Of a DNA stretch of 52,937 bases, positions 1 through 52,937 are shown in pieces. The notes beneath the pieces were generated by a model. That model made no database searches. It was given only the letters and a program-made list of their open reading frames with translations, and was not told the DNA's origin. Source of the DNA: Bacteroidales bacterium (lineage in GTDB: Bacteria > Bacteroidota > Bacteroidia > Bacteroidales > UBA7960); contig JAWOCF010000228.1 in assembly GCA_046483935.1 (NCBI GenBank), forward strand, positions 1-52,937. The letters run 5' to 3'. The translations under genes were made by a program, and so were the position numbers. Every line of letters starts with the position of its first letter. Positions within the stretch are counted from its first letter, which is position 1.

Positions 1-38
1 CCTCTATAAATATCACGGAAGGATCAAATAACCGTTCT

Positions 39-1334
39 TTAAGGAACGGAAACTTCTGTAGCCAACCGTTGCCGGATTCTGCGAACGGTCTGCACGAAGA
101 CTATCCGCAGGCGTTTGCCATATAAGAGGGATGATCCGATGCACACCAGTGAAAATAGAAATACCGTATAAGGCACCCCGATAGCTTCTGAAACCCCTCC
201 GGCCAGCAGGCTGCCCAAAGGGGTGATGCCCATAAAAGTAAGGCTGTAGAGCGACACGACCCTGCCGCGCTTGTCGTTATGACTGATAATCTGCAGTATG
301 GTATTGGTACTGTTGAAATGTACGATCATGCCAAAGCCGGTAATGGCCAGGGCTGCCATCGAAAGGTACAGGTTGGAGGACAAGGCGAACAGTCCCAGGG
401 CGAGGGAAAAAATCAGGGCGGTGCGGAATATGGTTACCGGAATGGTAGCAACCTTTTTGCGTGCAGCCAGGTAAAATGCCCCGGTAAGTGCTCCTGCACC
501 CAATGCCCCGGTGAGGATACCCAGCAATTCGGAATCTCCCTGTAAAACATCGGCTGCAAATACCGGCAGCAAGGCCTGAAAAGGAAGCCCGAAGAAGCTG
601 CTCAGGGCAACCAGCATGAGCAAATACCGCAAAGGTTTTTCATTCCATGCATAATGAATGCCTTCTTTGAGCTGATTCATCACCGAATCACGAACCTTAT
701 GAATAGTTTTTACCGGGATGCGCATGGCCATCAATCCGGCAATGACAGCCAGAAAACTCACGCCATTGATAAAGAAGCACCACCCCTCACCTACTGTGGC
801 AATCAGCACCCCACCAATGGGAGGTCCCACAAACCGGGCCATATTGTATAATGATGAATTCAGTGCGATGGCATTGGTCAGGTCTTCGGGATTGGGAATC
901 ATATCAGGCACGAACGACTGCCGGAAAGGGGTGTCGAAAGCCAGGATCACGCCATTGACCCCGGCAAGCAGCAGGATATGGTATACCTTGATGGCATCGG
1001 TGAGCACCAGGGCAGCCAGTATAAAAGCCACCACCATAGCCGCAGCCTGTGAAAGGATGATCACCCGCTGGCGGTTCATTCTGTCGGCCAGCACACCCGC
1101 AAAAGGAGTGATAAACAGCGAAGGGATTTGCTGAAAGAATGCCACTGTGCCCAGCAGCAGGGCGGAGCCGGTAAGCCGGTATACCAGCCATCCCATGGCA
1201 ATATTCTGCACCCATACCCCAATCAGCGAAATGCTTTGCCCTCCATAATACAACCTGTAGTTGGGATACTTCAAGGCCCTGAACATATGCTTCAGGGTGT
1301 CGGGAGGAATTGGAAGGCCGCGAAATATGATCAC
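39..1334 (-). CDS. MFS transporter (about 12 TM); start may be GTG 1334 or ATG 1286
   Basis: Begins FRALKYPNYRLYYGGQSISLIG; MFS motif A-like GVLADRMNRQR; C-terminal RGRVVSLYS; many hydrophobic helices. Confidence 0.9.
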   Translation of the reverse strand: MIIFRGLPIPPDTLKHMFRALKYPNYRLYYGGQSISLIGVWVQNIAMGWLVYRLTGSALLLGTVAFFQQIPSLFITPFAGVLADRMNRQRVIILSQAAAMVVAFILAALVLTDAIKVYHILLLAGVNGVILAFDTPFRQSFVPDMIPNPEDLTNAIALNSSLYNMARFVGPPIGGVLIATVGEGWCFFINGVSFLAVIAGLMAMRIPVKTIHKVRDSVMNQLKEGIHYAWNEKPLRYLLMLVALSSFFGLPFQALLPVFAADVLQGDSELLGILTGALGAGALTGAFYLAARKKVATIPVTIFRTALIFSLALGLFALSSNLYLSMAALAITGFGMIVHFNSTNTILQIISHNDKRGRVVSLYSLTFMGITPLGSLLAGGVSEAIGVPYTVFLFSLVCIGSSLLYGKRLRIVFVQTVRRIRQRLATEVSVP

Positions 1335-1420
1335 CGGTTCATTTTTTGATGGGCAAACTTACAAAAATTCTCTCTGCCTTAGCAGGGCAAAGGCAAATAG
1401 GCCATTTTCATAAAATCTTT

Positions 1421-2509
1421 TCAGGGTTTCAGGAGTTGTTGGTCGCCCACCAGCTCCAGGCCCGCTTGTTTGGTTTGTCCTTCAAAAAGGACATTTCCCT
1501 GGGGATCTTCCAGGCACACAAACAAGATAGCATCCAGGCTCTCATGAATCATGCGGTTCATCTGCCCGGCCAAAGGGGCCATCAGCTCTCCGCGCACCCC
1601 CTTCAGGCCCCGGATGGTTAACCTGAAGCCACGGTCTTCAATAACGATCTGGATCTGATCAGGATCGCCATGTATTTCAACAATTTTTGCAGAAGTATAG
1701 GTGGCAAACCGCAAGATTTCGTCATTAAAAAGAAGATAGCCCAGAAAGCCGGTGAATGATCCTGTAATCCAGGGTACATGAGCTACCGACAACATAAATG
1801 AAGCCTTATCATGATTCATAAATGAATTGCTTTGCATCCATATCCAGGCTTTTGGCATGCTGCTGCCCCAGTCTTTTTCAATATAACCCCTGCCATTATC
1901 AAAAGATAATGTATCCTGCTGATGGACCAATACTCCCTTCAACCGGTGATCAAGGCTCACCACACCATGATAAGTCTGCATAAAAGGCACAAAACGGTAC
2001 CACCCCATAATGCCAGGCCAGAACAGGGAAACGGGGTAGCGGCTGGATTCTGAAAAACCAATCTGCCCGCGAATATGATGTTCGTCATCTTTGAGATCTA
2101 CCGAAAACCCTTCACCCGAGAAGATATTGCCGGCGATGCGGACTTCAAAATGGCGCCGTGAATACGAAAAGGCCTCCGGAGGAAACCTGAAATAACTGGT
2201 TTGACCAGTGCTCCCATCAATTACCTGCACGAAAGCGTGTGCGTCGGTATCCAAAGAGACTCCCGGAATGAAAGCATAACGCAGGGAACCATCGTCCGAT
2301 ACAATTTTATAATACCACCCTTCATAATACCTGGTGGTGCGCATGTTTCCCTGAAAAAAAGAGGGATTCCATATTTTTTTCAGATCGTAAAAGGAAAAAC
2401 CATTAGAATGAAGTTTGTGATGAGGCGAAGTTTGAGAAGCGCCCTTTTCCGGCCATTGGACTGACAGCCAGTGAATCAAAATAAATATTCCAAGAAATGA
2501 TTTATTCAT
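1421..2509 (-). CDS. Tocopherol cyclase family protein with signal peptide-like N-terminus
   Basis: Motifs YYEGWYYK, GIMGW, HGVVSLDH, GRGYIEKDWGSSMPKAWIWMQSN. Confidence 0.8.
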   Translation of the reverse strand: MNKSFLGIFILIHWLSVQWPEKGASQTSPHHKLHSNGFSFYDLKKIWNPSFFQGNMRTTRYYEGWYYKIVSDDGSLRYAFIPGVSLDTDAHAFVQVIDGSTGQTSYFRFPPEAFSYSRRHFEVRIAGNIFSGEGFSVDLKDDEHHIRGQIGFSESSRYPVSLFWPGIMGWYRFVPFMQTYHGVVSLDHRLKGVLVHQQDTLSFDNGRGYIEKDWGSSMPKAWIWMQSNSFMNHDKASFMLSVAHVPWITGSFTGFLGYLLFNDEILRFATYTSAKIVEIHGDPDQIQIVIEDRGFRLTIRGLKGVRGELMAPLAGQMNRMIHESLDAILFVCLEDPQGNVLFEGQTKQAGLELVGDQQLLKP

Positions 2510-2618
2510 TTTTTGATATCTTTTATCTTCATACGATCAAGATAAAGATAATAAATAAAATAGGGTTAAGGAAAACCAGCCTTCGATCCGGACAGCAAAC
2601 AACAAAATATCCAGCCAA

Positions 2619-3905
2619 CTACCTGATCTTTCCATATTTTTGATGTTGCTCTGTATGAATACACTTCAGGCAATTAAGGCCGCGGTTGCATTTGCGGTAA
2701 GCCTCCTCAAAACTGCGGCCGGTAGCACTGATGGCAAATAGCCTGGGGCCAGGCTGATACACATTATCCTGAACCTGAAAGCAGGATTGCCAGAGGTTAA
2801 TGCCCAGATCCGCAATTTTCTGATCATCTATCTGTATCAGGATATTGCTATTTGTCATAGCAGATTCATTAGGTACCACATATTTACAAACAGTAGCCAG
2901 AGGCTCAAATTCAACAGCTATTTCATCCAGCCCTTCTGTGGCAATGGCCCTGAAGATTTCCAGCAAATCAGTTTTTAATAGCGGCAACACGTTCAGGGCC
3001 GCAGGATCATCAGGGCCTACATTAATGCCAAGAAGCCGGATGCCCTGATGAGTAATCATAAATTTCGCTGAGAGAAACCCCTTATAATTTTCAGAATATT
3101 GTTCCCGTAAAGCAGTCAGTATTCTGCGGATAATGAGCAAACTGTCATCCAGGGACTGCTGATCAAGAAACGGAAGCATGTGGCTGGCATCTGAATAGGA
3201 ACCCATACCAGGAGCATTTACAGTGACCGGATCATTCAAAAGATTGAACTCTTTGACAACAGGAAAGGGAACCACCGTTTTCCCATCAGTAAGTACCTGA
3301 ACGACATATTCCTGGCCCAACAATTTGGGCTCAAGCACCACACAAGGCATGTTTCCGATGTTTTGATCAAAAATCTCTTCAACGTATGCCTTGGTTTGAC
3401 TTTTATCATTTAGGTGTATGCCCTCAATCCTCACTCCTGCTTGTAGAGTAATGCCCGCAGGTTTTACCACGAGGGCAAAATCAGCCTGGCTGATATAATC
3501 CAGGGCCTGTTCCTTCTCAAAGAAAACCATGAAATCCGGATTGCCTTCAATATCGTTATCTTGCATCAATGATCGTAAAAAACCCTTGTCGGCTTCCAGC
3601 CAGGTGCACAGTGCGGATGGTCCGATGGTAGGAATGCCTATTTCATTGAAGTAATTAACGGCACCCTTCAATAGGGTTTTCACTGAAACCACCACAATCA
3701 TTTCAATCTTGTTTTTCTCCACAAAATCATCAATAACATCCAGATCAGCAATGTCATCAACCTCATAATGAAAAGAAAGGTCAGCAATGCCGTTATTCAG
3801 TTTATCCATGAGGGCATATACCGTAACATTTTTATTTTTTGTTAAGGTCCTGGCAATAGCCTGTGTCCTTCCTCTGCTGCCAATCAGTAATACTCTCATC
3901 GCCAA
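2619..3905 (-). CDS. Phosphoribosylamine-glycine ligase (PurD)-like ATP-grasp protein, archaeal type, with degenerate catalytic motifs
   Basis: Colinear with PurD (RVLLIGS, IGPS, VVKPAG, GMGSYSD, ATVCKYVVP), but the GGREHA, GGKGV, QDHKR..GPNTGG and EFNARFGDPE motifs are altered. Confidence 0.75.
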   Translation of the reverse strand: MAMRVLLIGSRGRTQAIARTLTKNKNVTVYALMDKLNNGIADLSFHYEVDDIADLDVIDDFVEKNKIEMIVVVSVKTLLKGAVNYFNEIGIPTIGPSALCTWLEADKGFLRSLMQDNDIEGNPDFMVFFEKEQALDYISQADFALVVKPAGITLQAGVRIEGIHLNDKSQTKAYVEEIFDQNIGNMPCVVLEPKLLGQEYVVQVLTDGKTVVPFPVVKEFNLLNDPVTVNAPGMGSYSDASHMLPFLDQQSLDDSLLIIRRILTALREQYSENYKGFLSAKFMITHQGIRLLGINVGPDDPAALNVLPLLKTDLLEIFRAIATEGLDEIAVEFEPLATVCKYVVPNESAMTNSNILIQIDDQKIADLGINLWQSCFQVQDNVYQPGPRLFAISATGRSFEEAYRKCNRGLNCLKCIHTEQHQKYGKIR

Positions 3906-4216
3906 TATTTTTTACCATGAAACATATTCCGCGAAGCCTTCCTGCTTCTCTGACAGGCTTTTTGAATAACCTACACATATAAGTATTAATTAATAAATAA
4001 ATTGTGTATTTTTTTCTTCAAATTGCCTGTTTTATTCCTTCAACGGATATTTGTCAGCATTATTATCACCAATGAAATAAAAAAGAAATAAAAGAAGTCA
4101 GGCAAGCAGTTTTAGGAAAATCCTCCGGCAAGTATCTGCTCAAATGCAATGAAATTTTAAAAGAACAACAACCATCATTTTCTCTCTACAGCGATTATCT
4201 TTGGAAAAAAAATAGC

Positions 4217-4864
4217 ATGCCAAGAAAGATCATTATTTCTACTGCTTATCTGCCACCTATTGACTACATGATGTGGTTATATTTTTCTGATGAGGTGTTG
4301 ATCGAAGCCTATGAGACTTACCCCCGGCAAACCTGGCGCAACCGGTGTCGGATTGTCTCGGCCAATGGATTGCTGGATCTTTCCATTCCGGTGGAAAAAC
4401 CTCACAACAAGCCAGCTATCACTAAAGAGGTAATGATCAGCACGCGACATTCCTGGCAGAAAAACCACTGGCGTGCCATCCAGTCTGCCTACAGCAAGTC
4501 GCCCTTTTTCATTTATTACAAAGATGCATTTGAAGCAATGTACAATCAGCCCCCTCCTGCTAAACTCCTTGATTGGAACTACAAGCTTCTTGAAGTAATT
4601 GCCTCCCAAATCATTCCTTTGCCTCAAATAAAATATACGCAGGAATATCAGAAGGTGCCTGCCGACATGAAGGATCTGCGGGAAGCATTTTCGCCCAAGG
4701 CACACAGGCAGCAACAAGACATCAGCCACCAGCTGCCTGAATATTACCAGGTGTTTTCTGCCAGCATGCCTTTTCAGCCCAATTTAAGCATCCTGGACCT
4801 GCTGTTTAACATAGGCCCAATGACCATTGACTATTTGCGGGAAAACGCCGAAAAAGGCCTTTAA
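4217..4864 (+). CDS. WbqC family protein
   Basis: STAYLPPI, RQTWRNRC, HWRAIQSAYSKSPFF, YYQVF...FQPNLSILDLLFNIGP. Confidence 0.9.
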   Translation: MPRKIIISTAYLPPIDYMMWLYFSDEVLIEAYETYPRQTWRNRCRIVSANGLLDLSIPVEKPHNKPAITKEVMISTRHSWQKNHWRAIQSAYSKSPFFIYYKDAFEAMYNQPPPAKLLDWNYKLLEVIASQIIPLPQIKYTQEYQKVPADMKDLREAFSPKAHRQQQDISHQLPEYYQVFSASMPFQPNLSILDLLFNIGPMTIDYLRENAEKGL

Positions 4865-6930
4865 TTCATCTTAGGATAGGCAACTCTCACATGGTTGATG
4901 TTCATCAGCCGGCGCTTGAATATTTTCTTGATGGTGGTAATGTCCTGAAAAGTAATATCGGCCTTATCGAACTGTTTCTCCACGATCAGGTTGTCAATGA
5001 TGGTTTCTACCAGTTCATTAATGCTGTTCTCATCAGGCTTTTTCAGGCTGCGTGAGGCGGCCTCTACCGAATCGGCCATCATAACCACGGCTGTTTCCTT
5101 ACTGAAAGGACGTGGCCCGGGATAAGTAAATGCCGCCGGATCAATTTCCTCTCCCGGATTCTGCTTCTGACGCATGGTATAGAAATATCGCGCCGTAGTG
5201 GTTCCATGATGGGTGCGGATGAAATCAATGATATACTCAGGAATATTGTGCCTGCGTGCCTTCTCGATACCCCCAATCACGTGATTAATAATGATTCGGG
5301 CGCTCTCTTCATAAGAAATATCATCATGTGGGTTCATTCCTGAGGTTTGATTCTCAGTAAAATAAATCGGATCATCCATTTTCCCGATATCATGATATAG
5401 TGCACCGGTTCGGGCCAGCAGGGCGTTTCCACCAATGGCATAAATGGCTTCCTCCGAAAGATTGGAAACCTGCAGGGAATGTTGAAAAGTACCAGGCGCC
5501 TGCAGGCTAAGCTCACGAAGCAACTTATTGTTGGTGTCGGCCAGCTCAAGCAAAGAGAAATCGGTAGGCATCCCGAAGAGTCTTTCAAAGAGGTAAATCA
5601 GGGGGTAGGCAAATAAAGTAAGCGTCGCTCCCCCGGCAAAATACCCAAAATTGATCCATTGGATGTCATCAAAGGAACCTGTTTGCGACAAGGACCATCC
5701 GAAAAACACTGCCGAATAAGTCAGGAATATCAAACCTACGGTGATCAGCAACTGGGAGCGCCGGCGCAGGCTGGCCATGCTCATGATGGCAATAATACCA
5801 GCAAGGAACTGCAGGAACACAAATTCAAAACTTCGGGGAATCAGAAATCCAATAAGAATAATGGTGATAATATGTACATAGAGCGCCAGCCGGTTGTCGA
5901 AAAATGCCCTGATCACAATAGGGACAATACTAATGGGTAGCAGGTAAAGCCAATCTACATTATACCGCACCACCAGGCTGGTGGTAAGGATCATGATCAC
6001 GATCGACAACAAAATCAACAGGATCTGCCTGTTGTTTTGAAAAACATCCCTTCGGAAAACAAACAAAAACATGGCCAGAACCACCATGGTAATACTCACC
6101 AGGATCAACTGACCGGCATACTGCAGGTTTTGCATACCAGCCTGTCCACGCTGACGGGTATATTCGGCTTTAAAGCTTTCCAGTATCTGGTACTTTTCAG
6201 CCGTGATCAGCTCCCCCTGAGAGATAATCTTTTCACCTTGCTGAACCATGCCCCTGGTTACGGGAATGCTTTCCAGGCGGGTTTCCAGGGCCAGATTGCT
6301 CATCTCTTCATCATAAATGATATTCGGAGCCAGTGCCATTCCCAGCAGGGGCTCCACAAAAGGATGATATTGTTCATCGATTCGCTGCAACATCTGGGTA
6401 GCGCGCTGATAGGCCGCCGTTAGTGTAAGAAAATCTCCCAGCCTGTGGGTAGAGGCGACCTGACCTTCCAGGACGCGGATCTCGAAGGAGGAAGGTTCCT
6501 CCTGAAATCGTTCCTCAATAGAGATAATACCTGTTGAGAACAATGAATCCAATATCTGCACACTGCTTTTCAGAACTCTTTCCAGATGGGCTGCCGGGAG
6601 TTCATTCTCGCTGGCATATTCCGGAAAACTCTCACGGAAAGTGGCCTCAAAGGAATCCATTTGCCGGGCAGCCACTACCGTGTCGCGCATAAAAAAAGGG
6701 CGGAACTCTTCCTGCACAGCATTTTGCTCGGCCTCCAACTCTTCCTGGGTTTTGAGGATGGCAAAATCAAAAGGGGCAATCAGATCATTATACAACCAGG
6801 GCCTGGCTTTATGATATTCATATTCAAAGCCAGCTTGCCTGGGAAATAACTGAACGATGATAAAAATGCTTATCAGAAAAAGAACTGCCTTATACAGTTT
6901 GGAAAAATTAGCCTGCAACCAACGGATCAT
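4861..6930 (-). CDS. 7TM-HD phosphohydrolase (PgpH-like, candidate c-di-AMP phosphodiesterase)
   Basis: N-terminal TM, extracellular domain, 7 TM helices, then APGTFQHS, YHDIGK, HHGT, MADSVEAASRS. Confidence 0.88.
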   Translation of the reverse strand: MIRWLQANFSKLYKAVLFLISIFIIVQLFPRQAGFEYEYHKARPWLYNDLIAPFDFAILKTQEELEAEQNAVQEEFRPFFMRDTVVAARQMDSFEATFRESFPEYASENELPAAHLERVLKSSVQILDSLFSTGIISIEERFQEEPSSFEIRVLEGQVASTHRLGDFLTLTAAYQRATQMLQRIDEQYHPFVEPLLGMALAPNIIYDEEMSNLALETRLESIPVTRGMVQQGEKIISQGELITAEKYQILESFKAEYTRQRGQAGMQNLQYAGQLILVSITMVVLAMFLFVFRRDVFQNNRQILLILLSIVIMILTTSLVVRYNVDWLYLLPISIVPIVIRAFFDNRLALYVHIITIILIGFLIPRSFEFVFLQFLAGIIAIMSMASLRRRSQLLITVGLIFLTYSAVFFGWSLSQTGSFDDIQWINFGYFAGGATLTLFAYPLIYLFERLFGMPTDFSLLELADTNNKLLRELSLQAPGTFQHSLQVSNLSEEAIYAIGGNALLARTGALYHDIGKMDDPIYFTENQTSGMNPHDDISYEESARIIINHVIGGIEKARRHNIPEYIIDFIRTHHGTTTARYFYTMRQKQNPGEEIDPAAFTYPGPRPFSKETAVVMMADSVEAASRSLKKPDENSINELVETIIDNLIVEKQFDKADITFQDITTIKKIFKRRLMNINHVRVAYPKMN

Positions 6931-7084
6931 TGTTTTGAATATTTTTGGTAAAATTACACATATCTAAGGTACGAAATTCCTGAAAATTAGGCAGGATGAA
7001 GATGTCAGGAATAATTATATAGCTAACGAAGGTTAATTTAAGCAAAATTGCCTAATTTTAACCCTGCAAAAATCAGACCTGTTT

Positions 7085-7888
7085 ATGGAAAGGGGAATAT
7101 GTTTACTCAGTGTGGCGGCCATGCGCCGGGAACCCTCCCATCGCAGCGAACTCGTCAACCAGTTGGTGTTTGGCGACCCTTTCGAAATTCTGGAGCACCA
7201 CCAGGAATGGTGTCTGATCAGAATGGCCTTCGATGGCTATCAGGGTTGGATCAACCTGAACCAGATGAGCCCTTTAGATCAGGTTGAATGGCAGGCCATA
7301 CAGTCGCAAACCACAAAAACGGTGAGCACTGACCTGATTCAGGTTCTGGAAGACAAGACCCGGGATACCCGTTTTGCAGTGGGCCCGGGATGTAGCTTTC
7401 CCTTTTTTGACCAGGGCAGATTCTCCCTGAGCGGCAAGGTTTATGAATACCCCGGGGAAGTATTTACCAGTAAGTATCCTGCATACGACCAGGTGGGCAG
7501 GCATGCCATGATCTTTCTGAACACCCCCTATCTTTGGGGAGGGCGCTCGCCAATGGGCATCGATTGCTCAGGGCTTACCCAGCTGGCTTATAAGATGGCA
7601 GGAATAACCATTGCAAGAGATGCCAGCCTTCAGGCCCAGCATGGCCAGACCATCCATCTGATCAATGAAGCACAACCAGGCGATCTGTTATTCTTTGATA
7701 ATGAGGAACAACAGATTACACATGTAGGCATTTTAATTAATGAGGGGCATATCATTCATGCCCACGGGAAAGTGCGTATCGACCTGATCGACCATCATGG
7801 GATCTACAACCTGGACCTGCGAAAATACACTCATCAGCTGCGAATCATCAAAAGAATTCATGCAGAAACCCATCAATTTCTTCGTTAA
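7085..7888 (+). CDS. NlpC/P60 (C40) cell-wall peptidase with N-terminal SH3-like domain
   Basis: PYLWGGRS..GIDCSG catalytic Cys motif; HVGI...IIHA. Confidence 0.92.
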   Translation: MERGICLLSVAAMRREPSHRSELVNQLVFGDPFEILEHHQEWCLIRMAFDGYQGWINLNQMSPLDQVEWQAIQSQTTKTVSTDLIQVLEDKTRDTRFAVGPGCSFPFFDQGRFSLSGKVYEYPGEVFTSKYPAYDQVGRHAMIFLNTPYLWGGRSPMGIDCSGLTQLAYKMAGITIARDASLQAQHGQTIHLINEAQPGDLLFFDNEEQQITHVGILINEGHIIHAHGKVRIDLIDHHGIYNLDLRKYTHQLRIIKRIHAETHQFLR

Positions 7889-7945
7889 AGAGTTTCCTGC
7901 CAGCACATTTTCGGGGATTCCCTTATTTAATCGGCAAAAATTCAT

Positions 7946-7953
7946 TAATTTTG
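7946..7953 (+). promoter_or_regulatory. Bacteroidota primary sigma -7 box for thrS
   Basis: TAATTTTG matches TAnnTTTG, 24 nt before the thrS ATG. Confidence 0.65.
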
Positions 7954-7977
7954 CACCCCTAATTTGAATCCATTATC

Positions 7978-9915
7978 ATGATAAAAATAACCCTGCCCGA
8001 TCAATCAGTACGCGAATATCCTGAAGGGGTCACCGGACAACAGATAGCCAGCAGCATCAGCGAAGGACTGGCACGCAAGGTGCTTTCCATCAGCGTGAAT
8101 GGTGAAGTCTGGGACATTGACCGGCCCATTCATCAGGATGCGCAAATCAAACTGCATACCTGGGAGGATAAAGAAGGCAAAGCCACTATGTGGCACTCTT
8201 CGGCACACCTGATGGCCAGTGCCATTGAAGAGCTGTATCCGGGCACCAAGTTCGGAATTGGCCCTGATGTGGAGAATGGCTTTTATTATGATATTGACCT
8301 GGGCGATCGTACCCTTTCCAGCAATGACTTTGAGAAAATAGAGAAAAAAATGCTGGAGCTGGCACGCCAGAAAATGCCCTTCGAGCGCAGGAACATCTCC
8401 AAAAAAGATGCCCTGGATTTGTTTGAACAAAAGGGGGATGAATACAAAATTGACCTGATCAAAGATCTGGATGAGGGTACCATCACCTTGTATGAATCCG
8501 GCAACTTCATTGATCTTTGCCGGGGACCGCACCTGCCCGATACCAGTCCCATCAAGGCTGTAAAGCTGATTAACCTGGCAGGGGCTTATTGGCGTGGCGA
8601 TGAGAGCCGCAAGCAACTCACCCGGGTATACGGGATTACCTTCCCCAAGCAGAAACAACTGGAAGAATACCTGGTGATGCTGGAAGAAGCCAAAAAAAGA
8701 GACCATCGCAAGATCGGTCGTGAACTCGAGCTGTTTGCTTTTTCCAACAATGTAGGACAGGGCCTGCCCTTATGGCTTCCCAAAGGAGCCGAGTTGCGCG
8801 AGAATCTTGAGAAATTCCTGAAAAAGGTGCAGCGCAAAGCCGGATACCTGCCAGTGATCACGCCCCACATTGCCAACAAGAGCCTTTACATCACCAGTGG
8901 CCACTACGAGAAATACGGCAAGGACTCGTTCCAGCCCATCAAAACCCCGGCCGAGGGGGAAGAGTTTTTCCTGAAGCCCATGAATTGCCCTCACCATTGT
9001 GAGATTTATAAAACCAAGCAATACTCATACAAAGACCTGCCGGTTCGTCTGGCTGAATTCGGAACGGTATACCGCTATGAACAAAGTGGTGAGCTGCACG
9101 GACTTACCCGGGTAAGAGGATTTACCCAGGATGATGCCCACATCTTCTGCCGTCCCGATCAGGTGAAAGAGGAATTCATCAAGGTGATCGATATCGTGTT
9201 GTATATCTTCAAAGCCCTCGATTTTAAGGAATACAGTGTTCAGATCTCACTGCGTGATCCTGAAAACAAGGAAAAATACATCGGTTCCGATGAGAACTGG
9301 CAAAAGGCAGAACAAGCCATTATCGAAGCCACCCGCGAAAAAGGCCTTGAAGCAGAAGTAGAACTGGGGGAAGCAGCCTTCTATGGGCCCAAGCTTGACT
9401 TTATGGTCAAAGATGCCCTGGGCCGCAAATGGCAGCTGGGGACCATCCAGGTAGATTATAACCTTCCCGAACGCTTTGATCTGGAATACATCGGCAGCGA
9501 CAACCAGAAACACCGCCCCGTGATGATCCATCGTGCTCCGTTTGGCTCCATGGAACGGTTTGTGGCTGTGCTCATTGAACATTGCGCCGGAAACTTTCCC
9601 CTGTGGCTGACACCCGATCAGGCTATCATATTGCCTATCAGCGATAAATATCAGGAATATGCAAAAAAAGTTTTAACTTTGCTGAATAATGACGAAATTC
9701 GCGCGCTCATTGATGAACGAAGCGAAAAAACAGGAAAGAAAATCCGCGATGCAGAGATCAAAAAGATCCCTTTCATGTTGATCGTAGGCGAAAAAGAAGC
9801 AAGTGAAGGCACTGTTTCGGTTCGTAAACATGGAGAAGGGGATTTGGGCACTTTTGCAGTTGAGGATTTTATCCAGTTGGTACAAAAGGAAATTAACACC
9901 TTGATATCGTTTTAA
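7978..9915 (+). CDS. thrS: Threonine--tRNA ligase
   Basis: TGS domain, [57 protein letters not shown]. Confidence 0.99.
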
Positions 9916-9938
9916 TTGTTTATTTATTCACTAAAAGA

Positions 9939-9944
9939 AGGAGG
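9939..9944 (+). promoter_or_regulatory. Shine-Dalgarno sequence for infC
   Basis: AGGAGG 8 nt upstream of an in-frame ATA at 9953. Confidence 0.7.
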
Positions 9945-9952
9945 AACACAAC

Positions 9953-10519
9953 ATAGCTACACCATTTAATCCCAGGCCCAGAAGGCGTTTTGTAAAAGCC
10001 GAAGACCCTCACAAGATCAACGAAAGAATCAAAGCCCCGGTAGTACGGGTAGTAGGTGATAATGTTGAAGACGACATCTACCAGATCCGTGAAGCGCTGA
10101 CCATTGCAGAAGAGTTGGGCCTTGACCTGGTGGAAATCGCTCCCACTGCCAACCCACCGGTTTGCAAGATCATGGATTACAAGAAGTTTCTTTATGAGCA
10201 AAAAAAGAAACAAAAAGAGATCAAGGCCAATGCCTCGAAAGTGGTGGTAAAAGAAATTCGTCTTGGCCCCAATACCGATGACCATGACTTCAACTTCAAG
10301 CTGAAGCATGCCCTGAAGTTTCTCGAAGAAGGTTTTAAACTAAAAGTTTATGTTTTCTTCAAAGGCCGTTCGATCATTTATAAAGAAAAAGGTGAGGTAA
10401 TCCTGTTGCGCTTTGCCCAGGAGATCGAAGAATTCGGGAAGGTAGAACAACTGCCTAAGCTGGAAGGCAAACGGATGATCATGCTGGTGGCTTCCAAAAA
10501 AGGGCCTAAAAAAAGTTAA
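9953..10519 (+). CDS. infC: Translation initiation factor IF-3 with non-canonical ATA start (ORF track truncates it at 10115)
   Basis: Frame is open from ATA 9953: (M)[34 protein letters not shown]...[21 protein letters not shown]...KEIRLGP; lies between thrS and rpmI. Confidence 0.93.
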
Positions 10520-10564
10520 TGTTCAGTTAATGTTCAAATAAATAACCTGTAAATTGTTTTTGTA

Positions 10565-10759
10565 ATGCCTAAAATGAAAACCAAATCCGGTGCCAAAAAG
10601 CGGTTTTCTCTAACCGCAACCGGACGCATCAAACGCAAACATGCGTACAAGAGTCACATTCTGACCAAGAAGTCCAAAAAGAGAAAAAGAAACCTGACCC
10701 AAACCACCCTGGTGAATAAGTCAGATGAGAATAACATTAGAGCCATGCTGGCGATTTAA
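10565..10759 (+). CDS. rpmI: 50S ribosomal protein bL35
   Basis: [14 protein letters not shown]...[11 protein letters not shown]. Confidence 0.99.
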
Positions 10760-10774
10760 ATTTTTTTTAACCAT

Positions 10775-10825
10775 TTTGAATTAGCTGGAAAAGATTTCCC
10801 GCCGCAAGGGAAGCGCTAATCAAAA
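10775..10825 (+). promoter_or_regulatory. Structured rpmI-rplT intergenic RNA (candidate bL20 autoregulatory element)
   Basis: Outer stem TTTTGA(A)TTAGC/GCTAATCAAAA, inner stem TTCCC/GGGAA, purine-rich internal loop; ends 14 nt before the rplT ATG. Confidence 0.4.
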
Positions 10826-10839
10826 ATAAACTTAGAAAC

Positions 10840-11184
10840 ATGCCAAGATCAGTTAACACTGTTGCTTCAAGAAACAGAAGAAAGAAGCTGTTAAAGCTCA
10901 CCCGCGGGTATTTCGGAGGCCGTAAAAACATCTACACGGTAGCCAAGAATACCTGGGAAAAAGGACAACAATACGCCTATCGCGACAGGCGCAACAAGAA
11001 AAGGGAATTCAGAAAACTCTGGATCCAGCGCATCAATGCCGCTGTTCGCCAGCACGGAATGAGTTATTCCGTATTTATGGGAAAAATCAACGCTAAAGAT
11101 ATCCAGATCAACCGCAAGGTACTTGCCGATCTGGCCATGAACAATCCAGAGGCTTTCAAAGCCATTGTGGATGCCGTTCAATAG
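10840..11184 (+). CDS. rplT: 50S ribosomal protein bL20
   Basis: [43 protein letters not shown]. Confidence 0.99.
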
Positions 11185-11195
11185 AACATTCTGAA

Positions 11196-11237
11196 CATAA
11201 AAAAAGGAGACCACCGTGGTGGTCTCCTTTTTTTATG
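11196..11237. terminator. Bidirectional intrinsic terminator between rplT and the NUDIX gene
   Basis: Perfect 20-bp inverted repeat CATAAAAAAAGGAGACCACC-gt-GGTGGTCTCCTTTTTTTATG with A and T tracts on both sides. Confidence 0.9.
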
Positions 11238-11253
11238 CCCGCCCCGGTCATTA

Positions 11254-11919
11254 TCATTGCCGGATTATCTCCAGGAACTCGGAAATCATCATGGCAGTGG
11301 CACCCCAGATGGTGTATCCATTGATTGAGAAACAAGGTGTTTGCATCGAAAAGCCGGAAGCAAGATCTATCGTTTTCATCACCTTATTTCCGGGAATAAA
11401 AAATGCCTCTAACTCCACTTCGATAATTTTAGCAACTTCCAGGGGGTCAGGAACAAAGTGGGGCTTCTGATATGAAATGCCCAGAAAAGGGCTGACTATA
11501 AAGTTGCTGGGGGGAATAAACAGGTTAGACATCCGGCCTACTACCTCTACCTGCCCAGGGGGTACCCCTACCTCTTCGAATGTTTCGCGCAAAGCAGTAT
11601 ATTCCAGATCGGGATCTGTTCGCTCATGCCGGCCTCCCGGAAAGGAGATCTGCCCGCTATGAGTGCCTCTGTATACCGATCGCTGAATGAATACCGTTCC
11701 TACGCGTGAATGTTCCATCGGAAAAAAAAGAAACAATACACTGCTCTTCACAGGAGCCAGTCCGTGCCCCAGGTTGCTGATCTCTTCCCTGCGGATCAGG
11801 GGAGCCATTTTCAGCTGAGCCTCCAGGCCGGGTAGCTCCTTCCAGGAGATGGCTTTCAAATGCTTTACAAAAAGGTCAAAGTGTTCCAGAAAAACAGGCA
11901 GGTGATTCACAGAAGTCAT
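11254..11919 (-). CDS. NUDIX hydrolase, CoA pyrophosphatase type
   Basis: HSGQISFPGG..E..D......ALRETFEEVG Nudix box; IWGATAM. Confidence 0.92.
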   Translation of the reverse strand: MTSVNHLPVFLEHFDLFVKHLKAISWKELPGLEAQLKMAPLIRREEISNLGHGLAPVKSSVLFLFFPMEHSRVGTVFIQRSVYRGTHSGQISFPGGRHERTDPDLEYTALRETFEEVGVPPGQVEVVGRMSNLFIPPSNFIVSPFLGISYQKPHFVPDPLEVAKIIEVELEAFFIPGNKVMKTIDLASGFSMQTPCFSINGYTIWGATAMMISEFLEIIRQ

Positions 11920-11981
11920 GTATTGGCTATTTTTGAACTTCAGTATTCAAAATTAAACATAAAAAACCTGAATGGACACGT

Positions 11982-13295
11982 TCACTTTTGTGCCAGCGCT
12001 TTTTTATAAACCATCAGGCATCGCTCACGGGCCATTTTATGGTCTATTATCGGTTGCGGGTACTCAGAGGTTCCATGCTCCGGAACCCATCGTTTAATGT
12101 ATTCCAGCTCATGATCAAATTTCTTCTGTTGCTGCATGGGATTGAAGATCCTGAAATAGGGCGATGCATCCGTACCCGATCCGGCACACCATTGCCAGCC
12201 ACCATTGTTAGATGACAATTCATAGTCGAAAAGCTTCAGGGCAAACCAGGCTTCCCCCCAGCGCCAATCAATCAGTAAATGTTTGCTTAAAAAGCTTGCT
12301 GTAACCATGCGCAGCCGGTTGTGCATAAATCCGGTGGCCGACAATTGACGCATGCCGGCATCTACCATAGCATAACCTGTTCTACCGCCTTTCCACCTGT
12401 CAAATTCTTCTTCATCATTCCGCCACTGGATCAGGTCATATTCAGGCTTAAAAGCATGATTGACCACCTTGGGGAAATGCCAAAGCACCATCGCATAAAA
12501 TTCCCTCCAGATCAATTCATTCAGAAATGTTTCATTCCATTCCATGGCTTTTTTCACCAGCTCACGGATGCTGATGGTCCCAAAACGCAGGTGGGTTCCC
12601 ACGTGAGTGGTGCCGTCTATGGCCGGAAAATCACGCCTTTGATCATAGCTGCGGATGGTATCCTCATGAAGGTCAGCCTTCGGAAACGGGATTGCCGTTG
12701 AAGGCCTGTCAGCACTCCTGATAAAAGGAAACCGGGATATCTTCCCCTGGTAAAAATGGCTGCTCAGCTCCCGGGAAGAGAAACCCTGCAGATGCTCCTT
12801 GCTCAACACATGCTTCCATTGCCGGCTATAAGGGGTAAATACTTTGTAAGGAAATCCGTCAGGTTTCAGCACATCGTTTTTCTCCATGATCAGATGATCA
12901 ACGGATGAAAGTAATGGGATATGATGAGCATCCAGAAAAAGACGCACCTGTTGGTCACGGTCAAGGCCATAGGGCTCATGATCTGAATTGCAGAACACAC
13001 TTTCAAAGTTATAATTATCAAGCAGCTCCTGAAAGACCGCGAGGGGTTTTCCCTGCTTTACCAGCAAGCCGCTCCCTGTTTCCCGCAAAGCCTGATCCAA
13101 CTCCTCCAGAACATGATGTATAAAATCAACACGATGGTCCCCGGCCGGCAGCTTATCTAAAATCTGAGTATCCAGAATAAATAAGGGCAATACATTATCT
13201 GAAGATCTCAGCGCATAATACAGGCCTTTGTTGTCGTGCAGGCGTAAATCACGACGAAACCAGAAAATGGAAACGGTGGGCTTATCACTGGTCAT
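11982..13295 (-). CDS. phrB: Deoxyribodipyrimidine photolyase (class I CPD photolyase)
   Basis: WFRRDLRLHDN, ELIWREFY, GRTGYAMVDAGMRQL..TGFMHNRLRM, SNNGGWQW, FRIFNP. Confidence 0.93.
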   Translation of the reverse strand: MTSDKPTVSIFWFRRDLRLHDNKGLYYALRSSDNVLPLFILDTQILDKLPAGDHRVDFIHHVLEELDQALRETGSGLLVKQGKPLAVFQELLDNYNFESVFCNSDHEPYGLDRDQQVRLFLDAHHIPLLSSVDHLIMEKNDVLKPDGFPYKVFTPYSRQWKHVLSKEHLQGFSSRELSSHFYQGKISRFPFIRSADRPSTAIPFPKADLHEDTIRSYDQRRDFPAIDGTTHVGTHLRFGTISIRELVKKAMEWNETFLNELIWREFYAMVLWHFPKVVNHAFKPEYDLIQWRNDEEEFDRWKGGRTGYAMVDAGMRQLSATGFMHNRLRMVTASFLSKHLLIDWRWGEAWFALKLFDYELSSNNGGWQWCAGSGTDASPYFRIFNPMQQQKKFDHELEYIKRWVPEHGTSEYPQPIIDHKMARERCLMVYKKALAQK

Positions 13296-13383
13296 TTGAA
13301 TGGTTGTTTTACCTGTGAAGCAATAAGAAATAGAAAAAGTTTATCAAACATCACCAAAACCTGACAACAAAATCAGGCACGGG

Positions 13384-14661
13384 TCAATCCAGCTCCTGGT
13401 CAGGTGTTCTTCTTAAAGTAATGGCAGTAATTTCCGGGGGCATGCCCAGACGTCCCGGAAATCCCAGGAAGCCAAAGCCCCGGTTTACATACAACACCTG
13501 TTCACCTTCGCGGTATTCACCGTACCATTCGGGGTAGATGTACACCGAAGGACTCCATTGAAACCATGGGGTCAGAATGCCAGCCTGGGCCCCATGGGTA
13601 TGCCCGGCCATCATCAGTTGAATATCTGTCTGAGGCAGCACCTGGGCCCTCCAATGAGACGGATCATGAGAAAGAAGGATCTTAAAAGGGAAATCGGCAT
13701 GTTCTCCCAGGGCTTGTTGTAAATCACCATATTGTGCAAAAGGAGGCATCCCCCAGTTGTCGATTCCCACGATCATGATAGAATCTGTTCCATTGCTGAT
13801 GAAAGCATGCTCATTGCGCAACAGCTCAAAGCCCATATCCTCCTGGAATTGCTCCAGAGCCTCCAGGTTGGCGTCTTTTTCTTCAATGGTATACCAGCGG
13901 CGGTAATCTCCCATATCGTGGTTTCCCAGGATTGAAAACTTGCCCGCGTTGGCAATGATTTGTTCAAAAGAAGGCACATATATTTCTGCTTCAACGGCTT
14001 CATTATTAATCATGTCGCCGGCAAAAAGAACCAGGTCACCTTCCAGGTCACCCACCATCTGCAATCCCCGCACAACGGGTTCAGGCCTTGCAAAACTTCC
14101 CAGGTGGGTATCAGCAATATAAATCAGCCGGAAACCATCAAACGATTGAGGCAGATCCTGAAAATAAATCTCCCTCTCCTCCACCTGGTAGTTGAAACGG
14201 GTCACCGTTATACCATACACGATCCATAGAAACATCACAACAGAAAGCACTCCCCCTATAACGGGTAGAGCCCTTGAAGCGGGCTTATTCTTAATGCGGC
14301 GATGGCGTTTTCTTTTTGCTGACGTAAACTGTCGGCCAATCCACCAGGCGAATTTCCGCAGGTCATCAACCAGCACGAACACCAGGAAAGTCAGCTTGGG
14401 CATATAAATCAATACAAAAGCCCCTGAAATGTAATAATAGCTTCTGTACTGGACATAGTCGGGCCAGTCGCTGCTGCGTATTGTCAGGATCCAGAGGATG
14501 GAAAGTACTGCAAACAGCAGATCAACCACCCAGAAAATGGTAAAGGCCAGCCGGCGGGTCCTGGTCTTCCCCGTAACGGAAAACAACTTTTTGAGCCCAT
14601 AATAACCGTAAAGGTCAATTATCAGGATAATAAAAAGTAACAACAGAGCAGCTCTGATCAT
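13384..14661 (-). CDS. Membrane-anchored calcineurin-like metallophosphoesterase (YkuE/YaeI-like)
   Basis: Four N-terminal TM helices; DTH, GD, GNHD, HDP, GHTHG motifs. Confidence 0.9.
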   Translation of the reverse strand: MIRAALLLLFIILIIDLYGYYGLKKLFSVTGKTRTRRLAFTIFWVVDLLFAVLSILWILTIRSSDWPDYVQYRSYYYISGAFVLIYMPKLTFLVFVLVDDLRKFAWWIGRQFTSAKRKRHRRIKNKPASRALPVIGGVLSVVMFLWIVYGITVTRFNYQVEEREIYFQDLPQSFDGFRLIYIADTHLGSFARPEPVVRGLQMVGDLEGDLVLFAGDMINNEAVEAEIYVPSFEQIIANAGKFSILGNHDMGDYRRWYTIEEKDANLEALEQFQEDMGFELLRNEHAFISNGTDSIMIVGIDNWGMPPFAQYGDLQQALGEHADFPFKILLSHDPSHWRAQVLPQTDIQLMMAGHTHGAQAGILTPWFQWSPSVYIYPEWYGEYREGEQVLYVNRGFGFLGFPGRLGMPPEITAITLRRTPDQELD

Positions 14662-14810
14662 ATCGCTTTGATTTTATGATATAAAGATTTTTCCTGCTCC
14701 CAAACAGAACAGGAAAGAATATAAAGATAAGATTTTCGGATTGGTTTAACTATTGAAGCGGAACATTTTCTACCCGTTGCCTGCTGTATCTCAAGGATCT
14801 GTTGACCGGC

Positions 14811-15188
14811 TCATTGCCGCTGTTGCTTGTGAATCTCCTCCTCAATGATCTGCTTGAGTTCTTCGAGTTCCGATACGGTGAGTCCTTTTTCTTTACTGAA
14901 GAAAGAAACCATTTGCCGCAGGGAGTTGCTGAAATATTTCAAAAGAATCCCTTTCATCATCACCCTGGTGTAGGTCTTCTTTTCTACCAGGGGGAAATAT
15001 TCATGAGATTTCCCATATGCCCGATGCCCTACAAACCCTTTTTGTTCCAGAATCCTGATGATGGTGGAGACAGTGGTAATAGCGGGTTTAGGATCGCGAA
15101 ACTGCGCCCTGATGTCCTTCACAAAACCGGCTTTCATCTCCCACAAAATTTGCATGACCTGCTCCTCTGCCTTGGTAAGTTCTTTCAT
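14811..15188 (-). CDS. BlaI/MecI/CopY family transcriptional repressor
   Basis: MKELTKAEEQVMQILW, KPAITTVSTIIRILEQKGFV. Confidence 0.93.
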   Translation of the reverse strand: MKELTKAEEQVMQILWEMKAGFVKDIRAQFRDPKPAITTVSTIIRILEQKGFVGHRAYGKSHEYFPLVEKKTYTRVMMKGILLKYFSNSLRQMVSFFSKEKGLTVSELEELKQIIEEEIHKQQRQ

Positions 15189-15224
15189 AACGCGCGATAA
15201 AATTCCTGTTAAAATAAATCAATT

Positions 15225-15247
15225 CAAATTTAACTATTTTTCTAGTT
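15225..15247 (-). promoter_or_regulatory. -7 box (TAAATTTG) of the BlaI-family gene with an abutting AACTA-N6-TAGTT palindrome (candidate operator)
   Basis: caaattta at 15225-15232 is TAAATTTG on the minus strand; aacta-tttttc-tagtt at 15232-15247. Confidence 0.55.
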
Positions 15248-15428
15248 TTTAAAGGAACCCATTGAAAATAAATTCAATAATATGAAAAATGAAAGGACAG
15301 TTCCATTCAAATAATGAACCTGCAATATCTTCCGGTGTCTTTCCCTTAGATTTAGGTTCGCGAATAATTGCATCAGAAAAGGCATGCTTACCTGAAAAAC
15401 CATAATTTTGCAGATAAAAGCAAATATT

Positions 15429-15890
15429 ATGGCAAGCAGAATGTTAAAAGATCCTGAAAGAATCAGCCAGATCATCAACAAGTGTGAAGTGTGTTATCTG
15501 GGGATGGTAGATGAGCAGGGAGCCCCTTACGTGCTTCCTTTTAACTTCGGATATGAACAGGGAGTAATCTACCTGCACTCTGCAGCAACAGGGCGGAAAA
15601 TAGATATCCTGAAACAAAACTCCAATGTGTGCGTGAGCTTCAGCACCGATCATCAGCTGTTTCACCGTCATGAGCCGGTAGCTTGCAGCTATGGGATGCG
15701 CTACCGCAGTGCACTGGCCTTTGGGAAGGTGGTTTTTATTGATGATTATCAGGAAAAAGAGAGAATACTCAATGTGTTTATGCGCAAATATGCCGGCAGG
15801 GAATTCTCATTCAATGCCCCGGCGGTGAATAATGTTGCTGTTTATAAAGTGGAGGTATCACGTCTGGAAGGGAAAGAATCAGGGTATTAA
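15429..15890 (+). CDS. Pyridoxamine 5'-phosphate oxidase family flavin-binding protein (NimA-like)
   Basis: PYVLPFNFGY...YLHSA..GRKIDIL..NSNVC, YRSALAFG; ATG 15429 preferred over TTG 15408. Confidence 0.85.
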   Translation: MASRMLKDPERISQIINKCEVCYLGMVDEQGAPYVLPFNFGYEQGVIYLHSAATGRKIDILKQNSNVCVSFSTDHQLFHRHEPVACSYGMRYRSALAFGKVVFIDDYQEKERILNVFMRKYAGREFSFNAPAVNNVAVYKVEVSRLEGKESGY

Positions 15891-15897
15891 AGACTCT

Positions 15898-16485
15898 CTA
15901 ACGCGGAAGCACCCGCTCAGGTTTATAGAAATACTGTTCCCATTTGTTCCACATAAACACAACGCCCAGGCCGATCCCAATCCCCAGCAAGCTTCCGAAT
16001 ACCACATCTGCGGGATAATGCACCCCCAGGTAAATTCTGGAGTACCCATTTAAAATGGCGTATACAATCATTACAGGATACACAACCCTAAAGCGGTCAT
16101 TCAATATCTTTCCCATAAAAATGGCCAGGGCAAAGGCATTGGTGGCATGGCTGGAAACAAATCCGTAGACACCTCCGCATCTTTGCCTGACAAGATGTAC
16201 CAGGCCCTCCAAATCAGGATCACGACAAGGCCTGAGCCTTTCGAAAAAGTTCTTGAAAAACACCGATCCCTGGTCGCTCATGGTAATCAGGATGACCACA
16301 AAAATCATCAGTGGCAAAGCTTTCCACCGGTACTTCTTTGCTAAAAGCACCGTCAGTATTATATATAAAGGCACCCAGGTGAATTTGTAGCTAATGTAAT
16401 ACATAACCATGTCGAGCTGCTCCATTCGTAATCCATTCAGGAAAAGAAACAACTTTTGGTCAAATTCCAACAGATATTCTAACAT
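15898..16485 (-). CDS. PAP2 family membrane phosphatase
   Basis: K....RLRP, SSHA, SRIYLGVHYPAD motifs. Confidence 0.92.
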   Translation of the reverse strand: MLEYLLEFDQKLFLFLNGLRMEQLDMVMYYISYKFTWVPLYIILTVLLAKKYRWKALPLMIFVVILITMSDQGSVFFKNFFERLRPCRDPDLEGLVHLVRQRCGGVYGFVSSHATNAFALAIFMGKILNDRFRVVYPVMIVYAILNGYSRIYLGVHYPADVVFGSLLGIGIGLGVVFMWNKWEQYFYKPERVLPR

Positions 16486-16494
16486 CTAAAATTC

Positions 16495-17496
16495 TTAAAG
16501 AGATTCGGTAGTAAGATTCAATTGTTGCCACAGCATATCCTTCAGCTCAGTGATTCCCATCTGTGTATGTGAAGAGATAAAGACAACAGGTAGCTGGGGA
16601 ACATTCGTTTTTAAAGCTTCCAGCCCTTCAGGATCCAGCAGGTCGGATTTGCTCACCGCCAGCACCTTTCTTTTATCCAGCAATTCAGGGTTATACATCC
16701 TGAGTTCATTAAGCAGCACCTCATATTCAGCCGAAATATCAGGGGAATCGGCAGGAACCATAAACAGCAGGAGAGCATTGCGTTCAATATGCCTCAGGAA
16801 CCGGTGACCAAGTCCTTTGCCCTGATGTGCTCCCTCGATGATACCAGGAATATCGGCCATCACGAAAGACCTGTTGTCGCGATAGGCCACCATCCCCAGG
16901 TTGGGTACCAGTGTGGTAAAAGGGTAGTCAGCTATTTCGGGTTTGGCAGCAGACACTACTGAAAGCAGGGTAGACTTGCCGGCATTGGGAAACCCTACCA
17001 GACCAACATCTGCCAGGATCTTCAACTCCATTACAACAGCTTTTTCTATGCCGGGTTCCCCCGGTTGGGCCATTCGGGGCGTCTGGTTGGTACTTGTTTT
17101 AAAATGGCTGTTACCCAGCCCGCCGCGTCCACCGGGCAAAAGCAGAACCACCTGGTCGTGGCTGGTAATTTCGGCCAGCACCTCCCCGGTGTCGGGGTCT
17201 TTGGCAATAGTGCCCAAAGGCACCTCCACATATATATCTTTTCCGGCAGCCCCTGAACTATTTTGCCTGCCTCCCGAAGCGCCGTGTTCGGCCCTTAGAT
17301 GACGGGTGTAACGCAGATGCAGCAGAGTCCATAACTGACTGCTGCCTTTCAGGTATATATCCCCGCCCCGGCCGCCATCGCCTCCATCAGGGCCTCCTCT
17401 GGGCACAAACTTTTCACGGCGCATATGCGCCGATCCGGCCCCTCCGTTTCCCGAGCGGCAAAATACCTTAACATAATCTATAAAATTCGAAGCCAT
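16495..17496 (-). CDS. obgE: GTPase ObgE/CgtA
   Basis: Gly-rich Obg domain [12 protein letters not shown]; GFPNAGKST; YPFTTL; DIPG. Confidence 0.98.
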
Positions 17497-17548
17497 ACAA
17501 TATCCTTATCTTTGAAGAATTGCAAAGATAAGCGAACAATCGCAAACG

Positions 17549-18154
17549 CTACTGCTTTATTTGTCGGGTTTCCTGTTTGTTATTCATAAAATCATCAATG
17601 GAAGCGGAGATTTTCCCGAACACCTCATCCACAGAGGCCATTCCATCAACAGTAACAATTTTACCCTGTTTTTTGTAGTAGCTGATCAGGGGGAAGGTCT
17701 GACTTTTGTATACTTCGATGCGCCGCCAGATGATATCTTCACTATCATCGCTTCTGCCCGAGTCCTGGGCCCGTCCCATCATTCGCCGGAAGAGCTCATC
17801 TTCGGCCACCTCAACCGAGATCACCAGGCTGATGGGTGTGGTTCTCTTGGCCAACATCCGGTCGAGCATCCTGGCCTGATGAATGGTACGGGGAAAACCA
17901 TCAAAAATAAAACCCGGAGAGTCTTTGTGGCTGGAAGCCATATGATACAGTTCCTTCATCACGATCTCATCGGGCACCAAAAGTCCTTTATCAATGTATT
18001 CCTTCACCTCCTGACCCAGTGGAGAATTTTTTTCCATTTCTTCACGAAGCAGATCTCCCGTAGAGAGATGAATGAGACGGTATTTATCGACAATGCGGGC
18101 AGACTGAGTGCCTTTACCCGATCCGGGAGGGCCAAAAATTACAAGGTTGAGCAT
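17549..18154 (-). CDS. adk: Adenylate kinase (short-lid type)
   Basis: GPPGSGKGTQS, STGDLLR, FDGFPRT, RSDD. Confidence 0.96.
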   Translation of the reverse strand: MLNLVIFGPPGSGKGTQSARIVDKYRLIHLSTGDLLREEMEKNSPLGQEVKEYIDKGLLVPDEIVMKELYHMASSHKDSPGFIFDGFPRTIHQARMLDRMLAKRTTPISLVISVEVAEDELFRRMMGRAQDSGRSDDSEDIIWRRIEVYKSQTFPLISYYKKQGKIVTVDGMASVDEVFGKISASIDDFMNNKQETRQIKQ

Positions 18155-18195
18155 AGCTTTGGTCTTTGACAGTTGAGAAGGAAAGGTATAAAAAT

Positions 18196-18729
18196 TTAAA
18201 TGATTTTGTATATATCTTTTAGATTGCGTCCAAAGCCATCATAATCCAGGCCATAGCCAACAATGAAATCATTGGGGATCTCCATGCCCACATAATCAGC
18301 CTGAACAGGGGTTTTCGCAGCGGCAGGTTTTACCAGCAGAGAAGCTACCTTGAGGTTGCGGGGTTGATAGGTTTTAAGGTCCTGTAGCAGGTGAGCAATA
18401 GTAATCCCGGTATCTATAATATCTTCCAGGATAATTACATCCCGGTCTTTAATGTCTTCACTAAGCCCGATAAGCGTTTTCACTTCCTGAGTGCTGGTGG
18501 TGCCTTTGTATGATGACAACTGAATGAAGCTGATCTGGCAGGGGCCCTCATAGGCTTTAAACAAATCGGCAGCAAACATAAATGAGCCTTTCAACACACA
18601 AAGAAATAAGGGGGTGGAATCCCCAAAATCGCGGGTAATCTCACGGGCAATTTTTTCGACTGCCAGGTCGATCTGATCATTGCCAATAAACTTTTCAAAC
18701 ACCTTATCCTGAATCTTCACCTGGCTCAT
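18196..18729 (-). CDS. hpt: Hypoxanthine phosphoribosyltransferase
   Basis: VLKGSFMFAADL, IILEDIIDTGIT, FIVGYGLDY..GRNL. Confidence 0.96.
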   Translation of the reverse strand: MSQVKIQDKVFEKFIGNDQIDLAVEKIAREITRDFGDSTPLFLCVLKGSFMFAADLFKAYEGPCQISFIQLSSYKGTTSTQEVKTLIGLSEDIKDRDVIILEDIIDTGITIAHLLQDLKTYQPRNLKVASLLVKPAAAKTPVQADYVGMEIPNDFIVGYGLDYDGFGRNLKDIYKII

Positions 18730-19036
18730 AAAAAAATACTTAAATAATTATCTGCCCGTAGCTTTGCTACAAAAGTAACTCAATGCGCTGGGTAATGATC
18801 CATTTTTTATTGAAAAATATCAACATTTTGTGAAAAAAAATAATATTTACGCGTTTATTTCTCATTACCAGTTTCTTTCAAAAGAATCATATTATTGCAA
18901 TCATTGACCCTGAATGCTCTTTTACACCCTATTGCTGAATCATTAAAAAGTATTGTAAACGGGCCTGGAAATTTTTATTCATTCCATAAAAATGGAATTG
19001 GATACCTTCGCGAATAGATTTTCAACAACAACTTCT

Positions 19037-19528
19037 ATGACACGAATCGGATTATTATCAGACACCCACGGCCACCTTCATCCTGAGCTGGCCCGGATCT
19101 TCAAGGATTGCGATGAGATCTGGCATGCCGGAGATTTTGGCAACCTGCAGACAGCCCTATCCCTGCAAGCCATCAAGCCTTTGCGCGGGGTGTTTGGCAA
19201 TATCGATGACCAGGCCGTGCGCAGCGACTTCCCGGAATTTCAACGCTTTCATTGCGAACAGGTAGACGTACTGATGACTCATATCGGGGGGTATCCCGGC
19301 AACTACGACCGCAGGGTGCGCGACATCATCAGGATGAACCCTCCTGCCCTGTTCATCACCGGGCATTCACACATTCTGAAAGTTATGTACGATGAGAAAA
19401 ACCGCCTGCTGCATATCAACCCCGGAGCCGCCGGACGAAGAGGCATACACAAGGTCATCACTATGGTGCGTTTCGTGATTGATGGAAGCAACATCAGAGA
19501 CCTGGAAGTGATTGAATTTGACCGGTAA
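19037..19528 (+). CDS. Metallophosphoesterase (YfcE/MJ0936 family)
   Basis: LSDTHG, HAGD, GNID, THIG, GHSH, NPGA; ATG 19037 preferred over 18992. Confidence 0.9.
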   Translation: MTRIGLLSDTHGHLHPELARIFKDCDEIWHAGDFGNLQTALSLQAIKPLRGVFGNIDDQAVRSDFPEFQRFHCEQVDVLMTHIGGYPGNYDRRVRDIIRMNPPALFITGHSHILKVMYDEKNRLLHINPGAAGRRGIHKVITMVRFVIDGSNIRDLEVIEFDR

Positions 19529-19650
19529 GACCACCTGAAAGGCAATACCCATTAAAAGTTAATCAATAAAATTTATGATCTGGGTGAATGATAAGGCCGT
19601 TTTTCGGCCCTTTTCCCTCTTTGCCCGTCCGGACCATTGCTGATTCATCT

Positions 19651-19785
19651 CCTGATCAAAGCCATATCAGAACTGATTCAAAAACGGATCAAAAACGTAC
19701 TTCAAACGTACTTCAGACGTAAAATTACGTCTGAACTACGTCTGAACTACGTCTGAACTACGTTTGAACTCCGAATTTGATCAGG
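19651..19785. repeat. Mirrored 11-bp tandem repeat array (unit TACGTCTGAAC) forming a long imperfect palindrome
   Basis: Left CTTCAAACGTA, CTTCAGACGTA; centre about 19723; right TACGTCTGAAC x3 plus TACGTTTGAAC; outer CCTGATCAAA/TTTGATCAGG. Confidence 0.9.
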
Positions 19786-19806
19786 CCTTATTACAGAGAA
19801 GAAATG

Positions 19807-19836
19807 TGTAGAGACGCAATGCATTGCGCCTCTACA
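19807..19836. repeat. GTAG-type REP-like palindrome
   Basis: TGTAGAGACGCAATGCATTGCGCCTCTACA, a 30-bp palindrome with one mismatch, containing the GTAG tetranucleotide. Confidence 0.7.
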
Positions 19837-19840
19837 GTGT

Positions 19841-19877
19841 AAAAAAAACCGCCTCAGAAGTTCCTTCTGAGACGGTC
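19841..19877 (-). terminator. Intrinsic terminator of the S41 peptidase gene
   Basis: Stem ACCG(C)CTCAGAAG/CTTCTGAG(A)CGGT followed by a U8 tract on the minus strand. Confidence 0.8.
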
Positions 19878-19900
19878 TGTATTGTTTGTTTCCGGCTTCT

Positions 19901-22900
19901 TTAATCCAGCACTTCTGAAACTTTTAATGTCCCCATCAAATGTTCAATAGCCTTATCAAGCTGCGGATCGTTATTATTCAAACGGTCCTCAAAGCTGTTG
20001 TGCACTTCAATGTCAGGAGCCACACCCGTCATTTCCAGATTTCTTCCATCCAGGGTGTAGCATCCCCAGCTTGGTAAACGACAGTATGAGCCATCTACCA
20101 TACTTTTGCCGGAAGTAAAGATGATCCAGCGGTAGGTTTCGGTGCCGATAATGGTTCCCAGATCCAGGGCACGGAATCCTTCGGCGGTCATTTCCGCATC
20201 ACTCAGGCTGCGTTCATTAATCAACAGGGTGATGGGGCTGCCCGAGGGCGAGAAATTGGGCTGAGGGGCCAGTTCACCACCCCGGTACTTCCAGGTCAGG
20301 TAGGGACGTTGGGAGAGAAACTGCAACACCTCATCATGAACATTACCTCCACGGTTAAACCTGATATCCACGATCAAGCCTTCCTTGTTCATGGCGTGTG
20401 TGGTCATATCAATCAGGAACTGTTCCAAAGACCCCTGGCCCATGTCCTTCATGAAGACATAGCCCAATCGGCCTCCTGACTGTTCTGCCACATATTCTCT
20501 GTTTGCGGCAATCCACTGATCATAATAAAAAGCATCCATCTGACCCATCGTATGAGGCTTCACGCGCACCTCAAATTCATTGTCACCCCTGCTAAAAGTG
20601 AGCAGGAGTTCATCAGGCAGACTGGAGTAATAAAACAACTGGTTGCGGTTGTCTTCCAGGCGGGTGCGTTTGCCATTCACCGCCACCAGCACATCGCCCG
20701 GGCGCACAGGTTCGCCCGTAAGGTCCAGATGACTATCAGGAAGAATTTCCTTCACCAGGAATGGACGCTGGTTGTCAAATACAATTCCTGATTCGGCGAT
20801 TCGGGCAGAATAAAACGATTTTTCTTCCTCTCCATTGCTTGAAAACCCGGTGTGCGAGGCGTTTAGTTCGCCCAGCATGTCGTTGAGCAACACCCTGAGG
20901 TTCTGGCGGGTGCGCACATGGGGCAACTGACTGGCATACTGATCACGTTTGGCCTCCCAGTCTACTCCATGAAAATCATCGGAGTAGAAGTTCTCAGCAA
21001 TGGAAGCCCATGTTTCGTAAAAGATCTGGGAAAATTCGTTGGCCAGATTGCGCGAAAAGGTGTGTGTGATATTGATGGCCTCGGTCTTATTCTGTGAAAG
21101 GTTTATTTTGTGAATATTACCCTGTGCCAGCATGAAAAGCTCGTCGCCGGCATTCACCACCTGGGCGTTCATTCCGGGGCGGGCTCCTTCAATACGCACC
21201 ACATCGGGGTCTTCAAAAGGGGTCAATTCTTTTTTCCACAAAACAAATGATCCTTCATCATGATTGGAAGTAAACAACAAAATGTCTTCATTCTTTATTC
21301 TGAACACATAAGGCGACCATTGTTTGCCAATGCGTGCCACATTCACAGGTTCCCAGCGCTCATGAATACGCTCCAGATCAATAGAGACGACTTCAGGGTC
21401 CTTATTTTTCTCTTCATCCTGTTCCTGAAACAAGGCATCAAAACGCTCAGACTTTTTGTCGGCCTGAATTCTTTGCAGGGGAATGCGGTAGATACGGTCC
21501 TGGGTGTTGCCCCGGGGATAATTGGCCTGATAACGATCGGTCACAAAATAGATGTACCTGCCGCAAGGCGACCACCAGGGCAGCCTTTCAGATACGCCTG
21601 TTTTGGTTAGCTCAATGGTTTCATTGTTTTTGATGTCGTGTACCAGGATGTTCTGCTCAAAGTTGCGGAAGGCCGTAAATACAATATGTGAGCCATCGGG
21701 CGAAAAACGTGGCGCAGAATTCTGAAACCCCCATAGTTCATCGGTAACAAGGATCTGGGTGGTCAGGTTGGCGGCATCCAGCAGCATCACATGATTGCGG
21801 CCGCTCAGGTAAACACCGCTCTTACGGTCGGGGCTCATGGTCAGCATGCGGGCACTTTCGGGCTTTTCTTCAATTATCCGTTCCTTGCCTTTTCCATTGG
21901 CATCAACAGCATAGAGATTGGTCCATCCATTGTTGGTTCTCAGGAAAAACAAGGTCTTGTTGTCGTGGGCCCACATTACTTCTGTAACGCGTTCAAGGGG
22001 ATTGGTAACCACCTGGCGCACGAACTTTCCTTCAACATCGGAGACAAACAATTCGCCCCGCGAGACAAATGCCAGCTTCTTTTTATCGGGCGACACATCG
22101 AAAGTGGTAATGTTGCCTTTCACCTGGAAACTCTGTTCAAACGACAAGCTGTTTTGCTGGTACAATTTGATATCAGGCGTGTTGGTTTTTCCGGAAGCCA
22201 CATCATACACCATGATCTGATAATCTTTTTCAAACACGATTTTTGACCCGTCAGCACTTACCTGAGGCCTGCCGATAGAGGTCTGGAAGCTGGTCAGGGA
22301 AGTTTTCGCGTTGTCGCGCAAGGCATACAGATTGTATTCCTTGTTTAACTCATCGGAAGCAAAATACAGGTTTCCCTGGCGGTCTACCGTAGGCCACATA
22401 TCTTTCCCTTCATATTGGGTGAGTTTGCTGAAGGCTTTGGTTTTGGGATTATACGACAGCAAATCAGGGTTGTGTGCACCCACGTAGCGCTTGCGATGTG
22501 CAAACCGAAGGCTCTCCCAGGAGTCGGTAAAGATGAAATCGCCGCTCACCGGATTCTCTGCCAGATGATGGGGCACATTGAAGTAGTGATCAAAGAGCCT
22601 GACGGGGGTGCCCCCATCCAAAGCTACTTTATAGATGCTGTTCATATTGGCCCGGTTCGACGAAAAATAGACATAGCGTGAGTCCCAGGTCCAGGATTCT
22701 AGCAGGTCGTCACTCTGGTGAAAGGTGAGTTGCCGGATTTCTCCTCCCTGGGCAGGCACTACAAAAATGTTGGTATTGCCATCGACCGTAGCAGAAAATG
22801 CGATCCAGCGGCCATCGGGCGAGAAACGAGGCAGAAACTCCCTGCCTGCCATCCCTGTAATGCGCGAGGCGTTACCCCCTTGAACATCTACTTTCCACAA

Positions 22901-23038
22901 GTCAGTTTCATAACTAAACACGATGGTTCGGCCATCGGGCGAGAGCGAAGGATCAGAAACAAAGCGCGCCTCAGCCGTTGCTGCCACCGACCATAACAGC
23001 ATGAAGGTTCCCAGGAGTGTAAAAATCAGTTTGTTCAT
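19901..23038 (-). CDS. Tricorn-like S41 family peptidase (beta-propellers, PDZ, S41 domain), exported
   Basis: Signal peptide; PD40-like repeats (SPDGR); LGELNASH; DIRFNRGG; SLSDAE; GVAPDIEV. Confidence 0.92.
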   Translation of the reverse strand: MNKLIFTLLGTFMLLWSVAATAEARFVSDPSLSPDGRTIVFSYETDLWKVDVQGGNASRITGMAGREFLPRFSPDGRWIAFSATVDGNTNIFVVPAQGGEIRQLTFHQSDDLLESWTWDSRYVYFSSNRANMNSIYKVALDGGTPVRLFDHYFNVPHHLAENPVSGDFIFTDSWESLRFAHRKRYVGAHNPDLLSYNPKTKAFSKLTQYEGKDMWPTVDRQGNLYFASDELNKEYNLYALRDNAKTSLTSFQTSIGRPQVSADGSKIVFEKDYQIMVYDVASGKTNTPDIKLYQQNSLSFEQSFQVKGNITTFDVSPDKKKLAFVSRGELFVSDVEGKFVRQVVTNPLERVTEVMWAHDNKTLFFLRTNNGWTNLYAVDANGKGKERIIEEKPESARMLTMSPDRKSGVYLSGRNHVMLLDAANLTTQILVTDELWGFQNSAPRFSPDGSHIVFTAFRNFEQNILVHDIKNNETIELTKTGVSERLPWWSPCGRYIYFVTDRYQANYPRGNTQDRIYRIPLQRIQADKKSERFDALFQEQDEEKNKDPEVVSIDLERIHERWEPVNVARIGKQWSPYVFRIKNEDILLFTSNHDEGSFVLWKKELTPFEDPDVVRIEGARPGMNAQVVNAGDELFMLAQGNIHKINLSQNKTEAINITHTFSRNLANEFSQIFYETWASIAENFYSDDFHGVDWEAKRDQYASQLPHVRTRQNLRVLLNDMLGELNASHTGFSSNGEEEKSFYSARIAESGIVFDNQRPFLVKEILPDSHLDLTGEPVRPGDVLVAVNGKRTRLEDNRNQLFYYSSLPDELLLTFSRGDNEFEVRVKPHTMGQMDAFYYDQWIAANREYVAEQSGGRLGYVFMKDMGQGSLEQFLIDMTTHAMNKEGLIVDIRFNRGGNVHDEVLQFLSQRPYLTWKYRGGELAPQPNFSPSGSPITLLINERSLSDAEMTAEGFRALDLGTIIGTETYRWIIFTSGKSMVDGSYCRLPSWGCYTLDGRNLEMTGVAPDIEVHNSFEDRLNNNDPQLDKAIEHLMGTLKVSEVLD

Positions 23039-23174
23039 AAAATAAAAGATGAGTGGTTAAAATTGCAAATAAACCTGCGATCAGATCAATCTGATTCACA
23101 TTAACGGGCATAAAAATAGCAAGAATTCTCTTTCTTCAGGTAACTGCCGGCCTTTTAAAGGCAATGAAACAGGA

Positions 23175-23924
23175 TTATCTGTTTTCCCAGTACGACAACA
23201 GCAAACAACGAGTGGTGCCGTCGGAGGTTGATATCCGGTGCAGAAATTGGTATCCATCAGCGGTTTGCTGCTGCCGGGCCTCCGAGAGGATTATCTCGCC
23301 ATAGGCCGTTTCCTTTTTAAAGGCAATGCGGATGTTTCTGAGTATTCCCTGATCCCGCACTTCGGGGGGAAGTGCTTCAAGGGCCCACTCCACGTAATGG
23401 GTATTGTTGACATGATTGTTTACATCTATATCGGAGAATCGAACGGGAAACGACTTTGACAGATCTACCCGTTCCAGGCAGGGAACATCAGCCATATCAG
23501 GCTTGAATTCCTCAGCCCCTGCATGCCCGTAAGCCTGTTTCATATCCTCATTCACGCGCATGGGCCGGCGTGTTTTGGGATTGATAAACAACCAGGAGGT
23601 GTCGGCCGTGATCAGAGGCTTGTTGTTTGAATCCAGCACCCAGTATTTTCTGAATCCCATAAATTTATAGGTGGAAACAGGCTGTGTTCGCAGGGTCACT
23701 ACTTCCGAAAACCGGGGAAGTCGCTGAATCTGGATGTCGAACTGGTGCAGCACCCAGGCCACATCATGTTTCTGGTAATAATCCAGCCCGACGCCTTCGG
23801 CATGGCTCTGCATCAGGGCCATCTCCTCAAAATAACGCATCAGGTAAGGAATATCCAGCTCGTTGCGCAGATTGGTTTCATAAATGTGAACATAATAATT
23901 TCTCTCGAAGATTTTTCCACTCAT
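23175..23924 (-). CDS. Acyl-ACP thioesterase (double hotdog)
   Basis: VRFSDIDVNNHVNNTHYVEW motif. Confidence 0.9.
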   Translation of the reverse strand: MSGKIFERNYYVHIYETNLRNELDIPYLMRYFEEMALMQSHAEGVGLDYYQKHDVAWVLHQFDIQIQRLPRFSEVVTLRTQPVSTYKFMGFRKYWVLDSNNKPLITADTSWLFINPKTRRPMRVNEDMKQAYGHAGAEEFKPDMADVPCLERVDLSKSFPVRFSDIDVNNHVNNTHYVEWALEALPPEVRDQGILRNIRIAFKKETAYGEIILSEARQQQTADGYQFLHRISTSDGTTRCLLLSYWENR

Positions 23925-23937
23925 TTGCTAATAGAAT

Positions 23938-25020
23938 TTACCGGGATGAATAATATAAATCTTGGGTGGCCTGACGGTTGATCTTTCCGCTTTCCAGATA
24001 CACAAATCTGTCAAGCATAATCACTTTGCGGGGAACTTCGTAAGGATCAAGGCGTTGCTCCAGATGTTCCTGTATCTGCTGCTTTTGATTTTCCCGCGGT
24101 GGGGCTTCAACAAAAAGCACCGGGATCTGACCTGCCGAGGGATGTTGTTCACCGGCAAGGAAGAAAGGAGATGAAAGCCATGACCCGATCTTTTGTTCTA
24201 TCACCGCAGGATGCAACTTATGGCCTGCGCTGATTATTACATCATCCTTGCGGCCCAGCACCTGAAACCTGTTGTTTTTAACAAGCACCAGGTCGTTGGT
24301 CACCACCTTCTCCGGAATGATGGCAGGAGCGTTGATCACCAGGCACCCCCTCGGGTCTGCAGATACTTCCACTCCGGGCAGGGGGGTGAACCAATCGGAG
24401 CGTTCAGGGCCGTTCATTGGTCTGAGGGCTATATGCGATAAGGTCTCAGTCATGCCATAGGTATGCCAGCAGTTGGTTTTCAGGTGCATGAGTTGCTGCT
24501 CCAGCAAGGGTGATACAGCGCCCCCGCCTATGATCAGGATGCTCACCTGTTCCATTTTTTCAGGATTATGCTTCAGCACATTGGCCACCTGCAAGGGCAC
24601 CATGGCCGAGAAATCAACATCCTGAGTCAGTGCCTCCAAGGGGTTTGCCCCCACATGGGTAGTCAGCAGATCCATGCCGTGAGCCAGCGCCCTGACGATC
24701 AACATCTTGCCGGCCACGAAATCAGGCGACAGACAAAGGTGTGCTGTCATGCCTGGCTTCAGCTTAAAGAACCGTCCGGTCATCTCAGCACTGGCCATCA
24801 TGGCCTTTTTGGGTAGAATCACCTTTTTGGGCGGGCCTGTAGAACCGGAAGTAAATAAGGTAATCCCTTGCGTGTCATCAAACCATTGATGCAGAAATTC
24901 CAATACTTTTCTTACCAGTGGGTCATCCAACTCAGGGTGCACCCCAGGTTCAGACAGTGACCTCCTGCTGTGCCACCTGCCATTGAGCGTGATGCCTGAC
25001 TGACTTTCATAATTATTCAT
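23938..25020 (-). CDS. menE: O-succinylbenzoate--CoA ligase
   Basis: TSGSTGPPK, TYGMTETLSH, TNDLV, GRKDDVIISAG; men operon context; ATG 25020 overlaps the end of menC. Confidence 0.88.
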   Translation of the reverse strand: MNNYESQSGITLNGRWHSRRSLSEPGVHPELDDPLVRKVLEFLHQWFDDTQGITLFTSGSTGPPKKVILPKKAMMASAEMTGRFFKLKPGMTAHLCLSPDFVAGKMLIVRALAHGMDLLTTHVGANPLEALTQDVDFSAMVPLQVANVLKHNPEKMEQVSILIIGGGAVSPLLEQQLMHLKTNCWHTYGMTETLSHIALRPMNGPERSDWFTPLPGVEVSADPRGCLVINAPAIIPEKVVTNDLVLVKNNRFQVLGRKDDVIISAGHKLHPAVIEQKIGSWLSSPFFLAGEQHPSAGQIPVLFVEAPPRENQKQQIQEHLEQRLDPYEVPRKVIMLDRFVYLESGKINRQATQDLYYSSR

Positions 25021-26074
25021 GAGCAAGCGCATTGAGGTCCCATGGCTGATGGGGCAAATGAAACAGCCTGCCCCCTTCGATGTGCAAAGGAGAAGGAATG
25101 TTGTTGATATAAAGCTGGCCGGTGCCCAGGCCCTGGATCACCTGTGGGGCAGTGGCATAAGTCCATTGGGCAATGGCATTCAAGCCGATGTTCGATTCCA
25201 GGGCTGAGGTGGCCCACCAGCCAATATCAAGGGTTTCAGCCAGGCTGACCCATTGGTCTGCAGCCTGCAAGCCACCCAGCAAACTGGGTTTCAAAATGAT
25301 ATAATGAGGTTGGATCATCCGGAGCATTTGCTGGCACATGTCATCGCCATAGATTCCAATCAATTCTTCATCCAGTGCAATGGCCACAGGGGTATCGGCA
25401 CATAATCGGGCCATTTGTTTCCATTGCCCCTGTTTGATGGGCTGTTCAACCGAATGAATGTGCAGCGGGGCCAGCCGGTCAAGATATTCCAGGGCCCTAT
25501 CGGCTGAAAAGGCGCCATTGGCATCCAGCCTGATCTCTATGGCTGTGGCATCAAATTTCTTCCTGATGCTGGCAATCAGCGCCAGCTCCTGTTCAAAGTC
25601 AATCGCCCCGATCTTTATCTTGATGCAGGTGAAGCCGGCATCAAGTTTGTCGGCGATCTGCTGCTGCATGTACTCAGGCTCGCCCATCCAGATCAGCCCG
25701 TTAATGGGGATGCCATATGTTCCCCTTGTGAAGTCATTATCGTCAAATAACCTTCTGCCACCTTTTGCAAGGTCTTCCAGCGCTGTTTCGAGGGCAAACC
25801 CGATGGCAGGAAACTGCTGGCCTTTCTCAGAAAGCCATTCCTGGTGCTGGTTGATAGTGCTGCACAGTTTTTTTAACTCCCCCTCCACCTGGTGTTGATC
25901 ATCAGGGCTGAGGCCCGGAATCAGCCCGCACTCGCCAATGCCGGTAATCTCCGGGCTGTCAGTATCAGTAACCAGCAGATACCAGGTTTGGCGCGAAAGC
26001 AGCACCCCGCGCGAGGTGCCGGCAGGCCTGCGAAAAATCATGGGATGAAAGACATAGCGGGCCTGCAGCATCAT
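25013..26074 (-). CDS. menC: O-succinylbenzoate synthase
   Basis: Enolase-superfamily KIKIG, RLDANG, EQP, LDEEL, ILKP. Confidence 0.92.
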   Translation of the reverse strand: MMLQARYVFHPMIFRRPAGTSRGVLLSRQTWYLLVTDTDSPEITGIGECGLIPGLSPDDQHQVEGELKKLCSTINQHQEWLSEKGQQFPAIGFALETALEDLAKGGRRLFDDNDFTRGTYGIPINGLIWMGEPEYMQQQIADKLDAGFTCIKIKIGAIDFEQELALIASIRKKFDATAIEIRLDANGAFSADRALEYLDRLAPLHIHSVEQPIKQGQWKQMARLCADTPVAIALDEELIGIYGDDMCQQMLRMIQPHYIILKPSLLGGLQAADQWVSLAETLDIGWWATSALESNIGLNAIAQWTYATAPQVIQGLGTGQLYINNIPSPLHIEGGRLFHLPHQPWDLNALAHE

Positions 26075-26973
26075 CAGAGGTTTAAGAATATGCCAAATAA
26101 GAGGGTGAGCAATAAGGTTTTTAAAGCCAGCTTACGCAGAAAAGGGTCAAGGCGGGCTCCTCCTTTTATCTGTGCGATCGTCACCAGATCGACAATAAAC
26201 AAAGGCAATACCAGCAGAAAGAGGTAAGCCTGTATGCCGGCTCCTGTAAGAATGAGCCAGATCGTGAGCAGCACAAATGGCAGCAGCACCAGCATGCAAT
26301 GATATATAAAGGCTTTCTTCAGCCCCAGCTTCACTACCATAGTATTTTTCTGGCTCATCCTGTCATTATCAATATCGCGCATGTTGTTCAGGTTCAACAC
26401 CCCGGTGCTGAGCAACCCCATGGCCGAAGCAGGCAACAATACGATAGGATGCCACTGCCCGGTAGCCAGATAAAAAGTACCTCCCACGGCCAGCAGCCCA
26501 AAGAACAGAAAGACAAATAGATCGCCCAGTCCCTGGTAACCATAAGGATTGCGGCCAATGGTATACTTAATAGCGGCAGCAATGGCACCCAGCCCCATCA
26601 GGATGAATAAAACAGCCGCAGAAGCATCCAGGCTGGCAGAATGAAAGATCAGGATCAAACCACTGGCCAGCGACAACACGGAGAATACGGCAATGGCTGC
26701 TTTCATGGCTCCCGACGAGATTTCGCCCGATTGCACGGTACGCCTGGGCCCTACCCGCCTGTCATTATCTATTCCTGAAAAGGAATCCCCGTAATCATTG
26801 GCCAGATTGGATAGTATCTGCAAAAACAAAGTGGTAAGGGCAGCCATCATCACCACCTGCAGCCTGAATCCCGGGTATTGGGAAGCCACCACGCCACCCA
26901 TGGCTATGCTGGAGAGGGCCAGGGGGAGGGTACGCAGGCGGGCTGCCCGGATCCATGATCTAAATGATGCCAT
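26074..26973 (-). CDS. menA: 1,4-dihydroxy-2-naphthoate prenyltransferase
   Basis: ARLRTLPL, NLANDYGD, PYGYQGLGD, NNMRDIDND. Confidence 0.95.
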   Translation of the reverse strand: MASFRSWIRAARLRTLPLALSSIAMGGVVASQYPGFRLQVVMMAALTTLFLQILSNLANDYGDSFSGIDNDRRVGPRRTVQSGEISSGAMKAAIAVFSVLSLASGLILIFHSASLDASAAVLFILMGLGAIAAAIKYTIGRNPYGYQGLGDLFVFLFFGLLAVGGTFYLATGQWHPIVLLPASAMGLLSTGVLNLNNMRDIDNDRMSQKNTMVVKLGLKKAFIYHCMLVLLPFVLLTIWLILTGAGIQAYLFLLVLPLFIVDLVTIAQIKGGARLDPFLRKLALKTLLLTLLFGIFLNL

Positions 26974-26981
26974 GCCGGGAG

Positions 26982-27803
26982 TTAAGGAAATTTGGGGTAT
27001 TTATGGAAATCAGGTTTTCTCTTTTCCAGGAAGGCTTCCTTGCCCTCCTGGGCTTCCTGGGTCAGGTAATACAAGAGGGTGGCATTTCCGGCAAACTCCT
27101 GAATACCAACCTGACCATCAAGTTCAGCATTCATTCCCAGCTTGATCATGCGCAGCGCCATGGGGCTTCTTTCCATCATAATCTGGCACCATTCAACAGT
27201 AGCATCCTCCAATTGCTCCAGAGGCACCACCTTGTTCACCAGCCCCATGTCAAGGGCTTCCTGTGCACTGTAAAACTGGTTGAGAAACCAGATCTCGCGA
27301 GCTTTTTTTTGCCCTACAATACTTGCCAGATAACTGGATCCCAGTCCTGCATCAAAACTACCCACTTTAGGCCCCACCTGCCCGAAGCGGGCATTGTCGG
27401 AGGCCACCGTCAGGTCGCAGATCACATGCAGCACATGACCGCCACCTACCGCCCAGCCATTTACCATGGCCACTACGGGCTTGGGCATAGAGCGGATTTT
27501 GCGTTGTACCTCCAGCACATTCAAACGGGGAATGCCATGTTCGTCAACATAGCCTCCGTGGCCCTTCACCTGCTGATCGCCCCCACTGCAGAAAGCTTTA
27601 TCTCCTTCACCGGTAATGATAATGGTATAAATGTCCTGACTCTCGCGGCAAGTATCCAAGGCTTCAGCCATTTCAAAAATGGTATGCGGACGGAAGGCAT
27701 TGTGTACTTCCGGCCTGTTAATGGTAATTTTTGCAATATGATCGTAGATCTCAAAGCGGATGTCTTCAAAATCTTTCAGGGAAGTCCAGGTTCTTTTCTC
27801 CAT
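26982..27803 (-). CDS. menB: 1,4-dihydroxy-2-naphthoyl-CoA synthase
   Basis: [33 protein letters not shown]. Confidence 0.97.
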
Positions 27804-27930
27804 GATAATCTGATTTGTTAAATGATGAAAACTAATAAAAGAAATGGGCTTTTACAGTACTCAAAATTAACAAAAATCCAGCAGAGGCTTCTAAAAAAGT
27901 AGTCTGATACCTGTTTAAAGAATGGAATTT

Positions 27931-29607
27931 CTACTGCATGGCTGTGAAATAATCCCGTAAGATAGTGGCGCTTGCTTCGGGAGGACTTTTGACTTCCAGA
28001 ATTATAGGTCGTTCTGAAGGGGCAAAGAAATCAGGCATGGCATCTTTTAGTGCAGCGGCATTGTCAGCCTGCAGGTATTTCACATTGAACGCCATGGCAA
28101 TATGTTTAGCAGAGGTTTGATGCCTGGCTTCAAAGAACTCTTCCAGGAAATCAGTCTGATCGGGTCCTTCAATGAACCGGAAGATGCCCCCTCCCTGGTT
28201 GTTGATCATGATGATGCGCAGGTTGGCTGGCAGGTGCTTGTTCCACAATGCATTGGAATCATAAAAGAAGCCAATGTCGCCGGTGATCATCAGGGTAGGC
28301 TTGCCGGATGCCAAACAGGCTCCGGCAGCAGTGGAAATGCTCCCATCAATGCCTGAGGTTCCACGGTTGGAATCAAACCTGTTGGCCTGTGCAGGCTCAA
28401 AAAGCTGTGAATAACGCACCGGGGTGCTGTTGGCAAGTTGAATGTCATAGCTGGCTGGCACGACCTCCATGATGGTCTGAAAGATCTTCAGATCTGACCA
28501 CGGGCACTGGGCCAGGAAGGCATCATGAGCCTGGTGAGCCTTGCCAGACAGGACGCTCCAATGTTGCCCGTAACCGGAAGGCACCTGCTGCATATGAGGC
28601 TTCAATTGCTCAAACAAACCGGAGGCTTCCATCGGGATCACCTTTGTAAGATGCTGATAGGTATCCATGTTCAGGCCGGAAGCATCGACATGCCAGTGTG
28701 CCTTTACAGGTGCCTGTCGCAGGAATGCCTTGATGCGTTTGGACACCACCGCCCCGCCCAGGGTGATCAGAAGATCGGGCTGGAATGGTGAATGATCGCC
28801 GGGCATGGCCGACAGGCAACGGTCAATACAAGCTATGAAGCGGGGGTGAACAATATTGGAAGTGGTTTCTGAGAGCACCACCACCGAGGGATCTTCCGAC
28901 AGCGCGGCCAGCAGCTCCTGCAGCCTGGCATCAGGATTCATCTGTCCTGCCAGGATCATTTTCCGGGGATGCTGCTTCCAGGCTGCCGACAATTCATTTA
29001 TGCCATCCTCAGCAAGCACAGACCGTAAGGACTGAATGATAAAATCTTTGGGGGGTGGCCCGTCAGCTGGTTGTTTGTTGTACAAAGGTTCGGAAAACGG
29101 CAGGTTGATATGCACCGGGCCGGCAACCGGAAAGACACATTCATTCAGGGCTTCACTCACCAGCCTGTTGGCATACCACAGATCATCACGGGTGTTTATG
29201 GTCTGAGGCAACTGCATGCTCCTGCGTATATAATTGGCAAAGACATTGGACTGGCGGATGGTTTGCCCGTCGCCCTGATCAATATATTCAACAGGGCGGT
29301 CGGCAGTAAGCACCAGCAAGGGGATCCGCTGATAGTAGGCTTCGGCAATGGCAGGGGCATAATTAAGAGGGGCAGAACCAGAGGTACAGGCCAGGGCCAC
29401 GGGCTTCCGGAGCTGCTGGGCCATGCCCAGGGCGAAGAAGGCAGCACTGCGCTCATCGACAATGGAAAGGCATTGCATGGCGTTGCGCCTGCAGAATGCC
29501 TCAATGATGGGTGCATTGCGCGAACCCGGAGAAATTACCAGGTGCCGGATGCCACGTTGTTCCATTAACTGTGCAAGATATTCAAGGCCTGTTCGGTCGT
29601 TCAGCAT
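27931..29607 (-). CDS. menD: SEPHCHC synthase
   Basis: ISPGSRNAP, DERSAAFFALG, CTSGSA, GPVHIN, NRGTSGIDG, GD..FFYD.N; ATG 29607 preferred. Confidence 0.95.
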   Translation of the reverse strand: MLNDRTGLEYLAQLMEQRGIRHLVISPGSRNAPIIEAFCRRNAMQCLSIVDERSAAFFALGMAQQLRKPVALACTSGSAPLNYAPAIAEAYYQRIPLLVLTADRPVEYIDQGDGQTIRQSNVFANYIRRSMQLPQTINTRDDLWYANRLVSEALNECVFPVAGPVHINLPFSEPLYNKQPADGPPPKDFIIQSLRSVLAEDGINELSAAWKQHPRKMILAGQMNPDARLQELLAALSEDPSVVVLSETTSNIVHPRFIACIDRCLSAMPGDHSPFQPDLLITLGGAVVSKRIKAFLRQAPVKAHWHVDASGLNMDTYQHLTKVIPMEASGLFEQLKPHMQQVPSGYGQHWSVLSGKAHQAHDAFLAQCPWSDLKIFQTIMEVVPASYDIQLANSTPVRYSQLFEPAQANRFDSNRGTSGIDGSISTAAGACLASGKPTLMITGDIGFFYDSNALWNKHLPANLRIIMINNQGGGIFRFIEGPDQTDFLEEFFEARHQTSAKHIAMAFNVKYLQADNAAALKDAMPDFFAPSERPIILEVKSPPEASATILRDYFTAMQ

Positions 29608-29623
29608 GTTGTAAAGATCAGAA

Positions 29624-30712
29624 TTATTTTTGAAGCATGCCAAGCAATGTCTCAGCTTTTTTTACTGTCTCAAGCCATTCCAGCTCAATGTCTGAAGCGG
29701 GTAACAATCCTCCTCCTACATACAGGAAGCCTTTGCGGCCAATCACCTGCATGCACCTGAGGTTAACAAACAATTCAGTATGAGCGGTTCCCTCAACAGG
29801 ACCCAGAAAGCCACTATAGTAACTCCGGGGGTGGGGCTCGGTGGTCAGGATCATTTCCAGGGCCTTTCCGACGGGCAGACCGCAAACGGCGGGTGTGGGA
29901 TGCAAAGCCATAGCCAGCTGGAGAGGCTCATAGCCCGTGGGAATTGAGAAATCAAAGCTCTTACGCAGATGTGCAACCGGACCAGCAATCAGGGTTTCCA
30001 GGGGTCCTTCCTGTACCTGGCTGATATGATTGCCTGCCAGGGTTTTGCGGATGTATTCTGATACCAGCTCCTGCTCCAGGGTTTCCTTCTGCTTCCAGGT
30101 TAAGATGGCGGTGCGCTCAACAGAAACAGGCTGGGTAGCAGCCAGAGAAACCGTTTGCCCATGCTGATGATTGATTTGCAGCAGCATCTCGGGGCTGGCC
30201 CCCATCCAGCACCTGCCTTTGCCATCATTAAAAACCGAAACGAAAGCATGGGGATATTTGTCGCACAATTTCCGAAAAAAAGTGCCTGCCTGAAAATCAT
30301 CAGGCAAGGAATGATCGATTACCCTCGAGAGGACCACCTTTTTCAGGTCGCCCTGCTTCATGGCACGGATCATCGATACTGCCTGGGCAGCATACTGATC
30401 ATAATTCACAGAAACAGGAAGTGCAGAGGCCTCAGGAAGCCATTCAGAGCCCTCAGGAGCGGCAGGGAATTGCAGGTCATGATACCAACCCTGATGCTCG
30501 CTTTGAGGCTGAAAAAACAACACAGAATCCCTTGCAGCGGCATCAAAGGGAACGACAATGAAGCCCTTCCTGCCGGATGCCTCAAGAGGTGAAGCAAGCT
30601 GCTCAAATTCACCACCTGACAAAAGAACGGGTTTGCGGGCTGCCGGAAGTCTGTAACAAACAAAGGGCAGGTTCAGTTCCAGCAACCGTGTTATGATGCC
30701 TGACAGGTGCAT
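29624..30712 (-). CDS. menF: Isochorismate synthase
   Basis: KKVVLSR, GASPE, LHPTPAVCGLP, R.YYSG, VNLRC, VGGG. Confidence 0.9.
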   Translation of the reverse strand: MHLSGIITRLLELNLPFVCYRLPAARKPVLLSGGEFEQLASPLEASGRKGFIVVPFDAAARDSVLFFQPQSEHQGWYHDLQFPAAPEGSEWLPEASALPVSVNYDQYAAQAVSMIRAMKQGDLKKVVLSRVIDHSLPDDFQAGTFFRKLCDKYPHAFVSVFNDGKGRCWMGASPEMLLQINHQHGQTVSLAATQPVSVERTAILTWKQKETLEQELVSEYIRKTLAGNHISQVQEGPLETLIAGPVAHLRKSFDFSIPTGYEPLQLAMALHPTPAVCGLPVGKALEMILTTEPHPRSYYSGFLGPVEGTAHTELFVNLRCMQVIGRKGFLYVGGGLLPASDIELEWLETVKKAETLLGMLQK

Positions 30713-30720
30713 GATGTTCT

Positions 30721-31152
30721 TCAGGGTTTCTGAGTATTCTTTTTAATGATAAAATTGGTGATGCGGCAGGTAGAAATCAATTTTTCGTCCTGATCAAAAA
30801 TGTCAATATTCCACAAGTGAGTATTGCGTCCCTGGTGGATGATCGTGGCTTTGCCAAAGACCCAATGTCCTTTGCCTGCCAGCACATGATTGGCAGTAAT
30901 ATGAGCTCCCCTGACCTCATGTTCAGCAGGATCCACCAGAAGAACGGACCCGATGCCCGCCAGTGTTTCTGCCAGTGCCAGACTGCTGCCTCCGTGCAGG
31001 ATGCCTGCCGGCTGCATGGTACGTTCATCGACCGGCATGCGGGCATACACATAGCCGGCTTTCACTTCCAGATATTCCATGCCCAGGGCCCCCATCAGGG
31101 TATCCTGATTCAGGGCATTCAATTGCTCGATGGTCGGTAAGTCGGGGATCAT
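30721..31152 (-). CDS. menI: Hotdog thioesterase (1,4-dihydroxy-2-naphthoyl-CoA hydrolase)
   Basis: QPAGILHGGSSLALAET PaaI motif; first gene of the men operon; ATG 31152. Confidence 0.8.
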   Translation of the reverse strand: MIPDLPTIEQLNALNQDTLMGALGMEYLEVKAGYVYARMPVDERTMQPAGILHGGSSLALAETLAGIGSVLLVDPAEHEVRGAHITANHVLAGKGHWVFGKATIIHQGRNTHLWNIDIFDQDEKLISTCRITNFIIKKNTQKP

Positions 31153-31214
31153 GATTTCTTGATACAAATTGAAGATATAAATATAATAAAAAATCAGGGG
31201 CTTTTAGCAGCCGT

Positions 31215-32507
31215 TCATTTCACCTGGGCGAATAATTCAAAATCGGTAGCTGAGGTAATGACCACATCGGCAAACATGCCTGGCTCAATGCCGGCAGCAG
31301 GCTCCACAAGCACTTCATTGTCTACCTCCGGGGAATCAAATTCAGACCGTGCCACCAGGAAGTTTCCTTCACGCCGATCGATCAGCACCCTGAAGGTCTT
31401 GCCAATCTTCTGCTCATTCAGTGTGGCGGAGATATCGGCCTGCAGGCTCATCAGAATGTCCACGCGTTGTTGCTTTACCTTTTCCGAAACCGGGTCACCT
31501 AATTGAAAGGCCGTGGTGCCTTCTTCGGGCGAATAGGCGAAAACCCCCAGCCGCTCGAAACGTGCCTGACGCACAAACTCCAGCAATTCTTCGAACTCTT
31601 TGTGCGTCTCACCGGGAAATCCGACCATCAAAGTGGTGCGCAATGCCACTCCGGGAATCTGCTGGCGAAACTGTTCGAGCAGTTCCAGGGTATTCTTTTT
31701 ATTATGTCCCCGGCGCATAGCCTTCAGGACCTTGTCGTTGATATGCTGCAGGGGAATGTCAAGGTAACGGCATATTTTATGGTTGGAGGCCATCAAAGGG
31801 ATAACATCCTTTGGGAAATTCTGGGGATAGGCATAATGCAGCCTGATCCACTGAATGCCTTCGATGGCCGACAGGGCTTCCAGCAGGGGTGCCAGCAGCG
31901 ATTTGCCTTCCAGGTCATACCCGTAGTAGCTCAGATCCTGAGCCACCAGCAACAGCTCTTTTACCCCCTTGGCGGCCAGTTGCCGGGTTTCAGCCACCAG
32001 CGAATCGATGGTACGGGAAGCATAGGCTCCGCGGATCAGGGGGATGGCACAGAAAGAACAGGTGCGGTTACATCCTTCCGAGATTTTCAGGTAGGCATAA
32101 TGCGAAGGGGTAGAAACCAGGCGTTCGGTATTATCAGTATCGTACTTTTGTTTCAGGTATTCAAACAGCTCAAAGGGCTCCTGCACGCCAAACCAGGCAT
32201 CGGCTTCAGGAATCTCGGCGGGCAGCTCTTCCTTATAGCGCTGGGAGAGACACCCCGTTACCAGCACTTCCTGCACCAGGCCCTGCTTCTTGGCTTCTAC
32301 ATACTCAAGAATGGTATTGATGCTTTCTTCTTTGGCATCATGTATAAACCCACAGGTATTGATAATTACGATGTCGGCAGGCCCGGAGGCATCATGCGAC
32401 AAATGGAACCGGTCGGCAGGAAGCTGACCCATGATCTTTTCGGAATCCACCAGGTTCTTTGAACAGCCCAGTGTGATGATATTGACTGACTTTTTATCTT
32501 GTTTCAC
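31215..32507 (-). CDS. rimO: Ribosomal protein S12 methylthiotransferase
   Basis: TLGCSKNLVDSE, INTCGFI, GCLSQRY, EGCNRTCSFCAIP, SPEVD TRAM domain; GTG 32507 preferred over 32582. Confidence 0.96.
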   Translation of the reverse strand: MKQDKKSVNIITLGCSKNLVDSEKIMGQLPADRFHLSHDASGPADIVIINTCGFIHDAKEESINTILEYVEAKKQGLVQEVLVTGCLSQRYKEELPAEIPEADAWFGVQEPFELFEYLKQKYDTDNTERLVSTPSHYAYLKISEGCNRTCSFCAIPLIRGAYASRTIDSLVAETRQLAAKGVKELLLVAQDLSYYGYDLEGKSLLAPLLEALSAIEGIQWIRLHYAYPQNFPKDVIPLMASNHKICRYLDIPLQHINDKVLKAMRRGHNKKNTLELLEQFRQQIPGVALRTTLMVGFPGETHKEFEELLEFVRQARFERLGVFAYSPEEGTTAFQLGDPVSEKVKQQRVDILMSLQADISATLNEQKIGKTFRVLIDRREGNFLVARSEFDSPEVDNEVLVEPAAGIEPGMFADVVITSATDFELFAQVK

Positions 32508-32584
32508 GGATAGTAAAGGTAGAAATGACTGATGGGCAAATAATACCACACCAGTGACCGGATCTTTGGCAACCCCGGTCAATA

Positions 32585-33538
32585 TTATTGATGGAAGAGT
32601 GTTTCCACGAAGGCCTCACGATCAAAGATCTGCAGGTCTTCTACTTTTTCGCCCAGGCCGATATATTTCACCGGCACCTGCAGCTGATCGCTCACTCCGA
32701 TTACCACGCCTCCCTTGGCCGTGCCGTCAAGCTTGGTAATGGCCAGGGCATTTACTTCGGTGGCAGCTGTAAACTGACGGGCCTGCTCAAAAGCATTTTG
32801 CCCTGTGGAGCCGTCAAGCACCAGGAGAATCTCATGGGGCGCGTTGGGGATCACTTTTTGCATGACCCGCTTGACCTTTGATAACTCGTTCATCAGGTTC
32901 ACCTTGTTGTGCAGGCGTCCGGCAGTATCTATGATGACAATATCGGCTTGTTCCTTCACAGCTTGTTTCATGGTGTCGAAGGCCACAGAGGCAGGATCAG
33001 CGCCCATTCCCTGCGACACAACGGGAACCCCTACCCTTTCGGACCAGATGATCAGCTGATTGACAGCTGCTGCACGGAAGGTATCGCAAGCACCCAGTAT
33101 TACCTTCTTGCCCGACTCTTTGAAATGGTAGGCCAGTTTACCGATGGTAGTGGTTTTACCCACTCCATTAACCCCCACCACCATGATCACGTAGGGTTTG
33201 GGAGCATCCGGGCCCATGATTCCTTCAATTCCCACGGAAGGGTTCTCGGCCAGCAATCCAGATATTTCCTCTCTCAGATACCGGTGCAGCTCATCAACAC
33301 TCATGTACTTATCGCGGGCCACGCGTTCTTCGAGGCGTTCAATGATCTTGATGGTGGTAGTGACCCCCACATCGGAGCTGATCAGCACTTCTTCCAGTTC
33401 ATCCAGCACAAAGCTGTCTACAATCGTTTTGCCGGCTACGGCTTTACTGAGTCGTGAAAAAAAGTTGCTGCGCGTTTTCTCCAGCCCCTTGTCAAGGGTT
33501 TCCTTCTTTTTGGAAGAAAACATATCAAATAATCCCAT
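32585..33538 (-). CDS. ftsY: Signal recognition particle receptor
   Basis: GVNGVGKTTTIGKLA, DTFRAAA, DTAGR, TKLDGTAKGG. Confidence 0.98.
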   Translation of the reverse strand: MGLFDMFSSKKKETLDKGLEKTRSNFFSRLSKAVAGKTIVDSFVLDELEEVLISSDVGVTTTIKIIERLEERVARDKYMSVDELHRYLREEISGLLAENPSVGIEGIMGPDAPKPYVIMVVGVNGVGKTTTIGKLAYHFKESGKKVILGACDTFRAAAVNQLIIWSERVGVPVVSQGMGADPASVAFDTMKQAVKEQADIVIIDTAGRLHNKVNLMNELSKVKRVMQKVIPNAPHEILLVLDGSTGQNAFEQARQFTAATEVNALAITKLDGTAKGGVVIGVSDQLQVPVKYIGLGEKVEDLQIFDREAFVETLFHQ

Positions 33539-33660
33539 TTCTTCTTGTTTTAATTTGTCACAAAGTTAATCAATATAATGCTGATTGCCCGGCGAAAGCC
33601 CTACGGCTCTTTGCCTGTGCATCTGTGAAAGAATCAGGTGACAGTTTCAGACTGGCAGAA

Positions 33661-33703
33661 AATAAAAACAGACCTGCACCTATGAATGAAGGCCAGGTCT
33701 GTT
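33661..33703 (-). terminator. Intrinsic terminator after rpmG-DUF4295
   Basis: AACAGACCTG...CAGGTCTGTT stem with a U tract on the minus strand. Confidence 0.7.
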
Positions 33704-33728
33704 CAGAAATAAAAAAGGAAGGAAAGGA

Positions 33729-33884
33729 TTATTTCTTTTCGAAATAATCTTTCACTTTATCCGATGCGATAATATCTTCATTAAAGGTGTAAGCGCCGGA
33801 TTTATCAGATTTTTTCATCCTGATAACTTTTGCAAAGCCTTTTCCAGTATCAGTTTTCAGGGTTGCAACAACTTTCTTTGCCAT
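33729..33884 (-). CDS. DUF4295 protein (Bacteroidota ribosomal protein bL38), 51 aa, below the ORF-track cutoff
   Basis: MAKKVVATLKTDTGKGFAKVIRMKKSDKSGAYTFNEDIIASDKVKDYFEKK; sits between rpmG and ftsY. Confidence 0.92.
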   Translation of the reverse strand: MAKKVVATLKTDTGKGFAKVIRMKKSDKSGAYTFNEDIIASDKVKDYFEKK

Positions 33885-33895
33885 AGTTCAAGTGA

Positions 33896-34084
33896 TTATT
33901 TAATTTCTCGATGAACAGTAATTTTTCTTAAAATGCGGTTGTATTTTTTCAACTCCAACCGTTCGGGAGTATTTTTCTTATTCTTGGTAGTAATATACCT
34001 TGAAGTTCCCGGCACTCCACTGGTTTTGTGCTCAGTGCATTCCATGATCACCTGCACCCTTGCTTCTTTCGATTTCTTTGCCAT
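33896..34084 (-). CDS. rpmG: 50S ribosomal protein bL33
   Basis: [10 protein letters not shown]...[22 protein letters not shown]...HREIK. Confidence 0.98.
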
Positions 34085-34114
34085 TGTATAACTACTTTTG
34101 ATTTTTCAGGAGCG

Positions 34115-34122
34115 CAAAATTA
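34115..34122 (-). promoter_or_regulatory. -7 box for rpmG
   Basis: caaaatta is TAATTTTG on the minus strand, 30 nt upstream of the rpmG ATG. Confidence 0.65.
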
Positions 34123-34376
34123 CAGATTATTATTCATTCTCCCAAAGAAAATGCAATAAAAACCAAAAAACTTATTGCCCTTCCCCTGCCCCAGGTTCTT
34201 TGGGAGTCAAAAAAAAGAGTAACCCCTCTGCACCGGCTTGTTTGGAGCAAATTTACAACAATTTGCCTTGCTATTTGCAACATTTTGATTACCTTAGCAG
34301 AACAAACTCAATACCCGGAATTCTCCCCTTACCAAGGGATTATTCCGGTAATTTTTTTAACCCTAACACAAAGATT

Positions 34377-34874
34377 ATGAGTCAAGCCAAAGTTATTTCT
34401 TTAACTTATGAGTTGCGGGCAGGAGATGCTCAAGGGGAGTTGATTGAAACTTCCAATAAAGAAAACCCTGCAGAATTTTTATTCGGAACAGGGAATCTGA
34501 TAGAGGATTTCGAACGCAATGTGAAGGACCTGCAACCGGGTGATTCATTTGAATTTTCTATCAAGTCAGAAAATGCTTATGGACCCAGGAATCCTGAGGC
34601 TGTTGTTGAATTGCCCAAAGACGCTTTCATGGTTGAAGGTGAGTTGGCTGAAGACCTTTTGGTGGAAGGCAAGATTGTACCCATGCGCGATCAGGAGGGC
34701 AATCCCCTGAACGGAAAAGTGGTTGAAGTAGCCGACCAGACTGTGAAAATGGACTTTAACCATCCTTTGGCAGATATGGACCTTCATTTTAAAGGGGAGG
34801 TACTCTCCTCACGTGATGCCACGGAAGAAGAAACCGCTCACGGGCATGCACATACCGGACAAGGCGGTCATTAA
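34377..34874 (+). CDS. slyD: FKBP-type peptidyl-prolyl isomerase (SlyD-like, short His-rich tail)
   Basis: VISLTYEL, AYG, DFNHPLA, EEETAHGHAH; probable start ATG 34377. Confidence 0.9.
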   Translation: MSQAKVISLTYELRAGDAQGELIETSNKENPAEFLFGTGNLIEDFERNVKDLQPGDSFEFSIKSENAYGPRNPEAVVELPKDAFMVEGELAEDLLVEGKIVPMRDQEGNPLNGKVVEVADQTVKMDFNHPLADMDLHFKGEVLSSRDATEEETAHGHAHTGQGGH

Positions 34875-34900
34875 ATTACAGTAAAGGCTTTCATGCCTTC

Positions 34901-34978
34901 AGGCAGGCTGTGTTAAAAAGGAGCCGGAAAGAGATTCTCTCCGGGGTAAACACTTTTTAAGGCAGCCTGCCTTTTTTT
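34901..34978 (+). terminator. Long hairpin/terminator after slyD
   Basis: AGGCAGGCTG..TTAAAAAG ... CTTTTTAA..CAGCCTGCCT followed by a T tract. Confidence 0.75.
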
Positions 34979-35093
34979 ATTGCCCTGGTTGAAAGATGCG
35001 CAACAGTCCTTACACCAGGATGGCCACATTCCGGAGGGTTTTTGCGAATACTTGATTACCATCTATATGAGGTTTACATATGTCAAATAAAAA

Positions 35094-35125
35094 TTTGCAG
35101 TTATAGAAAAGACAAGTTACATTTG
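35094..35125 (+). promoter_or_regulatory. Bacteroidota -33/-7 promoter of the aromatic amino-acid operon
   Basis: TTTG (35094-35097), 20-nt spacer, TACATTTG (35118-35125). Confidence 0.75.
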
Positions 35126-35143
35126 ACATCAAATCAGTTCGAC

Positions 35144-35203
35144 ATGACAACCGCGAATAATCATTTCTTCTTCTATTATTATTACTTAAACGATTTTAGG
35201 TAG
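35144..35203 (+). CDS. Phe/Tyr attenuation leader peptide MTTANNHFFFYYYYLNDFR
   Basis: ATG 35144 to TAG 35203; run TTC TTC TTC TAT TAT TAT TAC; lies between the promoter and a terminator upstream of the aromatic genes. Confidence 0.88.
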   Translation: MTTANNHFFFYYYYLNDFR

Positions 35204-35242
35204 AGGAGGATATATTCGTATATTTTATAATATAAATGAACC

Positions 35243-35268
35243 AAGCCCCTCTCAGGAGGGGCTTTTTT
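35243..35268 (+). terminator. Attenuator terminator (3:4 stem)
   Basis: AAGCCCCTC-tcag-GAGGGGCTT-TTTT ending 13 nt before the aminotransferase ATG. Confidence 0.88.
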
Positions 35269-35281
35269 ATTTTACAGACCT

Positions 35282-36445
35282 ATGGTACAGGCAGCAAACA
35301 GGACACAAAAAATTGGCGAATACTATTTTTCAACCAGGATGAACCAGATCCGGGAGATGATCTCGGAGGGTATGGATATTATTAATCTGGGCATCGGCAA
35401 CCCAGATATTTCTCCTCCTGTTGAAATCATTGAAGAACTGACCTGCAGCATTATCGGCCCAGGTGCTCATGGTTACCAGCCATACAGAGGCACTCTGGAA
35501 CTGAGAAACGCTATCTCAGACTGGTACTTGAAATATTTTAATGTCAAGGCCGATCCCGGCAAACAAATTCTGCCTCTTTTAGGTTCCAAGGAAGGCATCA
35601 TGCATATTAGCATGGCTTTTCTTAACCAAGGCGATGCAGTGCTGCTGCCCGATCCCGGATATCCGGCATATGCTTCAGCAGCGCAGCTATGTGATGCCCG
35701 ATGTGTTTATTATAACCTGAATGCTGAAAATAACTGGCTGCCAGACATTGAAGGCCTGAAGAAAAAAGATCTCCAGGGGGTGAAGCTCATGTGGATTAAT
35801 TATCCAAACATGCCATCCGGAAGAAAAGCTGCCAAAGAAGATCTGCTTGCCCTAACAGACTTTGCCCGTAAGTACAATATTCTCATCATCAATGATAATC
35901 CTTATAGTTTTATCCTTAATAACACGCCGCTGAGCATTCTAAATGCTGACAATACATTTGAAAATGTTCTTGAGCTAAACTCTTTGAGCAAGTCACACAA
36001 CATGGCCGGATGCAGAATTGGCATGGTGATCGGGCACGAACAGCACATCAATGATATCCTGAAGGTGAAAAGCAATATGGATTCAGGAATGTTCTTGCCT
36101 TTGCAAATGGCTGCTGTGAAAGCATTAAGCCTCGGACAGGACTGGTACGACCAGTTGAATGCCACATACAGCATACGACAGAAAATAGTTTATGAATTAT
36201 TACAGCACCTGGGTTGCTCAACGGACCAGGGACAGTCAGGGATGTTCCTGTGGTCAGAAATACCGGCTTCATTTGCCGACTCATACGAGTTCTCAGAACA
36301 TTGCCTGAACAGCTATCACCTCTTTGTAGTCCCTGGCCTTGTGTTTGGATCCAGAGGGCAACGATATATCAGGACATCATTATCAATGAATGAGTTGCGA
36401 TTAAAAGAAGCTGTTAACCGGGTAAAAACAAACAATCATGACTGA
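35282..36445 (+). CDS. PLP-dependent aminotransferase class I/II (probably aromatic/prephenate)
   Basis: INLGIGNPD, GSKEG, PDPGYPAY, NYPNMP, NDNPY, SLSKSHNMAGCRIG; operon context. Confidence 0.9.
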   Translation: MVQAANRTQKIGEYYFSTRMNQIREMISEGMDIINLGIGNPDISPPVEIIEELTCSIIGPGAHGYQPYRGTLELRNAISDWYLKYFNVKADPGKQILPLLGSKEGIMHISMAFLNQGDAVLLPDPGYPAYASAAQLCDARCVYYNLNAENNWLPDIEGLKKKDLQGVKLMWINYPNMPSGRKAAKEDLLALTDFARKYNILIINDNPYSFILNNTPLSILNADNTFENVLELNSLSKSHNMAGCRIGMVIGHEQHINDILKVKSNMDSGMFLPLQMAAVKALSLGQDWYDQLNATYSIRQKIVYELLQHLGCSTDQGQSGMFLWSEIPASFADSYEFSEHCLNSYHLFVVPGLVFGSRGQRYIRTSLSMNELRLKEAVNRVKTNNHD

Positions 36446-37517
36446 CAAACTAAATCTGGAAGCCAACGGCCTGTTTGGCAAGGATAATAAGCCACTGCTG
36501 ATCTCAGGCCCTTGCAGCGCAGAATCAGAAAATCAGGTGATGGATACAGCCCTCAAGCTGGCAGACATTGGGATAAAGATTTTCAGGGCAGGCCTGTGGA
36601 AACCCCGCACCAGGCCCGATAACTTTGAAGGGATAGGATCGGCAGGCCTTCCCTGGCTCAGGAAGGTCAAAGCCGAAACAGGCATGCTGACTGCCGTGGA
36701 GGTAGCCAATGTATGGCATATCAAAGAAGCACTGAACCATGGTATCGACATCCTCTGGATAGGAGCACGAACAACAGCCAATCCCTTTGCTGTGCAGGAA
36801 ATTGCCGACGGCCTGCGGGGACTGGATATCCCGGTATTTATCAAGAATCCGGTCAATCCGGATCTCGAACTCTGGATCGGGGCCTTTGAGCGCCTGAACA
36901 AGGCGGGCATCAAAAAGCTTGCGGCCGTGCACCGGGGCTTTAGCTATTATGGCAAGTCGCCTTACCGTAACATTCCTCAATGGGAAATACCGATTGAACT
37001 GAAAAGAAGAATACCCAACCTGCCCATCATAACTGACCCAAGCCATATTTGCGGAAATCGTGAACTCCTTTTTTCGGTATCGCAAACAGCCATGGATCTG
37101 GATTTTGATGGCCTGTTCATCGAATCGCACCACAAGCCCGAAGAGGCCCTGAGTGATAAAAACCAGCAAATTACTCCCAAGGCGTTAGAAAACCTGCTTT
37201 CCGCTCTGATATACCGGCAGGCGGAGGTTGACAATACACGGCAGCTGGAAGGATTGCAGGAGTTCAGGCGGCAGATCGATCAGTGGGATGCTGAGCTGAT
37301 CAGGGTACTGGGAAACAGAATGTTGATTTCAGAGATGATCGGTAAATATAAAAAGAAGGAGAATATTACCATATTGCAAGCCGCACGATGGTCAGAGATT
37401 CTTGCCGACAGGCTGAAAACTGCCAGGGTGCATAACCTAAGCGATCAGTTTATTACCCAAATATTCAAGCAAATACATCAGGAATCCATCGCTTTTCAAA
37501 ACAAAGTGATGAATTAA
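36438..37517 (+). CDS. Bifunctional DAHP synthase (type I-beta) / chorismate mutase
   Basis: GPCSAES, RAGLWKPRTRP, WIGAR, DPSH; C-terminal AroQ domain RRQIDQWD..LI..LGNRM. Confidence 0.92.
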   Translation: MTDKLNLEANGLFGKDNKPLLISGPCSAESENQVMDTALKLADIGIKIFRAGLWKPRTRPDNFEGIGSAGLPWLRKVKAETGMLTAVEVANVWHIKEALNHGIDILWIGARTTANPFAVQEIADGLRGLDIPVFIKNPVNPDLELWIGAFERLNKAGIKKLAAVHRGFSYYGKSPYRNIPQWEIPIELKRRIPNLPIITDPSHICGNRELLFSVSQTAMDLDFDGLFIESHHKPEEALSDKNQQITPKALENLLSALIYRQAEVDNTRQLEGLQEFRRQIDQWDAELIRVLGNRMLISEMIGKYKKKENITILQAARWSEILADRLKTARVHNLSDQFITQIFKQIHQESIAFQNKVMN

Positions 37518-37578
37518 TTGATTCAAAACATTCGGCTCCCAGGAGGGAATCTGATCACAAAACAAAGGATAAAAAATA

Positions 37579-38367
37579 ATGAAAAGGATACTAATAGCGG
37601 GAGCAGGCAATATGGGGTCATGGCTGGCAGAAACGCTCTGCCTGGATTATGAGGTGGCAGTTTACGACAAAGATCCCCATAAATTGAAATACCTGTACAA
37701 CACACACAGGTACAAAGACATAGAGGATGTGGCCGCATTTCAACCACAGTTGCTTATCAATGCCACCGGCCTGAAACAAACCATTGATGCATTCAATCAG
37801 CTGCTGCCTCATTTGCCGGGCGACTGTATTATTTCAGATGTGGCATCTGTAAAGAACGGACTTGCGGATTATTATCCGCAATGCGGATTCAGGTATGTGT
37901 CAACACACCCGATGTTCGGTCCTACTTTCGGTAATCTAAAAGAGCTGCAAGGTCATAATGCAATAATTATCAGCAGCTCCGACCCCGAAGGCAAAGCGTT
38001 CTACCATAACTTCTTCACCCGGCTGGGTCTGAAGATATACGAATACGATTTTGCAGAACATGACAGAACAATTGCTTATTCCCTGTCAATCCCCTTTAGT
38101 TCAACCATCGTGTTCTCCTCCTGTATGAAAAAACTGGAAGTGCCGGGAACAACTTTCAAAAAACACTTATCGATAGCAAAAGGCCTGCTTTCTGAAGATG
38201 ACTGGTTACTTAGCGGAATCCTCTTAAACAGATATTCCGTTGAAAAGCTTTATGAAATCAACCAACGGTTGAATGAGTTGATCAGTATGCTGGAAAACGG
38301 CAATGAAGAAGGACTTCATCAGTTATTCAATAAGCTGAGAAACAATCTTGGGTTGGTCGAAGATTAA
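37579..38367 (+). CDS. tyrA: Prephenate dehydrogenase
   Basis: GAGNMG Rossmann motif, DVASVK, THPMFGP, EHD. Confidence 0.9.
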   Translation: MKRILIAGAGNMGSWLAETLCLDYEVAVYDKDPHKLKYLYNTHRYKDIEDVAAFQPQLLINATGLKQTIDAFNQLLPHLPGDCIISDVASVKNGLADYYPQCGFRYVSTHPMFGPTFGNLKELQGHNAIIISSSDPEGKAFYHNFFTRLGLKIYEYDFAEHDRTIAYSLSIPFSSTIVFSSCMKKLEVPGTTFKKHLSIAKGLLSEDDWLLSGILLNRYSVEKLYEINQRLNELISMLENGNEEGLHQLFNKLRNNLGLVED

Positions 38368-39371
38368 AAAACAGCCCATTCATCCGGAAGGTCCATTTCA
38401 AAAGCTGCATCATAAGAGATAAAAGCCGGTAAGCCTTTCACAGTGTTATGTGAAAGATCGGGGATCTTAAGGGCTGCCTCTTCAGGGGCCTGTTGCCGGA
38501 GTCTTTCCAGCAGCTTGCTGAATGCCTGCATGGTATCAGTCTGGTTTTCCGGGGAGACATCAGCCTCAGCAGATAATTTACCCGGCAGCAAATATCCGGT
38601 TCCCTGCTGATTGAATGACACGGCACAGAGATCCATGGAGGCTGCCCAGTGAATGATGCCCAGCAGGTTATGAACCGAAAGCACCTGGTTGTCCAGGAAG
38701 TAGAACAGGCCGCTTAGCCCCTTTCCATACATCCGGTAATGAGAAAAGTCAATAAGAAAAAGCAGTATGGGAACCCGGTTCAGCTTCAGGGGGCCTGCGC
38801 CGGCCATTTGTTTTATCATCTGCAGCAGCACCTCCTGGCGGGGAACCACAAAACCATTGTGCACCCCCACAGGCAGCCCCGACAAGAGATTTTGCCCCAC
38901 CTGGTATTCCATTCCTACCCGTTGGCCTTTCAGCTCCAGAATGCGGGCCATCAGCTTTTTGCGTTCCCGCTCTTTAAGCACCCCGTTGGCCTGCATCAGG
39001 GTGATCATATTGTCAGGAATCTTACACAACTGTATCAGCCTGGCGTTTGAGATACTGGGCACCTCACCAATTTCGTAGTGCCGGTAAACATTTACCCCAA
39101 AACCCAGCACTTCAGCCATCTTTACAGCCGACAACCCATAGCTTTTACGGATCATTGCTATTTCGTCGCTATAAGGAATATTGTGCTGTTCCCGGTACTT
39201 GTTATGCAACTGCACCTGGTTGATGTTTTCCAGGTCTTCAGTAGAAAACTGGCCACCGCTTTGCTGGCAGAAATAAAAGTGCTGGTAGATGCTGAAAGTT
39301 TCTTTCCGGTATTCAACAGGCACTTTCTGACGAACCAGTGGCATGACCTTGCCAGTGAGGGGGCTTTTCAT
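38364..39371 (-). CDS. MqsA-like antitoxin: zinc-ribbon-like N-terminus, XRE HTH, divergent DUF4065/SocA (Panacea)-like C-terminus
   Basis: MKSPLTGK..., YRKE....HFYFC, IRKSYGLSAVKMAEVLGFGVNVYRHYEIGEVPS, LLFLIDFSHYRMYGKGLSGLFY. Confidence 0.75.
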   Translation of the reverse strand: MKSPLTGKVMPLVRQKVPVEYRKETFSIYQHFYFCQQSGGQFSTEDLENINQVQLHNKYREQHNIPYSDEIAMIRKSYGLSAVKMAEVLGFGVNVYRHYEIGEVPSISNARLIQLCKIPDNMITLMQANGVLKERERKKLMARILELKGQRVGMEYQVGQNLLSGLPVGVHNGFVVPRQEVLLQMIKQMAGAGPLKLNRVPILLFLIDFSHYRMYGKGLSGLFYFLDNQVLSVHNLLGIIHWAASMDLCAVSFNQQGTGYLLPGKLSAEADVSPENQTDTMQAFSKLLERLRQQAPEEAALKIPDLSHNTVKGLPAFISYDAAFEMDLPDEWAVF

Positions 39372-39517
39372 AATCTCAGGCAATTATAGTTACAAATCAT
39401 GATAAGTTTAATAAATTTGCCTTCAGGGCACACCTGTGGAAGCAAACTGATTAAATAGTTCGATAAAAATACTATTTATCTGCTAATCCTAAACTTTAAA
39501 GTTAAAAAAGAAGATTC

Positions 39518-40477
39518 ATGACCAATGCCTCAGTCCGCGAAAAGTTTTTTTACCTGGAAAGCTCCAATCAATTCAAGTTTTCCGCCAAAAGTTACTACCC
39601 TGAACAGGACAATCCGCGGGCCATCATACAAATCGTTCATGGTATGACTGAGCACATGGGCCGTTATCATGATTTTGCACGTTATATGGCCAGCCAGGGG
39701 ATTGCAGTATACCTGCACGACCATCCGGGTCATGGCCAGGATGCCCTGCGCGAGAACCGCCTGGGGGTAATTCCCTGGAAACGGGGCTGGCAGGTGATGC
39801 TGGAAAATACCCGTGCCTTATACACCCACATCCGCAAAACCAGACCCGAGATCCCGCTGTTTCTTCTGGGCCACAGCATGGGATCGGTGCTGGCAAGGCA
39901 CTTCATGGCTGTGTACCCTGTTTACCTCAAAGGACTGATCCTCTCAGGGCCTGCCGACCTGCCTTCCTGGCAGTTAAATATCCTGCGCACCATTACCCGG
40001 TTGCAAGGCATTTTTGCAGCCCCTCACCGCAAAAGCAAATGGTTCAACCGCCTGTTCTATCATAACTTTAACCGTCATTTCAAGGAACGGCCCACCCGCT
40101 TCGAGTGGATCACCTCGCAAAGAGAGGAAGCTGATGCTTACAACAACGACCCCCTGTGTGGCTTCGACTGCAGCGTTTCATTTTACAACAACATCTTTAA
40201 AGGGATGGCTGCCATGAAAAAGACCCAGCACAACCTCAAGTACCGAAAGACCTTACCGCTGCTGATTATCAGCGGACAACAGGATCCTGTGGGAAACTGG
40301 GGAAAAGAAGCCATCAAAATTCACCAGGATTTTTACAAGCAGAACTTCCACTATCTGACAGTGAAGATTTTCAACGGACGCCATGAGCTGCTGCATGAAT
40401 CCATCAAGCAGCAGGTGTATGAATACCTGGCCAACTGGATGGATGAATGCCTGACCAAAAAGAAAATCGTGCAATAG
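39518..40477 (+). CDS. Alpha/beta hydrolase (lysophospholipase / monoacylglycerol lipase-like)
   Basis: HGMTEH..RY, DHPGHG, GHSMG nucleophile motif, DPVG, RHELL. Confidence 0.9.
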   Translation: MTNASVREKFFYLESSNQFKFSAKSYYPEQDNPRAIIQIVHGMTEHMGRYHDFARYMASQGIAVYLHDHPGHGQDALRENRLGVIPWKRGWQVMLENTRALYTHIRKTRPEIPLFLLGHSMGSVLARHFMAVYPVYLKGLILSGPADLPSWQLNILRTITRLQGIFAAPHRKSKWFNRLFYHNFNRHFKERPTRFEWITSQREEADAYNNDPLCGFDCSVSFYNNIFKGMAAMKKTQHNLKYRKTLPLLIISGQQDPVGNWGKEAIKIHQDFYKQNFHYLTVKIFNGRHELLHESIKQQVYEYLANWMDECLTKKKIVQ

Positions 40478-40610
40478 CTTCCCAGGGGATGATGCTTTCT
40501 GCTGCAACAGGCAGCAAAAAGATGTCACCTGTATTCCTCAAAAAATTATCTTTGCCCCCCGAAAGGCCTTCCGGCCTGAATCAATCTTTACTTTTAACTA
40601 ACTGTAACAC

Positions 40611-42665
40611 ATGGAAAAACAATCACAAGCAGCATGCTGCGGGGTGAATTTCCGCCGCTGGAGCCGTAAGTCATACGCAGCCTTCAGCAGCATCGGAAAG
40701 ACCATCCGCATCGGAGTGCTGGGTCTGTGTTGTTCACTCCTTGCCTTACCCGGTCATACAAAAGAAAGCCGCGACACGCTGTTCATACCTGCCACTCCTG
40801 AGGTGCAAGACCTGGAAGAGGTGGTGGTGAGTGCTCAACTCACCCCGGTGGTACAATCCGAACTGATGCGTATCGTACAGGTTATCACCCGCGCAGAGAT
40901 AGAGCAAGCCCCGGCCGGCGACCTGGCCAGCCTGCTGCAGAGCGTGCGCGGAGCCGATATCCGCAAGAGAGGCGCTTTTGGTATGCAGGCCGACGTAGGG
41001 ATCAGGGGTGGCAGCTTCGATCAGACCATGATCCTCCTCAACGGGATCAACATCACCGATCCCCAGACCGGACACCACAACCTGAATGTGCCGGTCGATC
41101 TTCAAAGCATCGAACGCATCGAGGTCCTGCAGGGAGCAGGCGCCCGCATGTTCGGGCCCAATGCCTTCAGCGGGGCCATCAACGTCATTACCCGCACCCC
41201 TGGATCACAGCCCGGTGAGGTGACTGCTGAAGCAGGCCAGCACGGCCTGATGGGCGGCAGCCTCACCACAGGATTGACAGCCGGCAGAACCAGTCACTTC
41301 CTCTCCATTCATGGAATGAAGTCGGAAGGTTTTACCCGCAACACCGACTTTGGTGCAGGCAACCTCTACTACCGCGGGGCCTACGATGGCGCCGGTTTCA
41401 CAGTGAACCTGCAGGGTGCTTTCAGCCAGAAGGCTTTCGGGGCCAACAGCTTCTACACCCCCCGTTTCCCTGATCAGTTTGAGGAGATACAAACCGGATT
41501 GTTCTCCCTGAGCCTGGTGCCCAAAGGAAAGCTCAAGATCCATTCATCGGTATACTGGCGGCGGCATCACGACCGCTTCGAATTGTTCCGCGACGAGGCG
41601 CCCGCATGGTACAATGATCACAACTACCACCTGAGCGATGTGGCAGGTGCCAACATCCAATGGAGCCATCCCTGGAAGCTGGGAAAAAGCTCGCTGGCCA
41701 TGAACTATCGCTACGAGCACATCTACAGCACGGTGCTGGGCCATGAGATGAATGAACCCCGGAAAGCCGGCTCATACCAGGATGTGTATTACACCCGCTC
41801 CTATCAGCGCCAGGGATTGAGCATCATGGCCGAACACAGTGTATATATAGGTACAGTCAGCCTGTCGGCAGGCACCCTGGCCTGGCTGAGCCCTGAGCTG
41901 GGCAAAGGCTTCAGCCTGTTTCCGGGAGTAGATGCTGCCTGGCAGTTCCACCCCGATGTTCGGTTGTTTGCTTCGGCAAGCCGCACCTTGCGTCTGCCCA
42001 CCTTTACCGACCTGTTCTACAACGGGCCCACCAATGCGGGCAATCCGGACCTTGTGCCCGAGAAGGCCCTGTCGGCCGAGGCGGGCCTGAAAGCCAGCCA
42101 TGGCACCCTACACTGGGAGGTGGCCCTGTTCAGAAGATGGGGCAAGGATATGATCGACTGGATCAGGAGCCCCGGCCAGGAGCAATGGCAAAGCATGAAC
42201 CTGACCAAGGTCAACTTCACCGGCCTGGAAGCAGGCATCAGCATGCCCCTTGCGAACATCTATGAGGTACAGGGAAAGCCGGCAATGGTTTCTGTTCATT
42301 ATAGCCATATGTTTGCCAATAAATCAAGCGGTGATTTCCAGTCGCATTACGTCATGGACTTCCTGAACCACAAGGCCGACCTGCGCCTGGAAGTGCCCAT
42401 CACCCCCCGGAGCGGCACCACCTGGAATGTATCGTATATCGACCGCCAGGGCCAGTACATGCTGTATGAAGATGGCGGCTTTTCGCACCTGGTGAGCTTC
42501 AGGCCCTGGTGGTCGGTCGATGCCAGGGTGTTCTACCGGTTCAGAGCCATCGAACTCTTTGCTGAGGCAAACAACCTGCTGGATCAGCAAACCGTCAGCT
42601 TAGCCAATGTGCCCCAGCCAGGAAGGTGGGTCAAGGCTGGAGCTGCTTTTACTTTCGGAAAATGA
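40611..42665 (+). CDS. TonB-dependent outer-membrane receptor (BtuB-like plug and barrel)
   Basis: LEEVVVSA, IRGGSFDQT, IERIEVLQG...FGPNAFSGAINVIT, GNPDLVPE, NNLLD, C-terminal aromatic strand. Confidence 0.92.
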   Translation: MEKQSQAACCGVNFRRWSRKSYAAFSSIGKTIRIGVLGLCCSLLALPGHTKESRDTLFIPATPEVQDLEEVVVSAQLTPVVQSELMRIVQVITRAEIEQAPAGDLASLLQSVRGADIRKRGAFGMQADVGIRGGSFDQTMILLNGINITDPQTGHHNLNVPVDLQSIERIEVLQGAGARMFGPNAFSGAINVITRTPGSQPGEVTAEAGQHGLMGGSLTTGLTAGRTSHFLSIHGMKSEGFTRNTDFGAGNLYYRGAYDGAGFTVNLQGAFSQKAFGANSFYTPRFPDQFEEIQTGLFSLSLVPKGKLKIHSSVYWRRHHDRFELFRDEAPAWYNDHNYHLSDVAGANIQWSHPWKLGKSSLAMNYRYEHIYSTVLGHEMNEPRKAGSYQDVYYTRSYQRQGLSIMAEHSVYIGTVSLSAGTLAWLSPELGKGFSLFPGVDAAWQFHPDVRLFASASRTLRLPTFTDLFYNGPTNAGNPDLVPEKALSAEAGLKASHGTLHWEVALFRRWGKDMIDWIRSPGQEQWQSMNLTKVNFTGLEAGISMPLANIYEVQGKPAMVSVHYSHMFANKSSGDFQSHYVMDFLNHKADLRLEVPITPRSGTTWNVSYIDRQGQYMLYEDGGFSHLVSFRPWWSVDARVFYRFRAIELFAEANNLLDQQTVSLANVPQPGRWVKAGAAFTFGK

Positions 42666-42677
42666 TGAGGGTTGAGA

Positions 42678-42867
42678 GGTTGAGGGGTTGAGAAGAAGAT
42701 GAGGGGGAGACTGGGAGACTTGGAGACTTGGAGACTAGGAGACTAGGAGAGGCCAACAGCCAATAGCCAACAGCCTGATGGAGGAGCACGAGATCGCCAC
42801 ACGTATTTTAAGGGCCTGTTTCAGCATGTATTTTCAAATAGCATCATCCCTCAGACTCCTGCCGATC
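42678..42867 (+). repeat. About 190-bp composite repeat, copy 1 (42-bp purine-rich head, GGAGACTN 8-mers, AGCCAAN 7-mers, conserved tail)
   Basis: First 42 bp are identical to 43689-43730; tail CGCCACACG.ATTTTAAGGGCCT.TTTCAGCA...CATCCCTCAG...CCTGCCGATC is shared with copy 2. Confidence 0.9.
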
Positions 42868-42905
42868 AAAGAAATTGATGTACTTCAGGATCATCCAGAA
42901 TCAAA

Positions 42906-43289
42906 CTAAATCTTATGAGGGTTCAGGTATTTCAGCCCATCGACAGAATGAAAATCTCTATCATTACTGGAAATCAGGGTATACCCAAAAGCAAGGGCAG
43001 TCGCAGCAATGATGGCATCAGGAATTTTCACCTTCCTGTGCCGGCGGATGTCAACACAAAATGAAATTACTTCAGGAGTAATATCTATTATCACACTATC
43101 GGCAATAAACTCTCTGATCCCCCTTTCCTTTTGAGGCTGGGTTTTCCAGCACAGAAGCTCAATCTGAGAAATTACCGAAAGGTTAGGCACATCATCAATT
43201 ACGGAATCCATAAACTGCAATCCCCTCTCGGGAAGGGAGGCGGAAAAATAATCAGACACCACATTGGAATCTATTAAATACCGTTCCAT
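42906..43289 (-). CDS. PIN-domain toxin (VapC family)
   Basis: YLIDSNVV, SVISQIELL, PDAIIAATAL, LISSNDRDF acidic PIN motifs. Confidence 0.92.
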   Translation of the reverse strand: MERYLIDSNVVSDYFSASLPERGLQFMDSVIDDVPNLSVISQIELLCWKTQPQKERGIREFIADSVIIDITPEVISFCVDIRRHRKVKIPDAIIAATALAFGYTLISSNDRDFHSVDGLKYLNPHKI

Positions 43290-43489
43290 TCGGTTCGCAT
43301 TTGATGGATATGGTCATTCAGCTGTTGTCCTTCCTCTTTGCTGATAAAGCCCTTATACTTTTCAGACAACCTGGGGTGAACAGGACCAGTGGTTTCTTTC
43401 AGGACCTTGATAAGGTGCAGTTTTTCCAATTCGCGGATCAACCTGCCTGCCTTCTGATTGGTCAATTGGATAAGCATGGTATTTTCCAT
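43274..43489 (-). CDS. Putative cognate antitoxin of the PIN toxin
   Basis: 71 aa, directly upstream of and overlapping the toxin; C-terminal KYKG.IS...QMRTEW as seen in Bacteroidota PIN partners. Confidence 0.75.
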   Translation of the reverse strand: MENTMLIQLTNQKAGRLIRELEKLHLIKVLKETTGPVHPRLSEKYKGFISKEEGQQLNDHIHQMRTEWNGI

Positions 43490-43504
43490 AATGTCTGATA
43501 TTTT

Positions 43505-43532
43505 CCCTGATTCAGGGGTTAATACAAAAATA
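43505..43532 (-). promoter_or_regulatory. TA operon -7 box (TATTTTTG) and nearby palindrome CCCTGA-T-TCAGGG (candidate operator)
   Basis: caaaaata at 43525-43532; palindrome at 43505-43517 between the box and the antitoxin ATG. Confidence 0.5.
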
Positions 43533-43688
43533 CGAAACTTTTACTGCATTTTTAACCTTGAATATCTTGTGTCTAAACCATTTGTTGAATATCTAAACTT
43601 GAAACAATGTGAAACTTAATAACTCTGCGTGGTATTGCTTCAGAGGAACCCTCATCCAAATTCTAATAACGCCGCAGGGATAGAGATT

Positions 43689-43884
43689 GGTTGAGGGGTT
43701 GAGAAGAAGATGAGGGGGAGACTGGGAGACCTGGAGACTTGGAGACCCGGAGACTGAGAGACTTGGAGAGGCCAAAAGCCAACAGCCAAAAGCCAATAGC
43801 CTGATTGAGGCCGCCACACGCATTTTAAGGGCCTTTTTCAGCACCCATTTTTAAGTGACCCCATCCCTCAGCACCCTGCCGATC
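43689..43884 (+). repeat. About 196-bp composite repeat, copy 2 (direct repeat of 42678-42867)
   Basis: Same head and tail; 6 versus 5 octamers and 4 versus 3 heptamers. Confidence 0.9.
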
Positions 43885-43988
43885 GGAGGAAAAAAGGTGC
43901 TCTGAAGGCCGGAAAAGGCTGAAAAAATACACACCTTTCAGTCCCTCACCAAAGGCAATAAACCGCCACTCCACTCCCCTTATCCAAA

Positions 43989-44059
43989 TCTCCCAGTCTC
44001 CAAGTCTCCAAGTCTCCCCCTCTCAGTCTCCCCCTCATCTTCTTCTCAACCCCTCAACC
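43989..44059 (-). repeat. Inverted partial copy of the repeat head plus octamers
   Basis: 44024-44059 is the exact reverse complement of GGTTGAGGGGTTGAGAAGAAGATGAGGGGGAGACTG (36 bp); AGTCTCC units at 43995-44017. Confidence 0.9.
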
Positions 44060-44061
44060 AT

Positions 44062-44094
44062 AAAAAAAAAAGGGCACGCCATCACGTGCCCTTT
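44062..44094 (-). terminator. Intrinsic terminator of purL
   Basis: AAAGGGCACG-ccatca-CGTGCCCTTT with an A10 tract (U tract on the minus strand). Confidence 0.85.
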
Positions 44095-44115
44095 ATTATT
44101 CTATTGAATGACGAT

Positions 44116-46356
44116 CTATTCGCCCATCATGCCGGGGATCACGCTTTCAAACAGCTGATCCAGCTCAGCAATGGTGCCAAAGCTTTCGCCATCGACCACG
44201 GCTTCCTGGCCGGTGACTTCACCCAGCAGGGAGAACTCCACATCGCTTTGTGCCATCAGCTCAGCAAACTCGCCTTCTTTGTCGGGGCTGACGGTCACCA
44301 CCACCCTGCTCTGGCTTTCGCCGAACAGGAAGGCATCCTTGCGGATCTGGTCGTCGGTATCGATTTGGAAGCCCAGCTTGCGGTGCCTGCCCGATTCAAA
44401 CAAGGTGGTAAACAAACCACCATCGGCCACATCATGTGCCGAGCGGATCAGCCCGTTGCCGATCAGCTCCTTGACGACCTGTTGCAGCTCATACTCTTCC
44501 TCCAGTTCAAACCATGGAGCGGGAGACAGCTTCACCTGGTGATAACTGTAGAGATATTCGGATGAGTTAATGTCGTTTCTCGACTGGCCCACCAGGTAGA
44601 TCAGGTCGCCCTGCTCGCGGAAGGCAATGCCGGTCTGCAGCTTCTTGTCCATCACCACGCCCATCATCCCGATTACAGGAGTGGGAAATACCGGATCGGT
44701 TTTTCCGGCAGAAGATGCTTGGTTGTAGAAGCTGACATTTCCGCCGGTTACCGGGGTCTTGAATTTCTCGCAGGCCAGGCTCATGCCTTTGATGGCACTG
44801 ACAAACTGCCAGTACACCTCAGGGTTGTAGGGATTGCCGAAGTTCAGGCAGTTGGTGATGGCCGAGGGCTCGCCCCCGCTGCACACGATGTTGCGGGCCG
44901 CTTCCGACACCGCAATGGCGCATCCTTTTTCAGGATCGGCCTGCACGTACCGGGCGTTGCAATCAACGGTCAATGCCAGGGCCTTCTGGGTGCCCTTGAT
45001 GTTTACGATACCGGCATCTGAAGGATCGTTGGTGCTCATGTTTTTGGTGCCCACCATGGTGTCGTACTGCTGGATAACCCATTTCTTGGAGGCCACATTG
45101 TGGCTGCCCAGAATAAAACGGGCCACTTCCTTCAGATCTTCAGGCTGCTGCACCTGGTCAATATGAAACTTGTCTTTCTCTTTAAAGTAAGCCGGCTCGC
45201 GGTACTCACGATCGTATACCGGGGCACCGCCACCCAGCACCAGAGAATCGGCAGGCACTTCAGCCACCAGCTCCCCGTGCATGTAATATTTCAGGATGTC
45301 GCCTTCAATCACTTCACCGATCTGAACACAGTTCAGGTCCCACTTGTCGAACACGTCCTGCACTTCCTTTTCACGACCTTTTTTCACCACCACCAGCATG
45401 CGTTCCTGCGATTCGCTCAACAGGATCTCGAAGGGCTTCATGTTATTCTGGCGCATGGGCACCTTGTCGAGGTGAATGATCATGCCGTGTTCGCCCTTGG
45501 CCGACATCTCGCTGGTGGAGCAGGTAATGCCTGCAGCACCCATATCCTGCATGCCGATCAGGGCACCGGTCTTGATGACCTCAAGAGAAGCTTCCAGCAG
45601 TAGTTTTTCCTGGAAGGGATCGCCCACCTGTACAGCAGGGATCTTGTCGGCCGAGGCTTCGGTGATGTCTTCTGAAGCGAAGGTAGCACCGTGGATGCCG
45701 TCTTTTCCGGTTGAGGAACCCACAATGAATACAGGGTTCCCCACTCCGTATGAGGTTGCCGAGATGGTATTCCCGGTCTTCACCAGGCCTACCGACATGG
45801 CATTTATCAAAGGGTTGGTATTATAACATTCATCAAAAGCTACCTCGCCCCCTACTACAGGAACACCGAAAGCATTGCCATAGTCGGCAATGCCTTTTAC
45901 CACCCCTTTGAGCAGCCATTTGGTGCGTTCGAGGTTGGGGTTGCCAAAGCGCAACGAGTTGAGCTGTGCGATGGGCCGGGCCCCCATGGTGAAAATATCG
46001 CGGTTAATGCCACCTACTCCCGTGGCAGCCCCCTGATAGGGCTCCAGGGCCGAAGGATGGTTGTGTGATTCAATCTTAAAGGCACAGGCCAATCCATCAC
46101 CCAGGTCAACCAGGCCTGCATTCTCATCGCCGGCTTCCACCAGCAGGTGTGGCCCCTTACGCGGCAGGGTCTTTAGCCACTTGATGGAATTTTTATAGGA
46201 ACAATGTTCAGACCACATCACCGAGTACACACTCAATTCGGTGAAGTTGGGCTCACGACCTAGAAAGTTCAGGATCTGATCATATTCTTCGGGCAGCAGG
46301 CCAAGTTTTTGGGCAGCCTCCAGCCCTGAAGGGGAATTCTGATTGGATGAATCCAT
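44116..46356 (-). CDS. purL: Phosphoribosylformylglycinamidine synthase subunit PurL (small type)
   Basis: [56 protein letters not shown]. Confidence 0.97.
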
Positions 46357-46461
46357 AAAGATGTATCGTCAGGATGAATGAAATAGTTTTTTGCAAAAAT
46401 AAGCAACAATGCCCACCCACGAAACATTTCTTTGGCAATTATAATTTATCTTTGAAAAATA

Positions 46462-47820
46462 ATGATTGAAATACTCCTCACCCTATTGTGGACAGTGCTA
46501 TTAGCTGTTGGCTTGCGGTACCTGCCTTTTTTCAAAAATATCAGGGGATTGCCCTACAAGCTGCTGGTCATCCTTTTTCTGATCAAGGTGTTGACCGGAC
46601 AGGCCTATGCACTGATCTACACTCATTATTACGACCCCCAGACAGCCGACATTCACCGCTTTTTCAGGGATGGGAAGGTGCTGTTCTCGGCCCTGAAAGA
46701 CAACCCTTTGGATTATCTCAGGATGCTGACCGGCATCGGGGCCGGCGCCGAACACCTGCAACCATACTACACCACCATGAACGACTGGTTCAGGCCCTGG
46801 CTCTCGCCGGTGTATAACGACAACCGCATCATGATCCGCTTCAATGCCTTCATGCAGCTGTTCTCTATGGGAATCCTGCAGGTGCATGTGGTGATGGCCA
46901 ACTTTATTTCACTGGCAGGTTTCGTGGCTCTTTACAAGTTTGCCATCCGCTACCTGGATCCCCTCAAAGACAAGTGGCTGATACCAGGGTTATTCCTGAT
47001 GCCTTCGGTGTTGTTCTGGAGTTCGGGCGTTATCAAGGAAACGCTGCTTTTTCCGGCCATGGGTTTCTTTCTGTTGGCTACCGACCGGATTATAGATAAA
47101 GAGAACAGACAACCTGCTTTATGGCTGATAATGTTTGCCATGCTGGGCCTGCTGCTGCTGCTGAAAGCATATACCCTGTTTCTGCTGTTGCCCTGCTACC
47201 TGGCCTTCCGGCTGGCCTTGAAGCAGCCGCCAAGGCTGCGTTGGATGGCCTTTCCGGCCGTGATCCTCGTGTACGTGCTGCTGATTCTGGTGGCCGGACA
47301 GGTATTCCCGCAATACAACCTGATCGGCATGATGGCCGCCAAGCAAACGGAGTTTATGCTATTCTCCCTTTCGGTAAATGTGGGCAGCCTGATTCACGAG
47401 GTATACCTGCAGCCCACCTTCACCAGTATTGTTTCTTATTTGCCCCGGGGGCTGGCCAACACCCTGTTTTACCCCCACCTGCTGGATGCTGATTCGCCCG
47501 TGACAATGATGGCAGCAGCCGAGAATATTCTGATCTTTATTGTTCTGGCAGCCACCCTGTGGCATACATTCAGAAACAAAAACATCCATCCACTGGTGTG
47601 GATGGGACTCTGGCTAACATTGATTACCTTTACCTTTGTAGGGACCATCACCCAGGTATCGGGGGGCCTGGTACGTTACAAAATCCCTGCCCTCCCGTTT
47701 TTGTGGATGGCCTTCGTGAGCGTGATGCCGGCCGGGCTGGTGGAACAAAAGCTCACCAAGTGGTTCCCCTCAATGGCAGGAAGATTTCGCATTTTTCACC
47801 ATAAAATATTCGGAACATGA
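46462..47820 (+). CDS. Multi-pass membrane protein, possibly GT-C/Wzy-like glycan polymerase or transferase
   Basis: Roughly 10-11 hydrophobic segments; FWSSGVIKE and GGLVRYKIP motifs; function inferred only. Confidence 0.55.
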   Translation: MIEILLTLLWTVLLAVGLRYLPFFKNIRGLPYKLLVILFLIKVLTGQAYALIYTHYYDPQTADIHRFFRDGKVLFSALKDNPLDYLRMLTGIGAGAEHLQPYYTTMNDWFRPWLSPVYNDNRIMIRFNAFMQLFSMGILQVHVVMANFISLAGFVALYKFAIRYLDPLKDKWLIPGLFLMPSVLFWSSGVIKETLLFPAMGFFLLATDRIIDKENRQPALWLIMFAMLGLLLLLKAYTLFLLLPCYLAFRLALKQPPRLRWMAFPAVILVYVLLILVAGQVFPQYNLIGMMAAKQTEFMLFSLSVNVGSLIHEVYLQPTFTSIVSYLPRGLANTLFYPHLLDADSPVTMMAAAENILIFIVLAATLWHTFRNKNIHPLVWMGLWLTLITFTFVGTITQVSGGLVRYKIPALPFLWMAFVSVMPAGLVEQKLTKWFPSMAGRFRIFHHKIFGT

Positions 47821-48575
47821 AAGAAACAGTATTGATTACAGGAGCTACCAGCGGCATCGGTGCCAGTTGTGCCAGGGCCTTTGCACAGGCAGGCTACCGA
47901 CTGATTATCAGCGGCCGGCGAAAGGAAAGACTTCAGCAAATGAAAGAATCACTGGAGCAGCAACACCCCACAGAAGTGCTCACCCTGCAGCTTGACGTCA
48001 GAGACCACAAACAGGTGCAACAAGCCATTGATGAGCTGCCTGAAGCCTGGAGCCAGATAGACATCCTGGTGAATAATGCCGGCCTGGCACGTGGCCTGAA
48101 CACCATCGACCAGGGCTTGCTGGAAGACTGGGACCAGATGATTGATACCAATGTAAAGGGAATGCTGTATGTTACCCGTACGGTATCGCCCGGCATGGTG
48201 GCCCGCAAACGCGGCCACATCATCAATATCGGCTCGGTGGCTGGCCGTGAGGTCTACCCGAAGGGAAATGTTTATTGCGCCACCAAGCATGCTGTAAATG
48301 CCTTAAACCAGGGCATGCGCATCGACCTGGTGCCTCATGGCATTAAAGTAACCCAGGTGAGCCCCGGGGCGGTGGAAACGGAATTCTCGAAAGTACGGTT
48401 CCATGGCGATGAACAAAAAGCCAAAGAAGTGTATAAAGGATTTACTCCCCTGAGCGGTGATGACGTGGCTGGAGTGGTAATGTTTGTGGCCACACTGCCA
48501 CCACATGTCAATGTTAATGATATCCTGGTAATGCCTACTGCTCAGGCTGCCGCAGGAATCATTCATAAAGAATGA
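47817..48575 (+). CDS. Classical SDR oxidoreductase (YdfG-like)
   Basis: TGATSGIG, NNAG, YCATK, PGAVET. Confidence 0.92.
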   Translation: MKETVLITGATSGIGASCARAFAQAGYRLIISGRRKERLQQMKESLEQQHPTEVLTLQLDVRDHKQVQQAIDELPEAWSQIDILVNNAGLARGLNTIDQGLLEDWDQMIDTNVKGMLYVTRTVSPGMVARKRGHIINIGSVAGREVYPKGNVYCATKHAVNALNQGMRIDLVPHGIKVTQVSPGAVETEFSKVRFHGDEQKAKEVYKGFTPLSGDDVAGVVMFVATLPPHVNVNDILVMPTAQAAAGIIHKE

Positions 48576-48737
48576 TCGGGGCGCCCGGGTTTTAAACTTA
48601 TGGTTTTAATATGTACTTTAACTTTGAGTTTTTTTTTGTAATTTCACCAAAGTTATTGTTAATTTGTAGTGCTTTAGAAGCATATTTTATATATTTATTT
48701 ATCTGATCCCCGGCGGGAAATCATCAATTCCATTAGT

Positions 48738-49385
48738 ATGGAAAAAATCAACGTAGTCATTGTTGACGATCATAAGCTGGTCACTGATTGTATTGGATTA
48801 TTCCTGAGGAGCTCCCCCGACATGGTAGTTTCGGGCGTGGCTCATAGTGGCACCGAGGCTTTATCGCTTCTGGAAGCTTTTGAGCCCCATGTAATGCTGA
48901 TCGACATCAGCATGCCCGACATGACAGGGATTGAAGCCACCAAACTGGTCAAGCAGAAGTATCCGGATGTAAAGATCCTGATCCTGTCAATGCATTCTGA
49001 TTATGATAATATCTCCGATGCCATTGATGCCGGTGCCGACGGTTACGTGCCCAAGGATGTGGCTTCCGAAGAGCTCATTGAAGCCATCAAGGCCATCTAC
49101 CAGGGCAAAAATTTCTTTCACACCTCCATCTCCGATGAGATCGTGAAGAATTATTCCACCAAACGGCGCACCCCCTCTGCGGTGCTGCCGCAGCTCACCA
49201 AAAGGGAGCTGGAAGTGCTTAAGCTGTTTACCGAAGGCTTTAATAACAATGAAATTGCCGACCGGTTGTTTCTCAGTGTGCGCACCATCGAATCGCACAA
49301 AAACCATATCCTTCAGAAAACAAATATGAAGAACTCAGTGGAGCTGATCAAGTTCGCCATCAAGAACAAGATCATTGATCTATAG
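48738..49385 (+). CDS. NarL/LuxR-family response regulator (no adjacent kinase)
   Basis: VDDH, IDISMP, SMH, GYVPK; LTKRELEVL...IADRLFLSVRTIESH. Confidence 0.93.
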   Translation: MEKINVVIVDDHKLVTDCIGLFLRSSPDMVVSGVAHSGTEALSLLEAFEPHVMLIDISMPDMTGIEATKLVKQKYPDVKILILSMHSDYDNISDAIDAGADGYVPKDVASEELIEAIKAIYQGKNFFHTSISDEIVKNYSTKRRTPSAVLPQLTKRELEVLKLFTEGFNNNEIADRLFLSVRTIESHKNHILQKTNMKNSVELIKFAIKNKIIDL

Positions 49386-49413
49386 AAACTTCATCTGTCT
49401 GAAACATTACCAG

Positions 49414-49444
49414 AAGCCGGCCCCATCAGCCGGCTTTTGTTTTT
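49414..49444 (+). terminator. Intrinsic terminator after the response regulator
   Basis: AAGCCGGC-cccatca-GCCGGCTT-TTGTTTTT. Confidence 0.8.
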
Positions 49445-49570
49445 CATCATCGCTGGAGCAATATTCTGCAGAGTACCTGATCATTATGATTGAGTGTTTT
49501 TCTGCCTCCCCCAATGCAATTCACTCAAAAAGAGCCAGCCCTTCCGGGATTCAACACCCTTTCAGGGCCC

Positions 49571-49688
49571 CATCAAACTCGCATTAAACTCGCATTAAAT
49601 TCGCACTAAATTCGCACTAAATTCGCGAATTCGCGAATTTAGTGCGAATTTGGTGCGAATTTGGTGTGAGTTTGATGTGAGTTTAACC
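49571..49688. repeat. Mirrored 11-bp tandem repeat array (5 + 5 units around CGAATTCG)
   Basis: CATCAAACTCG CATTAAACTCG CATTAAATTCG CACTAAATTCG CACTAAATTCG | CGAATTCG | CGAATTTAGTG CGAATTTGGTG CGAATTTGGTG TGAGTTTGATG TGAGTTTAACC. Confidence 0.93.
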
Positions 49689-49764
49689 GGGTGCTGATAT
49701 GCCTCTGGCAAAAAGTGGAAATACTCCGGAGTGGCCAAAAATGACCGCAGGATCCTTGGGGCAG

Positions 49765-50952
49765 TCATGGCCTGTTGATCATCAGACTTGTGCGTATCGG
49801 AGGGGGTTGAGCCAGCACTTCCGAAATGATCCTGTTTCTGAAAACACTCAGGAACTTTTCCTGCTCCTCACTGTGGGGCCGGTGGGCCGACTCCTCAAAC
49901 CAGATGAGCGTCTTTCCAAGGGGGGCCTCCAGGGCATCGAAATAAGAGGCTGCCAGGGAGGCCGAGACAATCATGTCATGGCGGCCCAACAGGAAGTATA
50001 CGGGCACCTCAAGGCGTGGCACCCGCTTCTTCAGGTTGATTCCTTTCATTTCTTTCCACAGGCTGCGGGCCGAGAAAAAGGGAAACAGCACCATGTTAAA
50101 ACGATCCTGGAAGCTGTAAAACGGCGAGCTAAGGGTTTGTTGCAATTCCTGCAGATCAAAATAGGGACGCTCCTGCGACTGGTCTCTCACCACACCCCCG
50201 TAGCGATAGACCCACTTTCTGAGGGTGAGGGCGTCCTGCAGGGTATAACGGCTGGCTACGGTATCAATCCGGGCCAGTTGCCTGAGGGCACGACGGTTAT
50301 TGTTCTGCAGGGCTTTTTGCAATACAAATTCATAATTGAGCCGTTCATTCTGAATGGGATTCACGCTCTGTCCGGTAGAAATATAGGCATGGACCAGCCC
50401 GGGATAGCGGGCTGCGAACAATGTTCCGATGTTGGTTCCCCAGGAGTGGCCCCAGATAAAAACCTTCTGCTGCCCGGTAAGTTCTTTCAGGTAATCAACC
50501 AGCTGACGGGTATCTTCCACAAACTGATCGAGGGTCATAGACCGGGGAGAAAGAGAACGGTTAAAGGAGCGGCCTGTGCCGCGTTGCTCCCAGTACACCA
50601 TGATAAAATCTTCTTCCAGGCGTTTCATGATTTCCTCGTTGGGCTCGAAGGGAAACAACGGAAAGCCAGGCCCCCCATGAAGAAAAATCATCACAGGGTT
50701 CCGGGCATTATCTCCACGCACCATCACCGCCTGGGAAATCCCTCCCAAAGGAATCTGCGAATAACTGTTGATGCCTGGGCCTGAATCTTCTACAGTCCGA
50801 TAGATCTGACACGACCCAAACATCATAAAAAAAACTGCAAGAATAATTCCAGGGAATAGGCGGTTGGTTGTTTTTAAACTGATCATAAAAAGTAATCCAT
50901 TCTTTATTAAGTAATATTTCATGCCTGCACTAAGAAGAACAACATCGAACAT
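49765..50952 (-). CDS. Alpha/beta hydrolase (proline iminopeptidase-like), probably exported or a lipoprotein; start uncertain
   Basis: FLHGGPG, EQRGTG, GHSWG, GRHD, SAHRPH; hydrophobic stretch ending FGSC. Confidence 0.85.
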   Translation of the reverse strand: MFDVVLLSAGMKYYLIKNGLLFMISLKTTNRLFPGIILAVFFMMFGSCQIYRTVEDSGPGINSYSQIPLGGISQAVMVRGDNARNPVMIFLHGGPGFPLFPFEPNEEIMKRLEEDFIMVYWEQRGTGRSFNRSLSPRSMTLDQFVEDTRQLVDYLKELTGQQKVFIWGHSWGTNIGTLFAARYPGLVHAYISTGQSVNPIQNERLNYEFVLQKALQNNNRRALRQLARIDTVASRYTLQDALTLRKWVYRYGGVVRDQSQERPYFDLQELQQTLSSPFYSFQDRFNMVLFPFFSARSLWKEMKGINLKKRVPRLEVPVYFLLGRHDMIVSASLAASYFDALEAPLGKTLIWFEESAHRPHSEEQEKFLSVFRNRIISEVLAQPPPIRTSLMINRP

Positions 50953-51288
50953 GGGGTTGTTTAAGCCCCTGCAGGGAAAATCATAACAGGATCAGGGCGG
51001 CAGCCCATCAGAACCTTAACCAAAGGGTCTTCAGCTGCTACTTTTGGGAAGTTAGAAAAGAAAAAAAATCTTAAAAAGGATCTTCATGCCATTTTTTCTC
51101 TTACCATGCTTTACTACCGGGAGGGTTGGCTGTTCAAAGATCTTATCTTCATGAAGCAGATAAAAACGAACCTTTATGAAAGGAGTGGCTGAACGGGGAG
51201 ACGGTCTGAAGCAAGGGTTTTTGTATATTTGCATAAAATCGCCGGATGTTCCGGATTTCCACGGCAGGACATTGTTTTTTTTCCGATC

Positions 51289-52740
51289 ATGAAAAGACTT
51301 CATTTACTTATTGTCCGTTCCTACCTGGGTCCCTTCCTGATGACCTTTTTCATTGCCCTGTTCATCCTTCTGATGCAGTTTCTCTGGAAATATATTGACG
51401 ATCTGGTGGGTAAGGGATTGGAATGGTACATTATTGCCGAGCTGTTGTTTTATGCCTCAGGGTCGATGGTTCCCCTTGCCCTGCCCCTGGCGGTGCTTCT
51501 ATCATCCATCATGACCATGGGCAGCCTGGGCGAACACTATGAACTGGTGGCTTTGAAGTCGGCAGGCATCTCCCTGCGCAAGATCATGTGGCCCCTGGTA
51601 GTGATATCAATGTTTCTGGCAGTAGTGGCCTTTTTCTTTTCCAACAATGTGCTGCCGGTTGCCAACCTCAAGATGATGTCGTTGCTGTATGATGTGCGCC
51701 AGCACCGTCCTGCCTTCAATATAGTGGAAGGGGTTTATTATAAAGGCATTGACAATTTTGTGATTAAAGTTGACCAGAAAGATCCCGATGGAGAAACCCT
51801 GCGCGACATCAAGATCTATGATCATACCAGCCGCCGGGGCAATGTAAACGTCACCATTGCCGAATGGGGCACTATGGCGGTTACCGGAGATGAAAGATAC
51901 CTGATCCTTTCGCTGTATAATGGCACCAATTACCAGGAGGGCGAAGAGGATGATCTGGGCGATCCCGAAAGGCCCTTCCAGCGGATGAACTTTCAGCAAC
52001 AGTACCGCAAGTTTGACCTCAGCGGCTTTGACCTGACCCGCACCGATGAATCGCTGTTCAAGAGCAACTTCCGGATGCTGAACCTGAATCAGTTGGTGCA
52101 GGTTGAAGATTCCCTGTCCAGGGAACTAAAGGCGCGTAAAGATGATTACATCTACAAATACAAACAACGTCTGAATTTTTATGCGCGCATCGACAGCGCA
52201 CTGATTCATGCGGAAGTTCCTGAGATTGAAGGACTGCTGTCAAAAGATTCATTATTTACCCCGGGCATTCTGAGTGAAACAATATTGGACCGGACCATGA
52301 ACCTGGTGCGTAGCAATAAAGATCACACCCAGTTTTCGCATGAGGATTTCAGGCTGCGACGGCGTGCCCTGGCCCGTTACCAGATTGAGTTTCACCGTAA
52401 ATTTACCCTTTCGTTTGCCTGTGTGGTGCTGTTTCTGATCGGAGCTCCCCTGGGGGCCATCATCCGGAAAGGAGGATTTGGCCTGCCCATGGTCATCTCA
52501 GTGCTCTTTTTTGTGGTATTTCACGTGCTTTCTATTATGGGCGAAAAATTCGTGCGCGAAGGCGTCATGGAAGCCCACCAGGGCATGTGGCTGGCCCCAA
52601 TGATTCTGCTGCCCCTGGGCATTCTGCTGACCATCAAATCCACCACCGATTCTTCCCTGTTTGACATTGAAGGATATACCAGGCGGTTTGAGAAACTTAC
52701 CCGGTTTCTGCGAGCAGCCCCCCCCGGGGAAAAACCATGA
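51289..52740 (+). CDS. LptF/LptG family LPS export permease
   Basis: MKRLHLLIVRSYLGPF, QFLWKYIDDLVGKGL, ELVALKSAGISL, EFHRKF..SFAC, GAPLGAIIRKGG; ATG 51289. Confidence 0.92.
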   Translation: MKRLHLLIVRSYLGPFLMTFFIALFILLMQFLWKYIDDLVGKGLEWYIIAELLFYASGSMVPLALPLAVLLSSIMTMGSLGEHYELVALKSAGISLRKIMWPLVVISMFLAVVAFFFSNNVLPVANLKMMSLLYDVRQHRPAFNIVEGVYYKGIDNFVIKVDQKDPDGETLRDIKIYDHTSRRGNVNVTIAEWGTMAVTGDERYLILSLYNGTNYQEGEEDDLGDPERPFQRMNFQQQYRKFDLSGFDLTRTDESLFKSNFRMLNLNQLVQVEDSLSRELKARKDDYIYKYKQRLNFYARIDSALIHAEVPEIEGLLSKDSLFTPGILSETILDRTMNLVRSNKDHTQFSHEDFRLRRRALARYQIEFHRKFTLSFACVVLFLIGAPLGAIIRKGGFGLPMVISVLFFVVFHVLSIMGEKFVREGVMEAHQGMWLAPMILLPLGILLTIKSTTDSSLFDIEGYTRRFEKLTRFLRAAPPGEKP

Positions 52741-52743
52741 GAT

Positions 52744-52937
52744 ATGAAAATCCTGCAATTGTGTCACAAAACGCCTTATCCCCCGATTGATGGTGGCTCT
52801 ATTGCCATGCACCAGATCACCCAGGGGATGCTCAACCTGGGGCACCAGGTGAAGGTGGTGGCCCTTGACCAGGCTGCAAATGGTCAGGCCCGGCAACAGC
52901 TGCCTGACCATTATCTTCAGGCAACAGGGTTTGAGGC
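52744..52937 (+). CDS. Glycosyltransferase family 4 protein, N-terminal part (runs off the window)
   Basis: MKILQLCHKTPYPPIDGGSIAMHQITQGMLNLGHQVKVVAL. Confidence 0.8.
   Translation, partial: MKILQLCHKTPYPPIDGGSIAMHQITQGMLNLGHQVKVVALDQAANGQARQQLPDHYLQATGFE

Follow-up and report, generated by a model that had tools for sequence, protein, structure and literature searches.

The window, by which we mean the whole 52,937-nucleotide stretch of DNA analyzed here (contig JAWOCF010000228.1 of a Bacteroidales bacterium), carries at 2619..3905 on the minus strand a gene that probably encodes a degenerate orthologue of a PurD-like ATP-grasp ligase that was gained by horizontal transfer, its product being a pseudoenzyme and not the housekeeping GAR synthetase. 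In the course of events that we favor, the ancestral PurD-like ligase would have formed a two-gene cassette, or a fusion, with an EctA-like GNAT acetyltransferase, beside a normal purD, in other Bacteroidota. The ligase chemistry would have been abandoned in the lineage of the host assembly, G000, the window copy losing the lysines of the B-loop and of the Mg/ATP site, the E-x-N glutamate and, at the glycine site, an Arg, a Glu and a Tyr; the GNAT partner would have disappeared from that lineage, and the neighboring Dps and Fur genes likewise. The PurD fold would have been retained, with the open frame maintained by relaxed purifying selection, and the most likely present state is a non-catalytic PurD-fold protein, perhaps with a binding or scaffolding role.

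An intact frame with the PurD fold

The ORF spans 428 aa from a TTG at 3905 and has a degenerate active site. Its actual start is likely the ATG at 3899, two codons past the TTG, which is the start used by the homologues and by the database protein P0001; this gives a product of 426 aa, corresponding to P0001, whose residue numbering is used throughout. As a sequence-only reading of this DNA had proposed, the frame is intact and the protein is PurD-like from end to end. The Pfam profiles GARS_N (60 bits) and GARS_A (100.9 bits) match above their cut-offs, GARS_C (13.2 bits) falls under its cut-off of 34.8, and TIGR00877 matches over positions 1-409 of 425 with 245.4 bits, below the equivalog cut-off of 288; the canonical PurD proteins of relatives score 444-526 bits with TIGR00877. 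The closest solved structure is human GARS (2qk4, E 6.7e-31). In the AlphaFold2 model (pLDDT 92.2, pTM 0.92) the PurD fold is kept, and the best 14 PDB entries in a structure comparison are all GAR synthetases (TM 0.78-0.88). The N, B, A and C domains are present and collinear with the solved GARS structures, the GARS_C profile alone being sub-threshold, so that the window protein shares the four-domain ATP-grasp fold with PurD (EC 6.3.4.13; TIGR00877; GARS_N/GARS_A/GARS_C; PDB 2qk4, 2yw2, 1gso).

The gene had been described as AT-rich together with its flanks, which is true but moderate: its GC (0.437) and GC3 (0.448) stand at the 3rd and 2nd percentile, respectively, of the 1475 genome ORFs of at least 200 aa, which have a mean GC of 0.501 (sd 0.034), and the flanking spacers have a GC of 0.31-0.32. 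Weak expression would fit the low GC3 too. One of these spacers, at 3906..4216 (GC 0.31), separates the gene from the divergent WbqC-like gene and has a 20-base deletion at 3927 in a relative from run X2; among the indels listed for related contigs, none falls inside the PurD-like ORF. The habitat labels of the sequencing runs are hypersaline lake, soil and salt lake. The 5' part of the ORF is overlapped at 3615..3855 by two short contigs, both from metatranscriptome libraries of salt lakes, which differ from the window at 0 and 1 letters and give a weak hint of transcription from one strand or the other. A promoter scan around the locus gave nothing above chance, a terminator scan gave no candidate site between the PurD-like gene and the tocopherol-cyclase-like one, and an Rfam scan of bases 1-5200 gave one match only, a chance snoRNA (E 0.4).

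Loss of active-site residues

Every motif change quoted in the sequence-only reading is present in our alignment A1: the GGREHA-type loop reads GSRGRTQA, KPxGLTGGKGV reads KPAGITLQAGV, QDHKR reads KEFNL, GPNTGGMG reads V-NAPGMG, (E)xNARFGDPE reads (G)INVGPDDPA and VPEGYP reads VPNESA. The Glu and Asn of E-x-N are a metal-binding motif of ATP-grasp enzymes. P0001 has Gly in place of this Glu (E291G) and retains the Asn (N293); the other clade members retain the Glu. When residue roles are mapped from excerpts of the work on A. aeolicus, human and C. neoformans GARS (PMC8880213, PMC2978367, PMC8449271), P0001 retains E102, K105, K146, E190, E197, N293, D298 and R386 and is altered at nine positions: E12T, K154A (in the B-loop), D217E, K219N, R220L, Y277S, E291G, R295G and E300A. 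The glycine site of human GARS, as given in those excerpts, consists of Asp217, Arg292, Asp295, Glu297 and Tyr274 (PMC2978367, PMC8449271); four of the five are lost in P0001 (D217E, R295G, E300A, Y277S), and D298 alone is kept. The B-loop GLxxGK reads GITLQAG, with Lys changed to Ala, and the Lys of QDHK, counterpart of K219 and described in the same excerpts as the Mg/ATP and transition-state lysine (PMC2978367, PMC8449271), is Asn. At the PRA site, as outlined there, three residues are kept, namely the GGRE arginine, the GDPE aspartate and the arginine of the C domain; the GGRE glutamate has become Thr and the His after it Gln. The ATP residues K105, K146, E190 and E197 align with K103, K143, E185 and E192 of the A. 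aeolicus enzyme in the excerpted account (PMC8880213).

Compared with PurD, the window protein thus retains the lysines and glutamates that contact ATP, the E-x-N asparagine, the GDPE aspartate and the arginine of the C domain. Replaced are the Asp, Arg, Glu and Tyr of the glycine site, the lysines of the Mg/ATP site and the B-loop, and the glutamates of the GGRE loop and of E-x-N. In the archaeal-type group, 114 columns are at least 90% conserved; P0001 differs at 48 of them, 27 of these changes being common to the clade and 21 specific to the P0001/P0002 lineage. Judged by its sequence, the window protein has lost residues needed for the parent GAR-synthetase chemistry, and we infer that catalytic activity has been lost. 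The claim that full length was kept despite this loss stands, in that glycine, Mg/ATP and PRA residues are changed and the orthologues are intact. Because the ATP lysines and glutamates, N293 and D298 are kept, there is room for nucleotide binding or an altered chemistry in P0001.

Probable origin from a GNAT-coupled PurD-like family

Maximum-likelihood trees of 67 and 70 rows (quick searches, with SH-aLRT support only) place the window protein inside the archaeal/DPANN/CPR-type radiation, far from the ordinary PurD of its own phylum; in both, canonical Bacteroidota PurD is set apart by branches totaling 1.8-2.4 changes per column. The protein belongs to a 10-row clade (SH-aLRT 98 in both trees) within a 19-row family (SH-aLRT 99 with 70 rows, 100 with 67) that includes three PurD-like-GNAT fusions. 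The PurD-like gene was found in 3 of 77 genomes of the host's family. Family relatives largely conserve the block WbqC / 7TM-HD / NlpC-P60 / thrS, and their synteny stops at the edge of this block, the WbqC-like gene (4217..4864, plus strand). The absence of nesting among Bacteroidota PurD and the sparse distribution support the view, already put forward from the sequence, that the window gene is a foreign, archaeal-type PurD homologue acquired horizontally; the wordings GMGSYS..LPFL, NVLPLLKTD and ATVCKYVVP, earlier read as archaeal, do fit the consensus of the archaeal-type matches. The relative P0002 is 81% identical to P0001, with one in-frame indel, and the former active-site motifs of the two are nearly identical despite the 19% overall divergence. 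The coding DNA of P0002 had no match in the genome-contig and metagenome-contig scans, nor in the 77 family genomes.

The GNAT-associated PurD-like family, as delimited here, comprises P0004-P0006, P0135, the copies in genomes G017 and G051 and the fusion proteins P0161, P0212 and P0222, which join a PurD-like protein to a GNAT. A GNAT lies directly downstream of the PurD-like gene in all seven other loci with sequence there. The four GNATs scanned have EctA as their best NCBIfam match, at 58-80 bits, below the cut-off of 120.6. From its sequence, the parent clade (P0004-type) has the appearance of a functional ligase whose acceptor site is altered. Literature searches gave no published description of the family. 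Among its hosts are some from saline environments.

The window protein shares with this family the derived wordings QSCF, PRLFA and xPGMG, the Ser in place of the glycine-contacting Tyr, and the losses of the B-loop Lys and of the Glu of GGRE. The residues corresponding to K219, E291, R295 and E300 are kept in the other members, and all four are missing from the window copy; those members have an EctA-like GNAT adjacent or fused, and the window copy has none. An EctA-like GNAT was found neither beside the window gene nor anywhere in G000 (best tblastn E 0.001). The comparison supports a loss of residues in two stages, in which the copy descends immediately from a PurD-like ligase that was already coupled to a GNAT and was not a true PurD. 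The core of the proposal first made, a foreign PurD homologue of archaeal type that stayed full length through the loss, stands with this refinement; a second is that the GNAT of the ancestor has since been lost here too.

A bolder and rather doubtful extension, which we would entertain only as one chance among several, is that the PurD fold was recruited twice, first for a GNAT-coupled ligase and later, in the genus of G000, for a selected non-catalytic protein. In Bacteroidota of salt lakes and soils, the first-stage ligase, fused to its partner in some hosts, would produce an N-acetylated amide not yet described, perhaps one that resembles an osmolyte and has a diamino acid as its core; the second-stage pseudoenzyme would bind a nucleotide, a metabolite or a partner protein. 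If both held, a core enzyme of purine synthesis would have given rise to an ATP-grasp pseudoenzyme in bacteria.

A syntenic orthologue that lost other residues

The metagenome contig L061 is syntenic with the window, and its flanking proteins are 63-89% identical to those of the window; they include the counterparts of the MFS_3 transporter (39..1334, minus strand; 76% identity) and of the tocopherol-cyclase-like protein of 362 aa (1421..2509, minus strand; 63% identity), the downstream neighbor of the PurD-like gene. The positional orthologue on L061, P0138, is intact (425 aa) and 38% identical to the window protein, and is placed likewise, with WbqC on one side and the tocopherol-cyclase-like/MFS pair on the other. 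Unlike the window copy, it still has downstream a GNAT, followed by Dps and Fur. In the window, a 109-bp spacer (2510..2618) stands where L061 has the GNAT, Dps/ferritin and Fur genes (about 1.8 kb); no remnants of the three were detected in this spacer, and no homologues of the L061 segment were found anywhere in G000.

P0138 groups with P0001 and P0002 (SH-aLRT 89) on a long branch (1.6). It has lost residues other than those lost by P0001: the whole QDHK stretch is gone, and so are the residues that correspond to E102, K105 and E197. P0138 is 43% and P0001 49-50% identical to P0004, and the two are only 38% identical to one another. Since each is nearer to the catalytically complete P0004 than to the other, the pattern looks like parallel relaxation, with no sign of a shared new function.

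These differing losses bear on the idea that the window protein is an active ATP-grasp ligase of new specificity, which would bind ATP and, with substitute residues, couple an acid and an amine other than those of PurD. The idea can draw on the retained ATP contacts K105, K146, E190 and E197 together with N293, D298 and R386, on the near identity of the P0001 and P0002 motifs, on the resemblance of the P0004-type parent clade to a working ligase with a changed acceptor site, and on the selection acting on the ORF. We nevertheless consider it unlikely. The B-loop Lys, K219 (PMC2978367, PMC8449271), the Glu of E-x-N and the Arg proposed to stabilize the acyl-phosphate are all lost at once; the GNAT partner is gone; and because the losses in P0138 are others, among them those of the residues matching E102, K105 and E197, no common catalytic core is conserved in the lineage.

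Selection on the open frame

Between the window and L061, the dN of the PurD-like pair is 0.63, the highest of seven syntenic genes, the six flanking genes having a dN of 0.07-0.36. The dS of the flanking genes is 1.3-3.3, which is saturated, and NG86 yielded no dS for the PurD-like gene itself; omega is therefore a rough bound only. The ORF is intact in P0001, P0002, P0003 and P0138, which are 38-81% identical. Between P0001 and P0002, the variable columns are 66% identical and the conserved ones 88% (Mann-Whitney p = 7e-4). The PurD-like frame is thus under purifying selection, relaxed but real; its evolution is fast, not neutral.

Such rapid change could also be expected of a functionless gene in slow decay, its open frame a leftover or held by weak or indirect constraints. 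This account would sit well with the dN of 0.63, with the parallel but different losses of catalytic residues in G000 and L061, with the loss of the partner gene, with the low GC3 and with the erosion of GARS_C and its C-terminal motif. It is improbable all the same, given that the frames stayed intact down to 38% identity and that substitutions spared the conserved columns. At a flanking dS of 1.3-3.3, a neutral frame of 426 codons would not be expected to survive. The fold is also predicted with confidence, no ORF indel is among those listed for the related contigs, and two RNA-library contigs fall on the gene. Simple decay, which the sequence-only reading had set against its own proposal, is thus disfavored, the orthologues being intact and the dN well below the saturated flanking dS. 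The reading as a probable pseudoenzyme would, on these grounds, include a selected non-catalytic role.

Canonical purD in the host assembly

No canonical purD was found in G000, and the window gene is the only TIGR00877 match there. The assembly is 79.5% complete; purL, purH, purN, purC and candidate purM and purF are present. purQ is absent from it (best 19.6 bits against a cut-off of 177.8), and RNase HII (rnhB) had no match, in a search whose control matched 14 of 14 genomes. The purQ and RNase HII genes adjoin purD in the relatives G010 and G017. Because these purD-linked genes are missing too, the missing canonical purD is likely an assembly gap. The purD neighbors of relatives (DUF6427, purQ, a glycosyltransferase and RNase HII) have no counterpart in G000; the G017 purD flank was found there on contig C168, but its neighbors differ. 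The sequence-only reading had listed being the only purD in the genome, coupled with complementation of a purD mutant, among the findings that would speak against a pseudoenzyme. Formally the window gene is the only purD in G000, and the weight of this is undermined by the joint absence of purQ and RNase HII.

That the window gene is the organism's sole working GAR synthetase, having displaced the bacterial purD, is very improbable. In favor of it, the gene is the only TIGR00877 match in a genome with other purine-pathway genes, and an MFS gene two genes away has its orthologue one gene from canonical purD in G010 and G023. Against it, substitutions affect the B-loop Lys, K219 and four of the five residues of the glycine site; canonical purD is also present in all five searched MAGs carrying a clade member (464-481 bits) and in the relative G017, which has both genes; the assembly is incomplete; and in G010 and G023 the genes are ordered differently around the MFS gene. 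The MFS_3 orthologue there (69% identity) had suggested an in-situ swap of canonical purD for the PurD-like gene; we rejected this, because gene order and orientation differ from G010 and G023 and L061 shows that the slot belongs to the cassette.

Implications and comparison with haloarchaeal proteins

Annotation pipelines call such proteins "phosphoribosylamine--glycine ligase", as one source does for P0003, and in an incomplete MAG the window gene would falsely fill a purD gap in a metabolic reconstruction. The gene also draws attention to a family of ligases that derive from PurD and are coupled to an EctA-like acetyltransferase. The locus would present an enzyme fold shedding its chemistry stepwise while the frame is under selection, and because two syntenic orthologues lost different residue sets, it should make a useful natural test case for the origins of pseudoenzymes.

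A parallel may exist in haloarchaea, where "extra" PurD-like proteins, rrnAC0307 and Hlac_1553, occur as second homologues beside a normal PurD; Brown et al. 2011 (PMC3261824) did not consider them true GAR synthetases. As described there, these proteins also have a divergent N-terminal loop, are without Mg-binding sites and come from salt-adapted hosts (PMC3261824). By the same description, they are without a recognizable GARS_N and the conserved Asp of R[LF]GDPE, whereas the window protein has both (PMC3261824).

An archaeal-type PurD homologue with replaced active-site residues

Two conclusions on the PurD-like gene at 2619..3905 (minus strand) are well supported: it does not encode a GAR synthetase, and it belongs, as a degenerate copy without its partner, to a GNAT-coupled PurD-like family that has spread horizontally. 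The frame is intact, reading 428 aa from a TTG start; the homologues and the database protein P0001, whose numbering is used here, start at the ATG at 3899, two codons later, giving 426 aa. Judged by sequence, the product is a PurD homologue end to end: Pfam GARS_N and GARS_A score 60 and 100.9 bits, GARS_C scores 13.2 bits against a cut-off of 34.8, and TIGR00877 (NCBIfam) gives 245.4 bits, below its 288-bit cut-off, spanning positions 1 to 409 of 425. Eleven of its 12 distinct PDB sequence matches are GAR synthetases, the best being human GARS (2qk4, E 6.7e-31). The PurD fold is predicted with confidence (pLDDT 92.2, pTM 0.92), and the best 14 PDB entries in a structure comparison are all GAR synthetases (TM 0.78 to 0.88).

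Residue roles were transferred to P0001 through alignments from excerpts of three papers. For A. aeolicus PurD, these give ATP contacts at K103, K143, E185, E192 and K214, glycine contacts at D212, R287 and E292, and Mg contacts at E100 and K214 (PMC8880213); for human GARS, they treat R13, E14, R292, D295, E297, D217 and K219 and the conserved B-loop GLAAGK (PMC2978367). The third source gives the PRA site and has human Tyr274 contacting glycine (PMC8449271). P0001 keeps E102, K105, K146, E190, E197, N293, D298 and R386, and is changed at E12T, H13Q, K154A (B-loop), D217E, K219N, R220L, Y277S, E291G, R295G, G297D and E300A. E291 is the Glu of E-x-N, which has a metal role in ATP-grasp enzymes generally. 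The sequence-only reading had claimed that GAR-synthetase residues were lost; the mapped substitutions, K154A, K219N, R295G and E300A among them, bear this out, and every motif change it quoted is present in the alignment with homologues. The archaeal-type group has 114 columns conserved to 90% or more; P0001 departs from 48 of them, sharing 27 of these changes with its clade, while the other 21 are confined to the P0001/P0002 lineage. Three PurD homologues of the representative library that lie outside this clade, P0224, P0239 and P0242, also have several catalytic residues replaced; PurD paralogues may have degenerated repeatedly.

A search of 5.8 billion proteins puts P0002 (81% identity) and P0003 to P0006 (46 to 54%) nearest to P0001, after which identity falls to 40% or less. 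The more distant matches have canonical motifs and, where a source is named, come from Woesearchaeota, Micrarchaeota, Methanoplasma or Patescibacteria, the majority having no source name. Identity to canonical Bacteroidota PurD is just 24 to 28%. Two quick maximum-likelihood trees (midpoint root, SH-aLRT support only) were built, one of 67 rows (every third of P0007 to P0120 plus eight named matches; loci L006 and L007 were left out, as no canonical ORF there passed the filter) and one of 70. Both place the window protein inside a 10-row clade (SH-aLRT 98), parted from Bacteroidota PurD by branches summing to about 1.8 to 2.4 changes per column, with a long stem to P0001 and P0002 (0.45 to 0.57). 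The second tree sets the clade inside a family of 19 rows (SH-aLRT 99), itself nested within an archaeal/DPANN/CPR-type radiation. The archaeal-type assignment made from the sequence alone is therefore upheld. The AT-richness then remarked on is also real: gene GC is 0.437 and GC3 0.448, at the 3rd and 2nd percentiles among the source assembly's 1475 ORFs of 200 aa or longer, and the flanking spacers have a GC of 0.31 to 0.32. Another archaeal-type PurD in the representative library, P0143, is 782 aa long, with a large insertion within the GPNTGGMG loop that looks like an intein.

A GNAT-coupled PurD-like family

Members of the clade are encoded at five Bacteroidota MAG loci, and all five MAGs also carry a canonical purD (464 to 481 bits) besides the paralogue (328 to 357 bits; four complete, the fifth cut by a contig end). 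The family relative G017 likewise has both. The paralogue is rare, occurring in 3 of 77 genomes of the taxonomic family, the source genome included. A GNAT gene lies directly downstream of the PurD-like gene in 7/7 other loci with sequence there (L022, L023, L024, L026, L056 of G017, L057 of G051, and L061; L025 is cut at the GNAT position). Of 15 representative-library proteins scanned with Pfam, three (P0161, P0212 and P0222) are PurD-like-GNAT fusions. Scanned against NCBIfam, three separate GNATs and a fused one all have EctA (diaminobutyrate acetyltransferase) as their best match, at 58 to 80 bits, below the cut-off of 120.6. The PurD-like (ATP-grasp) gene and its EctA-like GNAT partner make up a conserved two-gene cassette, naturally fused in the three proteins, of which our literature searches found no description.

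P0004-type, GNAT-associated members retain the counterparts of K219, E291, R295 and E300 and are without the B-loop Lys, the GGRE Glu and the glycine-contacting Tyr, so they have the look of functional ligases acting on other substrates. No account of a PurD-derived pseudoenzyme turned up in literature searches, and the sole precedent found for a Mg-site-less PurD-like protein is the "extra" kind described in haloarchaea (PMC3261824).

Purine- or folate-enzyme fusions make up 6 of the 15 scanned proteins: P0140, P0151, P0157, P0165, P0181 and P0185 are archaeal-type PurDs with canonical motifs, naturally fused to PurF-like, 5-formyl-THF cyclo-ligase, formyltransferase or FolD domains.

A canonical purD missing from the assembly

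No second TIGR00877 match above 33 bits was found in the assembly, but the assembly is 79.5% complete (287 contigs), and purQ and RNase HII are also missing from it: the best purQ (TIGR01737) score is 19.6 bits against a cut-off of 177.8, and RNase HII (PF01351) has no match, the control search being positive in 14/14 genomes. Canonical purD is followed in G010 and G017 by DUF6427, purQ, a glycosyltransferase and RNase HII (a shorter contig of G023 holds purD and DUF6427 only), and tblastn with the relatives' purD-neighbour proteins found nothing in the assembly. Because these genes are neighbours in G010 and G017, one assembly gap may hide purD, purQ and rnhB; the simplest reading places the whole block within the unassembled fifth of the genome. 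In a survey of 41 genomes (this one and 40 relatives), TIGR00877 matched above cut-off in 34, and 29/29 high-quality genomes have a match; the six others besides this one comprise four with no match (68 to 82% complete) and two with purD split at contig ends. Elsewhere in the pathway, the assembly has purL (window 44143-46296, 859.5 bits), purH (508.8 bits), purN (147.7 bits), purC (169.1 bits) and candidate purM-like and purF-like genes.

A lost partner segment

The WbqC/7TM-HD/NlpC-P60/thrS block is wholly or largely present in 12/12 family relatives examined; none of these 12 has PurD-like, tocopherol-cyclase-like or MFS homologues beyond WbqC. The closest syntenic relative, the 298-kb metagenome contig L061, has the gene order of the window, with protein identities of 89% (thrS), 71% (NlpC), 76% (7TM-HD), 63% (WbqC), 63% (tocopherol-cyclase-like) and 76% (MFS). 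In the same slot it encodes P0138, a PurD-like protein of 425 aa, just 38% identical to P0001 and nearer P0004 (43%). In P0138 a different set of residues is gone: those corresponding to E102, K105 and E197, along with the QDHK stretch. Its gene is followed by GNAT, Dps/ferritin and Fur genes (L061 7309-8773) before the tocopherol-cyclase-like gene; the PurD-like and GNAT genes have the lowest GC of that locus. The window counterpart of this segment is a 109-bp spacer (2510-2618) without detectable GNAT, Dps/ferritin or Fur remnants, and the assembly holds no homologues of the three elsewhere. A contig of soil run X2 (about 17% divergent) has 1380 letters against 263 in the window at 2423-2687, where the tocopherol-cyclase-like gene adjoins the PurD-like gene's 3' end, and may be an intermediate still carrying part of the segment.

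The tocopherol-cyclase-like protein (1421-2509, minus strand) matches Pfam PF14249 (59.7 bits), has a hydrophobic N-terminus and gave no match in an NCBIfam scan; its gene is conserved beside an MFS_3 gene on L061. Judged by synteny with L061, the start of the window's contig (1-40) is probably contiguous with the end of contig C179 (~10233-12394). C179 breaks off inside an MFS_3 gene, either a second copy or a fragment, with 74% identity to the L061 MFS.

Selection and expression

Indirect tests on the sequences support the retention of the gene by selection as a non-catalytic protein, as had been proposed in place of simple decay. Open frames are kept in four members 38 to 81% identical, and among the indels listed for related contigs of a soil run, none falls within the ORF. 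Between P0001 and P0002, identity is 88% in conserved columns and 66% in variable ones (p = 7e-4). Compared with L061, the PurD-like gene has a dN (NG86) of 0.63; six flanking genes have a dN of 0.07 to 0.36 and a dS saturated at 1.3 to 3.3. The PurD-like dN is below that flank dS; the gene's own dS is not computable, and omega is about 0.2 to 0.5 if a flank-like dS applies. The gene is the fastest of the locus yet far from neutral. At 3615-3855 the gene is matched, with 0 and 1 differences, by two short contigs of salt-lake metatranscriptome libraries; as DNA can occur in such libraries, this hints at transcription only weakly.

Follow-up and report, generated by a model that had tools for sequence, protein, structure and literature searches.

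We consider it likely that a ribosome-mediated (leader-peptide) transcription attenuator controls an aromatic amino acid operon for an aminotransferase, a bifunctional DAHP synthase/chorismate mutase (DAHPS/CM) and a TyrA-like protein in a Bacteroidales bacterium. Its leader carries three consecutive Phe codons and then four consecutive Tyr codons upstream of an intrinsic terminator. The element lies in a window of 52,937 nt (the whole stretch of DNA that was analysed), and the same attenuator design is kept across more than 150 related loci of differing sequence.

The locus contains every element that the original prediction had named, namely a promoter, a leader ORF, a terminator and segments with alternative pairings, and each lies where it had been placed (all coordinates refer to the forward strand). 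A -33-like TTTG element (35094..35097) stands 20 nt 5' of a -7 box with the pattern TAnnTTTG (TACATTTG, 35118..35125), motifs that we take to be the Bacteroidota promoter consensus. The leader ORF (MTTANNHFFFYYYYLNDFR, 19 codons plus UAG, 35144..35203) opens with an ATG at 35144, 18 nt after the -7 box, and its seven consecutive regulatory codons (35165..35185) comprise three TTC codons for Phe (35165-35173) and four Tyr codons in the order TAT TAT TAT TAC (35174-35185). Segment 1, the anti-antiterminator strand seen in the unconstrained minimum free energy (MFE) fold, lies within these codons (35166..35175); segment 2 (35201..35210), formed by the UAG stop and AGGAGGA, has two alternative partners in the predicted folds, namely segment 1 and the terminator 5' arm. 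Segments 3 and 4 form the terminator hairpin (35245..35262), which has a 7-bp G+C-rich stem of -14.3 kcal/mol and a UCAG loop, is also listed by a consensus terminator scan, and continues into a U-run (T6-A-T4, 35263..35273) 59 nt after the leader stop. The upstream FKBP-type isomerase gene (34098-34874, Pfam) has a terminator-like hairpin of its own in the terminator scan (34959..34973), so the hairpin at 35245 is not the FKBP terminator; given this hairpin and the promoter motif after it, the leader presumably has its own promoter. Runs of at least seven F/Y residues occur only four times in the six-frame translation of the 2.5-Mb assembly, and only the run in the window combines an ATG, a terminator and a downstream aromatic operon; the remaining runs were rejected as leaders on account of their non-leader contexts. 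Searching the same genome for other leader-peptide attenuators (runs of W, H, L, ILV, T, M or C plus a terminator) returned matches only in coding regions or gene ends.

The first structural gene encodes a class I/II aminotransferase (35282..36445; Pfam PF00155, E = 3.9e-57), its ATG at 35282 standing 19 nt from the terminator. The DAHPS/CM gene (36438..37517; Pfam PF00793 and PF01817) overlaps it by 8 nt, and the gene for a short, divergent prephenate-dehydrogenase-like (TyrA-like) protein (37579..38367; Pfam PDH_N, 36 bits, cut-off 26.5) starts 61 nt further on. Together they make up a three-gene operon, and the next gene is convergent. All three operon proteins score below NCBIfam cut-offs, the best prephenate dehydrogenase model giving the TyrA-like protein 73 bits against a cut-off of 310. 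The convergent gene (38364-39383, reverse strand) encodes a 339-residue protein whose N-terminus resembles the zinc-ribbon/HTH region of MqsA antitoxins (31 bits in Pfam; 59.6 bits with TIGR03830, slightly below the cut-off of that model) and whose further ~200 residues have no known family.

Prephenate dehydratase (PDT, PF00800) gave no match in the window's assembly, which is 79.5% complete, and was not found in the relatives G005 (91% complete) and G039 (96%), both of which keep aminotransferase, TyrA and DAHPS/CM operons; since it is missing from two fairly complete relatives, its absence from the window's genome may be real. Such an absence suggests Phe auxotrophy or an alternative route to phenylpyruvate as possibilities. 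With no PDT in the operon, the Phe codons would report on an amino acid whose dedicated enzyme the operon does not encode, a point against the attenuator reading, and one may speculate that their retention would be sensible if phenylpyruvate were made elsewhere and the aminotransferase completed Phe synthesis. The genome holds a second DAHPS/CM gene (G000:C267:4-966, reverse strand; 56% identical), which has family-typical synteny and no leader. The copy in the window is closest (65%) to genomes from other families of the order. For the window operon, horizontal acquisition is possible, as is mis-binning of its contig (contamination 3.65%).

Folding of the leader transcript reproduced both of the alternative pairings. 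Segments 1 and 2 had been said to pair fully with the help of G-U pairs, and they do so over all 10 positions (eight Watson-Crick and two G-U pairs); this 10-bp helix and the terminator are both present in the unconstrained fold of 35130-35285, which reaches -37.4 kcal/mol (z = -4.2; 0/200 shuffles equally stable). The proposed alternative, pairing of segment 2 with the terminator 5' arm, was recovered when the Phe/Tyr codons were masked: the MFE fold then contains an antiterminator in which 35202-35209 pairs with 35246-35252 (7 bp, one bulge). The 1:2 anti-antiterminator and 2:3 antiterminator pairings are predicted to be mutually exclusive in the window.

For the masked folds, the transcript was ended just before the terminator 3' arm and the ribosome was represented by keeping an assumed footprint (-15 to +13 nt relative to the A-site) single-stranded. 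The probability that the terminator 5' arm is paired upstream was 0.07 without a ribosome; placing the A-site on codons 4-15 gave 0.80-0.86, codons 16-19 gave 0.04-0.39 and the stop gave 0.16. On any of the seven Phe/Tyr codons (Phe8-Tyr14) the antiterminator probability was 0.85-0.86. In this model the antiterminator forms only with a ribosome on codons 4-15, suggesting that a stall on the regulatory codons would expose segment 2 and that a ribosome at the stop would cover it. The antiterminator duplex of the window (-8.0 kcal/mol versus -14.3 kcal/mol for the terminator) is the weakest among the 16 leaders compared below, with 8/200 shuffles equally good, and it could work only if its competition with the terminator is kinetic.

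These features suggest the following sequence of events. Transcription would begin within a few bases downstream of the -7 box, with a ribosome translating the 19-codon leader close behind the polymerase. With Phe-tRNA and Tyr-tRNA plentiful, the ribosome would reach the UAG and cover segment 2, allowing the terminator at 35245-35262 to form; with no ribosome loaded, segment 1 would pair with segment 2 and the terminator would again form. Either way, transcription would end at the U-run. Were either charged tRNA scarce, the ribosome would stall on one of the seven Phe/Tyr codons, masking segment 1 and leaving segment 2 free to capture the emerging terminator 5' arm, so that the polymerase would read into the operon. 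The outcome would be an OR gate for Phe and Tyr. We infer leader translation, ribosome–polymerase coupling and the response to each amino acid; Bacteroidota initiate without Shine-Dalgarno pairing, and transcription–translation coupling is assumed for them.

The original prediction had proposed looking for F/Y-rich mini-ORFs upstream of orthologous operons. Using the DAHPS/CM protein as query, we screened 40 genomes from the family and order of the window and annotated the upstream DNA. Gene orders comprised PDT-DAHPS/CM, PDT-AT-PDH-DAHPS/CM, and operons with the aminotransferase (AT) or prephenate dehydrogenase (PDH) first. An F/Y-rich ATG mini-ORF stands just 5' of the first gene in 12 of the 13 relatives in which DAHPS/CM belongs to a multi-gene aromatic operon with an identifiable start, the lone exception (L034) having only 254 nt before its contig end. 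The other loci scanned 5' of DAHPS/CM (n = 27, some cut by contig ends) gave three weak matches (at least 4 in 7), none of them leader-like, and no F/Y leader was found upstream of the stand-alone prephenate dehydratase genes L231 (G015), L232 (G021) and L233 (G007), which lie away from the operon in three genomes of the same family. The leader thus seems, from this distribution, to stay with the multi-gene operon and not with stand-alone prephenate dehydratase. Three relatives' genomes carry two leaders in series; such tandem F/Y leaders, each followed by a terminator, recur across several lineages and occur at L055 (G015), L063 (G007) and L067 (G005) and at about 11 of 71 loci in the named genomes described below.

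Because these relatives' leaders diverge too far for a dependable MAFFT alignment, duplexes and folds were tested sequence by sequence. A hairpin and U-run follow all 16 leaders (the window and 15 others), and the stems begin 94-120 nt from the AUG. Co-variation links the terminator 5' arm to the segment around the leader stop, which lies between that arm and the F/Y run: the duplex of segment 2 with this arm has a mean energy of -12.3 kcal/mol in own-species pairs and -8.6 kcal/mol in cross-species pairs, the own duplex being the better one in 15/16 leaders (Wilcoxon p = 6e-5, for leaders that are kin and not independent), which adds comparative weight to the alternative pairing proposed for the window. 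Moreover, in 15/16 leaders at most 10/200 shuffles gave an equally good duplex. In the masked folds of all 16, the 5' arm was paired upstream with a mean probability of 0.56 without a ribosome, 0.86 for a stall within the F/Y run and 0.40 for a ribosome on the stop codon, and the stalled state exceeded the stop state in 14/16 leaders; the masked-fold model shows no switch in L039, L067b, L154, L155 and L162.

We also scanned named species genomes with a prephenate dehydratase alignment, which yielded 80 loci, 75 of them with enough upstream sequence. Most are Bacteroidales metagenome-assembled genomes, alongside Paludibacter, Dysgonomonas, Microbacter, Lentimicrobiaceae, Salinivirgaceae and Saprospiraceae, and cultured members include Breznakibacter xylanolyticus DSM 6779 and Saccharicrinis sp. 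FJH62. Defined as an ATG mini-ORF with at least five F/Y/W in seven residues no more than 450 nt upstream, a leader was found 5' of prephenate dehydratase at 71/75 loci and was absent from 4/75, with control rates of 0.9-2.7% in the same scan (23/2664 other windows; 2/75 reverse complements). A hairpin and U-run come after 80/83 leaders of the 71 loci, and 57/84 leaders have a TAnnTTTG box in the 120 nt preceding them, compared with 139/1680 random windows (8%), the distance from box end to leader ATG usually being 18-23 nt. Of 65 tracts with at least five T[TA][TC] repeats, 62 lie within a short ATG-ORF that reads them in the Phe/Tyr frame, compared with 1 and 5 for the two alternative frames and with 5/34 control tracts, indicating that the tract is read as Phe/Tyr codons. 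Outside the F/Y run the peptide shows no conservation among homologous leaders. The window, with 7/7 F/Y, fits the traits of this class, which are an ATG mini-ORF of about 12-33 codons and a U-run mostly 40-86 nt after the stop. On these comparisons, whose statistics span related genomes and so overstate independence, the leader class seems to be near-universal for aromatic operons in Bacteroidota. Neither in the window nor in any of 12 homologous loci did an Rfam family reach its gathering score; sub-threshold matches (STnc100, Phe_leader, Ysr49) mostly align to the terminator hairpin and were set aside.

The closest counterparts of the window came from a metagenome scan with the aminotransferase, the nearest loci being L151 (65% identity) and L152 (60%). 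Both have the aminotransferase first and homologous leaders with the same N-terminal pattern as the window, both share with it a UAG stop followed directly by (A)GGAGG, and their terminators are of the GCCCCUC type. The predicted switch (no ribosome/stalled/stop) is 0.01/0.75/0.01 for L151 and 0.11/0.83/0.09 for L152. At L152:1700-1990 two leaders stand in series before the aminotransferase-first operon, each with a terminator and a matching segment 2; one has six Tyr and one Phe, and the other has seven consecutive Tyr and no Phe. A hairpin and U-run were present in 10/10 further leaders analysed in detail. Nine metagenome loci and four relatives combine a leader with the same PDT-less layout, and the window operon, which has the aminotransferase and not prephenate dehydratase as its first gene, represents a sub-type of the Bacteroidota F/Y leader class. 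Metagenomic DNA contigs from four public runs, compared over 34950-35700, are single contigs from unknown strains and offer hints only: a 97%-like contig has lost exactly one Phe codon (3 nt in frame at 35165), replacements of His7 by Tyr (35162 C>T) and of Phe10 by Tyr (35172 T>A) appear in more distant pieces, and a terminator variant combines 35244 A>G with a compensating C inserted after 35261, so that the stem stays paired.

The balance of Phe and Tyr codons in the leaders differs with operon content. Leaders before PDT-first operons (127 distinct) have a mean Tyr share of 0.39, with Tyr outnumbering Phe in 13 and YYYY in one, whereas in the 18 leaders of PDT-less operons this share averages 0.58, with Tyr outnumbering Phe in 10 and YYYY in six (Mann-Whitney p = 1.8e-4, on a small effective sample, since about two lineages account for the strongly Tyr-rich leaders). 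Mixed leaders precede other PDT-less operons, namely those of L154, L155, L162 and g8, a genus of the same family. PDT-less operons serve the tyrosine branch together with the common entry step. We propose tentatively, giving it somewhat less than an even chance, that leader codon make-up is tuned to operon products, such that loss of PDT brings a shift towards Tyr, with the window (FFF then YYYY) intermediate, and that the class includes the first Tyr-sensing leader-peptide attenuators; our literature search found no leader reported to respond to Tyr.

Joint sensing of Phe-tRNA and Tyr-tRNA by the window leader is suggested by its codons, and a genuine leader-peptide attenuator that in practice senses one amino acid only, either Phe or Tyr, seems unlikely. 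Such a leader could tolerate the other codons because TTY and TAY are one base apart and either preserves the pyrimidine-rich strand needed for pairing with segment 2; consistent with this, F and Y interchange freely among homologous leaders and segment 1 requires merely a U/C-rich sequence. A precedent exists in Corynebacterium glutamicum aroR, which responds to Phe and not to Tyr according to a review (PMC11802643). Against this reading, 81/84 leaders keep at least two Phe and at least two Tyr codons, and leader operons usually encode the enzymes of both branches along with DAHPS/CM. The Tyr share, moreover, rises from 0.39 to 0.58 and the frequency of YYYY from 1/127 to 6/18 where prephenate dehydratase is missing, one relative has a leader with seven Tyr and no Phe, and the masked folds respond alike to a stall on any of the seven codons. 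We thus favour a leader that would sense both amino acids.

Departing further from the attenuator reading, the short ORF could act otherwise than through terminator read-through, by way of Rho access, aminotransferase translation, or a leader RNA or peptide working in trans. The aminotransferase ATG does lie just 19 nt past the U-run, and trans-acting attenuator RNAs and peptides are reported from Sinorhizobium; the canonical G+C-rich hairpin and U-run in 16/16, 10/10 and 80/83 leaders, co-variation specific to segment 2 and the terminator 5' arm, and a peptide unconserved beyond the F/Y run nevertheless make these modes improbable. Even smaller is the chance that the mini-ORF arises by accident in a T-rich, low-complexity tract and that the hairpin serves as an insulator or terminates the upstream gene. 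Repeats of TTC and TAT do count as low-complexity DNA and the genome's other F/Y runs occur in non-leader contexts, but the FKBP gene has its own hairpin at 34959-34973 with a promoter motif after it, the ATG, frame and stop are conserved, control scans found leaders at rates of 0.9-2.7% only, and the comparative data already contradict this view. A leader-peptide attenuator acting on terminator read-through remains our preferred explanation.

The window offers a clean, analysable example of a class that is apparently the rule for aromatic operons in Bacteroidota and is missing from Rfam, and its interest may lie less in the window itself than in the near-universality of the class and the tracking of operon content by leader codons. 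Through its Phe-rich, mixed and Tyr-only variants, found singly or in tandem and with or without prephenate dehydratase, the class supplies natural variation for studying how leader codons evolve relative to operon content. It also bears on whether attenuation works in Bacteroidota, where translation starts without Shine-Dalgarno pairing. In annotation work, mini-ORFs with premature terminators may explain long 5' regions and short transcripts before pheA and tyrA.

Single leaders that read several amino acids are well known from the E. coli thr (Thr and Ile codons) and ilvGMEDA (Leu, Val and Ile) attenuators, which resemble the window in this respect and differ from it in amino acids, operons and sequences. 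The C. glutamicum aroR-aroF leader, reportedly described by Neshat et al. in 2014, is nearer in content. In the review's account it shares with the window a mixed Phe/Tyr leader before a DAHP synthase operon, whereas it belongs to another phylum and has one Phe-Tyr-Phe triplet, compared with four consecutive Tyr in the window and up to seven in relatives (PMC11802643). The trp/pheA/his-type logic that had been proposed for the window is supported by comparison and by its masked folds: E. coli pheL-pheA (RF01859), as presented in a survey (PMC3082878), likewise has tandem codons, 1:2, 2:3 and 3:4 pairings and an intrinsic terminator, but its leader has Phe codons only, and the window differs from it also in promoter type and in having no Shine-Dalgarno sequence. 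The RF01859 Phe_leader model gives the window 34.2 bits against a gathering score of 55, and the window is not a member of that family.

Within Bacteroidota, Vitreschak et al. in 2004 may, reportedly, already list attenuators. Our search of the literature for a described Bacteroides Phe/Tyr leader gave only general remarks and one supplement on Flavobacterium psychrophilum. The B. thetaiotaomicron transcriptome paper mentions some long 5' UTRs with sORFs reminiscent of leader peptides (PMC7366714), and Naville and Gautheret (2010) do not mention Bacteroidetes (PMC2965389). The closest described case is the F. psychrophilum pheA-aspC3 leader-peptide attenuation element THC0290_N_0195 (Guerin et al. 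2021, supplement file 8), which precedes pheA as a conserved 5' element and matches no Rfam family (PMC9723704). As given in that entry, it resembles the window in phylum, in its short F/Y(/W)-rich ORF, in a terminator hairpin with a U-run, in a TAnnTTTG promoter about 20 nt upstream and in preceding an aromatic operon with an aminotransferase (PMC9723704). It differs in that prephenate dehydratase comes first, with the entry labelled for phenylalanine biosynthesis and control only, whereas the window operon has no prephenate dehydratase, and in that its F/Y residues alternate and include Trp, whereas those of the window form two blocks, FFF then YYYY (PMC9723704). The original prediction, which held that little experimental work existed on such leaders in Bacteroidota, thus overrated their novelty, given this listed pheA element and the textbook status of multi-amino-acid leaders. 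Measured against these systems, the window element is not new in kind but a conventional attenuator of a type common in its phylum, and the new detail, drawn from sequence comparison, is that operons without prephenate dehydratase tend to have Tyr-enriched leaders.

Follow-up and report, generated by a model that had tools for sequence, protein, structure and literature searches.

A mirrored array of 11-bp units in a Bacteroidales contig, a probable copy of an interspersed palindromic repeat family

The array and its surroundings

The stretch of DNA analysed here (the window, 52,937 nucleotides) is contig C279 of an assembly of 2,497,798 bp in 287 contigs that is 79.5% complete. Positions 49571-49688 of the window lie between two convergent genes and hold five 11-bp units, an 8-bp centre and five inverted units, listed here with their surroundings and with a second family member from the same contig.

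48738 to 49385, + strand: response regulator (Response_reg plus GerE/LuxR, Pfam), upstream neighbour
49540 to 49570, unstranded: left outer segment of degenerate terminal units, reading outward from the array as GATGGGGCCCTGA..TTGAATC..GGAAGGG
49571 to 49625, unstranded: left arm, five 11-bp units, each a 4-nt spacer and a heptamer core AAAYTCG
49626 to 49633, unstranded: dyad centre of 8 bp, CGAATTCG
49634 to 49688, unstranded: right arm, five inverted 11-bp units (YGARTTT plus spacer)
49689 to 49715, unstranded: right outer segment, a decayed terminal unit CCGGGTGCTGAT...
49765 to 50952, − strand: alpha/beta hydrolase, convergent downstream neighbour (Pfam, open reading frame list)
19693 to 19770, unstranded: second family member, class B, core AAACGTA

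The response regulator gene has a terminator-like hairpin with a T-run of its own at 49411-49439 (terminator scan), and the stop codon of the hydrolase lies 68 bp from the right palindrome end (49697). Two open reading frames that overlap the array (49375-49587 and 49595-49768) were rejected as credible genes, as was a 361-aa frame antisense to the hydrolase that has no Pfam match. Identity of the hydrolase in the nearest species genomes is at most 58%, and a metagenome protein scan found no relative.

The architecture agrees in coordinates and units with that claimed in an earlier note made from the DNA letters of this stretch. The left-arm units read, in order, CATCAAACTCG, CATTAAACTCG, CATTAAATTCG and CACTAAATTCG twice; TRF assigns period 11 to the left and the right arm, and a repeat search returns inverted repeat arms at 49562-49629 and 49630-49697 (68 nt, 84% complementary, zero gap). 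Together with its neighbouring bases the dyad centre makes up CGCGAATTCGCG at 49624-49635. Beyond the left arm, the outer segment agrees with the family outer consensus, which was derived from 55 half-elements and consists of RATMRGGCCNTGA followed by ~25 weakly conserved nucleotides.

All six mismatches within the first 55 pairs from the dyad are G-T on the + strand (pairs 23, 34, 35, 38, 45 and 49), which adds a sixth to the five that had been reported for the inner four unit pairs; A-C and transversion mismatches start at pair 56, with the first A-C mismatches at pairs 56 and 58. By unit register the G-T mismatches form only three groups (23/34/45, 38/49 and 35), so that about three independent events, not six, lie behind them. 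The + strand had been credited with the ability to pair for about 48 bp with no true mismatch, and its RNA fold contains a 53-bp stem without interruption (−99.1 kcal/mol, z −16.4, none of 200 shuffles equal). As the comparison of both strands shows, the + strand is the more stable, the − strand folding at −83.5 kcal/mol with A-C bulges; DNA parameters give −56.7 for the + strand vs −47.2 for the − strand. Folding z-scores of this copy are −12 to −16, and its hairpin structure is far beyond chance.

Assembled contigs from public sequencing runs (Logan) lead from unique flanking DNA into each arm in two runs from different studies, one of which (X1) is possibly the source sample: contigs cover 49326-49612 and 49644-50400 in run X1, and 49345-49583 and 49655-49900 in run X3. 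None of the contigs in the runs compared bridges the whole palindrome. Among the contigs of four runs we saw no skipping joint or empty-site form at the locus, an observation on contigs that does not imply absence. The contig coverage from the RNA run X9 extends over 48973-49123 only, within the regulator gene, and does not reach the element.

The repeat family within and between genomes

To describe the family in this genome we combined tandem-repeat detection with a scan for chains of cores. Briefly, TRF on the whole genome gave 697 rows, 159 with period 11 and 40 with period 22, and the rows with period 11, 22 or 33 merge into 103 loci. After filtering (locus ≥40 bp, palindrome arm ≥30 nt, score ≥18), 50 mirrored period-11 elements remained, a count that is a lower bound because several contigs (C42, C94, C111 and C229) terminate within arrays. 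The core-chain scan found 99 arms: 34 pairs are compact and mirrored (exactly 5+5 in 11 cases), and 31 arms are unpaired, the core of their partner being a variant or the partner being located at a contig end. No cargo enclosed by a pair of arms was found among these 99 arms, nor any cargo-bearing copy in the carrier genomes G041 and G042, where every copy examined was compact. Palindromes that resemble artefacts and are unrelated to the family were also seen at the ends of contigs C98, C149 and C276.

The array at 49571-49688 falls into class A, which accounts for 28 of the 50 elements and has the unit RRTSYGARTTT when read outward from the dyad. Unit columns 3, 6, 7, 9, 10 and 11 are nearly invariant, columns 1, 2, 5 and 8 switch between two purines or two pyrimidines, and column 4 is C or G. 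A 22-nt centre, AAATTCG-CGAATTCG-CGAATTT, is found at 15 loci of the genome and a centre of type ...GGTCATGACC... at seven; the Dickerson dodecamer at the dyad, previously taken for a coincidence, is therefore a feature of the family. Two further unit classes, B (core AAACGTA) and C (core AACCAAT), are accompanied by intermediates and by chimeras with class-B units between an outermost unit and a centre that are both of class A (C286, C31, C84). The class-B member at 19693-19770 likewise retains a class-A outermost unit and terminal segment (CCGAATTTGATCAGGCC). In class B the spacers differ between the arms and both orientations are present, as expected for copies of an asymmetric master element.

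Each element is built from one or two degenerate terminal units (RATACGG / RATMRGGCC), about five head-to-tail units, a short dyad and the mirror image of these. The share of intact cores in class A is 0.87, 0.89, 0.85, 0.80 and 0.76 at levels 1-5 from the dyad and 0.09 at level 6, conservation beyond the arrays fades within 13-28 nt, and the whole element, an inverted repeat over its entire length, measures ~120-170 bp. Elements lie outside long open reading frames in 47 of the 50 cases, and the 11-bp period excludes a reading frame, so that the element is non-coding.

Units are homogenised within an arm, and in addition the two arms of an element show a moderate, element-specific match. Adjacent units within one arm are 0.848 identical, the two arms at equal level 0.815, the same arms after a one-unit shift 0.777 and 0.752, and arms of different elements 0.748. 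A partner-shuffling test gave 0.793 for arms of one element vs 0.738 for arms of different elements (p 2e-4), an effect found mainly in the spacer columns (0.697 vs 0.594). This better match within than between elements points to some pairing or arm-to-arm transfer of information; arms with non-pairing spacers occur in several elements (C14, C196, C244, C236 and class B). In line with the note, the arrays behave as tandem repeats with turnover in place and with the greatest integrity near the dyad.

Searches of other genomes showed a patchy distribution. An exact 29-nt degenerate pattern matched 41 loci in the species-genome collection, all in metagenome-assembled genomes (MAGs) titled Mariniphaga sp., uncultured Prolixibacteraceae bacterium, Bacteroidetes bacterium OH_CBB_133 or uncultured bacterium. 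These loci share the build of the present copy, have centres of type CGCGAAATCGCG or CGCGATTTTGCG, and carry two or three near-perfect units per side with outer units that have decayed gradually and are still periodic; intact-core shares by level in G042 are 0.98, 0.94, 0.81, 0.33, 0.15 and 0. A three-unit pattern with free spacers had 160, 55, 17, 10 and 1 matches in G041 to G045, respectively, and its reversed control had 0. The repeat family was found in 0 of the 40 nearest genomes, 24 of which belong to the same taxonomic family, and of 400 other genomes sampled evenly across the order, three had one or two matches each. In the metagenome collection a four-unit pattern matched at least 118 stretches, and the DNA of 80 loci was compared. 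Two pairs of loci considered as cross-species orthologues (L003/L030 and L019/L024) were set aside because they are ~99.5% identical throughout and uninformative on conservation, and a 1.5-kb contig with arrays at both ends (L099) yielded no convincing open reading frame. Separately, mirrored period-11 arrays with CGAATTT-like cores were noticed in unrelated marine and soil contigs (L112, L129, L142, L089/L120, L130/L145 and L147).

A related metagenome (contigs OBJA01) supplied a comparison by position. It holds ~21 loci among the matches listed, with the five-level build and a terminal AATACGG... unit, and the DNA beside these loci can be aligned to this genome (64-87% nucleotide identity) with its order conserved. 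For 13 OBJA01 elements both flanks lie on one contig here; two of the orthologous gaps are filled and 11 are empty, with filled vs empty sizes that include 505 vs 24 bp, 357 vs 60 bp and 576 vs 78 bp. The reverse case is given by C175, where a 439-bp spacer holds an element here and its counterpart in L085 consists of ~75 bp with a terminator hairpin only. As these comparisons were made without an outgroup, insertion and deletion are not polarisable in them. The two shared sites pair L105 with window positions 19693-19770 and L111 with C225 40297-40408. At the latter, five left units and the centre of the two elements can be aligned in register, the remainder of the spacer is unalignable and one arm has decayed in the relative; at the former, the relative has class-A units where the element here has class-B units inside class-A termini. 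Such sites could have kept an element whose interior turned over, or a favoured spacer could have received insertions more than once, and persistence in two otherwise unalignable spacers could mean long-term maintenance, and hence function, rather than selfish turnover.

The elements also favour particular gene contexts. With genes called by a longest-ORF heuristic, the 39 elements that have open reading frames on both sides divide into 17 in convergent, nine in divergent and 13 in tandem spacers, an enrichment in convergent spacers over their overall frequency of 306 in 1,784 (17%; binomial p 1e-4). Elements of G041 and G042 together lie in convergent spacers in 17 of 36 cases and in a divergent spacer in one of 36 (background 17%, p 3e-5).

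The family is thus multi-copy with subfamilies, non-coding, patchy in distribution and placed preferentially in spacers between gene 3' ends, with filled and empty sites in both directions and homogenisation within arms. We consider it probable that the array at 49571-49688 is one copy of an interspersed, non-coding palindromic repeat family of MITE- or REPIN-like character that is gained and lost. Such a family would spread as a MITE or REPIN does, by means of a trans-acting enzyme or a host process; what is recognised would be the heptamer core, which each helical turn presents once on either side of the dyad, and the arrays may then turn over locally through slippage. No transposase or autonomous copy for the family was found in this genome (79.5% complete), and blastn of the element against phage and plasmid collections gave no match. 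The element ends are degenerate, which leaves a target-site duplication not definable, and the filled and empty pairs are too diverged for placement of junctions.

Alternative readings of the array

The conservation of the core heptamer and the 11-bp period across genera would also fit a binding site for a host protein. In its full form this alternative, which we regard as unlikely, proposes that the array is an operator- or centromere-like platform along which a small DNA-binding protein polymerises, in the manner of ribbon-helix-helix proteins on iteron arrays, and is kept for roles in the nucleoid or at transcription boundaries. It draws on the six nearly invariant unit columns beside spacers that vary within and between genomes, on a period of exactly 11 bp in every carrier, on the sharp five-unit limit and conserved terminal unit seen in two related genomes, on the retention of the element in two orthologous spacers whose other DNA is unalignable, and on the avoidance of divergent, promoter-containing spacers in G041 and G042 (1 of 36). 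However, the core drifts within a single genome (AAATTCG, AAACGTA, AACCAAT and intermediates), which one protein would not tolerate; isolated dyad sites outside elements are lacking, the sole regular-expression match being the element on C84; 11 of the 13 sites are not common to the relative; the family is absent from the nearest 40 genomes; and a candidate protein was not found.

A bolder reading, which we hold to be quite improbable, is that mirrored short-period arrays are common among bacteria as a still undescribed class of palindromes, mobile or self-renewing, in which one turn of the helix sets the length of the unit. The stem would be read or cut turn by turn by a dyad-centred machine, and the arms would be rebuilt 11 bp at a time. 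Candidates for such a machine are a dedicated recombinase or transposase and an end-processing nuclease of the Mre11/Rad50 type; in E. coli a nuclease of this type cuts cruciform stems at ~10-bp intervals (PMC4787754). The nuclease gene sbcD (TIGR00619) is present in G041-G044, four other carriers with shorter intact arms; it was detected neither in this genome, as represented by a 79.5%-complete assembly, nor in 13 of 15 genomes of the same family, and among the carriers compared this genome has the longest intact arms. The association of sbcD absence with arm length, one genome against four, is only a lead. If turn-by-turn reading were true, the mismatch asymmetry linked to GC skew, described next, would be a footprint of hairpin extrusion during replication.

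Strand-biased change in extruded DNA had been one of two explanations offered in the earlier note for the G-T mismatches of this copy. Across the 50 elements of this genome, the + strand excess of G-T over A-C mismatches falls as contig GC skew rises (Spearman rho −0.47, p 6e-4, n=50), more so on larger contigs (rho −0.53 for those ≥10 kb, −0.61 for those ≥15 kb), and the correlation appears within class A (rho −0.39) as well as outside it (rho −0.54). Pooled counts are 64/112 vs 88/66 (Fisher p 1.7e-4), and the window contig, with negative skew and G-T mismatches, is in line with the trend; mismatch type and a gene-orientation index are uncorrelated in this genome. The same relation did not recur in 22 metagenome elements (21 from OBJA01, 5-kb flanks; rho +0.34, p 0.12), in G042 (n=29, 20-kb flanks; rho +0.11, p 0.58) or in G041 (n=9; rho +0.21), and the correlation is unconfirmed. 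Its direction is opposite to a simple leading-strand C-to-T bias and would agree with a process that repairs stable hairpins, or selects against them, on whichever strand replication exposes. We accordingly weighed a replication-linked DNA process, in which hairpins extrude on one template strand, where G-T mismatches are repaired or destabilising A-C mismatches favoured, and the opposite strand retains the stable G-T version. The negative correlation in this genome argues for it; the failed replication in three other carriers, the place of the test as one among several exploratory ones, and the weakness of short-contig skew as a proxy for the replication strand argue against it, and we find it decidedly improbable. 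For the proposal of strand-biased change in extruded DNA, the skew correlation of this genome is the one signal in favour, and it did not carry over to the other carriers.

The other explanation in that note, selection on a strand-specific RNA hairpin, found no support in the comparison with the family. Here the + strand transcript would form a long hairpin tolerant of G-U pairs, under selection as a small RNA or as a substrate of RNase III, or for a role in termination or in mRNA stability. The 53-bp stem of this copy, with a + strand 15.6 kcal/mol more stable than the − strand, would favour such a role, as would the closeness of elements to gene 3' ends and the co-variation between the two arms of an element. 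Over the 50 elements, however, the + strand carries 152 G-T vs 178 A-C mismatches, with marginal heterogeneity among elements (chi2 65.5, df 48, p 0.047; p 0.18 for the best 18 elements with transition mismatches, score ≥40), and no link with transcription sense is seen, the sense strand of the 13 elements between co-oriented genes having 50 G-U vs 48 A-C. The energy difference between strands is likewise balanced in sign: MFE(+) minus MFE(−) averages +1.4 kcal/mol over 49 elements (sd 10.4) and reaches 15 or more, with either sign, in eight of the 49, so that the present copy (−17.7 kcal/mol) lies in the tail with company. Several members have arm spacers that do not pair (C14, C196, C244 and class B), the array in the window lies beyond the regulator's own terminator and has no T-run, and Rfam gave 0 matches at the gathering threshold over the whole window, sub-threshold scores coming only from generic miRNA-precursor hairpin models. 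These results lend no support to an RNA hairpin having been selected on the transcribed strand, and we judge a structured RNA very unlikely. Bacteroidetes promoter motifs in the units were also considered and were dropped after inspection by eye, their spacing being unsuitable.

The form of the mismatches has a plainer source in the unit itself. Because its variable columns are mostly R or Y, discordances between arms at those columns are G-T or A-C by construction, and the transition-only mismatches of this copy follow from purine/purine and pyrimidine/pyrimidine variation; transversion mismatches are present across the family, column 4 being C or G. The G-U-compatible asymmetry of this copy looks like a by-product of column polymorphism, not evidence of a functional RNA.

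Finally, a collapsed or chimeric palindrome assembled from short reads, which might be suspected because no Logan contig crosses the whole palindrome, contigs C42, C94, C111 and C229 end within arrays and the unrelated palindromes at the ends of C98, C149 and C276 look artefactual, has a negligible probability in our estimate given that both arms are entered from unique flanks in contigs of two runs from different studies, that in other MAGs whole elements with this build occur within contigs as long as 778 kb, and that the 50 copies here each have their own unit pattern.

Comparison with known repeats and significance

Searches of an open-access full-text library returned no description of this family. 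The nearest items were REP/REPIN sequences, a Porphyromonas gingivalis MITE with a minisatellite, and heptamer repeats in Beggiatoaceae. REP/REPIN sequences, which RAYT transposases mobilise (PMC3116915, PMC3733652), and the present element are alike in being high-copy, extragenic and non-coding, in forming a long imperfect hairpin, in lying near gene ends and in having a patchy, genome-specific distribution; a REPIN consists of two inverted REPs of 20-40 bp, whereas the element consists of mirrored tandem 11-bp units. The GTAG/CGTC tag of REPs is lacking in the element consensus, and a separate GTAG-tagged palindrome in this genome, with three copies, is a different element. A link to RAYT transposases was also rejected: the sole Y1 transposase gene found in this 79.5%-complete genome (PF01797, C10:789-1124) is flanked by a GC-rich repeat without 11-bp arrays. 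Membership among REPINs is not supported.

MITEs, including the minisatellite-bearing one of P. gingivalis (PMC4596501), share with the element a small size, the non-coding character, inverted ends and presence or absence between related genomes. The P. gingivalis MITE also belongs to Bacteroidota and also contains an internal tandem repeat, but this is a one-way minisatellite between terminal repeats, whereas in the element the mirrored 11-bp arrays are themselves the inverted arms. Of two further hallmarks of MITEs, a target-site duplication is not definable at the degenerate ends of the element and a parent IS was not found, and the case for MITE membership is incomplete.

Two more distant systems resemble the architecture. 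The foldback (FB) elements of Drosophila have long inverted arms of short tandem repeats, as does the element; unlike it they are eukaryotic and kilobase-sized, with some gene-carrying copies, and no relation is implied. In parC of plasmid R1, two sets of five 11-bp repeats form an iteron array bound by a ribbon-helix-helix protein. The 11-bp unit, the five plus five units and the single site per helical turn are common to parC and the element, whereas the element occurs in dozens of chromosomal copies and is mirrored, not direct, in orientation. The hallmark of iterons, a gene for the binding protein adjacent to one or a few loci, was not seen at this copy, which is flanked by the response regulator and hydrolase genes.

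Interspersed hairpin repeats such as REP, REPIN and MITE sequences shape the structure of bacterial genomes, the ends of their transcripts and the quality of their assemblies, and to our knowledge the well-studied families are almost all from Proteobacteria and Firmicutes. The present family, from environmental Bacteroidota, is distinct in design, with arms made of tandem units at helical period and a conserved heptamer. In practical terms, such elements break short-read assemblies, as the contigs that end inside them indicate, and they can be mistaken for structured RNAs. Its gain and loss are measurable between related genomes, and it offers a tractable case for the study of mobilisation, of the tolerance of long palindromes and of hairpin extrusion in vivo.

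Short-period arrays and a flanked PIN-domain locus

Besides period 11, the source genome (G000, a Bacteroidales MAG) is unusually rich in short-period arrays, as shown by whole-genome analysis with TRF. Period-8 arrays account for 128 TRF rows (99 loci after merging), 49 of them AGCAGATT-type and 19 GGAGACTT-type, and period-7 arrays for a further 39 rows. Some 11-bp elements, the interspersed palindromes with arms of mirrored 11-bp tandem units, have AGCAGATT-type runs alongside, e.g., in the flanks of those on contigs C188 and C244. A second composite repeat of the window consists of tandem period-8 (GGGAGACT) and period-7 (GCCAAMA) arrays, and its two direct copies flank a PIN-domain ORF and an upstream 71-aa ORF that is without a Pfam match; together, these ORFs look like a toxin-antitoxin-like pair.

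Features of the locus (window positions)
42666-42790, composite repeat, direct copy
42906-43289, minus strand, PIN-domain ORF
43274-43489, minus strand, 71-aa ORF
43690-43810, composite repeat, direct copy
43975-44060, composite repeat, inverted copy

Other palindromes and REP-like repeats

Each of the three positions listed below carries a REP-like palindrome with a GTAG tag, GTAGAGACGCAATGCATTGCG(Y)CTCTAC, and 11-bp array elements adjoin two of these copies.

Copies of the GTAG-tagged palindrome
19806-19840, window
~3978, contig C262
~3477, contig C106

The single Y1 (IS200/RAYT-like) transposase gene of the genome lies, with its flanks, at C10:400-1500, and the GC-rich GGGGCGGGGTCATTAGCCCAGGGTGATAACCCTGGG-like repeats found on either side of it look like the gene's own REP-type partner. 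Within the syntenic relative represented by the OBJA01 contigs, the spacers that hold 11-bp elements at metagenome loci L081, L088 and L102 also carry several copies of a palindromic repeat with GC-rich flanks, GGACCCTTAGGGTYC, which is missing from the orthologous G000 spacers compared at these loci. Long palindromes (arms of 43-129 nt) at the ends of contigs C98, C149, C276 and C270 are composed of ordinary-looking sequence. They are unrelated to the 11-bp element family and are probably fold-back assembly artefacts.

Mirrored period-11 arrays on unrelated metagenome contigs

Further mirrored period-11 arrays, with cores that are CGAATTT-like or related, were found at metagenome loci L112, L129, L142 (arms up to 186 nt), L147, L089/L120 and L130/L145. 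These loci lie on unrelated marine and soil contigs, which points to a possible broader class.
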